A DNA stretch of 59,450 nt, counting the filler, from Asterionella formosa (Eukaryota), in the NCBI GenBank assembly GCA_002256025.1. It is 9 parts of 9 records of this genome, joined end to end, with 100 filler letters (N's around TTAATTAATTAA, not from the genome) between each part and the next. Parts side by side here need not be neighbours in the genome. Positions count along the whole stretch, not along the records: positions 26,535 to 33,053 come from NKIB01012685.1; 8 more parts are not named here. The stretch is one strand, 5' to 3'. The notes beneath the pieces were generated by a model, which saw only the letters and a list, made by a program, of their open reading frames with translations, did no database searches and was not told the DNA's origin. Position numbers and translations under genes: made by a program. Below, piece by piece: positions 1 to 59,450 of the stretch (position 1 is its first letter; the number at the start of each line of letters is the position of its first letter).

Positions 1-510
1 TCGACATGGTCAGTGACCGACGATGATGAATATATAGAACTCATGCATATAATGAACAAGAGGCGGCATAGCATACAAGAGGATGCATCGATATGAAAAT
101 TTAACTGTTGAAAATTAAAGTTAAAAAAATATAATGTCAAAGAAGTAATCTAAAATATCTCTATTATCAGAGCGCAAGGACGATATTATGCAGCAGATCA
201 CCAGAATAATCTGTCTTAAAATACACACATGATATAATAATTTTTTATTATCAGAGCGCGCCCAATTACTTAAATATTTTCAGTCGGAAGATGGAGTAAA
301 ATAACGGTGACAAAGTTTTTAACTGGTACCGGTATTCTGCAACAGGTAAGAATCTAGGAGTGTTCTCGAGACAGGCAAAACTCAGAGTACCAGTAATGTA
401 CGAACAAGCTTGTAACACGTTAATACCATAATGTAATCACGACAAACTAGTGGACCTCATCGGTGCAGTAACCGCTTTTCTTCCAAGTTTCATTTCGTCG
501 TTCGGAACCC

Positions 511-1887
511 ATGTCGTTCCAAGAATTACAAGCAAATATATGTGGCATAATCTCATCTTCTCTAGATCAAGCATCGTTTTCCGATGTCTGTCTGTCGCTT
601 GACCCAATTTTGGGTGCTTACATTTTCCAAAACCTTGACTCGCCGGCAACTGTCGTCGGCGATGGCGTCACGCCTTTGATGGTATCCTGTGACAAAGCCA
701 ATGAAAGCTGTCTGGAGTACATTGCGAAAAAATTGAAGCATAATCCATTATACGTTACTTTACTTGGGGATCCTTGGGCGAAAACGTCAACCAAACTTGG
801 AGAAAACTGTGCTATGCATTTTGCCGCCATGTCAGGTTTCTCCAACGCTATCAAGTGGCTTCATGAGATCTCTAAGTCCCTTGATACGCGTAACGAGGAA
901 CGTCGTTTCTGCTGTGACACAATAATAAACGCTCACGGGGATACGTGTGTCATGATGGCTTGTGCCGGTGGACACTTGGTGTTTATACAGCACCTATTCG
1001 AGAAGGACCGTATTCATGCTAGAAATCTCTGCAAATTGCAGAATCTTGCAGGAGATTCTGCTTTATCTCTTGCATGTGGTCACGGTCATGTTGATATTGC
1101 CGAATTTCTCTTACTATCAACTGATGGACCGAAACTTACTGTTTCGTATCAAGACATTGAAAAATGTAACGAGAAGCTTCTCAATGCCGAGCGGGCATTG
1201 ACCAAGATTGCACAAAGCCACAGCAACAGCAACCGCAAATTCTTTGAGCAAAAGCGAAACAATGTCAAACGCTGCCTTATGATGATGCAGGAAGTCGCAG
1301 CTCGAGCAGCTGAGGCCACCATGGTGGAACTGATAACAGAAGTAGATAGCGAGATTTCCAACACAAAGAAAAGGTCAAAGGCAACGAGGCGAACAAAATT
1401 AACATCGGTCGTTACAAACCATGTAGAAGACATTAAATCCTCAACCAACACACAAAAACCGATAATAGTTTGGAACAAGGAATCAAAGAGCAATGATCCC
1501 TCGGATCAAAGCATTTACCTACCCAGATATCGAACTCTCCCATCGGGGGCGGTTGTCAAACATGGATGTGGACCACCTATAGAAAGCGATGAACTGTATG
1601 AGCATTCTGTTGAGATCACATCTCAACTACCCACAAAGTCGGTCGATGACATGCTACGGGAGCGATATCGAGACCCATATGTAATGCAGTCACAAGATGC
1701 CAGAATCGATGCAGTCATGGATTCACTATGCTTGAATGCCACGATGCTTTTGTTAACTTCTCATGGTATGGCGATGGGTCTTTCCCCTTCGCAGCTCGAT
1801 GCCATTGAAAGTATTTTAGGGACTCAGATGGGAGCAGTCCATGAAGCGAAAAAGATCCAAGCAAGGATTAGACTAGAAAAGTCTTAA
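511..1887 (+). CDS. Ankyrin-repeat protein (458 aa)
   Basis: Intact ATG-TAA ORF with ankyrin-like repeats GDGVTPLMVSC, GENCAMHFAAMSG, GDTCVMMACAGGH and GDSALSLACGHGHVDIAEFLL, followed by a helical/basic C-terminal region. Confidence 0.85.
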   Translation: MSFQELQANICGIISSSLDQASFSDVCLSLDPILGAYIFQNLDSPATVVGDGVTPLMVSCDKANESCLEYIAKKLKHNPLYVTLLGDPWAKTSTKLGENCAMHFAAMSGFSNAIKWLHEISKSLDTRNEERRFCCDTIINAHGDTCVMMACAGGHLVFIQHLFEKDRIHARNLCKLQNLAGDSALSLACGHGHVDIAEFLLLSTDGPKLTVSYQDIEKCNEKLLNAERALTKIAQSHSNSNRKFFEQKRNNVKRCLMMMQEVAARAAEATMVELITEVDSEISNTKKRSKATRRTKLTSVVTNHVEDIKSSTNTQKPIIVWNKESKSNDPSDQSIYLPRYRTLPSGAVVKHGCGPPIESDELYEHSVEITSQLPTKSVDDMLRERYRDPYVMQSQDARIDAVMDSLCLNATMLLLTSHGMAMGLSPSQLDAIESILGTQMGAVHEAKKIQARIRLEKS

Positions 1888-2230
1888 TCATGACAAGGAG
1901 TATTACTTTCTATATTTCACCAGCAACAAGCGCCGCCAAAGGAGTTGTTCCTGTCTCATCAGTCTTGATACGAGATGAGAAAGCAAAGCGGGTAATCCCA
2001 GACATGCTGTTGAATGGCCTTTGAATGTTTGCATGAACGATCTCCCCAATAAACCCCAGCAAAAGTCACAACTTACTCGTCTTGTGTCACCAACTACCAA
2101 GTTTTGGGTTTCGCCTCCAATCTACCAAGAGTTAAACTTTTTTCAAATCTATCTAAATATTTAGCCCTGTGTATTTCAAAAAATTGGTCACACGTCCAAC
2201 CATTCGTGCCTAAAGACACATTTACAATGT

Positions 2231-4961
2231 TTACCACTTGCCGGTGCAAAGATCAAACACTCCTTCGATCAAATCACTCCCTCGCTTTACAACAGCCTTC
2301 TCCATACTTTCGGCATATGGGACAGGGGCGTCATCCATACAGAGACGTTTAACTGGAGAGTCAAGGAGGTCAAAGAGCTCCTCCGCCACCCTGGCACTGA
2401 TGGAAGCACCAACTCCACCAGTCTTTGTTGATTCATCCAAAATTGTGAGCTTGTGGGTTCGCCCAAGACTCTTCGCAATTGTGTCCATATCGAGGGGCTT
2501 CAAGGTGCGGAGCTCGATAAGGTCAACGTCGAACCCTTCTTCCTTGATAGCAGCAATAGAAGCCTGCGCTTCCTTCACTCCATGAAGATATGTCAGAACA
2601 GTCACAGCCTTGCCAGCCTTCACTGATTCAGCGCTAGCCTCGTGCAATAGGGCAGCCTTGTTCAAAGGCATGCATTGGCCAAGGTTGACCTTGCCCTTGG
2701 ATTCCTTCATCATCTTGACAGGAGCAAAGAGGAAGCATGGACCGTTGTCACGGATCATACTCTTGGTGATACCATATGCGGCATCAGGAGAGGCAGCAGT
2801 GCAGATCTTGAGCCCAGGAATGCCCATGACATAGGCATGGAAAGGCTGACTGTGCTCGGCACCAAGCGCTTGATTGGGAGCCGTCCCTCCAGCACCAATG
2901 ATAGTCAATGGCATGTTGAATCGTCCTCCTGTGGTAGCATACGTGTTTCCGGCAGAACTGAGCTCAGCCATGCCGTAAATACCAAAGTTGGTATTCATGA
3001 GCTCGACAATAGGACGGTACCCATTCATGGCTTCGCCCAATGCCTTCCCGATGAAATGACCTTCATCGATGATCTCATCGGCCGCACGAATCTGTCCATA
3101 CGTCTGTTGCGTCAACTTGGGAATATCGTAGGATGATCCTGCCTGTAGATCTTCTGCATGGATCGTCGTCATAGGGTCACGGAGCATCTCCTCATGAATG
3201 GCAAGGTTGATGGCATCTCCAATGGAGATCTCACCAGCGAGGGCTTTTCCTTGCAACATCTGTATGTGTGCCTTAACAGTGGCCATTTTTTCGGCGCTAA
3301 TGGTGCGTGCATTGACTTCGTCAGCAAAGGCAGGACTGGCCCGAGTGTTGTAGTCAGTGCCCGCCGCATCAGGATACTCGAGCTCCTTGGCGAGTTCAAC
3401 AGGTGGCATAGGCGACTTGTCAGCGAATTCAACCGACTTCTTGACATCAGCAAGGATTTCCTTCCGAGCATCCTTGAGTTCGTCCTCGGTGAAGAGTCCG
3501 CTGGCAAGGTATTTGGCTTCGAAGGACTTGATGGGATCTTGTTCGGCGCGAGCCCATGTCTTTTCTTCTTTGCGACCCCGCTCGTGCTCTGGGTCAGCAG
3601 GCGAGTGTCCATTGAATCGGTAGGTGTGGACCTGTAGGATAGCAGGTCCCTTCCCTGCTCGAATGTAGTCAATAACAGCTTTTCCTCCCTTGGCAACATC
3701 CGATGGGTTCATGCCGTCCACGAGGAGTCCTGGAACTCCATAGTGTTTACCGGCTTCATAAACATTCGAGTTTTGCGCAACATCCTGGGTGAACGTGTTG
3801 ATAGCACGTCCGTTATCAATAACAATGATAAGAAGGGGAAGGTTGTCCTTGGCTGCCGAGTTGAGTACTTCTGCCATTCTTCCGTTTTGTGATCCCCCTT
3901 CTCCAATAAAGACAACCGACAGGCGGTCATCGTCCGCTGGAGGAGCCACGTTTTGCTTGGTAATAGTGGCATCATCGGAGAGTCCCAAAGCGCGATCTAA
4001 AAGAATGCTCTTTGCCGCTCCACAAGCATATGGCAGCTGTTCCGAAACCAGGGCCCATCCTCCCTGAAAATATGTTTCTTTGTCAAAAATGTGCATGGAC
4101 CCACCAGCTCCACGGCAAGTGCCTCCATCCTTCATGAAAAGTTCTGCCATGATCGCCCCTGGGTCCACACCACTTGCCAATGCATGCGTATGCTCACGGT
4201 AGTATGAATACTTGATGTCACCATTCTTGATGGCGTAGTCCACCAGCCCTGGAACACTCTCTTGTCCATTGTCAAGGTGCATGAACCCACGAATCTTTCC
4301 TTGCATATATTGTTGGTTGCATGCATTTTCAAAAGCTCGTGCGAGCGTCATGGACTTGTACAACTTCATCAAGGCACCTTTGTCGCCCTCCAATTCGTCG
4401 TTGTATGCTTTGAGTTCCGCCTCCGAGTAGCCAAAGGATGCCTTGAGTTGGTTGCAGATTTCAGTCCAACTCATGTTGATGGGAGGGCGCATGGGCGATA
4501 CCATCTCTTGTTCCGTCTGCGCTTCAGGGGCAGTGGTGGACATGCGAGTCGAAGGAGTAATAGGGGATGCGGCAGACGAGCCGACATGGCTTCGAGTGGT
4601 GGCCTTTGGTGCGATGCTGATGTGTGTTTGTGAGAAGCGAGGAGAATTTGATGTTGAGTGTCAGTCAGCGTCGAGTCAAGCTGCAAAGGAGATAGTAGTT
4701 GCAGTGGTGGAGGGTGACGACATCGCGCTTGCAATAGAACATTTCTTGGAGTCGACCATTCGTGGAAACAAGAGGCGACGTAAAACGGATACTATCCATA
4801 TACAATCCCACGCAATGAAGGTGCCGTCACGGAACCGCTGCGGGTTCTTGTCGAGTTCACATGCGTTCGTCTCGCCTTGTCTTTGCACAACTAGTTACTC
4901 ACGTGAATGCCAAGGCAGAACCCACAGAGAGAGCGGCAACAGCAATTGTTGTGAACTTCAT
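2231..4961 (-). CDS. Plastid-targeted pyruvate dehydrogenase E1 alpha-beta fusion, about 814 aa; exon1 4961-4903, intron 4902-4617, exon2 4616-2231
   Basis: E1-alpha motifs (GFMHLDNGQE, YYREH, GGSMH, TYRFNGHSPADP) and E1-beta motifs (LGAEHSQ, DLIELRTLKPLD) lie in one ORF. The upstream exon MKFTTIAVAALSVGSALAF is a signal peptide with an ALA-F cleavage motif. It splices in frame (GTGAGT...CATCAG) to a Ser/Thr-rich transit peptide. Confidence 0.9.
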
Positions 4962-5830
4962 GATGTGCTTGCTAGTTCAAGATCAATCTGAACTGAGAAA
5001 ATATGACACCGAGTTTGGCTGTGTGGAAACGAGAATTTTAGAGTTTTAGCTATACCGGTAATAGATCCGACGAAAATAAAACACAGACGACGTCGCTCCT
5101 TTTGGCAAATACGAAATACGGGTAGTCGACGTGGTGTGACGACTGCGGCTGCATTCCGGTAATTGTGAGAAAAATCCTATATATGCGACATGCTACATAT
5201 TCGCACTTCATATACCGGTTGCTAATAGTATGTATGGAGCATTCGGTATACCGGTACATATTTGATTTAGTAAACTATACCTGGTAGGCAACCAGGTACC
5301 ACACGTAGAGTGCGACAAGCAAGGGAGCCTGTCGATCCCACAAATACCGGTATCCCTCTATGATTATCATATTGCCTGGAAGTATCCTCCGCCAAAAGCA
5401 ATACCGGTATATGTAATGAATGGCAGAAAGGGACGACAAGTGCGTCACTCATGCGTCGGACAGACGGAATGATCTGAGCAAACAAGCAAGCAAGCAGAAA
5501 AATTGTACCACGACATATTTTTACTTTCACCGGTATATAGGCAGACAACAGAACTAGGTACCGGTATTTAGTGGTATCTAAGTACCAGGTACTGTTCTGC
5601 GTATACTGGCACATACTACGCATGAATGTGCAGGATCAAAACGGGCTGCTACAGAAAGGTAAAGCGATACGTACTACCAGGTACGATAATCTGGGGTTTG
5701 GTAGATGACTACCGGTACTGGTAACACTACCGGTATCAAAGAAAGGAGCACTTTTTACAGTATCATGGTACGGTGTACCTTGTGTATCTACCGGTATGCA
5801 ATCAACTAACGGTAGACTACATGGTACCAG

Positions 5831-6538
5831 GTGAGCAATCCTGCACATCGATACAGATATATATAGAGTTGGGGTTATGTCAAATATATCGGAATTCAAT
5901 AATGAGAGAACTCGACTAACACCCATTCTATACTTTTGATGTCAGTTCAGGAAATGAGTTATACATAAGGATTAATTAATAAGCTCATATATTCAACAAA
6001 TACTACTACTTCTAGTTAGATACTTCACTTTGAATTCAAAAAGAGTCGAATTAGAAGACAACAAACATGGCAATGTATTCAAGGGTTCCTGTGATTCCTT
6101 TGATCAAAGACTACAATGTATTGACTATCAAAACTAAAACGTTCAGAGTTGCTTTAACCGGTGGAAGGTTTGAATCGTTTGATCAAGATATGATCGATGG
6201 AAGCTCAGTGGAAGCATTGTTAATTGGAGTTAGTCAATTTCGTGATATGGCTAACACATGTGACTTTAGCCCTGCAGATACCTTTTCCTATTTTAAAAGG
6301 TGTTTGACAGACATTGCCTTATCGGATTGGTTGAATGTGGAAGTACACCCAGAAGATCAATCTTACGATAGTTTCGAAGAAGCGATGGCTTTATGGTTAG
6401 ACGATCGTTTGCCAAATGAGAGTTTTCAACATCAACGACAATGGATGCTACGTTATTTATCTAAACCCTTTTCCATGTTGGTAATGGATTACGGAGCTCG
6501 TATTAAAACTTTAAACAGGCTACTTCAACTAATGCCTC
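5831..6538 (+). mobile_element. 5' end (LTR/leader plus gag start, ATG 6067) of a Ty3/Gypsy retrotransposon, cut by the contig end
   Basis: Nearly identical to 51220-51928, where the same gag is followed by protease and Gypsy-type RT remnants. Confidence 0.8.
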
Positions 6539-6638
6539 NNNNNNNNNNNNNNNNNNNNNNNNNNNNNNNNNNNNNNNNNNNNTTAATTAATTAANNNNNN
6601 NNNNNNNNNNNNNNNNNNNNNNNNNNNNNNNNNNNNNN
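6539..6638. other. Artificial contig linker
   Basis: N44-TTAATTAATTAA-N44 (stops in all six frames), identical at eight places in the window. Confidence 0.99.
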
Positions 6639-6918
6639 TATTGCTGTTGTCGTTTTCCATCCTTCTTTCCTTTTTATTTCATGAGTGAAAGAAAGTCCGG
6701 GAAACATACCAAATGATACGTAACAATATAAATAAAAGGTGTGCTCGACAGTCCCGGTACTGTTAAAAGGTATAGGTACCGTACTTGATAGTTGCGGGAA
6801 TTTTGCTCAACTAAGGATTTAGCTTTCTTTATCCTATATTAAATTGTTTATTTAAGCAAAAGTAGGGTCAGGGTTTTCCGCTAATACTTGGCCTACCGGT
6901 ATATTCGGGGTCTACCTC

Positions 6919-8018
6919 TGTCAAGAATAAAGCATCAATGACTGTGGACTCGACTATAGTCCAATGAGTCAAATGGTGCATTCCCATGTCAAGAAGCTTG
7001 CTAATGAGATTGATGTCTTAGATCAATCAGAAGAAGGTTTACATCAACGAAAAGGGAAAACGAAGAACAGGTTCTCGAATTGTAATGAATGGGATTGAAA
7101 CTTAGTTTTAGTTTAAGCTTATAATTTAGAAACAGTGAGAATTGACAGAGTAAGGTCAATAGCGAAAACTACTAGCACAAAGGCTAGCAGCAGAAAGACG
7201 ATGACAATACTAGTGGTATAACAGGTAAGTCCTACGTAAGAGAAACCCGTCAGACGGGAAGGAGTACGAGACATTTTAACACGCTTTAAAGCGTGGCTTT
7301 GAAGGCCACAGGCTACTCAGGAATGATGGGAACAAGTGACGAAGACAAGTCAGTGAGGTTGCCGACATTCGATGGGCAAGATGCTAAATGGCACATGTGG
7401 AAAGCAAAGTTTCTCGCATACGCGTGCTACAAGAACATTCAAGGAATACTTAATGGTGACAAACTACCAAGAGGAGAGAAAGACCTAAAGGACGATACGA
7501 TCGTGTTGTCAGATGCTGGTGAGAGATGCATCTGAAGGAGCAACACAGTTGCTTATGCAAGTTTGATAATGGCATGCCAGAGTGGGCCATTCGGACACGT
7601 AAATAATGCAAGACGTGCTGAGTTTCCTAACGGCATTGATAAAGAAGCATGGGACAAGCTCATTTCTACATATGAGTCAGGCGGCAACATGATGGCGAAT
7701 GTCATTGCCTTGTCCCACCAATGGACAAAGTGCACTCTAGGGGAAAACGAGAACCCTGACAGCTGGTATGTGGAGTTGGATCGTATCCGGGAAAGATTGG
7801 TCAATGCGAGCTCCGCAATTTCGGATGGTGCCTATGAGGCACACATGATCAACAACCTACCGGAAAGCTACAAGAGTTTGGTAGTAGGAAGGTTTGGCCT
7901 GGCGTGCAACACACTAACGGTCGAAGAGATTAAGACAGACATCTGGGACTACTACAATCTATATGTCCGGGATGACGTCAAAACGACTAACAATGAGAAG
8001 GAACGGCTTGTTAGCTAG
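6919..8018 (+). mobile_element. Ty1/Copia remnant: LTR (about 6919-7223, TGTCAAG...ATAACA) plus gag pseudogene (about 7323-8018)
   Basis: Copia gag-like sequence (LPTFDGQDAKWHMWKAKFLAYA...AWDKL...ENPDSWYVEL...HMINNLPESY) in one frame, interrupted by TGA at 7533-7535. The LTR 5' end is confirmed by an inverted copy at 52965-53060. Confidence 0.75.
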
Positions 8019-9817
8019 ACATGTTACACTGACACAACATCACGCCATTCCATCGTATCCTCTTGCTTGCTTCACTTACCACAGCCAAATCAGAGCAAGT
8101 GATGTTAAAGTCTGTAATAGTAAATTGTCAGTAAATTCTTGAATAAGTAAGTTTCAGGTTTCCAATGTTGCCAAATGAACCTTACCAATTCATTTTCGTT
8201 AGCTTAACTTTGAGAGAAGTTAAAATGGCGTGTCCGTCAGTTATGTTCCATCAAAAGTGAATAAGTCCAATGACAAAAGCACTTACCAATTTTGTTTTGT
8301 TTAATATTGGTGCTCCCCAACAAGCGAAACGAGCTGTTGATTCAACTGAGAAAAAAGGAAATGTGCATTTATTTTACAATTTGTTGTTGTCCTGCCTCCC
8401 AACGATTGTCATCCAAGTACCACATTGGTGGCTTCATTACCTTAAACATTCTCCATCCTTCGAAGGCGCAATGTGTCGAAGCCACAATGTTACAATAGGA
8501 ATTATTTCGTTCGTACTGAGAAACTGTACTCATTTCTACGTGCATACTGTGAAGCTGTTGGTTTGCACTACCAGCATTGCTTCCCGTATTCCCCTTATTA
8601 CAATAGAATATGGCGTTCGTACTGTGAATATATTTAGAGTAACCACTGGCTGGCTGTGTCCTCTTCTTCCTGTCATACCGATATTTGTTTAAGGTCACAC
8701 TTGTAGCATCAAAAAATTTTTTCCCGACGAAGTAAGACTGCGCCAGGTTTTTTCATGTAGATTGTAGGTTCTGTTGGTACAAAGATGAAGTCATGGCTGC
8801 GCAAGGATTTTTGGCCCTCTGAATTCATAAAGACAACATTTAACCACCACTGTGCACAATACATGTTTTCAACATGGGGACAACCCTTAAAAGCAGCATC
8901 CCTTTCTAGCTTTTCAGCGCCTCACCATTAACAAATCCTACATCAGCCAAGGACTCACATATTGTTTGTTGAAATAATAGAAGGTGGAATGACACAACAT
9001 TGAGATCGTAAGCAATTGATGCTTTTAAGGTAAGATTTATTTGCTTGCTATTTTTGCTATTATATCACCAAGCGAGGGATAACTCATGATATGTCATGCT
9101 TTTGTTTACAACATTCATTTGACATTTGAACAGGCCTTTTCAGAAAAGCAGTGTTCTTTGAAAAGTATGAGTGATAGCAGATGAAATGACACAATATGGA
9201 GACCCGCAATGGAGGCCTTCAAGGTGAGCTCAATCTTCAGTTTTAACAATTGTATCAGCAAAGCGAGCGAGAAATCACATGGTTCTGTTTTTGTTCTCTA
9301 CATTTATTTTACATTTTAGCCGTCCATTTCACAACAGGAGCCATCTTTTTTAATGCATCAGTGAGTTGCAGTGCTGCCTGGTGGCTGGCTAATGCCGGTG
9401 TTCTGCTGTCAATTTGACTGCTCCGTGAAACAGTTGAATAGCACATGTGTGTCTTGCTTTCTGCTGTTGCTAGTTCTATTATATGAATTACTGACACACT
9501 GTTCTTTTGTAAATCTTTGCAGGTCAATGAAGAAGCAAGAAGTCATTTCAAGGACAAGGAGGAAGCCAGTGTGATACATTCCTGTTGCGATTTCGCACCA
9601 TGATGCCTTTTCAAGAATGAATAATTTTTTCATTCAGAATGAACGGTTTCTGTTTGTCTTGCATTGTCCTTAAAGACGTCTCATGATGCCTGCCTTCTCA
9701 AGAGTGAAGATGCCATTCTGAATGAACTGCTTTGTTTGATTGCATATCGAGATTTGTTTCCCATGTGATGTGAAATACCGGCAGTTGAATTAGAAATCAA
9801 CATATTTGATTGTACTT

Positions 9818-9940
9818 TTAAATTACGTAAACAAATTTAATACATTACGTGAACTATATTATAGAATTACGTGAACAAAATTATAAGGCAATGTGAACTA
9901 AATTACAGAATGAAGTGAAGTATTTCAAATAATTATGCGA
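9818..9940. repeat. Degenerate tandem repeat with a 22-23 nt period (ATTACGTGAAC core)
   Basis: Successive copies attacgtaaac, attacgtgaac, attacgtgaac, aatgtgaac and gaagtgaag at regular spacing; resembles a DNA-transposon subterminal array. Confidence 0.6.
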
Positions 9941-10222
9941 AGGTGATCACGTAATTTCGTGATGATCAGGAATGCATGCATGATACTCTGATCAAATAAT
10001 TAACATGATTTATTCAGATTATATATAGATACATTCAAGTAAGCATTTTGATGTATTCAACTAATTCATGTGATCAATTCAAAATCAACTAGGCTTATTT
10101 ACGTGATGGTCACTTCATGTAATACGCAGCTTAGATGTGGGTCATGGCAGTGGACGACTATCATCAGTGTTAATGTTTCTTCTGACAAACATGTATATCA
10201 TGTACTTCTCATTTAATACTCA

Positions 10223-11447
10223 TCAGGGATTGTTTTGAGACTCTGTAGAATTCCATTCTTCAAAATTGATGATGAAATATTCTTCATTTGATGGATTGTC
10301 ACTCCTCGCATATCCCAAGTACTTGAATCTCACCCCATACTTGACATCAGTTACCTTGTATTGGAATGTTTTGAAACAAGTTTTGGCTGTCAGGTTCGAC
10401 TTTCCTGTAAATATGACATTGATACTTTCAAAACTTAGGGCACCTTCAACCCCTTTGCCATAATTGTATCCTGTTGGCCAATCCCCATTTTCTCTGTATT
10501 CCTTTTTCAAAAGAGGTGAACCATTAAGCAATCTATGTCTGACATGCCACGCCCCTTGAGCAAGATTTGGAAGGCAGTTGTTTTCAAGTTTGGCTTCTCT
10601 GTGTTTGAGGCCAGAACCAGGTTGGTCAGAAAAAGAGGACTTTGTAGTGACAACACATGTAACTTTTGGATTTGTAATTCCACCAAGAAAGTCATGTGAA
10701 CGCTAGTACAATTAATTAGACAAGGGAAGCAAACAACGAATTGGCATAAGTAAGGGTTGGCACAGCAACACATCCGAAATCATGAGTTGATACTTACATC
10801 ACTTTTTACAATACGTATCTCAATGCATGGAAATCTACCATCACCTTTAGCTTTGTCGTCACCATACTTTACACATATCATTGTGCTGAAATTCACATGA
10901 GCAGTGGCAAGCCGTCTTGAGACCTTCCCATGAGTTATTAGAATGCAATTGTCACAAGAAACTCGCACAGACAGGTCAAATTCCCTCCGAACAATGATGA
11001 ATAAGTACAACTTACCTTTGTGATGATCATGGCTCCAGATAAACCAACATATAGGATTCCAACAAGGGCCTCGATCGCCAGTAATATTCGGGAAAACATG
11101 TGGCTCGATTCCACGGGCACCGCAACAGTACCATAACCCACAGTGCTCATTGTTGTCCATGATAATTCGAAGGCATTGTATATTGAATCTTCTCCCGTCT
11201 CGTCCAATGCAAAAATAATGCCTGCATATACCCAAACTAAAATGGAATAAAGTATCCAAAACAGAAAGATGTTACATGGAAATATGATTCTATAGTTCAA
11301 ATAGGTGATTGACAAAATGAGTCGTTCCCAGGGGTGATTCACCACGAATTGTTTGACGGAGTGATACATGCCTATCAACCGATTTCTAGAACAGTCCCTG
11401 AGTCTCAAAAACTGTCTCGCAGTGGACAAAGCGAGGATTGAACACAT
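10223..11447 (-). CDS. Inward-rectifier (Kir-type) potassium channel; exons 11447-11016, 10923-10798, 10702-10223
   Basis: TM1-pore-TM2 with the FELSWTTMSTVGYG selectivity filter. Two GT-AG introns (92 and 95 nt) splice in frame to a Kir-like cytoplasmic domain (AHVNFST...FPCIEIRI...HRLLNGSPL). The start codon is uncertain. Confidence 0.8.
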
Positions 11448-11676
11448 GTAAGTAGTAAGTTTGCTGATCAGACTAAAATAATGAAATATTTTCCTTGTGT
11501 CTGAGTGATGATTGCATTACCTTTGTTTACTGCGATGTGTTTTGAATGTCATACCATCATGATGGTTTAACAATAGTGAATGGTGTACTATAGGTATTTT
11601 GTGAATGAATGGCACATCTTGATCTCACGCCTTGATGAGGGCGGGGCCGATGCCGCGCTTCAAAATACTAACTAAA

Positions 11677-11900
11677 TAATGCCAGTATGCGAACAGAATT
11701 GATATACCGGTATACATATACCAGCATCATTCAGTATCAAACACATACATAACAGAACATGTTTCAAGCAAACCAAACATACCTGCGATTAAAAATTCTA
11801 AATAATGCCAGTACCGGTATCCGAACATGATTGATATATTTATAGATATATATGCCGGTATCATTCAGTTTCCAAACACATACATAACAGAACACGTTTC
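11677..11900. repeat. Imperfect direct duplication (about 125-nt period) between the two Kir genes
   Basis: ATAATGCCAGTA...TCATTCAGT...AAACACATACATAACAGAACAYGTTTC occurs twice. Confidence 0.6.
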
Positions 11901-12474
11901 TATTCAAACAAACAAACAAAACTAAGTCATATATATGAGTAAATCGACTCAAGACTCAAAGATTGATTCATTTATGAGTAAAGATTGATTAATGCATGAG
12001 TAAATGTTTATGTCTAGACTCAAAAGGTCATGACCGGGCTGATTTTGGAGATACAAACAAGATTCGTTTGACTTGTCTGTTTCAACTGGTACCAGGTAGA
12101 CAAAGAATGCTTTTCATTCTGAATATCAATGGCACAAGTAATGCGAACTATACATTACTATGCATTATATTCGCTCCTGTAAGTGTATGATCATTGGTAA
12201 AGGTGATGGACTGTTTACACCAGCGGTTTTATAATTTTTAAGGCCAGAAAGGGAACTAAGTCGTAGATACGTACCACTAATACATTGATACTTCAAGTTC
12301 CACAGTGTGGGAGTAAAATCAAGCATAAAAATTTGTAGATTGAATGTTTGATTAGTAAACTCATTTTCGCTTACCGGTACAATTGATAGAAAGATATGAG
12401 TGGAGAAAGCTAGGAGGAGAAGAAAGGGCCGAGCTGTTAAGGGATCGAAGACCAAAATCTAATTCAATATCATC

Positions 12475-13174
12475 ATGGATGTGGAGAATCAAGCGATAGC
12501 GAGTCGACAGCATAAGGGTCTGATGAAGACTAGAGCTTCACAAACATCTTCCCATTGCCATCCTCCTGTAAGTTTGACTTGTTGTCTTTATATACATCAT
12601 GGTTGCCACTAACTCTTGATTGCCATTTCTAGGAAGTAACCGATGGCATGAGCAAATTGCCGGCATGCGAAGCCCACTTTTCTCATCCTCGAGGAACTTG
12701 CGAAAATTTCGTTGAATGGTTGACTATCAAATACACCAAATCGCCCATTTGGCTTGTTTTAATTTTCATTTTTTTTCTTGTACTTCTTCTTCATTCTCAC
12801 TTTCCAATTACTCCTCATGTTTTCTGTGAGAATGAACAGTGAGACGGCGTGTGTTATTGGATATAATGTCACAGATGAAAGCGTTAGTCACAAAAATGAA
12901 GTTCTCTTCGAATTAAGTTGGAATACGTTTGCAACGGTAGGTTATGGATGTACCAGTGTTTCCAAAAAACACCCATGCATGGGATTTCGATTTCTGCTTT
13001 TCACAGAAGCATTTTTCGGTATTCTTTTTACTTGCTTTTGTGGCTCCACCTTGTACGCCAGAATAACTTGTCTTTATACACAGGCTCAAGTTACATTTAG
13101 CCCTTCCATGTGTCTGCGATTTGGGGACGGATCAAATCATCCTGTAAGTGAAGTGAAAAGGGAGTTCTGCTCTA
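12475..13174 (+). CDS. Second Kir-type potassium channel, 3'-truncated by the contig end; exon1 12475-12567, intron 12568-12632, frameshift in a T8 run at 12769-12776
   Basis: FELSWNTFATVGYG filter and FLLFTEAFFGILF TM2. The intron has a GTAAGT donor, ACTAAC branch site and TAG acceptor. The reading frame shifts by one base at the homopolymer. Confidence 0.75.
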
Positions 13175-13274
13175 NNNNNNNNNNNNNNNNNNNNNNNNNN
13201 NNNNNNNNNNNNNNNNNNTTAATTAATTAANNNNNNNNNNNNNNNNNNNNNNNNNNNNNNNNNNNNNNNNNNNN
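13175..13274. other. Artificial contig linker
   Basis: N44-TTAATTAATTAA-N44. Confidence 0.99.
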
Positions 13275-14745
13275 GAAGGATTCAGCGACGAGCGTCCTTG
13301 GGACCTTCGGATACCTGCTTCGTTGTGATGGAACACTCTAGCACTGATCCGACAGATGAGAGCACTCCTAGTACTAATCAATTCATGCATACACTGAGAA
13401 GGAGAGAAAGCATGTCATTTTAGAGATGAGAGACAGTAAAATCAGTGTACAAGCAAAATTTCCCAATCAATATTTTTTCTTATGCATATTAACCTTTTTA
13501 TAATACTGGAGTGATTGGTAATAGTGGCATTTTGTAATTTGTTGGTTTATTACACTGATGGAGTCTAGTAATCACCCAAATGTGACGATTGCATCTTCTG
13601 GGCAGGCTGTGATTTTTGTTGCACTAAATGTCAGTGCTGGTGGCAGGATGAAGTTGAAGATGTTTTTGGAAGATGATTCCATTCACACAGAATGAAAGAT
13701 AAGACAATAAGCCACACACCATGAGCACACAATGTTGTTTACAAGTTTTTAATCACAGTTTTCTGTGGACCATTGGGAAAAGGTGTTTGGAAGGAACTTC
13801 CTGACTTTAAAATCCTAGGAACCAAGCAAACAAAGTGTACACTTATTTCAAACCAATTTTTAAACATTCCAAATCTAGTTGGGTTTAGTTTTTTTATTCC
13901 TACCATTCATTTCATTAGTTTTTCTACTTCATACCGCCTATCTTGTCTTTATGCTGATTCAATTTCTTTTATTAGAAATAAGGTGGCATGAAATTGGCTT
14001 GATCAATAAATAACAAATTAAGAAGAATATATTACAAGATGCATGTTCTCCTATAGTTTATTGTTAAATCAACCACTAAATAAACAACTCCAACAAAAGA
14101 GAAAATCATGCCACCTTCCAGTGGTGTCCATCTCATTTCCGAAATTGTTGTTAAACAGTGATGAAAATCAGAACAGGTGGTCCTCTAAAATCCCATTCCC
14201 TCATCCCTTCCTCCCTCCACAATGATAACATCGACTAATGGACCAGACTCGCTACTAGACAGGAATCAGCCATCTAATAGACTATCATTCATTGCCGAAA
14301 TTGCTACTAGAAAATAAGTGTTACAACAATTTTTCTTAATAAATTTGTAAATGAATATCACAAAAAATTGTATTTTTGTCTTTGTAAAGTACTTTCAAAC
14401 AAAGAGTAACCAAAAGATGTACATCAGAAAATAATGTGATGCATTTCTAGACCAGGATATCTAAGAGCACCAACCAATTTCACGCATGAACCAACCTTTG
14501 ATTGTTGTGTCTTCAGAAAATTTCGGTTTGGCAAGCAAGCAAAATCAAAGTCTCCTACTATTTCTCAACTTCAAATCTACCAGAAGCAATAACACTGTCT
14601 ATACAAATGAGCAATTCAATTTCATTGTTGGCTCAAGGAATTTTTGTCAGCTTGGACTGCCTAAACCAACCCATCCACATCGTGGTTGCCTCCTCCGCTG
14701 AGCGAATCCCACTTTCCACCACTGTCCACCACTGTCCACTCTCCT

Positions 14746-14819
14746 GGAGTGCTGAAAGGGGAATGGCTTAGTGGCTAGCACACCTCATGAGGTGGCGGGT
14801 TTGATTCTTGCACGCTCCA
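14746..14819 (+). pseudogene. tRNA-like relic or tRNA-derived SINE head
   Basis: A-box-like TGGCTTAGTGG, T-arm GCGGG-TTTGATT-CTTGC, and pairing ends GGAGTG / CGCTCC-A. The anticodon arm is not canonical. Confidence 0.4.
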
Positions 14820-17227
14820 ACATAAACTGCAGCATGTTCTGGTCCAGGCGAGGAAATAGTTCAACAAGACAGAGTGAAGTTATTTGGCTTAGCCTCAGCA
14901 CTGAAGTTCCTAATGGAATTTATCTATTTCCACAAGATAGCTAATAGCTAAACATTCGGTTGTAAACATATGGACAGATAGTGCTACAGAACTGGTGGTG
15001 AGAATAAACTTTCTATCATGGAGCAATCAAACATGTCATCACCTTCCAGAAAATGCTGATATAATGTCTCTCACAGAAAAAGTTATCAATACTAGCCTAC
15101 TACCAGTCACAGTGAAAATCAGGTGGACTCAAAAGCTCAAGCAAGTGCAATTAAACTCATCAGTGCAACTGAAAGTAATGGCTGACGCCATCATGGCGCG
15201 GTGCCAGGCAGGCTGCAGCCAAAAGAAATAATAAGTCCCCTCATTATCCAACAATGATGCAGGCAGGGCAGCTTACTTGCTGTTCAGTGTCGTATACTAC
15301 ACACAGCCACTGCTGAACACATGCAGCAGAATATAAAACATGCAGCAGAATATAAAGCTTAGAGAGTAGAAACAGTGATCCGAGGAGAAATATGACAAAA
15401 ACAAGAAGAAAGTGGACGACTGGGAAAAACGCTTAGCTGAATAAAGGGGAGAGGAGCGAAGAACCACCACAACAATGCTTGCTTACTAAATACATCCATG
15501 GTTGGCTGGTTTTCAACAGGAGCACGAAGACTGCTAACAATGCATCAGGGAATAGACAAGCGGAGCAAGAGAAAACAAAAAACACATCATGGCTGGCATG
15601 TCAGCATCCAAAAAATCATGTTTATAAGAGATACACATAGCTAGGTCCACAATGTCAAGGAAAGTTCACCAAAGCAACCACAACAGGAAAAAGTAACACC
15701 AGTGTGGATAGAAACCTTTAAACATTTTATCTCCCAGACCACGGAAAGATTCATCCTACTAAGATTTGCACCAGGCACACAGTATTAAACATGCAAAAAT
15801 AAAATTCTCTAAGAAAACCTATGACCTTGCATGGGTACTACCACCACACATCAGCAAAACCACTGGAGCAAAACTCAACCAAAGCGCAAAGTAATCTTTG
15901 GTCTGGGCAACCACAGTAATACGAACCCAACTATGGTACTAGGAGGTGACCAAGGCAGCATGGCAGGAACCAGACAACACACTCCACATTGGAAAGAGCA
16001 ACTTAATATCAACGCAATTGGAATATGATGGAAAAACTTAAGACATGATATTATTTCCACTATTGCCCTGTCAAAATCCTTGAACATGTGAGAGTAATCA
16101 CAGTGGATAATTCAATGTAGAGGATGATAGTATGGGATGTGACTCATTGGTCATGATGAAATAGGCACGAAGAAATAGTCAGGAATCAACTGTTGGCTGA
16201 TTTAAATGATTCCTGAGGCAGCAACATGTTCAGATAGTAGGGCGATGTGGGAAAGGGTGTGACAAGGGCATTCTATGCAGCAGGGGAGGGGGGGGCACAA
16301 GATTTGCAGCTGTGTGGCCGACAACCAGCAATCAAATGAACTTCCCATTCTTGAGAAGAACAAACTCTCCTTCATGATGCAAGAAGTGCTGTAGTAGATA
16401 TAGCTTCTATAAGTATAGCATTTCTACTGTTGTCTGGCGTATTAGCAGTTTCTAGACCAGCAACAAAGACATCCTAAATTAGTAGCTATCATCCTGAATG
16501 AGATTTCTTGTTACAAGCAGCAAGCAATTCACATGGTGAGTCTGAGGTTCAGGCATCAAAAGAAGCAAGGGGCAAGAAAGCCTGCTTAATTATTCGACTA
16601 TCAGATAAAGTTGGGAAACTAAAATAATCACTTCTCTCAACAAAAAAAAAGCTACATTACATATCCGTATGCGACATACGGGATCAAAAATTCTATCCGC
16701 AACGACAAGTGCTCCATGTGCCGGTGATCTGGTACATATTGTACGGGCCTTCAGCAACGCACATTGCTCGCCTACCGGTAAGCACATGGACAAAAAGGGC
16801 AGTGCAACCGGCGGCCTTACCGGTCTATCAATTGAAATATTTACCTAAGACATGGACATATTTGTAACTGTCTGAACTTTTATTTAATTGAGAAAAGAAC
16901 GATGTGCAATGTTCCTTTATGTGCTAATAATATATATAATTAATACGTGTACCTCTATGCGAATTTTTCCTTACATATCTATATACCTGTATATAAAGGG
17001 GCTTATTTATAGGTCTCATCAACTTTAGTGTATGATATAGCTACAAATGAAACGGATTATTTGATCACACTTGTTCATTTAACAATCTCCTCCTTTTTTA
17101 TTTCTCTTGTGTTTCGCCTGGTGTCAACTTCAGCCTCCATCTGCATGCCTCAAGGACTGCTTTTCGCTGGCTCATACTCAAGACCTCCAACTGAAGGACG
17201 AGATACAAAGTGCATTATCATCAATCA

Positions 17228-17473
17228 ATGAATACTACAAATACAACCACCAGTAGTAGTAGTAGTAGTAGTGCCCAGTATGTGGAGCCTCCTGGAGTGA
17301 TTGTGTCGTTGTTGCTTGGATTTTGTATTGCCATGGGTTTCTTACATTTGGTATTCATTATTTTTACTGTCAGCGAGATGATATGGTTCCGTTGTAGAGG
17401 CTACAAAAAATCAATGGAGCCTGCATCTTCTTCTCAACAACGTCGATCAATTCTACATTACGGGATGGTGTAA
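17228..17473 (+). CDS. Possible small single-pass membrane protein (about 81 aa)
   Basis: ATG ORF with a Thr/Ser-rich N-terminus (N-x-T sequons), a hydrophobic stretch VIVSLLLGFCIAMGFLHLVFIIF and basic residues after it. No recognisable family. Confidence 0.35.
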   Translation: MNTTNTTTSSSSSSSAQYVEPPGVIVSLLLGFCIAMGFLHLVFIIFTVSEMIWFRCRGYKKSMEPASSSQQRRSILHYGMV

Positions 17474-18730
17474 CAACAAGATCATCATTGGGAGAGAATG
17501 CTGATTATGGGGGGACAATGTTTCGTAAAATGACCCAAAACCAAACCAAAAGGAAGGAAACCATTCATTGACAGAAGCTTGTTTCAAATAATAAAACCAA
17601 AACGAGTTCTTTCAGGTAGTTTTGGCTATTTGCATGGATCCTACATGTTCGTGGAGAAAAAGTATCAACAAGAGTTTCTGTGTATCCAAAGTGAGTGAAT
17701 GCTCGTCGTTTTGTTTACGTAGTACGTAGTACGAGAATGGTAACGAACAAATGTGCTTTTCATAAGAAACATATAAATGATGATGCTCCTGAGTTTTAAG
17801 TGTGAGTAATTCAATCATTTCTTTATAATGGCTGTGTTCCATTTGCTTCAGCCATAATTTTCAGTGGACCTATAGTAAAGCACATAAATGTCCATTTCAT
17901 TCCGATGTAATTCTAGTGAAACTAGTTCAGAAACACGTAGCTCTAAGCACGCAGCTAGTACTATCGATGTGTTTTCTTATAGTTCATTTTACATGCTAAA
18001 GTGAGTTCATCATGTGAAAGGATCGATTCATCATTAAACATTGATGACATTGATGATACAGCTCCTTTCTTCTTGTCAAGTCCATCAGTCCTGGAACTTT
18101 GCAGTGAAGCAAATGATGATTAAAAAAGCCAGGAATCTGTGGCTGTATCATCATGCAAGGTTGATATTATCGTTTGTTATTTTATTCTTCACAGTTAGTG
18201 ACAGGAAGGGACGACCTTGAAGCTCATGTCATGGTGCCAGTGTGCGTGGCTGAATAACAACATGATATACAATACCAGGGTACCTGGTACCACTAGTTAA
18301 AAGTACGGTAACTGAAGTTACCAGGTATACCACGTACCGGTAGTAACGGTGCCGTTCGTAAAATGATTACCGGTACCGTCATTCCAGATACTGGTACCAT
18401 GGTACCAGGTTTGATGCACCGGGAGACCACGTCTACAACCTCAGTACCAGGACGTACCCGGTATCATGGTACAGTACCTGGTAGAGCAGCTACTGTAGGC
18501 ATTACGATATTTGGAACGAAGTAAATACCGGTGGTACCGGTACCTTGTACTCCCTCGGGTTGAAAATAATTGCAATCTCCATGAGAATCCGAATTAATGC
18601 ATGGTCTCAACAGCATAATCAGCAACAAGACCAACAATCCATCCTACGGGTACTGGTATACCACGCACTGCAGCGTACGCATCGGTAGCCACAATCATTA
18701 CCGTTAGACTAAGAATCCTCCTCGAACAAC

Positions 18731-19804
18731 ATGTGGGCTCGCACCTCCTTGGGTAGTCAAGATGACTTGTCATTGCAGCAACAGCAACATGACAATTACC
18801 GGTATCATCATCAAGGCAACGGCAATCAGAATCAGAATCAGAATCAGAATGAACATGTCAATGACATTGACGACGATGAATATCCGGACAGCCTTGCCAT
18901 GGGTGTTTCCATGTTGAGCAATGCAGCCTCTTCCTTTCTTCGTAGTGGAAAGAAGGCTGCGTCGCAGTTTGTAGCAACAGCTGCGCCACCACCCTTGTTT
19001 CCCCCCATGTCTACTACCGGTACTACCTCTCCTACTACCAATGCTACCGGTACTACCACTTACAACGCTACTGCTACTATCGGTACTACTAGAGCTTCAA
19101 TCCCGACAGCTTCTGTTGCTACTACCGGTACGACAGCAGCTTCCAAACCTCCTCCTCCACTTGCACCAATGACTGCTAGTGCTAGTACTAGTACTACTAA
19201 TACTAATACTACTTTGACCAGTAAGAAACCTCCTGTTACTATCACTGGCAGTATTCCTTCTTCCATTACCAAGACTCCACCATTGGCTGTTGTTGTGGTG
19301 GAACGACAATCTCCCATTTCATTGAAATCAGTTGCTGGTACAATTCCTTTGATGCCACTATCATCATCATTGTCAGTGCACAAACATCCATTGTCTCTTC
19401 CAACATTACGTAAACCTAGTCCATCATTTCCATCACCTGGAAGTACAATGGCTACCGGCTCATGGAAAAATCCTAAAAGTACGACTTCTCCTACCATTCC
19501 TACACAACAACAGCAACAACAACGTGTACTACAATTGCCAAGACCAAAGTCACATTATTTACAACAACAACAATCGCCATCACCATCACCATTACTGACA
19601 ACCAATAGTACAATTACTCCTAAAGGATCCATTCGAAAATGGGGTGGATTTAAAGTTCCACCATCCAAAACAAAAGCTGATTGTAGTAAAACTACCCTTA
19701 GTATGGGCAATCCACTACCATCACCGCAACAAGGAGTTGTTACCAAACTAATGGATGAAGGGTTGCCTCATAACTACGGCATGTCCACTACATCTTCTGC
19801 TGTT
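18731..19804 (+). CDS. Low-complexity Thr/Ser/Pro/Gln-rich protein, N-terminal part (cut by the contig end)
   Basis: Over 1 kb open frame from an ATG with poly-Q and NQ repeats and T/P-rich tracts; no folded domain recognised. Confidence 0.6.
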
Positions 19805-19904
19805 NNNNNNNNNNNNNNNNNNNNNNNNNNNNNNNNNNNNNNNNNNNNTTAATTAATTAANNNNNNNNNNNNNNNNNNNNNNNNNNNNNNNNNNNNNNNN
19901 NNNN
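19805..19904. other. Artificial contig linker
   Basis: N44-TTAATTAATTAA-N44. Confidence 0.99.
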
Positions 19905-21004
19905 TTGTATCGTTGGTTGGAAGGAGATGAGATGAAAGGAACAAGTCAATATCAGTTGCTTTGCACTTTTATATCTTATCATCGGTTCATTCCTCTGGAG
20001 CAGAAATGAAAAAGAAAGCAGGGAGGAAGAAAAACATTTTGATTCGAACTACCTGGTACCAGGGTACCACCGGTACCAGACCACAGGTACCGGTAGTCTA
20101 CTCGTATTAACCAATCCATCAAGACACTGACGCCGGCCGGCTGTCGATGTTCCACTGGTGTGTGTCATTATGACTTGCAACATTGGTGGTTCGGCGTGGG
20201 AGTACGAGCGGCATACAGACAAAGAAACGTACGAGGGTGTTCTCATGGCTGAGGTTCCAGACAGTGTTGCCAGTGTCAGTCAGGTTCACCCATTTTCACT
20301 GGTGGTGCTCTACTCATGTTTATGTTGCATTTATGTTTGAGTACCAGTAGTTTTTATGTTGTAAGGCTGGTTGCATCAAAATAATAATTATAGTAGCCCA
20401 TGTAGCGCTGGTACAAACTATTATCCTTATCCCTACCGTAGGAAGGAATATCGCGCCAATTTGTTTGCTTCAATCGGCTCACCATGTTGCTCTATATTGC
20501 TGCCGTTTCCTGTGCAAAACTGATTCCCCAAAGGCTTTTATATTTGTTTGTATAGTCATGAGTGAAATGCTTTTGGGGAATCACTTTTCACATGTAATTC
20601 AAAAAGTCATAGCAATATCCGTTATGGCTGCCATCAGTGACCCTGCCATTCATCGTGTTTGGTTGCCGGTCGATCTATTCAGGGAAAATCTTCACAAAAA
20701 GATCTCTTTTGGCGATAACATACAATTTAATACTAATAGATTGATAAGGTATCTCAATAAGGTTTTTCCAAATCAATCTTTGGAGTCAAATGAAGTTACT
20801 CTACATAATGCCTTTGATTCAAATAGTAAAATTACTATTACTGGTCTAGCAGAAGATGAATTAAATTCAAGGAAAAGGAGAAGACACAAGTGAACAACAA
20901 GAAGGAGAAGAAGAAGGCAAAGAAGCAACTGGTAGACTATTATTGCTACTAGTAGCAGGGGGGAGTGATGAATCATCAGAACTAGTAGCTATGAGAGATC
21001 CTTC

Positions 21005-24000
21005 ATGAGTTTCACATTTGTGACAACTCAAACCAACATTGGCATGTCTATGATGAGGCCATCACGGATGGAACCTGCTACTTTTGAATTGGACAGTTAT
21101 CCAATAATCATTGACAATTGCTCAACAGCATGTGTTACAAACAATGTAAATGACTTCATTGGAGATACCAAAGATATTCAGGCAAGGGTAACTGGAATTG
21201 GAGGACAAATATGCATCACAAAGATTGGTACAGTCAAATGGAACATTGAAGATGATCAAGGAAGGATTCATCAAGTCAAAATTAAGGATACTTTCTATGC
21301 ATATGATGCACCAATTTGATTGTTGTCACCACAACATTGGGCAAAATCCGCAAATGATAATTCTGAACATATCAAGGGAACATGGCAAGTGACCTATGAT
21401 GACCAAATTGAATTACATTGGAGCAACAACAAGTTTCAAAAGACAATAATCCTTGATTCAATCACAAATGAGGGGAGATTTCAATCAGCACCGGGTTTCC
21501 AGCGATTTATGGTACATAACATGTTGATTCAACCAGAGACCAGTCATGTGTGTTGTTTCGATGCAAATTTGGTGTCTGATGACGAACAATCAATAACATT
21601 GGATACCACAGTTAAAGATTGTGAAACAACCATTGCAAATGAGATTCCAACACAGCTCATACCGACACTTGACAAAAATCTATCAAAAAGAACTGGCCCC
21701 CATGTAATCAACTTTCATGATGAAGATCAGCTGGATTATAAAGAAACTAACAGTGTTTTGGAACATCAACTTGCTCCAATGGCACTATTACTCCGATTGT
21801 ATTATCAAATGTCTCATTTGTCCTTCAGGTCACTAAGATTAATGGCGGAAAATGGTCATCTCTCAAGAAAGATAATGGAATGTCCAATACCAAAGTGTAC
21901 TGCTTGCATGTTTGGAAGAGCAACCAGAAGACCATGGAGAACTAAGTCAACTATAAATGCAAAAATCAAGATAACAACGCAACCAGGACAATGTGTTTCA
22001 GTTGATCAATTGGAGTCCCCCACACCTGGTTTGGCTACCCAACTCAGAGGCATACCGACAACATTGAGATACAAGGCAGCAACAATATTTGTTGATCATT
22101 TCAGTTGTATGAGTAATGTTCATTTACAACCAACATTGTCATCACAGGATACCATTAAGGCAAAGAAAGCTTTTGAAAAGTTTGCTCGAAGTCATGGAGT
22201 GATTATAAAGCACTATCATGCTGATAATGGTCGATTTGCGGATAATGCATTCATTGCTGATACTCATGAACAGCAACAGACAATCACATATTGTGGTGTG
22301 AATGCACATTTCCAAAATGGAATTGCTGAAAAGCGGATTCGAGACCTCACCAGAACATCACTCCTACATGCCTCAAATAGATGGCCCAAGGCAATATCAA
22401 CATGACAATGACCTTATGCATTGAGAACCGCAAATGATTTTATTAATTCGTCACCCAAACGAAGTGATTGAAAATCTGCATTAGAAGTCTTCTCAAATAC
22501 AAATGTTGTCTCAAAGCTTGATTTTTTTCACCCCTTTGGCTGTCCAGTTTACAACATTTTGGACAACAAGCTCCAAGCTGACCAGAAGATAGACAAGTGG
22601 TATAAGAGAACTCGAGTCGGAATTTACCTTGGGCTATCGCCAAACCATTCAAGATATGTGTCACTAGTGCTAAATATCTTAACGGGTATGGTCTCACCAC
22701 AATTTCACTATAAGGCGGATGACATGTTTGAGACAGTAAATGTCCCTGAAGACAGCAACTACATTCGATGGCAGATTGTTACCAGGTTTGTTGGAGGTAA
22801 GTTCAGTGCAGAAACAAAACTTCATGTTTCAAGAGTAAAGATGGGTAGAATAACGGTATTGGGAACCACAGCTCCCAAACCAATTGACAATGAGTAAGCA
22901 GCGCCCATTCAACAAACAGATATTGAATCAGATACATCTCCAGTGCATCATGATAATTCCTCTGAGAAACCAACATTCCCAGAAATATCTGAAGGAGTTG
23001 TTCATGGACCCCTCGAAGGCACCGGTCGGTGGTCTGAGAGGCACAAACCCTCAAAGAAGCTTCGAGAAAGCATTGAACAAGGTTTCCTGTCCCTTCCAAC
23101 GATTTTCCATGATGAATATGTAGATGAGGAGTACAGATAACAAGAGAGCATGCGTGATCCCATTGCATTTGCAGCAAGTAATGACAAGGACACAATGTAT
23201 GTTGATCAGGCAATGAGGGCACCAGATCGCAAACAATGCCTCAAAGCCATGGTGGATGAGGTTGAAGCCCACACTAGCTAACAATGGTCTCTGGAAAATA
23301 ATTCTGAAAACAGAAGTGCCTCTTGGGATCAAAATGCTCCCATCAGTGTGGGCCATGAAGCGCAAGAGAAGAATTCTCACTCAAGAAGTGTATAACTCAA
23401 ATGGAAAGCAAGGCTCAACATTCATGAAGGAGAACTAAGTGATTACTTGGGAATCAAGATCACCAAACTCCAGGACGGAAGAATTACTTTGACTCAGCCA
23501 CAATTGATCAATTCAATCATAACTGATTTGAATTTTGCACCCAATACAAAGCCAAAAGATATACGTGCTAACTCTTCCGTATTTCTACAAAGAGATGTGG
23601 AAGGTGATGAGTTTGACAAACCATGGACCACCTACAGGTCAGTAATTGGAAAGCTAAACTTCCTAGAGAAATCAACAACACCCGACACATCTTATGCAGT
23701 GCATCAGTGTGCAAGATTTGCATCCCATCCAACAAAGAAGAGCCATGGAGATGCGGTCAGAAATTTTGTCCGATACCTCTATGGTACAAGGGATAAAGGA
23801 ATTATCATGAACCCTCATGGACATGATTTTACAGTGGCTGTTGACAGCGTTTTTTCAGGAAATTGGAATAAAGATACAGCAATGAATGATGTCATGACAG
23901 TCAAGTCAATGTCAGGTTACATCATAATGTATTCAGGATGCCCCATTTTGTGGTCATCCAAGCTCCAGACAGAAATAGCGTTATCAACCACTGAAACAGA

Positions 24001-24801
24001 ATATGTTGCATGCTCAAATTCCCTTCGAGAAACGATTCCAATCATGAATCTTATGGATGAAATGCGAAGACGATATGAAAATGGCATTATTGCAATTCCT
24101 ATAGTGAAGTGCGAACTGTTTGAAGACAATTCGGGTGCATTGGAGATTGCTACAGTTCACAAAATGAGACCAAGAACCAAGCACATTAATATAAAATATC
24201 ACCACTTCCAGGAATATGTCAGATTGAAGAAGATAACAATTCAATCAATCAAATCTGAGGACAACTACTCTGATGGATTTACAAAACCTCTACCAGTGGA
24301 GTCATTTCGGGATCCTCGCAACACTGTTCAAGGATGGTAGCTAGTGAAGGCGATTATGATGAAAACAAAAGTAAATCAAGTCATATGAAGGAGTGTGGAT
24401 TTATGCGCAAATTGATAGCATGATTTCCTTTCTATGATGCAAGCACAGCACATGCGCAATCACATGCACTTCAATATATATTCCAGCTCGAGGATATACA
24501 TACGTATTTGCATACCAGGTACCAACGTGTGATTGGTTGGTTTGCACAGCATGATACCTATATGTATGTTATTCATCACATTTTGCATTATATTGCATTC
24601 TCAATAACATTCACAACAATTGATTGCGTCGCCATCACAGCAATTGATTGTACTGCTTATTTATAAATTGAGAACCTCTCTGTGAATCCTCTGTGAATCC
24701 ATCATCTTGTAAATCACCTTGTGAAAGTCACAGATTAAGTTCTCGAAAATTCGCAGTCAGTTTATACTAGTCATAATTTCTGGAACTGATAATTTACAAC
24801 A
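21005..24801 (+). mobile_element. Degenerate Ty1/Copia retrotransposon pol (PR-IN-RT-RNaseH) with polypurine tract and probable 3' LTR (about 24394-24801)
   Basis: Protease IIIDNCSTAC; integrase H..C..C, VSVDQL, HADNG and QNGIAEKRIR; RT start WAMKRKR...KWKARLN; RNase H WSSKLQ..ALSTTETEY, EDNSG and RTKHINIKYHHF. Copia domain order with several stops and frameshifts. Purine tract GAAGGAG is followed by TG. Confidence 0.9.
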
Positions 24802-24829
24802 CTAGATAAATTCATCTACACTAGCAATT

Positions 24830-25110
24830 CGGAATCCTTGCGGACTTACTTCAATCCAACGACTGTACTAGCCTCTCAGCAACCGGATAAGCTCACACAA
24901 AAAGGATAAGACATATTTCAAGACAAGCAAGACAATATTTATATGCATACTTAAAGGTTTGGAAAGATCTGGATGTACAACAACATGACAGGATGGACGC
25001 CGAAGTTGACACAAGAACACATGAAGCAGACCCCATCAACTTTGAGAAGCTTGTCAAACAATTCAAAACAAACTGCTGTGCTCTCGATTTCGACTCAACT
25101 TTCTGCAAGG
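24830..25110 (+). mobile_element. Possible C-terminal remnant of a DDE-type DNA transposase
   Basis: One frame reads ...INFEKLVKQFKTNCCALDFDSTF, resembling transposase C-termini I recall from diatom repeats; not verified by search. Confidence 0.3.
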
Positions 25111-25252
25111 CAACCTATGTCAATGATCCAACATAATGAACAACAGAGCAACGAAGCAAACAAGAAGCAAGCAGCAAAATCAACAAACATGAATGACGAC
25201 AACAGATCGATGTTACATACCTTTTGAGGGGAAACGAGTGGAGGGCAATATA

Positions 25253-25629
25253 TGTTAAAGTATTACCTTTTTGTATAGATCTATATCCTTAGACAAAGAA
25301 GACTATAGATAGAGACGTTTGTTTCTCTTTCCGTTTCTATATTCTTATTGTGAGTTTACTAATCTAGTTTAGGTTGTTCTGTTTGAACAAACAAACGAAC
25401 TATTCTCCAAATGCTGTTTGCATTTCTAGAAACATACAATCATAGATAGACCCATGTCTATCTCACACTTACTGATCATAGGTATTTAACCATGATCATT
25501 CATTTTCAAACTATTGGTCTTCCGAAATAGCTTATATTGTCTGGCTCATTATTGTCGGAGTAACAAGGTATAATGTGTGGTTGATGAGAGCTTGGTACAT
25601 CAAAGTGGACTCATTCGAATCGTTTGACT
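25253..25629 (-). repeat. Dispersed repeat, probable solo LTR (diverged copy of 56120-56489)
   Basis: Colinear shared blocks ACAAAGAAGACTATAGATA, TTTGTTTCTCTTT, ATAGATAGACCCATGTCTA, TCTGGCTCATTAT and GACTCATTCGA. Confidence 0.75.
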
Positions 25630-25858
25630 CGTTTGACTCCGAGTCCTAACTACCGGTACGTAGATGAGCTCACTTTAACAAATATATATAGGTATATCAA
25701 TGAATTTAATAGCCTTCTCAGCTCACCAGTTGATAAATTGCAATTTACCAAATTGACTAGGTTTACCAAAACCTGTTGGGGATCATTCATATTCATAGAC
25801 TCTTTACATTTACTCTATTCACAACTACACATATATGTTACCTGTTATTCTCATTTCT

Positions 25859-26434
25859 CTACTCTTGAATCAAACAAAGCATCTGGAATGCAACCTCATC
25901 TTCTCCTTGTTGATAATGGTCACTACCAGTACTATTCTTCCCAACATCATTCTGTGCAAGTATTTGACGCAGAGCGTCACGCATCCCAATGCCTCCTTCT
26001 ACTTCGGTTCTCCACCGAGTTGCAAGAAATCTCATTAATTTGGCTAAATTCAAAACATATAGCTCAAGACTTATCCAGCAGCCAGAGGTATTCAAGTTCA
26101 AGTCTAGCAGGATACTATTGTCATTGTCAAAACCATCTTGTTTCTTGTATGAATAATACATGGCCGCTGCAATGGTTCCAAAGCGTTCACTGCGTGGTCC
26201 TGTTTTGTCATCAATAATTTTTGTAGGAGGAATGGCTTCCATTTTGAAGATATTGCTAGCGAACGCATGTTGCTGAACATGATCTTTTACTTCATCACTG
26301 GAGACCGGCAAATCATGATGATGACGCAAAAGCAGGTATCTGCAAAGACTTCGGCCAGCAGAACTGACGTATCGACGACCATAGATCGCAATGGCTTCTC
26401 GATAACATGTCACTGCAGTTGAGTACTCCCTGTT
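25859..26434 (-). CDS. Hypothetical protein, C-terminal fragment
   Basis: ORF of at least 184 aa running from near the contig end; no recognisable motif. Confidence 0.3.
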   Translation of the reverse strand, partial: NREYSTAVTCYREAIAIYGRRYVSSAGRSLCRYLLLRHHHDLPVSSDEVKDHVQQHAFASNIFKMEAIPPTKIIDDKTGPRSERFGTIAAAMYYSYKKQDGFDNDNSILLDLNLNTSGCWISLELYVLNLAKLMRFLATRWRTEVEGGIGMRDALRQILAQNDVGKNSTGSDHYQQGEDEVAFQMLCLIQE

Positions 26435-26534
26435 NNNNNNNNNNNNNNNNNNNNNNNNNNNNNNNNNNNNNNNNNNNNTTAATTAATTAANNNNNNNNNN
26501 NNNNNNNNNNNNNNNNNNNNNNNNNNNNNNNNNN
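26435..26534. other. Artificial contig linker
   Basis: N44-TTAATTAATTAA-N44. Confidence 0.99.
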
Positions 26535-26570
26535 GTTTCCTACGCGAAAGCTCGCAAGGGCTAGAGAATT
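26535..26570 (+). ncRNA. Possible 3' half of a type I hammerhead ribozyme (5' half beyond the contig start)
   Basis: C-GAAA-[GCUC-GCAA-GGGC]-U-A matches the core GAAA / stem III with GNRA loop / UH. The CUGAUGA strand is not in the window. Confidence 0.35.
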
Positions 26571-27115
26571 ATTAGATCCTGTGCCTCTTTGAAGGTATCG
26601 AAGGCTACAAGCCACACGTATCATGGTCAAAGTAAGGAGGTTGAAATGAGATGTGACGAAGGCTGATGATGAGTGGTCAATGACAAATACATCATTTGAC
26701 TCGAAGTTAATTACATGCTATAACCGGTACCGGTATCTGTATTCATCAAGTGATGTTGGAGAACAGAATTTAACATGCAATACTGGCATGTGGATGCCCT
26801 TGCTTTATTGTTACTCCGAGCATTCCGGTGTCCCAGGGGTACGTGGTGCCCTGGTACCTACCTCTCACTCCACCTGGTAGCACCAGGAAGTGTGTTGCGG
26901 TCATTTGGCTGAAATTGATAACGTGACGCAGGACAGGCGTTTAATTACATAAATAGAAAACGTCATCAATTGCTTCACTCTTTAAAATCGTCTGTATGTA
27001 TGCATGGTAATCACCATTTGGTGACGTACTAGGTTTCATGCTAATTTTATTCTTCGAAACAGTGAAACGTCAAGAAAACACAACAATGAACAGGGCAATA
27101 GAGGGGTGGCCTGAA

Positions 27116-27195
27116 GCAAAAGTAAGCCCAAGTAAGCAAAGTGAACAAACTAAGCAATATTAAGCAAAAGTAAGCAAGTCTTGCTTACTTTGCTT
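27116..27195. repeat. Short AAGCAAAAGTAAGC array ending in an inverted repeat
   Basis: Several AAGCAAA/GTAAGC units, then AAGCAAAAGTAAGCAAG opposite CTTGCTTACTTTGCTT. Confidence 0.55.
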
Positions 27196-27949
27196 TATTC
27201 TCTCCAAACTCAAAATCAATCTCCTTTTCTAGCCGAAGTGATGAAAACAACCTATCTTAATCAACGGTTTTCAAAGTTGTTGGGATTCAAAATTTGTAAC
27301 TGCCAGCAACATGATAGCAACAAGCAAGAACCCGATATAACTATTATTGACTACCAGTATGTATGCATGTATACTACCGGTATACACTGTATCAACTGTC
27401 AACAGATGAAGATAATAGTATACCAGTGCTGATGTTATGTATACTGTATCAACTGTCGACTAGAAGGACATGTATAATGAAGACAATAGTATTCCAGTAC
27501 TTACTGGTAAGCAAACAATTTTGAAATCTAATCACCATCATGGCATGCTTCCATCATTCCCATCTCACAACAATGACTCCATTTTGTGGCATTGGCAGAT
27601 ACAAGCAATCAAATTTAAGCTAATAAACAACTTGTTTCACATCTTTGCTTTAATTAATCATGTCATTGTTTTGGTTGTTGTACAGCTCCTGTAAAATGTA
27701 AAAACTGCTGATCGTTTTGTTGTTTTGAACTGTGAATCTATAAATTTCGGCAAAAAATACGCTATCGCCTATTTCAATTTTCGTTGTCAATATGAGAGTT
27801 ATTACAACTATTCCTTTACGATTGGTTTTTTCAATATTGTACTTAATATATGTACCTAATAGCAAAGCTTTGCTCTCATTTTTCATGGAGATATTTTTTG
27901 AATTCGAAATGGTCAAGGCTGAGATGACATGATGCACCATGCATTCTCC

Positions 27950-28250
27950 TGGTGAAAGAAGTTTGAACACAATAAGAAAAAGCTGCGCTAGTTCAAATGC
28001 CTTCTGAGCTGGACATTTTCCTGGTGCCACAACACCAAAGTATAGGAAGCAACAGTTACTGTCGCAAACAGCTTGAACATTCAATGCATATGACAATTAA
28101 TGACCAGACCAATTTAATGCCTGAGGGCATCTGTCACGATCCTTTTTCTTGGTTTTGGCAATAGGCTGTAAATACTCATCTATACACCAACGCATAAACG
28201 AAACAGTTGCTGCTCAAAGGCAAGAAAGGCATCCAATCTCAATCGTTTTC
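27950..28250 (-). mobile_element. PIF/Harbinger transposase remnant
   Basis: YALNVQAVCDSNCCFLYFGVVAPGK matches the Harbinger DDE motif LNVQAVCD...F...PG; an upstream CIDE-like motif is separated by stops. Confidence 0.65.
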
Positions 28251-28629
28251 GGACAGACTATGACAAGCTCTTGAAAAAGGATTGTTTCGGTGAAAATCCG
28301 ATTTACTGGACATTATGTTCAGGACGCGCTTCCAGATGAGCCGGTCATTGTTTGATAAGATTCTTGATGATTTGGTTGCTTCGGATTCTTAATTTTGTCA
28401 GAAGAAGCATGCCTTGTTGGTTTTGCTGGGATTTTTGCCACACCCAAAACTTACCTTGGAACATATGAAATATGCAAAATATATTTTAATGATGGGCAAT
28501 ATCGGACCTTTGGCAACTTTCGAGGTGAAGATAGGAAATATACAAATTATATTTTATATGATGGGCAATAGAAGGCTAAAATTGACATTTATGCTAAATT
28601 TGTGGGCAGTAGGTAAGCGAATGACGCGA

Positions 28630-28876
28630 CGATAGCTAGAGCGGGAATTGCCTCAACAATACCCTTCTCGGCGGCTGCTTGCATTCTCGTATACATGTGT
28701 ACTCAGATGGGATGGCACTCGTAGGGTGACCTTCTCGCAGCGCTGGGGGCGCCACTCGTACAGTCAACCTACTCGCGCCACCCAGCCTCGAACACATGTA
28801 TACTCGCAAACAAGAGACCACCTCGGGCGTGTGTTGCCTTCAGCAAAACATACCTACTCAAGACTCTAAGTCTACG
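28630..28876 (-). ncRNA. Rod-like fold-back element with periodic tandem G.A internal loops; family unknown
   Basis: Five mirror pairs of CTCR tetramers centred on 28746, with complementary stems of about 11-15 nt between them. Most inner mismatches are A.C on + and therefore G.U on -. Confidence 0.7.
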
Positions 28877-28877
28877 A

Positions 28878-29215
28878 GACCCTTTTTGCACATTCAAATT
28901 CCGATTCCAGTATTTTGGCGTTTTAGAGGAGGATTGCTCTACATCTGCGGGGTTTCATGAAGATTAAAATAGATAGCCGTGTACCCTACATATAACGTGA
29001 GGAGCAAACTTCTGGGGAGAAACTGCAGTTATGTATCATAGATATTTTCAAAGCTTCGTAGCCCCTTCCTTTGACTATTTTTGTGAAAGTTACGAATCTA
29101 CGATAAATGACTGTAGTTTCTTTCCAGAAATGAGTTCCCTAACATATCCGAAGATAGAACATATCCCTAAGTCGACCAATAACTGTACCGGTATCTAAGC
29201 ATATGCAAAAAGGTC
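28878..29215. mobile_element. Fold-back MITE-like element
   Basis: Terminal inverted repeats GACCCTTTTTGCA / TGCAAAAAGGTC and an internal inverted pair TTCTGGGGAGAAACTGCAGTTATGTATCATAGAT / ATCTACGATAAATGACTGTAGTTTCTTTCCAGAA; non-coding. Confidence 0.6.
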
Positions 29216-31299
29216 ATATCGGTGAAAGCTAATTTTACCTTTTACTATTTTATTTTGTTGTACGTAATGTGTGGATTAAGGTACATCAAGAAATTATTTT
29301 GGGAAAAAAGAACCTCGTAATGTGTAACTCCGGGGCCGCAACCTTAAAGCCGCAGTGATGTTAAGGTTCCTGCATTTAATTTCCCTAGCTCGAGGTAGGA
29401 GGGCTCTTAAAAACAATATTAAGTCAGATTAGCCAATCATACACTTCTTACAAGTAAAACATAAATGTATATCGCTAAACAAAGCTTTCACCAATATACA
29501 CCCTTTAAGTATGCTTAGAAACAGTCATTGATCAAAGTAGGTACAGGTCAATGCTATCTATTTTCGGAATAAGGTTCTGGCGAGAAAATGCAGAAAGGAA
29601 CTTCGGTTTTTTGACTATGCTGAAAATAGTGGATTTTACGGGGCCAAATTTTTTATTTAGTCTAGTAATAAAAACCGAAGTTTCTTTCTGCACTTTCTCG
29701 CCGAAAGTTAACTTTTGGGATATACGAAGAATACCTTTGTACTTAACTCTTCTTCAAACCCTGTCAACGTTGAGCTGTCATCGTCCAAAAATTTGACAAT
29801 TTCAGTCTTTTCAACGGTCTCAAGAAAGTCAGAATCAGAATCACTAATCGCCGAAACATCATCAGAAAAAGTGTCTTGTGGTTCAATTTTTCGTCCTACC
29901 ATCGCCTGTTCAAAAAATTCCATTGTAAGTGCCCGCTTCACTATAAATATATTGATTGGCCAAGTTGAATAACTTCCTGATATATGTTTTGCACTGCCGT
30001 AGTATGGGGTTGATAATTCATCATCTATGTCTTGACGATGATGAACTGATCGGACTCAATATCTCCACGAAAATTGACAATCAACCATTCCTATTTTGCA
30101 CATAAATCAAGCTTAACATAGACGAGGTAATCGTTCAATAATCGAAGTTTTTGATTTAATTTTGACCGCGAAAATTTGAAAATTGCTGCTAGAATTTGTT
30201 TTCGTCGTCGTTTGCTCTATTTTGAAGCTACAACCATAGTAGAGACAACGTTTAGTCCTTGATGACTACTAGCTTAATAACTTTTACTAGATGATTATTT
30301 CTATCTACTGTAAAGATTAATGAGAAACATAGAGAAAATCAAAATTGGAAAGGGCGCAATAGCTCAAAATGCAAGAAAACCTCAACCACTTTTCTGTACT
30401 GACTTTTCATGTATGTACCAGGTTATACCCCTTCATGTCGAGTAGCCTATTCCAATGGAATCTTGATAAGGTCATTTCAAAGTTACGTCTAAACATACAT
30501 ATAGACATAGAACAATATGCTGCTTGTTCTTGAAGCGACAAAATATTTGTATGCTAGTATAATTCAGACACTTTTGTTCCAAAATTGTATTATTTCGAAG
30601 TGAATGCTGTTGAGGTGTAATTCTTCCCATCCGGGATGAGCCGAACATAGATCTCGAACACTCTGCTCCAAAACTTGTTTGCTTTTGCCCAGTCCCAGTG
30701 ATTGCATCTTCACTTGCTGCTACCAGTTATAAATAGCTTTTAGCCACATTATTATATCGTTTTCCGACTAATTCTAGAATTATGCTAAAATCGATCCCCT
30801 CTTTCGCCCTTTGGCACTATATTAGTTAGTTCATTAAGCTACATGAGAATAATATCAATTTGTTTACTTGAACATATATTAACTGAGATCTATCCTTTTT
30901 TAAAGTGACAAAACCGGTCGAAGTGGCTCAAAGCCATTGATTAAAATGTTACCATACATGGTTATTTTTATAGGTAACGGTTAGAAAATATTATATCGTT
31001 TGCAAGTTTTTCTGCTGTAGTTGCATTGTTTTTTGACTGGTAGTGTTCCCATTTTATCTTGTCAGTTCCATCAAAGACTCCTCCCATTTTTTGGCAGTAG
31101 TCTTTGCATCGCTCGTTTTTAGATCTTGTCATGTAATAGGATCGACCAAAGGGTGAGAAGGTGGCGTCATTGCAGTTGCAACTGGTACTGCAGTGTCGCC
31201 ACGAATCATGGTGTCATGGTATCAGGTAAGTAGAAGTTGCTTCGACATGAAGACTGGCTGTGTATTTGTTATTGCTTGTTGTTTGTTGTTTGCAATTGC

Positions 31300-31872
31300 C
31301 CTTAGCTAGTGCTGTTTCTTTTCGATGGCGGGCAAGGCAAGTTTGTCCAGATTTATTCCATTTCCAGTATCCTCATGATTGCGATACTGTACAACCTGAT
31401 CATTTAGGGTTCCAGTGAGGATGCCTTGGCTCAAGTTTAGTCTGGATGGGGGAATAAAAGAGACTGATTGATTATTGTTCGCTTCTGTTTGCAGATTCAA
31501 TACTTGTCAGTTGAATTTCCAGATGGAGCTACAAGTTATAGTTTAATGGACCCAACCTTGTTCAGCAACTACATTTTTGTTTGTATTGATATGGGCAAAG
31601 GATTCATCCCAAGCTTTCGACACCAGATCAACAGTGTCATACTTTTCAACAGCAAATGCAGCATGGTGCCTTTCCTTTTGGGTGCATAAATATCTCTCGT
31701 ATTTTGTGAGTTCGATATTAAATCTTGAATTTGTCATCAGGGTAGAGATTGATGAGGTATGATGTCCTGCCAACAACTTTGAATCATTTAGTTTCAAAGT
31801 AGCAAGGAATTGCACTATCGAATTAGTTGCCTTTCCCGCCTGATTTAGCTTTTGCAAATGGTACTGGACCAT
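31300..31872 (-). mobile_element. Degenerate pogo/Tc5-like DDE transposase C-terminal remnant
   Basis: DLVSKAWDESFAHINTNKNVVAEQGW resembles the AW..SF...G helix that follows DDE_1 domains; fragmented. Confidence 0.45.
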
Positions 31873-33053
31873 AGGATTTGTCAGCCGAGCCAGTGTAGCT
31901 GCCTTCGATGCAACAATATTCGATATTGCAACATAAGGTAGTTTGCCATTGTTATTTACATTTCAAAGTTTCTAACTCCATAACTATATTTTCATAAATA
32001 AGTTACCACACTACAGTCTTAGCTAAAGAATAAGGTATCACCTTGTACTTTTTGGATGGTTGAGGCTGTATTCTTGCTGTAGGTTTCATTTTTAATATTG
32101 AGATGACTGCAATTTGCTTCATTTTGTGGTGTGTCGGAAGCAATTTCTGCTTTGAATTATGGTCTCTGGTGAGATATAAATATGGCTCCATTTTTCGGCC
32201 TTGAAGAAATATTGGATCAATTTACTAAGAGTGACTAGTAGATTCATTTACTGCTATAAGATATGGTGAATGTCGGTTAAACAATGCAACTAAATATATA
32301 TTAGTTATTTAATTTTCTACACAAATGTATATGAGTCTTTCTGGGAGATGCCGGCTCAATGTTATAATTTTTTGCCGCTTTTGGGCCAATCACTTCTTTC
32401 CGACACATTTATCTCATTAATTACACAAGTCCTAATAGACAACTACCCGGTACTGTAAAACCTGGTCTCTCGTATCCCTCAATGTACACAGCCATGACTG
32501 ATTTTACTTAGAGGGTAGCACAAGACATTGGACCTTTTTCGATAATCCAACACTGCAAGCAAACCAACTTCGCCACCCTTTTCGCTGTAGTCTAAAACGT
32601 AAATAGCAACATTAAAAGATAGATTGTTGCGGGTTCAAACAGTTTCTATGATCAATAGAATTTCTATTTTTGGTGAACTGGCGCGCCCGAGTTTTGTGAT
32701 GGCATCAATAGTAATTCCTAGAGTGTGTACAAATCTGTACCTAATCCTACAACCGTATTAACTTGTGTAGACTCTACAACTTGGATCGTGATGGATATTA
32801 ATATAAGCCAACCACATCACTTATATGAATGAGTATTCGACCAGAATCATGACATGCACGAAATAATTTTGCATAATGACGCAGCAGACGAAATGATTCT
32901 GTGAACACTTCTGGCAAGCTGACAAAATCAAGGCCAGAACTGCCTGAGCCTTAAGCATTCAGCTTGATAATCGCTCCACAACAAGCATCCAAGTTCCAGC
33001 TTCGACTTTTGAAATAGATCTCAGGACAAGGATATCGCCATCGCAAATGTCAT

Positions 33054-33153
33054 NNNNNNNNNNNNNNNNNNNNNNNNNNNNNNNNNNNNNNNNNNNNTTA
33101 ATTAATTAANNNNNNNNNNNNNNNNNNNNNNNNNNNNNNNNNNNNNNNNNNNN
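33054..33153. other. Artificial contig linker
   Basis: N44-TTAATTAATTAA-N44. Confidence 0.99.
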
Positions 33154-33624
33154 ATCAAGTTCAATATCACCTGTGATAAACTTGACTTTTGGGAAAAGTT
33201 CAAGTTTGACCCATTGACCATCATTTCGGGTCCAATGCTTGTCTCTTCCAGTGCCATGGCCACCAGAAAGTTGAAGTCTTTGCTTCTCCGTTACTTCCCG
33301 AAGCTCTTCAATCTCTTTTCTACTTTTCTTCAACTCAGATTGAAGAAACTCTAAGGAAAGGTTTGTTTCAATTCCCTTGTGATCAGAAATAGTCGAAATG
33401 TTTTTCTTACCATCAGTTGATAAAATGAGACTTTCATCCTCGTCACTGAAGAAATCGCTGTTCTCTGCTCCAGGAATAGAGACTCCATTGTCGCTTTCAC
33501 TGTCAGATGCAGAGGAAGCCTCAGCCTGAGACAGCTCCTGAATATGTTTTGACATGATATCCGAAATAGCTTGCCAGAGATTTATAAGAATTGGATCTCG
33601 AACAATCACTGATTGATCACCCAT
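33154..33624 (-). CDS. Acidic/coiled-coil protein, probable transposon accessory ORF (cut by the contig end)
   Basis: ATG ORF with an acidic tract, a coiled-coil segment and WVKLELFPKVKFI. It is on the same strand as, and downstream of, the Plavaka-like transposase. Confidence 0.5.
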
Positions 33625-34105
33625 TTATTCGCAAAAGTGGACATTTTCCCTTTGCAAATGGCCATTGTTGCTGGTCTACCGGTCTGCCGGTAGTCTGCTA
33701 CACTAATAATAATCAAGCATCATCACCTTCAAAATTCAACACTTACTGAATGGCGCAACAGTAAAAGTACTTGCTACTAGTAGCTACTAGCAGCGATTCA
33801 GGGAAATTATATGCACAAACAAGGACCAGGTATTGTATATAGTACATCCAAGTATTCGTGCGTCTTGTACTATTTATCTAGTAGGTACTAGATGCAGGTG
33901 CTGGGATTCGGACACAAAAATATTGCAACTAGCTACTACTGGCTTCCTGCCTGTTTTCCGGAACAGAAAAACTGCCAGCCATCCTCACGTGACTCTATAT
34001 TTCTCTAATAATTGCACTTTTTCGCAACAATTGCGTTACTCTCCTCTTCTCTCTTTCCTTTCTCCCTTCGAGACTTCTTTCTCGCTCAAGAACAGACCAG
34101 CCAAT

Positions 34106-37100
34106 ATGTGCGATGGTTTCTGTCCTTTCGAGAATCACAGGGCTCAGTATGGTGATGATGATACTATGTATCCTCATTACCACATCAAGACGAATTTCAG
34201 TGTTCCTTTCACTTACTTGCGACAGTATGGACAAGTTACTTGAGATTGGCATGTTCAAGGATTTCCAAAGAGATCCTGAATTGTCCATGAAGAAACTCTA
34301 TCTTCGATTGATCAACGCGTATGAGAATGAGTCCTTTCTTTCTCAACGCTATTGATTGGTCCCCTTCAGTCCTGAGTCTATGAGTCTGATCCGCGAGGGA
34401 TACAGGACTCATGTGGATTATCCACTCCTCTATTTTCTTCCTTTTTTCACTCATGTGAGCAAAAGTCTTGAGGCTCTAGGAAGATTGTACATTGGTCGCA
34501 TCAATGTACGTGACCCTAATGCTGATGATAGGCAGTACAAGTGGAAAGTTAGGATCACCCAAATTCCCCTTGGCACCTTCGCCACTTCTAAAATCCGTTT
34601 GGAGATCAATGAGATTATGACTTTCTTGTCCAAATCTTTTGGTAACGATTGGAATTACGTTGTTACCAACCAAGCTCTATACGCAAATCAGCTCCAGAAG
34701 AAGCTTCATGGCAACTTCGTCATTACCATTGAAGAGAGGGAGAACTTGGAGAAGAAGTTCAAGCCCGTAGCTATGGTTGTCGTGGAGCAAAAAGAGTTTC
34801 CAACTCCTATTGCTTGTATTCACTATCTGGTGACAAGTAATCATAACTCAACCCATGATTTGCACAAGTACAAAGAACGTGGAATGGATCAATTGCTGAT
34901 CCAAGCTGCTACTCGTCTTCGTATCGATGAGGAGGCCTGGAACTGTGCATACCCAGGATGTCCTTCCCAACATCGACCAGTTTTTGCGCAGGTGCTGGGC
35001 AATGCGGTTGAGTGGTATAAATCCTTGGGATTTGTACACTACAATCCTATTTCTTGGATGGACAGGATCAATCATCCTCTTGAAAACCTTCTTCATGATG
35101 AGAGGAACAAGAACAATGGCGATGTTGATTCATACAATTATGGACATGATATGCCAGAACCAGCAAATTTCGAGACCTTTCCTATCGTGCGTTTGCGAAC
35201 AAATATAGCTGGGAGTCTTCTTTCAGCCACTCATTATGATCTTCTTGATCATCAATTGGAAGAGCAAGCCTATGTGTACTCGATGTTTCTTCCAAAAGGG
35301 GGTTTCATCTACAAGCAACCAAAAGGTATGTTCGTATACTATATATATGCTGTATTCATATTCATTTATTCATTCACACATTTCTTTTTTTGCATTCATC
35401 ACCTGACAGTGGTGATGAATGCGAAGGCAGCTATCAGGTCAGAGTATGCCCGCTTGGAAGCTCCTTCTTATGCGCTCGGAAAGCGTGCGAAGAGAGGCAC
35501 CTTGCAGAAGGCTGCTTCTATAGTTACAGCAGGATCAACACAGGCCCAATCCCGAGTGTTGCAGAAGAGTGTTCCAAAGAAAGCTGCAAAGACGAGGATG
35601 AAGACTCTTCCAAGAACTGTTGCTGCGAAAGCTGTTGCACTCAAGCCTTCTGCCAAGGCTACTCCCAAGCATGATGCTACCAAAGCCGTCACATCCAAGG
35701 CAGGTGCTTACAACGCTGCGAGTCAACAGCCAGCAGCCAGCAGCCGAGATGTTGCATCAATGCCTGTAACTAATCCTTACGAAGAATCTGAATCTGACTG
35801 CAAACCAGCCGCGATTCCCAGCAAAAAAGTATCGAAACCAGACTCTAAACCAGCTGCCATAAACAGGAAAAAAGTATCCAAGCCGGATTCCAAATCAGCT
35901 GCCACCTCCAGCAAAATGGTCTTCAAACCGGCGTCCAAACAAGCAAGTTGCTGTGCCAATAATCAAGAAACGGTCGAAAGCGTCCTGGCCCCCTTCTAGT
36001 TCTACTTCCAAGAAATCACGAATTTTTCCCAAGGACAATGATGTGATTATTCTAACAGATGATGATATTAGTAATGCAAAGGCAAGTGCCTCAAAGAATG
36101 ACCTCTTCCATTGTGTCAATCCTGAACTACCTTCTGTTGTCAATTTCGAGAAAAGTAACCAGAATGTGATCAAGCTGGAACTCATCCTGTCCCGCCACCA
36201 TGGGATAAGGTCGAAACAATTTGACCTAACAGGAACTCTTGCTTCACGCCGAGCAATCACCACTCAAAGGTTCAGCTCTCAAGGCAGTTTCAATGGTGTC
36301 ACTAACACAGCAAATATTTCAAGCTTGCTCTATCAGACTGATGCAGCCTACCACCAATTTCGTCAGGAGTGCTTGCAGTATGCGGAACGAGGAGTGTTGT
36401 CCCCATCGTCAAATGAAGATTTGACGAAAAATAATAGCAAGACGCCTCTCACTGGGAACAAGGGTGTGGAAGAGAGTGCAAAGTGGATGCACAGTTTTCA
36501 AGCAAGACCCTACTTTTGGCGTTTCCAACAGGGTCGACTCCAAGAGAATTGTTGATGTTCAGGTCCTACCTTCACCACCTTTGACCAAGATTAACAATGT
36601 GGGGCGTAAAAACATCGAGCAAGAAACCTTGATTTCCAAGAAAAAGAACTTTGCAAAGGCCAAAGAGGTCGTGGTCCCAACTCCACCAGCTTTGCTTAAC
36701 AATGTTCCTAGTCCGGTCAAAATCCTGTCCACTTGAGATTTGACTGGAGCGCCAAAAATTATGATTCAAATACTCATGATTCAGTTCTTGAATCAGCATT
36801 TCAATCAGAGAAAATTGCACGCAAGGAAAACAGTGGCGCCACTGTGATTTTTGTTCATCGGCCACCTCTAGTGTTAGACCCTGCCCTCAAACCTGTGCCC
36901 TTAGCTAACAAATCACACGACCACCAAGGCTAATCTACAAGGCAAAGTGGAAGAAGATATTTCCATCACCTCAGAGGATGCCTCAGAGGCTGGTCCTTCT
37001 TTGGAATTTCTCAAGTCTGTTGACAAATCGAATATGAAGTTGCCTGGGTTCAACAACAACAAGGATCATAAGCAGGTCGAGAAGAGTCCACATCTTACCC

Positions 37101-37882
37101 TCCAGAGAGATAGGAACCCAGATGTATCTTTAGGTGAAACCTGGTCTATCATCAAGCTCCCACACTCTATCTCCCACCAGCAGGATCATGTCAAACCTGG
37201 TCTGAAACCTGTGCCTCCAACAAAGCATATCACCAGGGTGATTCCACAAGGCAAAGACGACGAAGATAGTTCCATTGTCTCAGAGGATGTTCCTTCTTTG
37301 GAATTTCTCAAGAATGTTCAGAAATCAAATGTGAAGGTGCCTGCGGTCGACAAGAAGGATAATGAGGTCACGAAGGGTAGACTTCTTATTCTCCAGAAGG
37401 ATCATGACAAACCGGTACCCAAACCTGTGCCTCCAACAAAGCACACTAACAAGCTGAATACACAAAGCCAAGACAAAGATATTTCCAATGTCTCCGAGGA
37501 TGGTCCTTCTTTGGAATTTCTCAAATCTGTTGAAAAATCTGTCAAAAGAATCCAACCTTCTGTCCCACCTGTCTTTGCAAAGAATGAAGATATTGTTGCT
37601 CAAAAAGAAAAAGATAATACGATGCCCGAAAAAGGCCTTCAAAAATATCTTATTCTCTCTGAGAATGTTTCCATGCCAGGAAAAGTCGCCATCCATGTCC
37701 CTGCCGATGGCGAGAATCTTTTACGTTCTCAATCTAGAACCCCATCCTCCTCTGAAACCTCGTCTTCTGCTGTGTCCTCAACTAGATGTGAAACCTCTAC
37801 CGGTGGTGAAAAATCGGATTCCAAGTTAGATGAGGAGGACCAGTCCAAAGTGATTGATTCTGACTATGAATTTGTATTGTGA
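34106..37882 (+). pseudogene. Large GNAT acetyltransferase-domain gene with a Lys/Ala/Ser/Pro-rich tail and PSLEFLK repeats; disrupted
   Basis: GNAT-like IHYLVT...YKERGMDQLLIQAA and NAVEWYKSLGF. In-frame 84-nt GT-AG intron at 35326-35409. Stop at 34353-34355 and several frameshifts/stops between about 35950 and 36950. Confidence 0.6.
36900..37560 (+). repeat. Three diverged coding repeats (KPVP...Q...D.S..SE..PSLEFLK.V.KS)
   Basis: TCCTTCTTTGGAATTTCTCAA occurs three times (about 36994, 37291, 37504), each preceded by a similar AAACCTGTGCC block. Confidence 0.8.
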
Positions 37883-38088
37883 GTACATGAGTGAATGTTT
37901 AGCATCTCCTACTTTCTTACTAGGTCAATCAAGGAGATTAATGATTTCTATTAAAATTGATAATTGTATGTTAATTTCCCTGTTTGTTGGTTTTGTAGTA
38001 ATATTAATTGTTTTCACATTTTTTTTCTACCAATTTTTTTAAACATTTCTTTCATCAGTTGCTTTATGCAATCGTATCATCCAGCAAA

Positions 38089-39670
38089 TCAAAAGTGGAA
38101 TAGGGATGCCCAGGCAGACTGCGGCTTGATTTGAATCACCTTACCTGGAGTGGCTCCTAAATTAGGAACAACAACAGCAGGAGAATGAAGACAATCCACG
38201 GGAACAAACAAAAGTCCTTTGTTTCCATGTCGATCCAATGTGAGATCAGCCCCTAACAGCAACCTTGAGTAGTTGTGCAAAGGTTCTGGGACATATTTAC
38301 AGGAGTGAATAATTGCAAAGACACCGGGGCTTTGGTTTCTCAAGGATAATGGTAATCTTGGATCAGTGAAATTGATCAAAGACAGAACCAATCCCAATTC
38401 AATAATACCGTAGATCTGGCCAAGCACAATTGACTCAACTTCTGTTTCTCCATCTAACCAAGTAAACTCTGCCCAATCATACCAGGAATGACCACCACGG
38501 TAGCTTGGATGGGCATGAAATATTACGTTGTCACTACGAGTTTGGTCGCACATCACTTCAATATCCATTGACAAAATGAAAGGAGGGAGTTGTGCTCCTA
38601 GAACTCTCACCAGATCTCGGTCAACCCCAGTTTTGCAGATGCTACTTGATGATGATGAAACCCTGGCAATCTCAAATTCACCATTTCCATCTTCTTCAAT
38701 CGGAAGATAATATCGAGTACCTCCTGTTTTGGATTTCACAACTCCAATGTCAACTGGGACAGCTTTCAACTTGCATTGTAAATCTCCAATATCTTTGCCA
38801 AGAAACTGACTACAAGCGGTTCCGATCACCATGTTCTCCACCATTCTCGCGCCACTTTGAATATCCATGACATCTTTGCGTTTCTGGGAAGTCCTGGATG
38901 GTAATTTACACAAGAATTTAAGATTCTTTTTCATTGGGCCTCCATTAAAAACCTGTGGACTTCCGAAACGATGAATGTTTCTTACAGTATGCATCTGTTG
39001 ATGAAACTTCGCAAGCTTCCATCCCTGAGGGGTTGTTGTTCTCGGGCATTCTTTTACCAGCTTAGTAAAATAGTTGACAACGCTTTGGTGTTCCTGTGGT
39101 AAATTTCCCACATCCTGGCTCTCTTTGTTACTAAACCAGGCCTTGTAGCAGAGCATCCCTTCGAATAGACCTTGCAAGTTTCGAATTTGTTGATTGGTCA
39201 TACCACTTTCTTCTCGGCAGATTTTGATTCCAGCATCACATGTCATGACAACACAGGCAATAAGAATCACTCCGATTCTTTCGTTAGCAGTTATTTTCGT
39301 TTTGCAACCATGGAAGCCGAAATTGAAGGAACAACAAGGAAGGTTGTCTCGGTCACTCTGGTGAAGGAAGAGTTTAGATATTTTGTTGAACAACTGGTCA
39401 AACAGTTTTCGATTGGAATTACCCTTCACTGTTTTGGGGCGCCCGATCATAAAAGAATATAGCTCCATGAGGTGATCCATTATTCCTTCTTGAATGGAAT
39501 GGAGTTTTTCAGGAGGAACGTGCCCATTAACACCAAGAGGATCGCCACCAAAACACAACTGATACCAAAAGAGATAGATGAATCTTTGGCTCACATTATC
39601 CAATAAATCTTTTATGCCCCGGATTAATAGTTCCTCGTAATCAATCTGACCTACAGGACTGCATTCATGA
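38089..39670 (-). mobile_element. Plavaka/CMC (CACTA-related) transposase, C-terminal part (5' cut by the contig end)
   Basis: GWKLAKFHQQMHTVRNIHRFGSPQVFNGGP...K.PSRTSQKR and FHAHPSYRGGHSWYDWA are typical of Plavaka-type transposases. Confidence 0.75.
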
Positions 39671-39770
39671 NNNNNNNNNNNNNNNNNNNNNNNNNNNNNN
39701 NNNNNNNNNNNNNNTTAATTAATTAANNNNNNNNNNNNNNNNNNNNNNNNNNNNNNNNNNNNNNNNNNNN
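39671..39770. other. Artificial contig linker
   Basis: N44-TTAATTAATTAA-N44. Confidence 0.99.
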
Positions 39771-39772
39771 TC

Positions 39773-41248
39773 TTCCTTCTGCGCTTCAAACGTCAACGAG
39801 AAAGCACCAAACCCTTCCCTCAACTGTCATCTCCTCCACTGTGGCACTGGGTTATTGGCCACGTCGCCCTGCTGGGAGAACCTTGCTTTGAAACGTCACT
39901 CACGACGTTGTCTATTAAATACGCTAACGAGCATGGCCAAACAGGATTTTGGATGGCTTTTGAGCCAGCCATTGCCGTAACGAATGTTCTCGACGCCAAA
40001 GCCATCTTGCATGCCAGCCACTATCGAGCTCCTGTTTCTCATATGGCAAGGCACATGGCCCGCTTTTTAGGAGCCAACAATATTACCCAGTTGATGGGAA
40101 AGGAATGGAAGTACCATAGGGCGGCCATTTTGAGAGCATTTTCACCCAGCGTCGTCCAACAGACACAAAAAGAGGTTGTGGAGACCTCACAAGTGCTGGT
40201 AGCATCCCTTCGACCCTTGGATGGGGCTGTTGTAGACGTGGAGCCCTTGATGAAAATGGTTACAATGGATGTATTTGGCTGGACATCATTATCAAGAGAT
40301 TTGCACTGTTGTGCTACGCTTAAACCATCCGCGATTGCCAAAGCCTTTGATTTTTTGGGTGTTGAGTTCAATAGGCGCTTGCAGTCGCCCTTAGGATTGG
40401 CAAGTACCTTTTATTGGATTCCTACCAAAGTCAATCGTATGCATAACCGGCAACGTGCATTGATTCGAGATTTTATTCAAGATATTGTCGCAGAGCGACG
40501 GGACATGTCGACAAATCCTCCAACGGATCTATTGACATACTTGTTACAAGCGCACTCAGATTTGTCGAACAATGCTACTGAAGCCGTGTCAAGTGAAACG
40601 CTGACAGACATTCTCATGAGTCTCTTATTTGCAGGATACGACAGCACCTCCATCACTCTCACTTACGCGTTATACAATTTAGCCAAATATCCAAAGGCCG
40701 AAGAGGAGTGCCTAAAGGAGATTCAACGAGTCTTTGCCTCTACGTCACCTAAACCCGAAGAATTGGTCTACTGCAATGCCGTTATTTTGGAAACGCTCCG
40801 CCTCTTCCCTCCCGCCACTGCCACTTCCAGGACTCTTACCAAAGATTTGACCCTGGAGGGTGGCTTCGTTGCTGAAGCTGGCACGTTTGTTTTCATTCCA
40901 ATTTGGGCTATTCAACGCAACGCCGAGTACTTTCCGTCTCCCGATGAATTTCTTCCTGAAAGATGGGCAACCATGAGAGGAGAGGGGTTGTGGGAGGAAC
41001 GGAGCGAGGGAGGTGTTCAAGCTGGCGTAATTGCCCCTGCAAATAGGAACGCGTTCCTTGCTTTTTCAGCTGGCGCTCGATCTTGTGCCGGCTCAAGATT
41101 TGCCTTAATGGAAGCTACATTAGTGTTGGCGTCATTGGTCAAGGATATTTCCTTCTCAATAGATCCCTACATGGTGGTCAAACCAAGACGGTCCGGCTTT
41201 ATGCAGCGACCCGACGGTGGTATGCCGATGAAAGTGACGTTTCGTTAG
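39773..41248 (+). CDS. Cytochrome P450 (5'-partial)
   Basis: I-helix AGYDST, K-helix ETLR, PERW and heme motif FSAGARSCAG. The frame is open back to the contig start through a Pro-rich hinge. Confidence 0.95.
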   Translation, partial: FLLRFKRQRESTKPFPQLSSPPLWHWVIGHVALLGEPCFETSLTTLSIKYANEHGQTGFWMAFEPAIAVTNVLDAKAILHASHYRAPVSHMARHMARFLGANNITQLMGKEWKYHRAAILRAFSPSVVQQTQKEVVETSQVLVASLRPLDGAVVDVEPLMKMVTMDVFGWTSLSRDLHCCATLKPSAIAKAFDFLGVEFNRRLQSPLGLASTFYWIPTKVNRMHNRQRALIRDFIQDIVAERRDMSTNPPTDLLTYLLQAHSDLSNNATEAVSSETLTDILMSLLFAGYDSTSITLTYALYNLAKYPKAEEECLKEIQRVFASTSPKPEELVYCNAVILETLRLFPPATATSRTLTKDLTLEGGFVAEAGTFVFIPIWAIQRNAEYFPSPDEFLPERWATMRGEGLWEERSEGGVQAGVIAPANRNAFLAFSAGARSCAGSRFALMEATLVLASLVKDISFSIDPYMVVKPRRSGFMQRPDGGMPMKVTFR

Positions 41249-41487
41249 GTTTTGGGTAAGGCGACGTGGCTGAGCAAAGACACCTTGTTTTTATTGTCAA
41301 AGTATAATGGAGACTTGGCCATGTTTTATCTTTACTGTGATTGCTAGGATGTATCGCAAAGCGACGACATAAATGTACAACAGACTTTTGTTCCTTATTA
41401 TTACACTGCGGTTGCTAAACCAAATCTTTCCGATCTAGCGATTGAGATACCGCTATCTCTCTTGTCAGCCAACCCAAAAGAATGGCA

Positions 41488-44179
41488 TTAGGTTCTTGAT
41501 CTATTTGGTTCCATGGCCACATCCGATTCCACCGACGATGGATTTCGAGCATCAGACATTGTCCCATTGGAAAATGTATTCATCAACCGTGAAGCAACTA
41601 CATTTGGTTTGGTGACAATATCAACTCTGACGCTGCAGACCGACGAAACTGCTACTTTGATTCCTTCCTTGACTGCCTTGACATCGTTCATCGTAGCTGT
41701 GGGTAATGAGTTTAAATCGTTGCTGTTGCTTGCGTTCATCACAATTCTTGAAGATGCCTCTTTCACTCTCTTCTTGTTTCGAGTTCGATACTTTTGAAGA
41801 AAAAGAGGGAAGGATAATGCAATTGCACATACAGCAACGAAAAGAGCTCTGATCAGGAAGAAGGCAGATGGCCATTGTTTCACTAATAAAAGTGCAGGCA
41901 ACGAAACAACAATGGCTTCCAACAATAGCGCCATGGAAATCGCAACATATTTGCTGTCATTGAACTCGGTTGGATGGTTCCTGCCTTGATAGGTCTCGTA
42001 ATTGGCAACAATAACAGCACAGAAAAAATTCAAGTACCAGAAGGCCTGAAATGTATACTCCAGTGTTTTGCTTTGGCTTGCACATGTAGCAATACTCTCT
42101 GTTAACCTTCCGAATTCATCTACACTATTTCCAGTATAGATACGAGTGGATACCAATGGATCAATGGTTGACCAAGTGATAAGCACAACTAAGTTCAATG
42201 TCATGAGAATGAAAAACGGCACGAGAACGTCTTTAGGCTTGACTATGACACGTCGGCACTGCTTCGCACTTTTCATCAATCGATTCAGTCTGCGAGCTTT
42301 ACAGTAGATTGCGCTGAAACTGGAATTCGAATTGTTAGAGTTAAATTGACTCTTGCATTCGGATAAAGCCAACCACAACATACCTAGTGACGAATCCAAT
42401 GGAAAACAACCATTCGTACGCCATGCATGCGAAATCCAGACCACTCTGTGAAACAGGATATTGCATGGCAGTTGGTATAATTGAGGCACCCATGATAAAG
42501 GTACCAACAACATTCATATGAAGGAAAAAGGGCTGTGCTGCTCTCACTGAAGGTCGGTCCTTGTACCTGCAGGTAAAAAATATCCACCATACAGATGAAA
42601 GGATAACAAATGCCGCCAATAACAATCCAATTGTAAGGATCCCTGTACTTATCAAGTTCATGTTTTCTTTGAGAGGAGGCAGTCCCTCAGGTTGAACAGT
42701 AGATCCATCTGCATAGACAAAGGGAGAAATAACTTCTATTCGTGAATCGTTGAGAAAATAAGCATCATGGCGACGTGTTCGAATTTTCCCAAAACGTGTT
42801 ACCGAGATCGACAATTTGCTGCTGAATCGAAAATCCCCAGACTTCGATGTTTCTGGATCTGCCACTATGTTGAAAATTCCATACTCCACACCGTCAGTTC
42901 GGGTGCCAGTAAGAGGATCAAATTGCACTTTCCCAGAAACTCCAAGAAATTCGGTACGCAGCCACTCATTGTACAACTGCGGTCCAGAAAAAAAGGGGCC
43001 ATATTCGGTACTGACATTGCAAGCAGCTAAGCCCAGAGAAATAACTGCATCGAAGTACAGTTGCTGTTCACTTAATGCCACAGTTGTATGCGCCGAAAGG
43101 TTATAGGAATTGAGAATTTCGGTGTTGTCGTGCCTTAGTATGTAGTCACCTTGTAGTTCTTGGTCACCTGCAAAGTCGTTGATGGCTTGTGTAAAAGCAG
43201 GGTGCTGAGGAACATTAAGGTTGATGATTCCAATCCCGTCGATGGCCTCATAGAGGACTTTATCCGCAACCGAGAAAGTAGGAGATGTAAAGCTGAAAGA
43301 AGTCTCTGATAAAATCCAGGCATATTCGGATGTCCCAATAATGCCCAACGTTTGTGCTTCTTTCAAGACAACGGTAATGGCATTGCGCGACAGAGCCCCA
43401 AAGAAGTACCTGAAATTTGTATCGGCTAACTTCTTCACCGCAATTTTGATGGAGTCTTCGTTATTCGGATCATACGAGAAAGCTGCTACTTTCAGCGGCG
43501 AATTCTTGACGTTGATAAACCCTTGTATATCTCCCACGAACTCCACGCCGTACGGGTCCTGAACGTAAATTATTCCAACATAATTGACTTTTATAGAAAT
43601 CAAGTAACTGACAAGAACGTATGCATCTCCTAGATTCGATGGAATCGTTCTTCCGAAATATGGGTATATATCCTTGTTGTCTAGCTCCGCAGAGGTGGAT
43701 CCTGGCGAGATTTGTGGAATCCCTAATGCCCCTGACAAAATGGCCATCTGCCCCGTGACAGCCGATCTCAACGACCCAATAACTGCCATTGGAAAAGGAG
43801 TCAGAACAGAAGGGTTCACTCTGATAGCCCGATCCATTGCCAGTGCCGACACTATGGGTGACTGCGTGGAGTCATACATCCTTGTGTCCAGTTGGAGATT
43901 GCACGTTCCAATGAGCTGTGGAAGCTCCGGGAGAATTTTTCCGGAACGTTGATTGAATTCTCTCATCGCAATGTAGCCTGCGATTTCGGAGGAAATTTGA
44001 AACGGCGCCGGAACTAGCTGTGTTGAAGATCCATCGAGCTGAAGGACAGATATTGGGTAAATAGACGCGATGCGTCCTTTTCTCATGTCGTGAGAGACCT
44101 GAATGATGGGAGAAAAACCAAAAACGATTGAATCACTGCTGGTCCCCAATGTCGGAGTATCATCGAGGGTTGCATTCAT
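41488..44179 (-). CDS. Class C (GABA-B/metabotropic-like) GPCR; exons about 44179-42384 and 42319-41488
   Basis: Venus-flytrap motifs VIGSLRSAVT, PQISPGSTSAELDNKDIYPYFGRTIPS and FLGVSGKVQFD; 7TM motifs VRAAQPFFL, WSTIDPL and PTEFNDSKYVA. A 64-nt GT-AG intron restores the frame. The start is uncertain. Confidence 0.9.
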
Positions 44180-44669
44180 GGCGATGAAGGAGCAAATCAA
44201 AGACAATGGGAAAGCGATATAAACCGATAGACTGCTCAATTATTGTCAATTCAATCTTGCTGCAAACGATTCGTGTGTTTTGTGTTTGGTCCATGGCGGT
44301 TGCTCCATGGTATACCTGGTACTGGTACCAGGTAGCAGGACGCAAGAAAGGAAGTCGCTTGGGGTACAATGCAGCGGTGCTACAAACTGACCATATGCAC
44401 ACCGGTAAACTTATAAGAACCACTGCTTCATACACTTTCAGCCATAATAGTAGTAGTCTAGGTAATACGGTATTCTACCGGTCATCTAGCGTGAGGGTGA
44501 AGTACCGTAGACACGGTAGTGAATAAGAATACTTTAAATACCGGTATATGTAGGCTTGGGTTCCATCGTAGGAATATCAAAATCAAGGCAAATACCCGGT
44601 AACCAATAATGCCACTCGTCCGTTTCTTCCAACGTTTTGTCACTCCTCTGCTCCTTCATCAACTTCATC

Positions 44670-46025
44670 ATGGCTATCTCCGGAGTACTTGATATTCCTT
44701 CGTTCTCTTTCCTTATTGTCCTCCCCTATCTGGATTCACAGGATGCGTTGTCGCTTCGTCGTGTTAGTTCTAGATCAAAGGAGCTGATTGATGAAGACTC
44801 TGAGTTGCTCTGGGCACATTTTCTTGTTGTTGATTTTGGGCTTGACGATGCCACGAGGACTCTCCGAGTTGAACCCTGGGACCGCGGCCCATCGATTTTT
44901 GGGACTAGTGGCAGAAATTCGGTAGTTAGTCAAGCATCACCATTTGAATGCTGGAAACAATGGAAACGAGCGAACGAGCGGTTTTGGGGGGCAAGTGGGA
45001 ACTCCAGAAATATCAATGCCTCCTTCTTTCTCCGCGCCGCTGTATTCTGGGAAACGATGGAACACTGGTGCATGAGACATGGAAGCTTTGGAAGAAATAT
45101 TATGTTAACGTTACGTGATGGAGAGACGTCATATGAATGGCCACCGCACTTTCAGAATTTAGCAGGTTTGGACGCCATTCAAGCTGTTTACGCCTTTTAT
45201 TCTGGGCAAGATGATGATAATACTCTCCCTCAATATGGTCTCCTTGGAGGATGGTCTGCATATTCTCTTGTAAGAATGTCTATGTTGAGCCGACCGGGAC
45301 GTAAGAGTACTCACGTAACCCTTGCAACATGCTGTCCTAAGGATGGCACATCGTATGCGTTAGACCCACTGACTGGGAATATAAGTCATCCATTACGGAA
45401 TCCTTGCCCGCCATTAGGGTTCGAAAGTGTATTATGTTGGTTGGAAGAATATTGCAGGAGACTCGAACAAGGAGAATATCAGGTGGGTTCACTTGGACAA
45501 CAATTCGGGTCAATACAAGTTATATCCCATTACCCACAGCTCCCTCCGCACACAAGTCGGGCAGTGACCCGTGGAGTTGAAGTAGTCGCGTCATCAATAT
45601 GGAGTCCTTCTGATTCCATATTTGCTTACTCGATACGCATTAGGTTATTGGTACCGACTGATGATGAATATGACACAAACCGAGGCTTTGAAACGTGTCA
45701 ACTCAAGACTCGCCATTGGAGGTTGACAAGAGGGGGGCGTCCAGACAATGTAGATGGAGATGGACTCATTGGAAAATACCCATTGCTCAGCGAGGGCACC
45801 TATCGCGATGATTCTGGGATGTCTGCAGCCCAAATTGTTGTCGGAGCTGTTGAGCAAGGCGTTTTCGCTTATCAAAGCATGGTACAAAACGATTGTGATG
45901 GACCCATGCGAGGCTTCTTCACTTTTGTCCCTGGATCCATTGAAGAACCTACAGGAGTCCCCTTTGATGTTGACGTGGCTCCTTTTCCATTAGATCGCAA
46001 TCCCGAGTATATGTACACCCTTTAG
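44670..46025 (+). CDS. F-box protein with C-terminal ApaG domain (SKIP16/FBXO3-like)
   Basis: N-terminal F-box-like LPYLDSQDALSLRRVS; ApaG motifs AVTRGVEV, FAYSIRI, CQLKTRHW, VDGDGLIGKYPLL, FAYQS and MRGFFTF. Confidence 0.85.
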   Translation: MAISGVLDIPSFSFLIVLPYLDSQDALSLRRVSSRSKELIDEDSELLWAHFLVVDFGLDDATRTLRVEPWDRGPSIFGTSGRNSVVSQASPFECWKQWKRANERFWGASGNSRNINASFFLRAAVFWETMEHWCMRHGSFGRNIMLTLRDGETSYEWPPHFQNLAGLDAIQAVYAFYSGQDDDNTLPQYGLLGGWSAYSLVRMSMLSRPGRKSTHVTLATCCPKDGTSYALDPLTGNISHPLRNPCPPLGFESVLCWLEEYCRRLEQGEYQVGSLGQQFGSIQVISHYPQLPPHTSRAVTRGVEVVASSIWSPSDSIFAYSIRIRLLVPTDDEYDTNRGFETCQLKTRHWRLTRGGRPDNVDGDGLIGKYPLLSEGTYRDDSGMSAAQIVVGAVEQGVFAYQSMVQNDCDGPMRGFFTFVPGSIEEPTGVPFDVDVAPFPLDRNPEYMYTL

Positions 46026-46276
46026 CTGTGAGGCTTTACATTCATCACTGAGCAATCTGTATTTATTCCTTTTCGTTTTTGGTGGTATTACTAAGATGTC
46101 ACAAGTTGGCAATGGCTATTCTGTGCATGACGTATCTCATTAGGCGCCGAATCGTGTCAGCCATCATCGAAGCACCATCAATAGGGTATGAATTTCATGC
46201 CAAAGGGAAATGCCGCTAGTGTATTTTATTTCCATTTTCAGTACACCGATAGTCTACCGGTAAACTCCTTACATAT

Positions 46277-46376
46277 NNNNNNNNNNNNNNNNNNNNNNNN
46301 NNNNNNNNNNNNNNNNNNNNTTAATTAATTAANNNNNNNNNNNNNNNNNNNNNNNNNNNNNNNNNNNNNNNNNNNN
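46277..46376. other. Artificial contig linker
   Basis: N44-TTAATTAATTAA-N44. Confidence 0.99.
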
Positions 46377-48644
46377 ATTATCCAAAGCAACCCAATCGGC
46401 GATTGGGAGACGATGGGGACACCATCAGCTACTAGTACAAAGAATCCCGTAATTGATACTGACAGCAATGATGACGTTTCTACTTCAGTTGTTGATACAA
46501 GAAAAATGGCTCCTGTCGATGATGCCATTAATAACTCCCGGATGCAGATGGACGACATGGTACCATATCATAAATTTCTAATCGCACGGACCAACAAGTA
46601 CATAACAACCTGAGGGAAAAACATTTTGTACTTTCCAAAGGATATTATCAATTGGTAAATGAACTCAATCACTACAAAGGTCGTAATTCGGTTCAAAACT
46701 CGTCCATACAAGGTTATCAAGACTCTTCAATTTCAGCAGCCTTATCAGAACGTCGTTCCCGCTTAGCTAAAATTGAAACAAACCATCAATTGTCAAAAAG
46801 GTTTTGAGTTTTGTTTGCTTTCAAGACCAAGATGTTTTCCTGTGAACATGTAAGTTTGATGTTATAGTTTGTGAATTGCAGGTACTGTAAAACAGAATAT
46901 CAATCAAATGTGCTTTTTTCTGTTCCCAAAAGAGAATCAAACATCCCGCCCTATCTGGTCCAAGTAGTATGAAAGGCATTTCCAATCACAAACAGGATTG
47001 GTTTGCCGAATGTTGCCTAACTCGGCTACACACAGTGAAACCGGAGTTAGGCAAAGAAGTGGAGAGTGACCCAGAGCTTGCCGATTTCATATGGAATGGT
47101 TCTGATGCACTAGCTACTTCCAATGAATCAGACCATTGAACGTACCAACAAGGCACGTTTAGATTACATCAAATCAACATGAAAAGTTGAGAGAATGTCA
47201 GAATGTATTGAATAATCAATTTAAAGGAATCTTAGGTAAGTTCTTGCAGGGAGATGCTCCGAAAGCATGATGTTTTGAGTCGGGGATTATATTCTTATCA
47301 AATATGTTTCAATTTAAAAATGCTAACATAATTCATGACACACCAGCTGGTCTAACAGAATATAGCTAACTTCCAGACTATGTATATTGATGACTTTATT
47401 AGGTGGGCGTTAACGCTTTATCGTTTTGCGCAGTCAAAGGACATTGACAGGGGAAGCCATGTATACCAAGTCTGGCGTGATGTTCTTGCTCTGGTGTATT
47501 TTGTTATAGGCAGGATTTTGAACAGGAGACAAATCTGGTGTGACCAAGCCAAATTTCAACTCAGTCTTCGGGCACAATGTGAATTGCAATCACGTTTTGT
47601 TGGTTCGCTGATCAATGCCAGTACAGAAACATTTTGCTTCTTGGTGCGTGCTGAAAGAAAAATTCCGATTACAACAAAAATATTTGGGTTTCAATCCAGA
47701 TACCCATGAAATTTCAGAGAATTAGCGATATTCGTCATTCTACCGATTTTTTCGACATTGGTGGGAAACCACTTATTTAAAAAAGTGTGAGCATGGGAAG
47801 AAAGTTCAGTTTCAAATGGTCTTACTGATCAATGGACTGATGATTTACTCATTTATTATAGCTAAGGAAATCTACACTGGACTTTCACAAAAGAATCGAT
47901 CTGAATATGGAAGGAATCCTAGTGGAATTGCTACTCCCACCACAAATATCATCTACCCACACTCATACTTCTCATTTCCCAACGTAAGTAAAGAGGATAT
48001 GCATCAATTTGTTGAATCACTTCAATCAAATGTTCCTGAAAAGAATATTGATTATAATGACCGCATTAATCAACAGGACATTGATGACGATGTTGATTTT
48101 GAATGGATCTCATGGAATCCAATGCATACTCAGTAGTTACATAATAATTATAGTTAGTGTGAGACTTCTACAAATGCAAGCCATATCATAGATGATAGGA
48201 AAACATTGATTCTGCTCTATACTACTATTACTATTAGTGCCGCCTGTACTAGCTATATGTAGTGGTATACCTCCATTTTTACTACTATGGTGGAGTGATA
48301 ATTTCACGACTCTGTATTTTACAGCACAGCATGTTCGAAGTGGCGCTCAATTTATTATTATATATTAATTCATTTTCATTCTATCCTTTTCATATACTGA
48401 CTTGTTCATCTTTTGCAATTTGCAATGTCTTTGCGCACATTGCAATGGTGTTATCTGTGTCACTAATTGTAGCAACCGTGTTTTTTATGCATGTGGTCAC
48501 TGTCGACATTGCATACAGGAACATCGAGTTCCTGGAATACATAGTGAAACTATGTATTGCGGTAGTGCATCTAATCAATAAAGGAAAGAAGTAAATGACG
48601 GCAGTGTAACTGCTGCAGCATTTAGGGAGATTAGACAAAGAAGA

Positions 48645-49100
48645 GTGTTGTGTCCTATCCTTGTTGAATCAAGTGACCACAATCATCCATTTCATGACGA
48701 CAGCGACGATTCAGTTTATAACAATATTCAGTCACAACAGGACGAACAATTGAGACTAAAAACTCTCCAAGGGTTCAATTCAGAAAACATGCAATATTCA
48801 GATTTTCAAGATCGCACCGGCTTTCTCCCTGAAAATGCAATGGAAATGCCCCTTCCTCCTCAATTTCAACTTCCAAGTAAACATTCTCTGAACATGCCTC
48901 CAATTGAATTAGAACTCATGTTATTCCTCAACGAGAATTACCTACCTTCCACCAGTTTACTTTGATCATCTAATGAAATGGCTGTTCAAGGCAAAAGCAA
49001 TGAAATATTTTGATGGAAGGTAGCTATCATCAAGCTCCATCCTACCAGACTTTGAAAAAACGCATGGATATTTCATTTCCACCAACATTAGCTGGTGGTC
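48645..49100 (+). mobile_element. Possible N-terminal remnant of a Plavaka-like transposase
   Basis: Acidic leader then IELELMLFLNE...(frameshift)FDHLMKW, resembling Plavaka N-termini; heavily decayed. Confidence 0.3.
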
Positions 49101-49850
49101 AACTGTTGACCAAACAAATAAAGATTGATAACAATTCAAATATGATCATCCCACACACACTCCATTATTTGTTCATCAAATGAATGAGAATCACTGAGTT
49201 CTTCTTCATTATCAGCGATTTCGGGAGAATGAGGAGCAAAATACGACACTGGATGGTGGAACTGTGACTCTGTACAAATAGAGTCTTCATCCACGAAGAC
49301 CAACTGTTTGGGTTTCCTCTTGCTTTCGAAAGCAATCATTCCTTCTTTTCAATCTCAGCCACTATTGTATCGGTTGGCATACTTCATATCATGGCCTTCA
49401 ACAAGATGTAGTGAAAGAGGGAACGGTAGCGAACAATGACGAGGACGAAGGAGGAGGTGTTGGGTGAGTCAATTAACACATCGAAAAGGTCAATAGGAGT
49501 TTGGAAGGGGGTATGTAAAATTAGTAATTAGAGTATAATTAAAGTAGACTTTGTAAAGATAGAGAGTAGAGCGAGAACACGAGACAGGCGTTCACAGACA
49601 AACAGACAGACACATGAATCTACGTGTCATGATAGGACAGTGATTCATAACATCCACCTGAGGGAAACCGACGATTATCAGAGGCGTTAAAAGTAGTTTA
49701 GATATCACACAAGACAGTCTTGAAAGTAAAAAAGTCAAATGTGTTATTGTGAGAAACCTATCGAAAAAAATAGAAACACAAAGACTGATCAATAATCCTT
49801 GCTCAGAGCAGACCCAACAATCGCCACTGCATATTCCATCATACTCATCA

Positions 49851-51204
49851 TCATCTATAACGAGAGATGGAACGAATCCAATTTTCTGTCTGTTCGCCCT
49901 GTAGAAAACCAAGTAACAATGTATGCACACATCTCGCATCTGCAATGTAATACTGACCGTTAAGGGGGGCGCGATGGATCATGCGCTCGATGAATGAGCC
50001 ATAATCGGCCTCAGCTTTGGGATCCTCCGCTTCTCTTACCACATAAGACAACGGTATGCCGCTAACGCCGGGAATGACAGCCAAGTAGTTGATAAAGGCC
50101 TTTTCCCACTCAGGCCACTTCCTCTCATCTTTAAATTTTTCTGGATTGGCAGCCTTGGAATTAGTAGCCAAAAGATCTATGTCGGACTTCCTGATCTGCG
50201 CAAGGCTCAACGATTGATACAGAATCTCAACATTGAAATCGTTGTGGTCCAGAACGTCGTTAACTCGATGGCAATCCTGGACCCAATGCATAGCACCTGT
50301 CAATTTCTTTGTGTGTCCAAGTCCAAAAACAATCTTACCATTTGCCACGCTAAGCTTCCCAAATTCGTCCGCCATGTCACGAATGTCCTTTTCGACTGGA
50401 TAACGGAAATCCTCAAACTCGCTAATACCTGCTGCCATGATGTTCGTACGTTCGACAGCAACCTCAAAACCGATTGCCAGCCAACAGAACGTGGGCGACT
50501 CCGACCAAGTTATTCGCCATGATAAAGAGAATGGTAGTAATTCGCAAACACAAACGCATGTCGTCAGTGGAGTCCCGCTGTAACGAATAGTACTTGTGTG
50601 CAGGCAGCACAGTTACGCCAATGCCGTTGTTGAGTGATCAATTCAACTCCGGCCACAATCCCTATCGCTCGCTGGTCGTCTGCGGATACCCATCAGTACG
50701 ACTTGAGTGCACACGGTCACCGACGCCTGCGAATGATCGTCATCATCCAAATTCAGTACGCACACGTGACACTACATACTGAATATGAAAAATTTGTTAC
50801 AAACACGTGACACCGGATGCCTCATCCTTGATGGTTCGAATTCGACGCTCCTAATCGCTCGCACTGTACGCTCTTCTCCAATTCAAAGATAACTCAAGTG
50901 GTATATTCGTTACGAACATGTGACGCCGGACGCCTTGTCCTCGATGGTTCGAATTCGACGCTCCTAATCGCTCGCACTGTACACTCTTCTCCAATTCAAA
51001 GATAACTCAAGTGGTCAATGGTAGAGTGAGGGTCTGATAAACCGAATCAATACACTAGTGTGGCCGGCAGAACAACTTACATGGTGCAAAAGGAAAGAAA
51101 GATAAAGGTTGAAAACATAATGTTAAAGATATATATACCTATGCCGTTCTAGTGCATTCGCTGTCCAAGCTTGTACGCTGTACTATTGCTAAAGCACTCT
51201 AACA
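49851..51204 (-). mobile_element. Diatom Copia (CoDi-like) 5' fragment: LTR about 51204-51044, primer site 51043-51019, leader, truncated gag
   Basis: gag motif PEKFKDERKWPEWEKAFINYL..IPGVSGIPLSYVVRE...APLNG; candidate LTR starts TGTTAGAG; a tRNA-complementary tract follows it. Confidence 0.7.
50796..51015. repeat. Two-copy tandem repeat (113-nt period) in the Copia leader
   Basis: 50796-50902 and 50909-51015 are near-identical (GATGGTTCGAATTCGACGCTCCTAATCGCTCGCACTGTAC...GATAACTCAAGTGGT). Confidence 0.95.
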
Positions 51205-51218
51205 GCAAGTTAGTACAC

Positions 51219-52745
51219 TGTGAGCAATCCTGCACATCGATACAGATATATATAGAGTTGGGGTTATGTCAAATATATCGGAATTCAATAATGAGAGAAC
51301 TCGACTAACACCCATTCTATACTTTGATGTCAGTTCAGGAAATGAGTTATACATAAGGATTAATTAATAAGCTCATATATTCAACAAATACTACTACTTC
51401 TAGTTAGATACTTCACTTTGAATTCAAAAAGAGTCGAATTAGAAGACAACAAACATGGCAATGTATTCTCAAGGGTTCCTGTGATTCCTTTGATCAAAGA
51501 CTACAATGTATTGACTATCAAGACTAAAACATTCAGAGTTGCTTTAACCGGTGGAAGGTTTGAATCGTTTGATCAAGATATGATCGATGGAAGCTCGGTG
51601 GAAGCATTGTTAATTGGAGTGAGACAATTTCGTGACATGGCTAACACATGTGCCTTTAGCCCTGCAGATACCTTTTCCTACTTTAAAAGGTGTTTGACCG
51701 ACATTTCCCTATCGGATTGGTTGAATGTGGAAGCACACCCAGAAGATCAATCTTATGATAGTTTCGATGAAGCGATGGTTTTATGGTTAGACGATCGTTT
51801 ACCAAATGAGAGTTTTCAACGAAAACAACAACGGATACTACGCTATTTATCTAAACCCTTTTCTATGTTGGTAATGGATTTCGGAGCTCGTTTTAAAACT
51901 TTGAACAGGCTACTTCAACTAATGCCTCATCCAGAAGATCAAAACGGATTGTCAAAAGAAGATATGCGGATTATCATTATCCGTTCTATGCCCGATGAGT
52001 GGCAACAAGAGTTTGAATTAAATCATGCGAAGACTTCAGACCAATCGATTCGCTCGGTTCTCGCTTACTTCGAGAGTCAACAATTGTTTAAGGACCGAAA
52101 CAAGCATCTTCCCAAGAACAGTTTTCAAACAACCACACAAAATATGCACATTTGATGTTATTTAAGGACGTGATTTCCTCCGTCAAGTTGGTTTAACCAT
52201 TGATTTCGTAAATAACACCATGTCCTGTATGGATATGATTGTTCCTATGCATCCTCTCACATCTTTGATGATAGAGAACTTTTACGAGATGTATTATTAT
52301 ATTTCGATGCACCTATGATTGTGGAATCTTCATATGCGCTGGAAATTAAAGCTGCTAAATATAATTACGTAAATATTGATACAGTGCTGGTAGATAAACA
52401 GATATATTTGACAACAATACAACGATCACGTTTACGATCTATATTGGTTAAATATCAAACATTATTTGATTGCAAATTAAAAGTCTATCCTCATAAACAG
52501 GTACATTTGGAATTATTATCAAATGCTGTCCCTCGTCATCAACAAGCATATCCGGTCGCTCATATTCATTTAGAAGTTTTCAAAACAGAATTACAACGAT
52601 TATGTGATATTGGAGTCCTACAAAAATGTGGTGCTTCTAAATGGGCATCTCCCACTTTTATTATTCCAAAAAATGATGGAAGTGTCCGATGGGTATCAGA
52701 TTTTCGTGAACTTAATAAAGTCATCAATCGCAATATATATAAATG
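51219..52745 (+). mobile_element. Degenerate Ty3/Gypsy retrotransposon (LTR/leader, gag, protease tail, RT start)
   Basis: Begins TGTGAGC; gag ...RSMPDEWQQEF; protease remnant DVI*GRDFL; Gypsy RT N-terminus YPVAH...ELQRL..IGVL...WASPTFIIPKNDGSVRWVSDFRELNK. Internally deleted and truncated. Confidence 0.9.
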
Positions 52746-52864
52746 TGATCATACTATCATAGGTTGAGTTACGGATGATTGTGAGTATTTGATAATGAAT
52801 TTTAAGTCAACTTACAGAGGTATGTGCGATAATAGCGATGTTTTTTATAATTACTCGTTGTGTA

Positions 52865-52964
52865 NNNNNNNNNNNNNNNNNNNNNNNNNNNNNNNNNNNN
52901 NNNNNNNNTTAATTAATTAANNNNNNNNNNNNNNNNNNNNNNNNNNNNNNNNNNNNNNNNNNNN
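52865..52964. other. Artificial contig linker
   Basis: N44-TTAATTAATTAA-N44. Confidence 0.99.
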
Positions 52965-53060
52965 TTCTTGACATGGGAATGCACCATTTGATTCATTGGA
53001 CTATAGTCGAGTCCACAGTCCTTGTGACTCATTATAGCCATTGATGCTATATTCTTGACA
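52965..53060 (-). repeat. 5' end of the Copia LTR family seen at 6919
   Basis: Reverse complement reads TGTCAAGAAT...GACTGTGGACTCGACTATAGTCCAATGA.TCAAATGGTGCATTCCCATGTCAAGAA, as at 6919-6995. Confidence 0.85.
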
Positions 53061-53959
53061 AATCTGTACATCTGCAAGTTGCGGTAAACATTGCATATTG
53101 GTGAGCTGAAAACCTGACAGTAGTTTATAAAAAGTATAACAAATTTAGCTACTGGTATCATGGAATATTCAATGAAGCCATTGGTTATGTAGGCGTGGGT
53201 ATACTAGCCAAAAAATCGTGTCCTCCCCTGCCACTTTCTATGTTTAATAGCTAGTAGCGTGACTCATGGCGGAGATAAGGCTATTTGAAGAGGCGCAGGA
53301 GGTTGTTCTGTTGTGGAGTAAAGCAGCAGAAAAATAACGACATGGTGCATGTTGAGGTGCATGGCATTATAACATGCCAATTAGCTAAGGCGGAAAATAT
53401 TATATGAATAGGTTTACGGTTTATGCAAAAATTGCATCCAGCTATCGGTAGTTTGTCCACTAAGATGTTGCCATTGGAGCGTCATCATATGCACTGTATA
53501 CATGTGTGATCAGAGATAATGATGACCAAACCAAGAAAACTTATTGCAATCCAACAATGCAGCATGTCTTCCAATAATATGAATTGTAATGTCGTCATTC
53601 CTTGTTTCTAATTCTGAATTCCTTCTGATACGGCTTTAACTTGCTGGATTTGGTGAGGAGCACAAATAAGTAACATGCGAAACAAAACAAATTCAAACTT
53701 TCCTTTCAACGATGATGTGATGAAGACTAGCTAGCCTACTTGTGGGCCGCTGCATTATGATAAAAATTGAATTATTACTTGTGTTTGTTGAAAGAAGAAA
53801 GTGGATATTGAACGATGATAGCTACCTTATAGGAATGATTGCAAAATTAAAGCCATGATCTCTTGTCGCTGCAACCACCAGATGTGAGCGTATTATCGAA
53901 CTCTGACTTCTCAACAAAATCAGTGTTCTCAACAAAATCAGTGTCTGGTGCAGATAACA

Positions 53960-54540
53960 AGAATAACAACAACAATCAAACTGAGGATATGTTTAGTCAA
54001 TATAGGAAAGTTGATCAAATCAGTGGAACTTGCTTGCCCATCTTTCGGTTTCAGGAACAATAATTCGTGACATTTCGAGATTTAAGTCCTGGTTACAAGG
54101 GCGGGGGATACTGGATGTATAATCATCTATTCGGTTCACACAACCCGTTAAGTTCTTGATACCTTAATTAAGGTCAGGGGATGCTGGATGTATCATCATC
54201 TATTCGGTTCACAAAAACATGAGTGAGTAAAATTGTTGTGGAATTGATTTACACATGTGCGCGTAACAATGAATAAATCAACGATACAAGTTGCGACTTC
54301 TTGCACTCACTGTTTGCTACAGACAACAAGGACAATCAACATGAGAACAAGTTAGATTAAATTTGGAAGAGTTGATCATTTTGATGTGCATATTTTCATG
54401 TTCAAATCATTGAAACTAACTTGCCCATCTTTCGGTTTCAGGAACAATGATTTTTGAAATTTCGAGAATGCAAGTTGCTATGCGAAATTAAGAGGGAACG
54501 CTGGATTTATAATCAAGTATTCGGCTCACACATTCATTCA
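53960..54540. repeat. Diverged ~390-nt duplication containing a ~72-nt sub-duplication
   Basis: CTTGCCCATCTTTCGGTTTCAGGAACAAT at about 54032 and 54420; CTGGAT.TAT.ATCA..TATTCGG.TCACA three times (about 54111, 54185, 54501). Confidence 0.75.
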
Positions 54541-56119
54541 ATCCCTGATCTTTGCTTTCTGGTGGAAACAATTGATCATTTCTTAGTAATATCATATTAT
54601 CATATATAATGATCAACAAATTATAATGCTTCATTTTATATTCAAACATCTTGATGGGTTGTTTAGTGCATTCTACTTTGGTACTAATTGAAAGGGTTTG
54701 TAGAAAAACCTGTAAAGAATATGAAACTATGTCGGCATTTTTTGGTGGAAGTCTAACTGCAATAGCTAGTAGCCTTTGATATTTGATGGATACATAAGCA
54801 GCAACCCTGCACAGAAAGCTATTTCGATGTTGATCTTTTTTGTCATGGATCTAAGAAGTTAGAGCACCAGCCAAACAAGGCAGCCCCATTTTTTAGTGAA
54901 CCATCTGTTCCAATAAAGCATGGAAGCTCCATCATAAGATGATGGCAAAGTCTTGTGGGTTTCAATGGAGATATTTTTACATGTCTTATGAGTTTTTTTT
55001 GCTAGTATGGAGAAAGCTCCGAGATGTGTAGCTGAAAGTATGTAGTGGGGGGTTTTTGGGCTCTTTCTTGTCCTCTTTGTCATGTTGTATATGCCTAAAC
55101 TTGACTCTGAAATCGCTTAATACATCACAAAGGGTCGTTGCATTCAGTGGAGAGGAGAATCTGGATTCATGCTCTGGATACCAGGTACCAGTACCTGAGG
55201 TATCCCTCGTAAGCGCTACAGCAGTATTTTTTAGCCGGAATAATGCGATTATTTTTGATGTAAAAAACTGTAGAGTGTCATCGTTGTGATCGGTTGGGTT
55301 ATCCTGAATCAAGTCATTTCAGCCTTGACCATGATGACGAAAATAGCGGAAATCTCTACGAAAATTGAGATCACGACCGCTTTTTAATTCCTTACATATA
55401 TCAAGCACAACATAGACAATACAATTGTTAAAGAATTATTGTTATTAAACAAATATTGAAAACGAAAATTGAACAAGTTGCCAATGGCGCATTTTTCTTG
55501 ATATTTTTTAGGGATGCAAAATTCAAAATGACGATGTTATGGACAGATTTGAAGCTTTTACAGTAGCTCCACCACGAACATGACGAATATAAAAATAAAA
55601 TGACTAGTTGAAGCAAAAGATGTGAAAATTGTTATTTATCAGCCAACTGAGTATCAATTGGCGGATTGCACCGGCAATTTGTAAAGTCGTCAATGTAGGT
55701 CGCTCAGCACTGACAAATGTGGCTTGTGTTTTTTGGAACTTGATATCAAAGCAAAATGTGTAAGTGTAAAAATAATAATTGAATAAATATCAGTGACTTT
55801 CTATTTAATTATGTGGTGAGACCAGTATAATATGGCCACTTGCCATTATACAGTTGTGCCCATGATGACGATGGCTAGTTGGTTACAAATAGTTGTTGCT
55901 AACACACATAATTATTCGATAAGTGAAATAAATTTTGTTTTAGTACATATAAATTGTGGTTTGATCCAAATTAATTCCGGAAAAATTACCATTATATTTT
56001 AGAAAACTAGCAAACATACTCTATACTTCGCTTTTCACTTTAGACATAGCTAATGAAATCGAAAAAGTGCTGTAAATGGCATCTTAGATGTACTGGACTG
56101 GCATATATATATATATATA

Positions 56120-56489
56120 TGTTACTAGATAGTTCTATTGTTACACAAAGAAGACTATAGATAAAGACATTTGTTTCTCTTTTATTCCTATATTCTTATT
56201 ATGTATTCTTACTAAAGTAGTATTTTGATTTGTTCAGTTGTTTGAATGATCAAATGAACTATTCTTGTCCAAGCAAATTCTGTTTGCATTTGTCAGATCA
56301 TTCATTTATAGATAGACCCATGTCTAGTACCTCACATTCATTGATCATAAGTTTATAACCATTGATCATTACATTCAAACTTTTGGTGTTCTGAATAGTC
56401 ATCATCTGGCTCATTATACCAAAATATCACTGCGGTTAATTGATTGGAGCGTGGTACACCCAAAGTCGACTCATTCGACTGCTTTGACA
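56120..56489 (-). repeat. Probable solo LTR (TGTCAAAG...GTAACA), homologous to 25253-25629
   Basis: TG...CA termini, about 370 nt, second diverged copy on another contig; no clear target-site duplication. Confidence 0.7.
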
Positions 56490-56755
56490 TACAACCTGTG
56501 ACTCGATTTCCTTGTGTGTGTGTGTGTCTGTATAGCAAAGCATCCGTTAGGCGGGACAGCAAGAGGAATTTCCAGACAACAGGACGACGACGGCGGGATC
56601 ACATGTTTATACCGGTATACAACCTTTCTTGCCGGCTGATGGCATTTTGGGCACTGATCGAAAAAGGCAAAGCTGACTATCCTTTGTAAAGCTTCCTGCC
56701 ATTCTCTTAATTGAGTACCGGTACCAACTCCTCAGCTTCAGTAAGTTCAGGCTTC

Positions 56756-57743
56756 ATGTCGAATTACTCCAAATTGCTCGAAAACACCAATGGAAGTCTT
56801 GATCTGACGCAAATGGAAGAGCAAGCGACAGTAAGTGGTAACGGATCAAGCGCATCTGGACTAAGCCTCTTTCGAAAATCGAGTGCTTCCCCTGATCTCA
56901 AGGAGCCGTTGACATCGAAAGATTTGGAATCTGGTAGTGTTTATGAAGATGATCCCTTTTATGTCTTTCGCGAAGATTTGTATCGAAAGCTAGACTTGGT
57001 TGATGAAGCGTTGCAAGACTATCTTCGAGTCGTTCATCATACGGTAAGTCGAACTATGCATACCACTTTGTTCAGGATACATTATATTTCTCCCTGCACT
57101 CATATTTTATTAGGATACCTCGGTCAATACGTACGAGCTCAAGGATGTCAAAAAACAACTAAAACGGCACATTAAAAATGCCGAATCAACGCTGAGAGAT
57201 GTGCAAATGACGGTTCAGTTGGTGGAAAATTCGAGAGACAAATTTCCTCACATTGACAATACTGAAATTTATGAACGACGATCCCTTGTTACTACTAGTA
57301 AAGATAGAATTTCTCGCGCCAAGACAGAAATGAATTCGGACGATGTAAAGTCCAAAATGGTGGCGGATGAACGCGCCAAAGCGATCCGAAGAGCTGGAGG
57401 AGCCAATCAAACGCAGCAAGAAGTAGAACATACAGAATTCATTGCAGATTCACAAGCGCAGCAGTCGCTTCTGATGCAGGCGCAAGATGAAACGCTGGAT
57501 GAGCTCGGCGAAGCCGTCACTCGTGTTGGGGAAATGGCGGAAACCATCCATGAGGAAATTGGCTTTCAAAACAAAATGCTCACTCAAATGGAAGAAGATT
57601 TGTCAGACGCAGAAGAAAAGCTGGGACTCGTCATGGGTAAATTGGCGAAGCTACTTAAGACAAAGAGCAAATGGCATCTAGGAACGATTCTGATCCTTTC
57701 GTTGGTGGTGGTTGTACTCTTCTTTCTTGTGATCTATACTTAA
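56756..57743 (+). CDS. Syntaxin-6/SYP61-like Qc-SNARE; exons 56756-57043 and 57114-57743
   Basis: Syntaxin-6 N-terminal DPFYVFREDL, SNARE motif QDETLDELGEAVTRVGEMAETIHEEIGFQNKML and a C-terminal TM anchor; a 70-nt GT-AG intron splices in frame. Confidence 0.92.
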
Positions 57744-57997
57744 CTTTTCTAAGTTTACAATGTTTAAGAAACAGTTTACGGTAGAAGATACATGTACCTG
57801 AACGTAGTTATCACCCGATGGTAAAATCCAGACAACCAGAACAAAAAGCTTGGAATGAACGAGAACATGTATCACTAACACTGCTGTTTATGTTATTTAG
57901 TCGATACTTATCTTGACGAGTGTTATTATTGCTTTTACTTCCATGCCTATCTCGGTATGTATACTCCTTGTGGCTAGAGTTCATTGTGTTCGACTTT

Positions 57998-59075
57998 TTA
58001 TGCTTTCGGAATGGTCGAAGCACGCAACGTCTTACGTTGGACACTGAATTCAGTTTTGCAGCTAGGACACTTGGCTTTAGCAATGTCAGTGAAGCCCTCA
58101 ACACCCAAGATCTTTCCAAAGTAGACGCGGTTCTCAACTTCACAGCTGGGGCAAGGCCCGAAAGCAATGAATTTACCAGGGAAGAGAAGCTCCTCCGTAA
58201 TAAATTTAGATCCGGTGTAGAGGAACGGAGTGCCAATGAGGAGGAAGAACAACGGGTTGATTCTCAACACAGTCGACAAAAGTTCGAAACCAATACCAAG
58301 CCAAACACTCGTGAGAACAATAATGGCGGGAAGGTAGAGAAGATTTGATCTGAATTGGTCTTCCTTCAATGTGACAGTGCAAATTCCAGTGTCGATGTAG
58401 CATTTTGGAGATGTTGAGACTGCAAACTTCGATCCAGTTTCCTTGAGCTCCGTCTTCAATGCATCAAACTCAGCATCTGGCATCATTGGTTCACCTTTCA
58501 AGTATGCCTGCATGGCGGCGAGATATGTGGCTTCCTTTCGGTTCATGACAACCATGTCAGATCCGTTCCATTGCAAATCTTCCTTCAAAAGGTCAAACTC
58601 GTCATCCTTGAGCATTTGCCTTCCAGTAGCATAGTAGGACTATAATTGCGAAGAAAATTGAAAGTTAGTCCGAACTGATAAAATGCAATCCCAATGGACA
58701 TTCTTTCGGCAGTAATACACTTACCTGAAGCGCGTCCAGAAAGATACGCTCCTTTTCGGCTACTGTGAGACGAATGAGTTGTCCACTTTCCGGATCGACG
58801 ACACAGTATTCCTCGTCAGGAATGCATTCTTCTTCCTGCAAGTTAGTCTCAAAGAATCGTCCAGACTTGGCGTCGTAAGCGATTTCTTTCTTTCCGCTCG
58901 TAATGGTGATCTTTTCGTCGCTTCCGTCTTCGGCCATTAAAAGTGGACCAGCAACATGACCAGCCTTATTGAAAACGGCAAACGGCTTCGCTCGTGGGGC
59001 AAATGCATCACTTCCAGAAATAACTAAGGCTAGAGCACACACTAAAAGAGAGTGGTTCATTCCAAGCATCGCCAT
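57998..59075 (-). CDS. PGRL1: PGR5-like 1 thylakoid protein; exons 59075-58725 and 58639-57998
   Basis: Bipartite presequence (SDA-FAP), EKERIFLDALQSYY...DDEFDLLKEDLQWNGS, two TM helices and two CxxC motifs (GPCPSCEVENRVYFG, KCPSCKT); 85-nt intron. Confidence 0.92.
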
Positions 59076-59450
59076 GTTCAAACTCGCACAACAAAGTAGT
59101 CTCTGCAATTTCTTGCTTTGTATAGCCTGGTACTGTGAATTGTGTTGAAGTAATATCGGAACCGGCCGAGGCGAGATCATTTCACACTGTGATGAGAATG
59201 TTACTACTTCTATCATAGTACATATGCTGGTCATACCGCACGTATGCCGATGTCTGACGTTGGCTGACGTATATGCGTAAGCCTTGGCCACATTGCCACC
59301 ACAAGAATACGTCATGCATGTCTGCCCAGAAGAAATTGATACGTGCAGGTCGCTACAATTTGAATTCAAAAGCACGGACAAGCAAGCGAGAAAGAAGCTT
59401 GACACCCAGCACCAGCCATCGCTTCTTCCCACATCATACCAGGTACCAGG

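Follow-up and report, generated by a model that had tools for sequence, protein, structure and literature searches.

The window, that is, the whole stretch of DNA analyzed here (59,450 nt from Asterionella formosa), holds genes for ankyrin, fused E1 dehydrogenase, cytochrome P450, class-3 GPCR, and syntaxin proteins. Few or no introns are seen in the gene for the fused E1 dehydrogenase alpha/beta (2234–4660, minus strand; nearest cluster mostly Bacillariophyta), in the P450 gene (39773–41245, plus strand), and in the GPCR gene, which encodes a periplasmic-binding-type ligand domain and is read in two frames (41491–44239, minus strand). Copia-type gag and integrase remnants, with matches at 7536–8015 (plus strand) and 22472–22894 (plus strand), are far from the element described below (gag, E 3.6e-8; retroviral polymerase SH3-like domain, E 1.2e-4, below the Pfam cut-off). 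Also, pairs of 44-base N runs recur every ~6.6 kb (6539–6638, 13175–13274, 19805–19904, 26435–26534, 33054–33153, 39671–39770, 46277–46376, and 52865–52964), apparently as non-biological marks of masking or scaffolding, which limit the search for displaced pieces of the element.

The element itself ends in a long hairpin (the rod), and its copy in the window is composed of the following features:

28446–28456, plus strand: left copy of a candidate target-site duplication (AAAACTTACCT), matching 28845–28855 at 10 of 11 positions and abutting the junction
28457–28846, plus strand: decayed, left-truncated repeat copy, the last ~390 nt of the element, delimited by BLAST homology of 28459–28846 to metagenome loci and by a peak of contig depth at 28459–28866
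28459–28594, plus strand: two tandem 68-nt units in the element body (repeat families D1 and D9, spacing 68–69 nt, 87–89% identity)
28620–28645, plus strand: stretch left of the palindrome, mirrored beyond the hairpin in metagenome locus L001, where 32 nt ending in AATTGC match the right flank in mirror image
28646–28848, minus strand: terminal imperfect palindrome (hairpin rod); the element ends at ~28846, and 28847–28848 is flank in the window copy
28667–28737, plus strand: left arm, five CTCR tetramers starting at 28667, 28686, 28702 (CTCA), 28718, and 28734
28738–28754, plus strand: rod tip, a GC stem and a loop (28744–28748, 5 nt in the window)
28755–28825, plus strand: right arm, five CTCG tetramers starting at 28755, 28772, 28787, 28803, and 28822, each opposite its mirror partner as a 2 × 2 loop
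28845–28855, plus strand: second, right-hand copy of this candidate duplication (AAAACATACCT), whose first two A overlap the last two bases of the element

The ten CTCR tetramers of the rod are nine CTCG and the single CTCA at 28702, all lying on the plus strand. Across the 58.7 kb of the window that are read bases, CTCG was counted 117 times, which gives 0.32 expected per 160 nt and a Poisson probability of 7e-11 for at least nine in such a length. The midpoints of the five tetramer pairs fall at 28746, 28746, 28746, 28746.5, and 28746, and the segments between tetramers pair across this axis. In the minus-strand fold, stems of 9–13 pairs alternate with loops, each tetramer pair forming a symmetric 2 × 2 loop (CGAG/CGAG, and once CGAG/UGAG) at a spacing of ~16 nt, equivalent to 1.5 helical turns. 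When both strands of the whole window were scanned for CGAG/CGAG loops with paired flanks, the two matches found (2/2) were in this rod.

A preliminary description of this DNA, made from the sequence, had already listed the tetramers, placed them in mirror positions about 28746, noted the complementarity of the arms between them, and read the pairs on the minus strand as CGAG/CGAG with one UGAG. All ten starts are exact, the five midpoints agree to within half a base, and in the fold the arms pair as described and the tetramers face each other as 2 × 2 loops. Its arguments that the stretch is non-coding and that tetramers of the same orientation on both arms derive neither from a plain inverted duplication nor from a tandem repeat are also supported. 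The description gave about seven wobble pairs; the 203-nt window hairpin has 12 G.U pairs on the minus strand, with 8 between the outermost tetramers. As for the loops, a pyrimidine-GA-purine context is stable in DNA too. CG-closed tandem GA is reported to form sheared pairs (PMC5900564), which upholds, for CG closure, the view of CGAG/CGAG as the context of sheared tandem G.A. The rod loops fit this context, with a geometry predicted from the published motif; the CG-closed GA/AG loops are 5/5 in L001, 4/5 in the window, and 4/5 in a further metagenome locus, L015.

The proposal of a folded single strand was compared with shuffled sequences. For 28630–28876, the minus strand folds at −110 kcal/mol (z = −5.97) and beats 200/200 shuffles (0/200 as good), whereas the plus strand is weaker, at −81.9 kcal/mol (z = −2.76) with 2/200 shuffles as good. 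The 203-nt equivalents in L001 and L015 each fold into one continuous rod. Taken as RNA, the L001 rod gives −114.4 kcal/mol for the minus strand (z −11.2) and −86.7 kcal/mol for the plus strand (z −7.4); taken as DNA, the values are −52.8 kcal/mol (z −7.4) and −45.4 kcal/mol (z −5.9), respectively. The rod of the window (−96.7 kcal/mol) folds worse than those of L001 (−114.4 kcal/mol) and L015 (−112.5 kcal/mol), which indicates that the window copy is worn. Moreover, the loop at the rod tip is of 3 nt in L001 and L015 against 5 nt in the window, where the majority of contigs have C at position 28744. Regarding the strand, nine G.U pairs of the L001 minus strand stand where the plus strand has A.C, and only two oppositions are reversed. 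The mutations among copies include six minus-strand C>T versus two G>A, a difference that was read by eye from the alignment and is not significant.

Public runs were searched with 28200–29300, and four of them were compared over 28000–29500 at 80% likeness; the contig counts take in X8, X15, X17, and X18, with the small-share runs X9–X14, X16, X19, and X20 left out, and no argument is drawn from stretches that lack RNA cover. Matching contigs were 611 in X15 (RNA), 80 in X8 (DNA), 21 in X17 (RNA), and 5 in X18 (RNA), those of X15 being distributed as 44, 136, 234, and 197 among the likeness classes of 99% and above, 95–99%, 90–95%, and under 90%. The summed depth in X15 is 2400–5700 at 28459–28866 versus 8–80 at 28000–28458. 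In X18, the depth is 16.7–30.9 inside the element and 0 at 28000–28458, and to the right of the element it is 0.18 at 28867–28917, 0 at 28918–29376, and 2.4–3.0 from 29377 on. In X8, the DNA run, no increase in depth is seen toward the constant end of the element, the values passing from 122 to 22–29, and contig depth cannot rank the parts of the element. The sequence is present in RNA libraries of three studies (X15, X17, and X18), with the proviso that contigs are strandless and that RNA libraries can contain DNA.

A scan of metagenome contigs with one 20-letter motif gave 17 loci. Seven are true homologues, with 92–96% identity (L001, L002, L004, L005, L009, L015, and L017); the other 10 correspond to chance matches, L007 being rich in the motif and yet reading as coding DNA. 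BLAST over 28459–28846 gives 95.9% identity for L001 and 92.8% for L015, and partial matches for L005, L009, L017, L004, and L002. No second copy of the element was found in the window, where self-BLAST returns only the internal 68-nt repeat (28459–28501 versus 28527–28570, 88.6%), and a 19-mer of the left arm has 0 matches in the genome contigs and 0 in the viral contigs. The stretch 28459–28846 thus represents a single copy, decayed and truncated, of a non-coding repeat that is dispersed in high copy number and, for annotation, the region is repeat DNA and no new RNA gene.

This bears on the candidates named in the preliminary description. A stand-alone new ncRNA is not borne out, the hairpin being the terminal module of the dispersed repeat, and the viroid-like insert fares no better, the joints of the "goes back" type being only two among those listed and of low depth. 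By contrast, a signal of a mobile element fits a hairpin that terminates a high-copy dispersed repeat. The array of protein-binding sites and the evasion of Dicer that were also put forward there stay putative. The description did not recognize the family, and Rfam 15 gives 0 matches at the gathering score over the whole window; over 28300–29200, the best E-values are 0.3–6, with bit scores far below gathering and miRNA-family scores that amount to noise. For the seven homologous loci, 1 weak and irrelevant Rfam match and 0 tRNA genes were obtained.

To the left of 28459, homology continues for at least 685 nt in other copies (L009 and L017). This body of at least 685 nt has no frame above 84 aa, and its 10 short frames gave 0 Pfam matches. 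The left ends vary, the window copy stopping at ~28457–28459 and L001, L005, L009, L015, and L017 running on; in the runs, loose ends are found before 28618, 28645, 28742, and 28839, which could be rearrangements. The right end, ...CAGCAA(T), is identical in six copies, with T following the end in 5/6, and after it come five mutually unrelated flanks (window, L005, L015, L002, and L004 compared). Among the 29 contig pieces listed, 7 end at 28843–28846, and two X18 contigs continue from there with different letters. A poly(A) or short-repeat tail is absent, ...CAGCAA(T) directly abutting the flank in the six copies; some LINE clades also lack tails. In L001 and L015, which are near-consensus, the last 203 nt form a continuous imperfect palindrome from AATTGC to GCAATT, and since this palindrome reaches the end of both copies, the hairpin is flush with the end of the element.

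Two observations concern the flanks. A diverged X17 contig (before 28866) and an X18 contig (28839–28870) have the right flank of the window beside letters like the last bases of the element, one of them ~77% alike. A subfamily may carry part of this right "flank" with it when the element is copied, or the whole junction may have been duplicated. Also, GGTACC-rich short repeats are near several copies, in the right flanks of L015, L002, and L004 and in the body of L009 (reverse complement, 236–266), which could reflect a target preference or a common host satellite.

The same rod is found next to a second body. In P0002–P0004, which are spurious ORF products of the rod from other contigs (five such proteins, all rearranged forms), the rod is preceded by the sequence that L001 has on its right side, read in forward sense. 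Judging by these sequences, the tail is common to two or more different bodies. In short-read contigs, the rod has one orientation relative to the first body (body A) in six loci and the opposite one in L017; relative to the second body, also in short-read contigs, L001 has it one way and P0002–P0004 the other way.

The copy in the window is bracketed by the candidate duplication. Of 20,000 place pairs drawn at random from the window and allowed equal freedom of offset, 3 reached the level of the 10/11 match at both junctions, one copy being examined, and no empty target site is among the joints listed. A truncated copy inside a duplication, together with the constant right end and the seemingly variable left breakpoints, corresponds to the pattern of target-primed reverse transcription, with a template that would run from left to right and terminate in the hairpin. 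Two loci differ at the base of the rod. In L001, 32 nt ending in AATTGC are the reverse complement of the right flank at 27/32 positions, with a different sequence beyond, and in L017 the right arm passes directly into the reverse complement of the body. Both junctions are as expected if the plus-strand 3′ end pairs with AATTGC at the rod base and is then extended, and they show that this end, if it is indeed the 3′ end, can be extended once it has folded onto the hairpin base.

The comparison of copies also informs on the origin of the motif. CTCG is intact at 10/10 positions in L001, 9/10 in L015, and 9/10 in the window, and both losses are CG>CA. The contig majority differs from the window at 28517, 28547, 28572, 28677, 28683, 28705, 28707, 28744, 28762, 28809, and 28810, and the majority stems are better than those of the window. 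At 28705 the majority letter is G, corresponding to CTCG in the family, and therefore the CTCA at 28702 is a decayed CTCG. This comparison shows that the five CTCG/CTCG oppositions were part of the founding sequence of the family and have only been lost, by CpG decay, in single copies. Moreover, a reverse-complement duplication would give CGAG opposite CTCG, so that a change of GA to TC at five mirror sites only argues for a design of the founder instead of neutral decay.

Covariation was counted for 77 pairs in eight near-identical copies (92–96% alike), where 63 pairs are invariant, 6 vary on one side, 0 vary on both sides, and 8 have unpaired cells only. Larger changes are found in three loci. 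L004 and L005, whose right flanks differ, are missing the same 101 nt of the distal rod, corresponding to 28706–28806 of the window and bounded by CGAGTA direct repeats, so that only two loop pairs out of five remain; either a single short form was propagated or the deletion arose twice. In L009, TGCGAG stands for TTCTCG (28684–28689 of the window), one CTCG having been replaced by CGAG through a patch copied from arm to arm, which would make normal pairs of that loop if the partner arm, which is off the contig, is intact. In the runs, many low-depth joints of the "skips" and "opposite strands" types lie over the rod.

The rod is very probably the terminal hairpin of a mobile element, of which the window carries a dead copy. 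That this element is a non-LTR-type retroposon, with the hairpin as its 3′ recognition or priming tail, is our preferred reading, to which we would give about an even chance. According to it, the plus strand would be the copied template, its 3′ end being the last base of the hairpin, and a reverse transcriptase supplied in trans would recognize the tail and start target-primed reverse transcription there. That protein, or a coat made of several copies of it, would then make contact at each of the five identical and evenly spaced loops. In the RNA template, the C-UC-G/C-UC-G pyrimidine loops would keep the hairpin meltable, whereas in the first-strand DNA the loops would be stable sheared tandem G.A pairs. 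A tail common to two bodies is like the sharing of tails between LINEs and SINEs. No matches to a reverse transcriptase, endonuclease, Rep, or transposase were found in 71 of the 115 window frames of at least 85 aa (the 44 left out mostly overlap longer frames), and none to a reverse transcriptase or endonuclease in the 10 short frames of the body. A centric diatom is reported to carry non-LTR retrotransposons of RTE-like type (PMC2806351), and recognition of a stem-loop in the 3′ tail by LINE proteins is described in two other works (PMC4176376, PMC1636434).

Several results count against the retroposon reading: the missing poly(A) or short-repeat tail, the lack of enzyme matches in the frames scanned, the X8 depth that fails to increase toward the constant end, the single copy examined for a duplication, and the X17 and X18 contigs that carry the right flank of the window. 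The greatest difficulty is the strand, the clear preference for a minus-strand fold conflicting with the polarity of a plus-strand template. The preliminary description had pointed to the minus strand as the folded one, and in this it stands only in part: the better fold and the excess of G.U pairs agree with it, whereas the constant right end, the left truncation with its target-site duplication, and the fold-back junctions indicate a plus-strand 3′ end for the mobile strand. Either the functional structure is that of the first-strand DNA, or it is that of an antisense RNA, or the G.U excess comes from a strand-biased mutation.

Stem-loops of stringent LINE/SINE pairs are short and are usually followed by short repeats or poly(A). 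The tails of these pairs (eel UnaL2, the zebrafish L2-type, and the R2 3′ UTR) are like the rod, as interpreted here, in being structures at the extreme 3′ end that are recognized by a protein of the element and are common to different bodies; also, their copies, like that of the window, are truncated at the other end and surrounded by target-site duplications. The rod differs in its length of ~200 nt, its flush end, the lack of a tail repeat, the five identical 2 × 2 loops, and a reverse transcriptase partner that was not found in the frames scanned. In UnaL2 an internal loop of the stem is reported to matter (PMC1636434).

In a more speculative form of the retroposon reading, which we hold to be improbable, the 200-nt terminus would act on a single-stranded minus form (first-strand cDNA or ssDNA), its five sheared tandem G.A pairs being a periodic scaffold for an enzyme, and the hairpin would self-prime, giving flip/flop forms and inverted junctions. 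If true, a retroelement of a protist would include a step of self-priming or of rolling-hairpin type, with a kind of terminus so far undescribed.

Many retroposons are recognized by their enzymes through terminal stem-loops, of which the known ones are short and irregular. Five identical, regular 2 × 2 loops would be a model for proteins that read a long helix, and the conflict between the strands could be used to ask whether the structure of first-strand DNA matters in retroposition. The abundance of the family in RNA and DNA data from several waters makes it a practical marker and likely an active element of a poorly studied group.

As an alternative to the retroposon reading, it is possible, although unlikely, that the repeat is a DNA element that passes through single-stranded DNA (rolling-hairpin, hairpin-telomere, or Helitron-like), whose palindrome self-primes and in which a Rep/HUH-type protein, or another that binds DNA, recognizes the sheared G.A pairs and the direct repeats of CTCG. 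The palindrome does reach the exact end of the element, short-read contigs have the rod in both orientations with body A and with the second body, the junctions of L017 and L001 resemble dimer junctions or extension primed by a hairpin, the base after the end is T in 5/6 copies, and both strands fold well as DNA (−52.8 and −45.4 kcal/mol). Nevertheless, an 11-bp duplication around a truncated copy is unexpected for Helitrons or hairpin-ended replicons, the end is GCAA(T) and not CTRR, no Rep or helicase gene was found in the window frames scanned, the other end of the element is not reached in any copy, and the opposite orientation is a minority (1/7 loci for body A). Specifically, no Rep/NS1-type nickase gene is present in the 71 window frames scanned.

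The closest likeness for such an element is with the ends of viral genomes. The terminal palindromes of parvoviruses, including AAV, and of poxviruses exist in flip and flop forms, and in the AAV stem repeated tetramers are protein sites. Like them, the rod is an imperfect palindrome at an extreme end with mismatches that distinguish its orientations, it seems to occur in both orientations, judging by short-read contigs, and at some junctions it lies between inverted bodies. It differs from them in belonging to a repeat dispersed in the genome of a protist, with flanks that are unrelated and a target-site duplication, in the lack of a Rep gene in the frames scanned, and in the dominance of one orientation.

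A structured RNA of the minus strand is a doubtful alternative. The element would then yield a hairpin RNA, a small-RNA precursor, or a 5′ packaging or dimerization signal in a retroelement RNA starting at 28846, with the sheared G.A pairs as protein sites. The fold of this strand is the best by a wide margin (z of −11.2 for L001 and −5.97 for the window copy), its G.U pairs exceed the reversed oppositions by nine to two, the sequence is present in RNA libraries, and sheared pairs are reported for CG-closed tandem GA (PMC5900564). Against it, the ever-present end would be the 5′ end of the RNA, which is the opposite of truncated retrocopies; the fold-back junctions require that the plus strand have a free 3′ end; transcription beginning at 28846 would need to be initiated from unrelated flanks in every copy; and a strand-biased mutation could yield the G.U excess, although the bias counted (six C>T versus two G>A) is not significant.

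That the rod is a decaying foldback or MITE-like palindrome without function, with the tetramer repeat as a by-product, is very unlikely: its instability among copies (the 101-nt deletions of L004 and L005, the L009 patch, and the many joints) and the lack of covariation (0/77 pairs, in near-identical copies) would agree with this, but the GA-to-TC change at only five mirror sites is not neutral, the tetramer density has a Poisson probability of 7e-11, the body is on one side only in 6/7 loci, and the duplication brackets the body together with the rod.

Among the established classes, a MITE or foldback element was rejected because a non-palindromic body of at least 685 nt is on one side in 6/7 loci and because the duplication brackets 28457–28846 and not 28646–28846. 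Helitrons have a 3′ CTRR, a short hairpin 10–12 nt before it, insertion between A and T, and no duplication; here, the end is GCAA(T), a hairpin of ~200 nt is flush with it, and a duplication is present. The LTR of an LTR retrotransposon, with TG...CA ends and a duplication of 4–6 bp, was discarded because the end ...GCAAT matches the ATTGC start of the palindrome and the duplication has 11 bp. An array of kink-turns was also rejected. Kink-turns (sites of L7Ae, 15.5K, and SBP2) share with the rod a core of tandem G.A, but on one of their strands the G.A pairs are immediately preceded, on the 5′ side, by a bulge of 3 nt, whereas all five loops of the rod are symmetric 2 × 2 loops, closed by C-G/G-C and without the 3-nt bulge.

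The nearest published counterpart of a single loop is the sheared tandem G.A loop of (5′-CGAG-3′)2, which has the same context, a GA/AG 2 × 2 loop closed by C-G on both sides, for which sheared pairs are reported (PMC5900564). The known cases of sheared tandem G.A, in rRNA and model duplexes, are single motifs, whereas the rod has five at ~16 nt in one helix. In the literature, no description of a helix with five identical and evenly spaced tandem mismatches was found, the publications found on tandem G.A dealing with single loops, and none was found that combines tandem G.A, transposon, and hairpin.

Finally, the neighbors of the element in the window (28204–28416 and 28867–29500) are repeats too, of lower depth in X15 and X8, the copy being placed in a nest of repeats, and an X8 contig of 196 nt is identical to 29031–29226. 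Downstream, two hairpins are located at 29001–29138 and 29579–29702, one with 43-nt arms that are 77% complementary and the other with 33-nt arms that are 94% complementary, the latter beginning with GGCGAG, whose CGAG pairs normally with CTCG; both hairpins may be small inverted-repeat elements.
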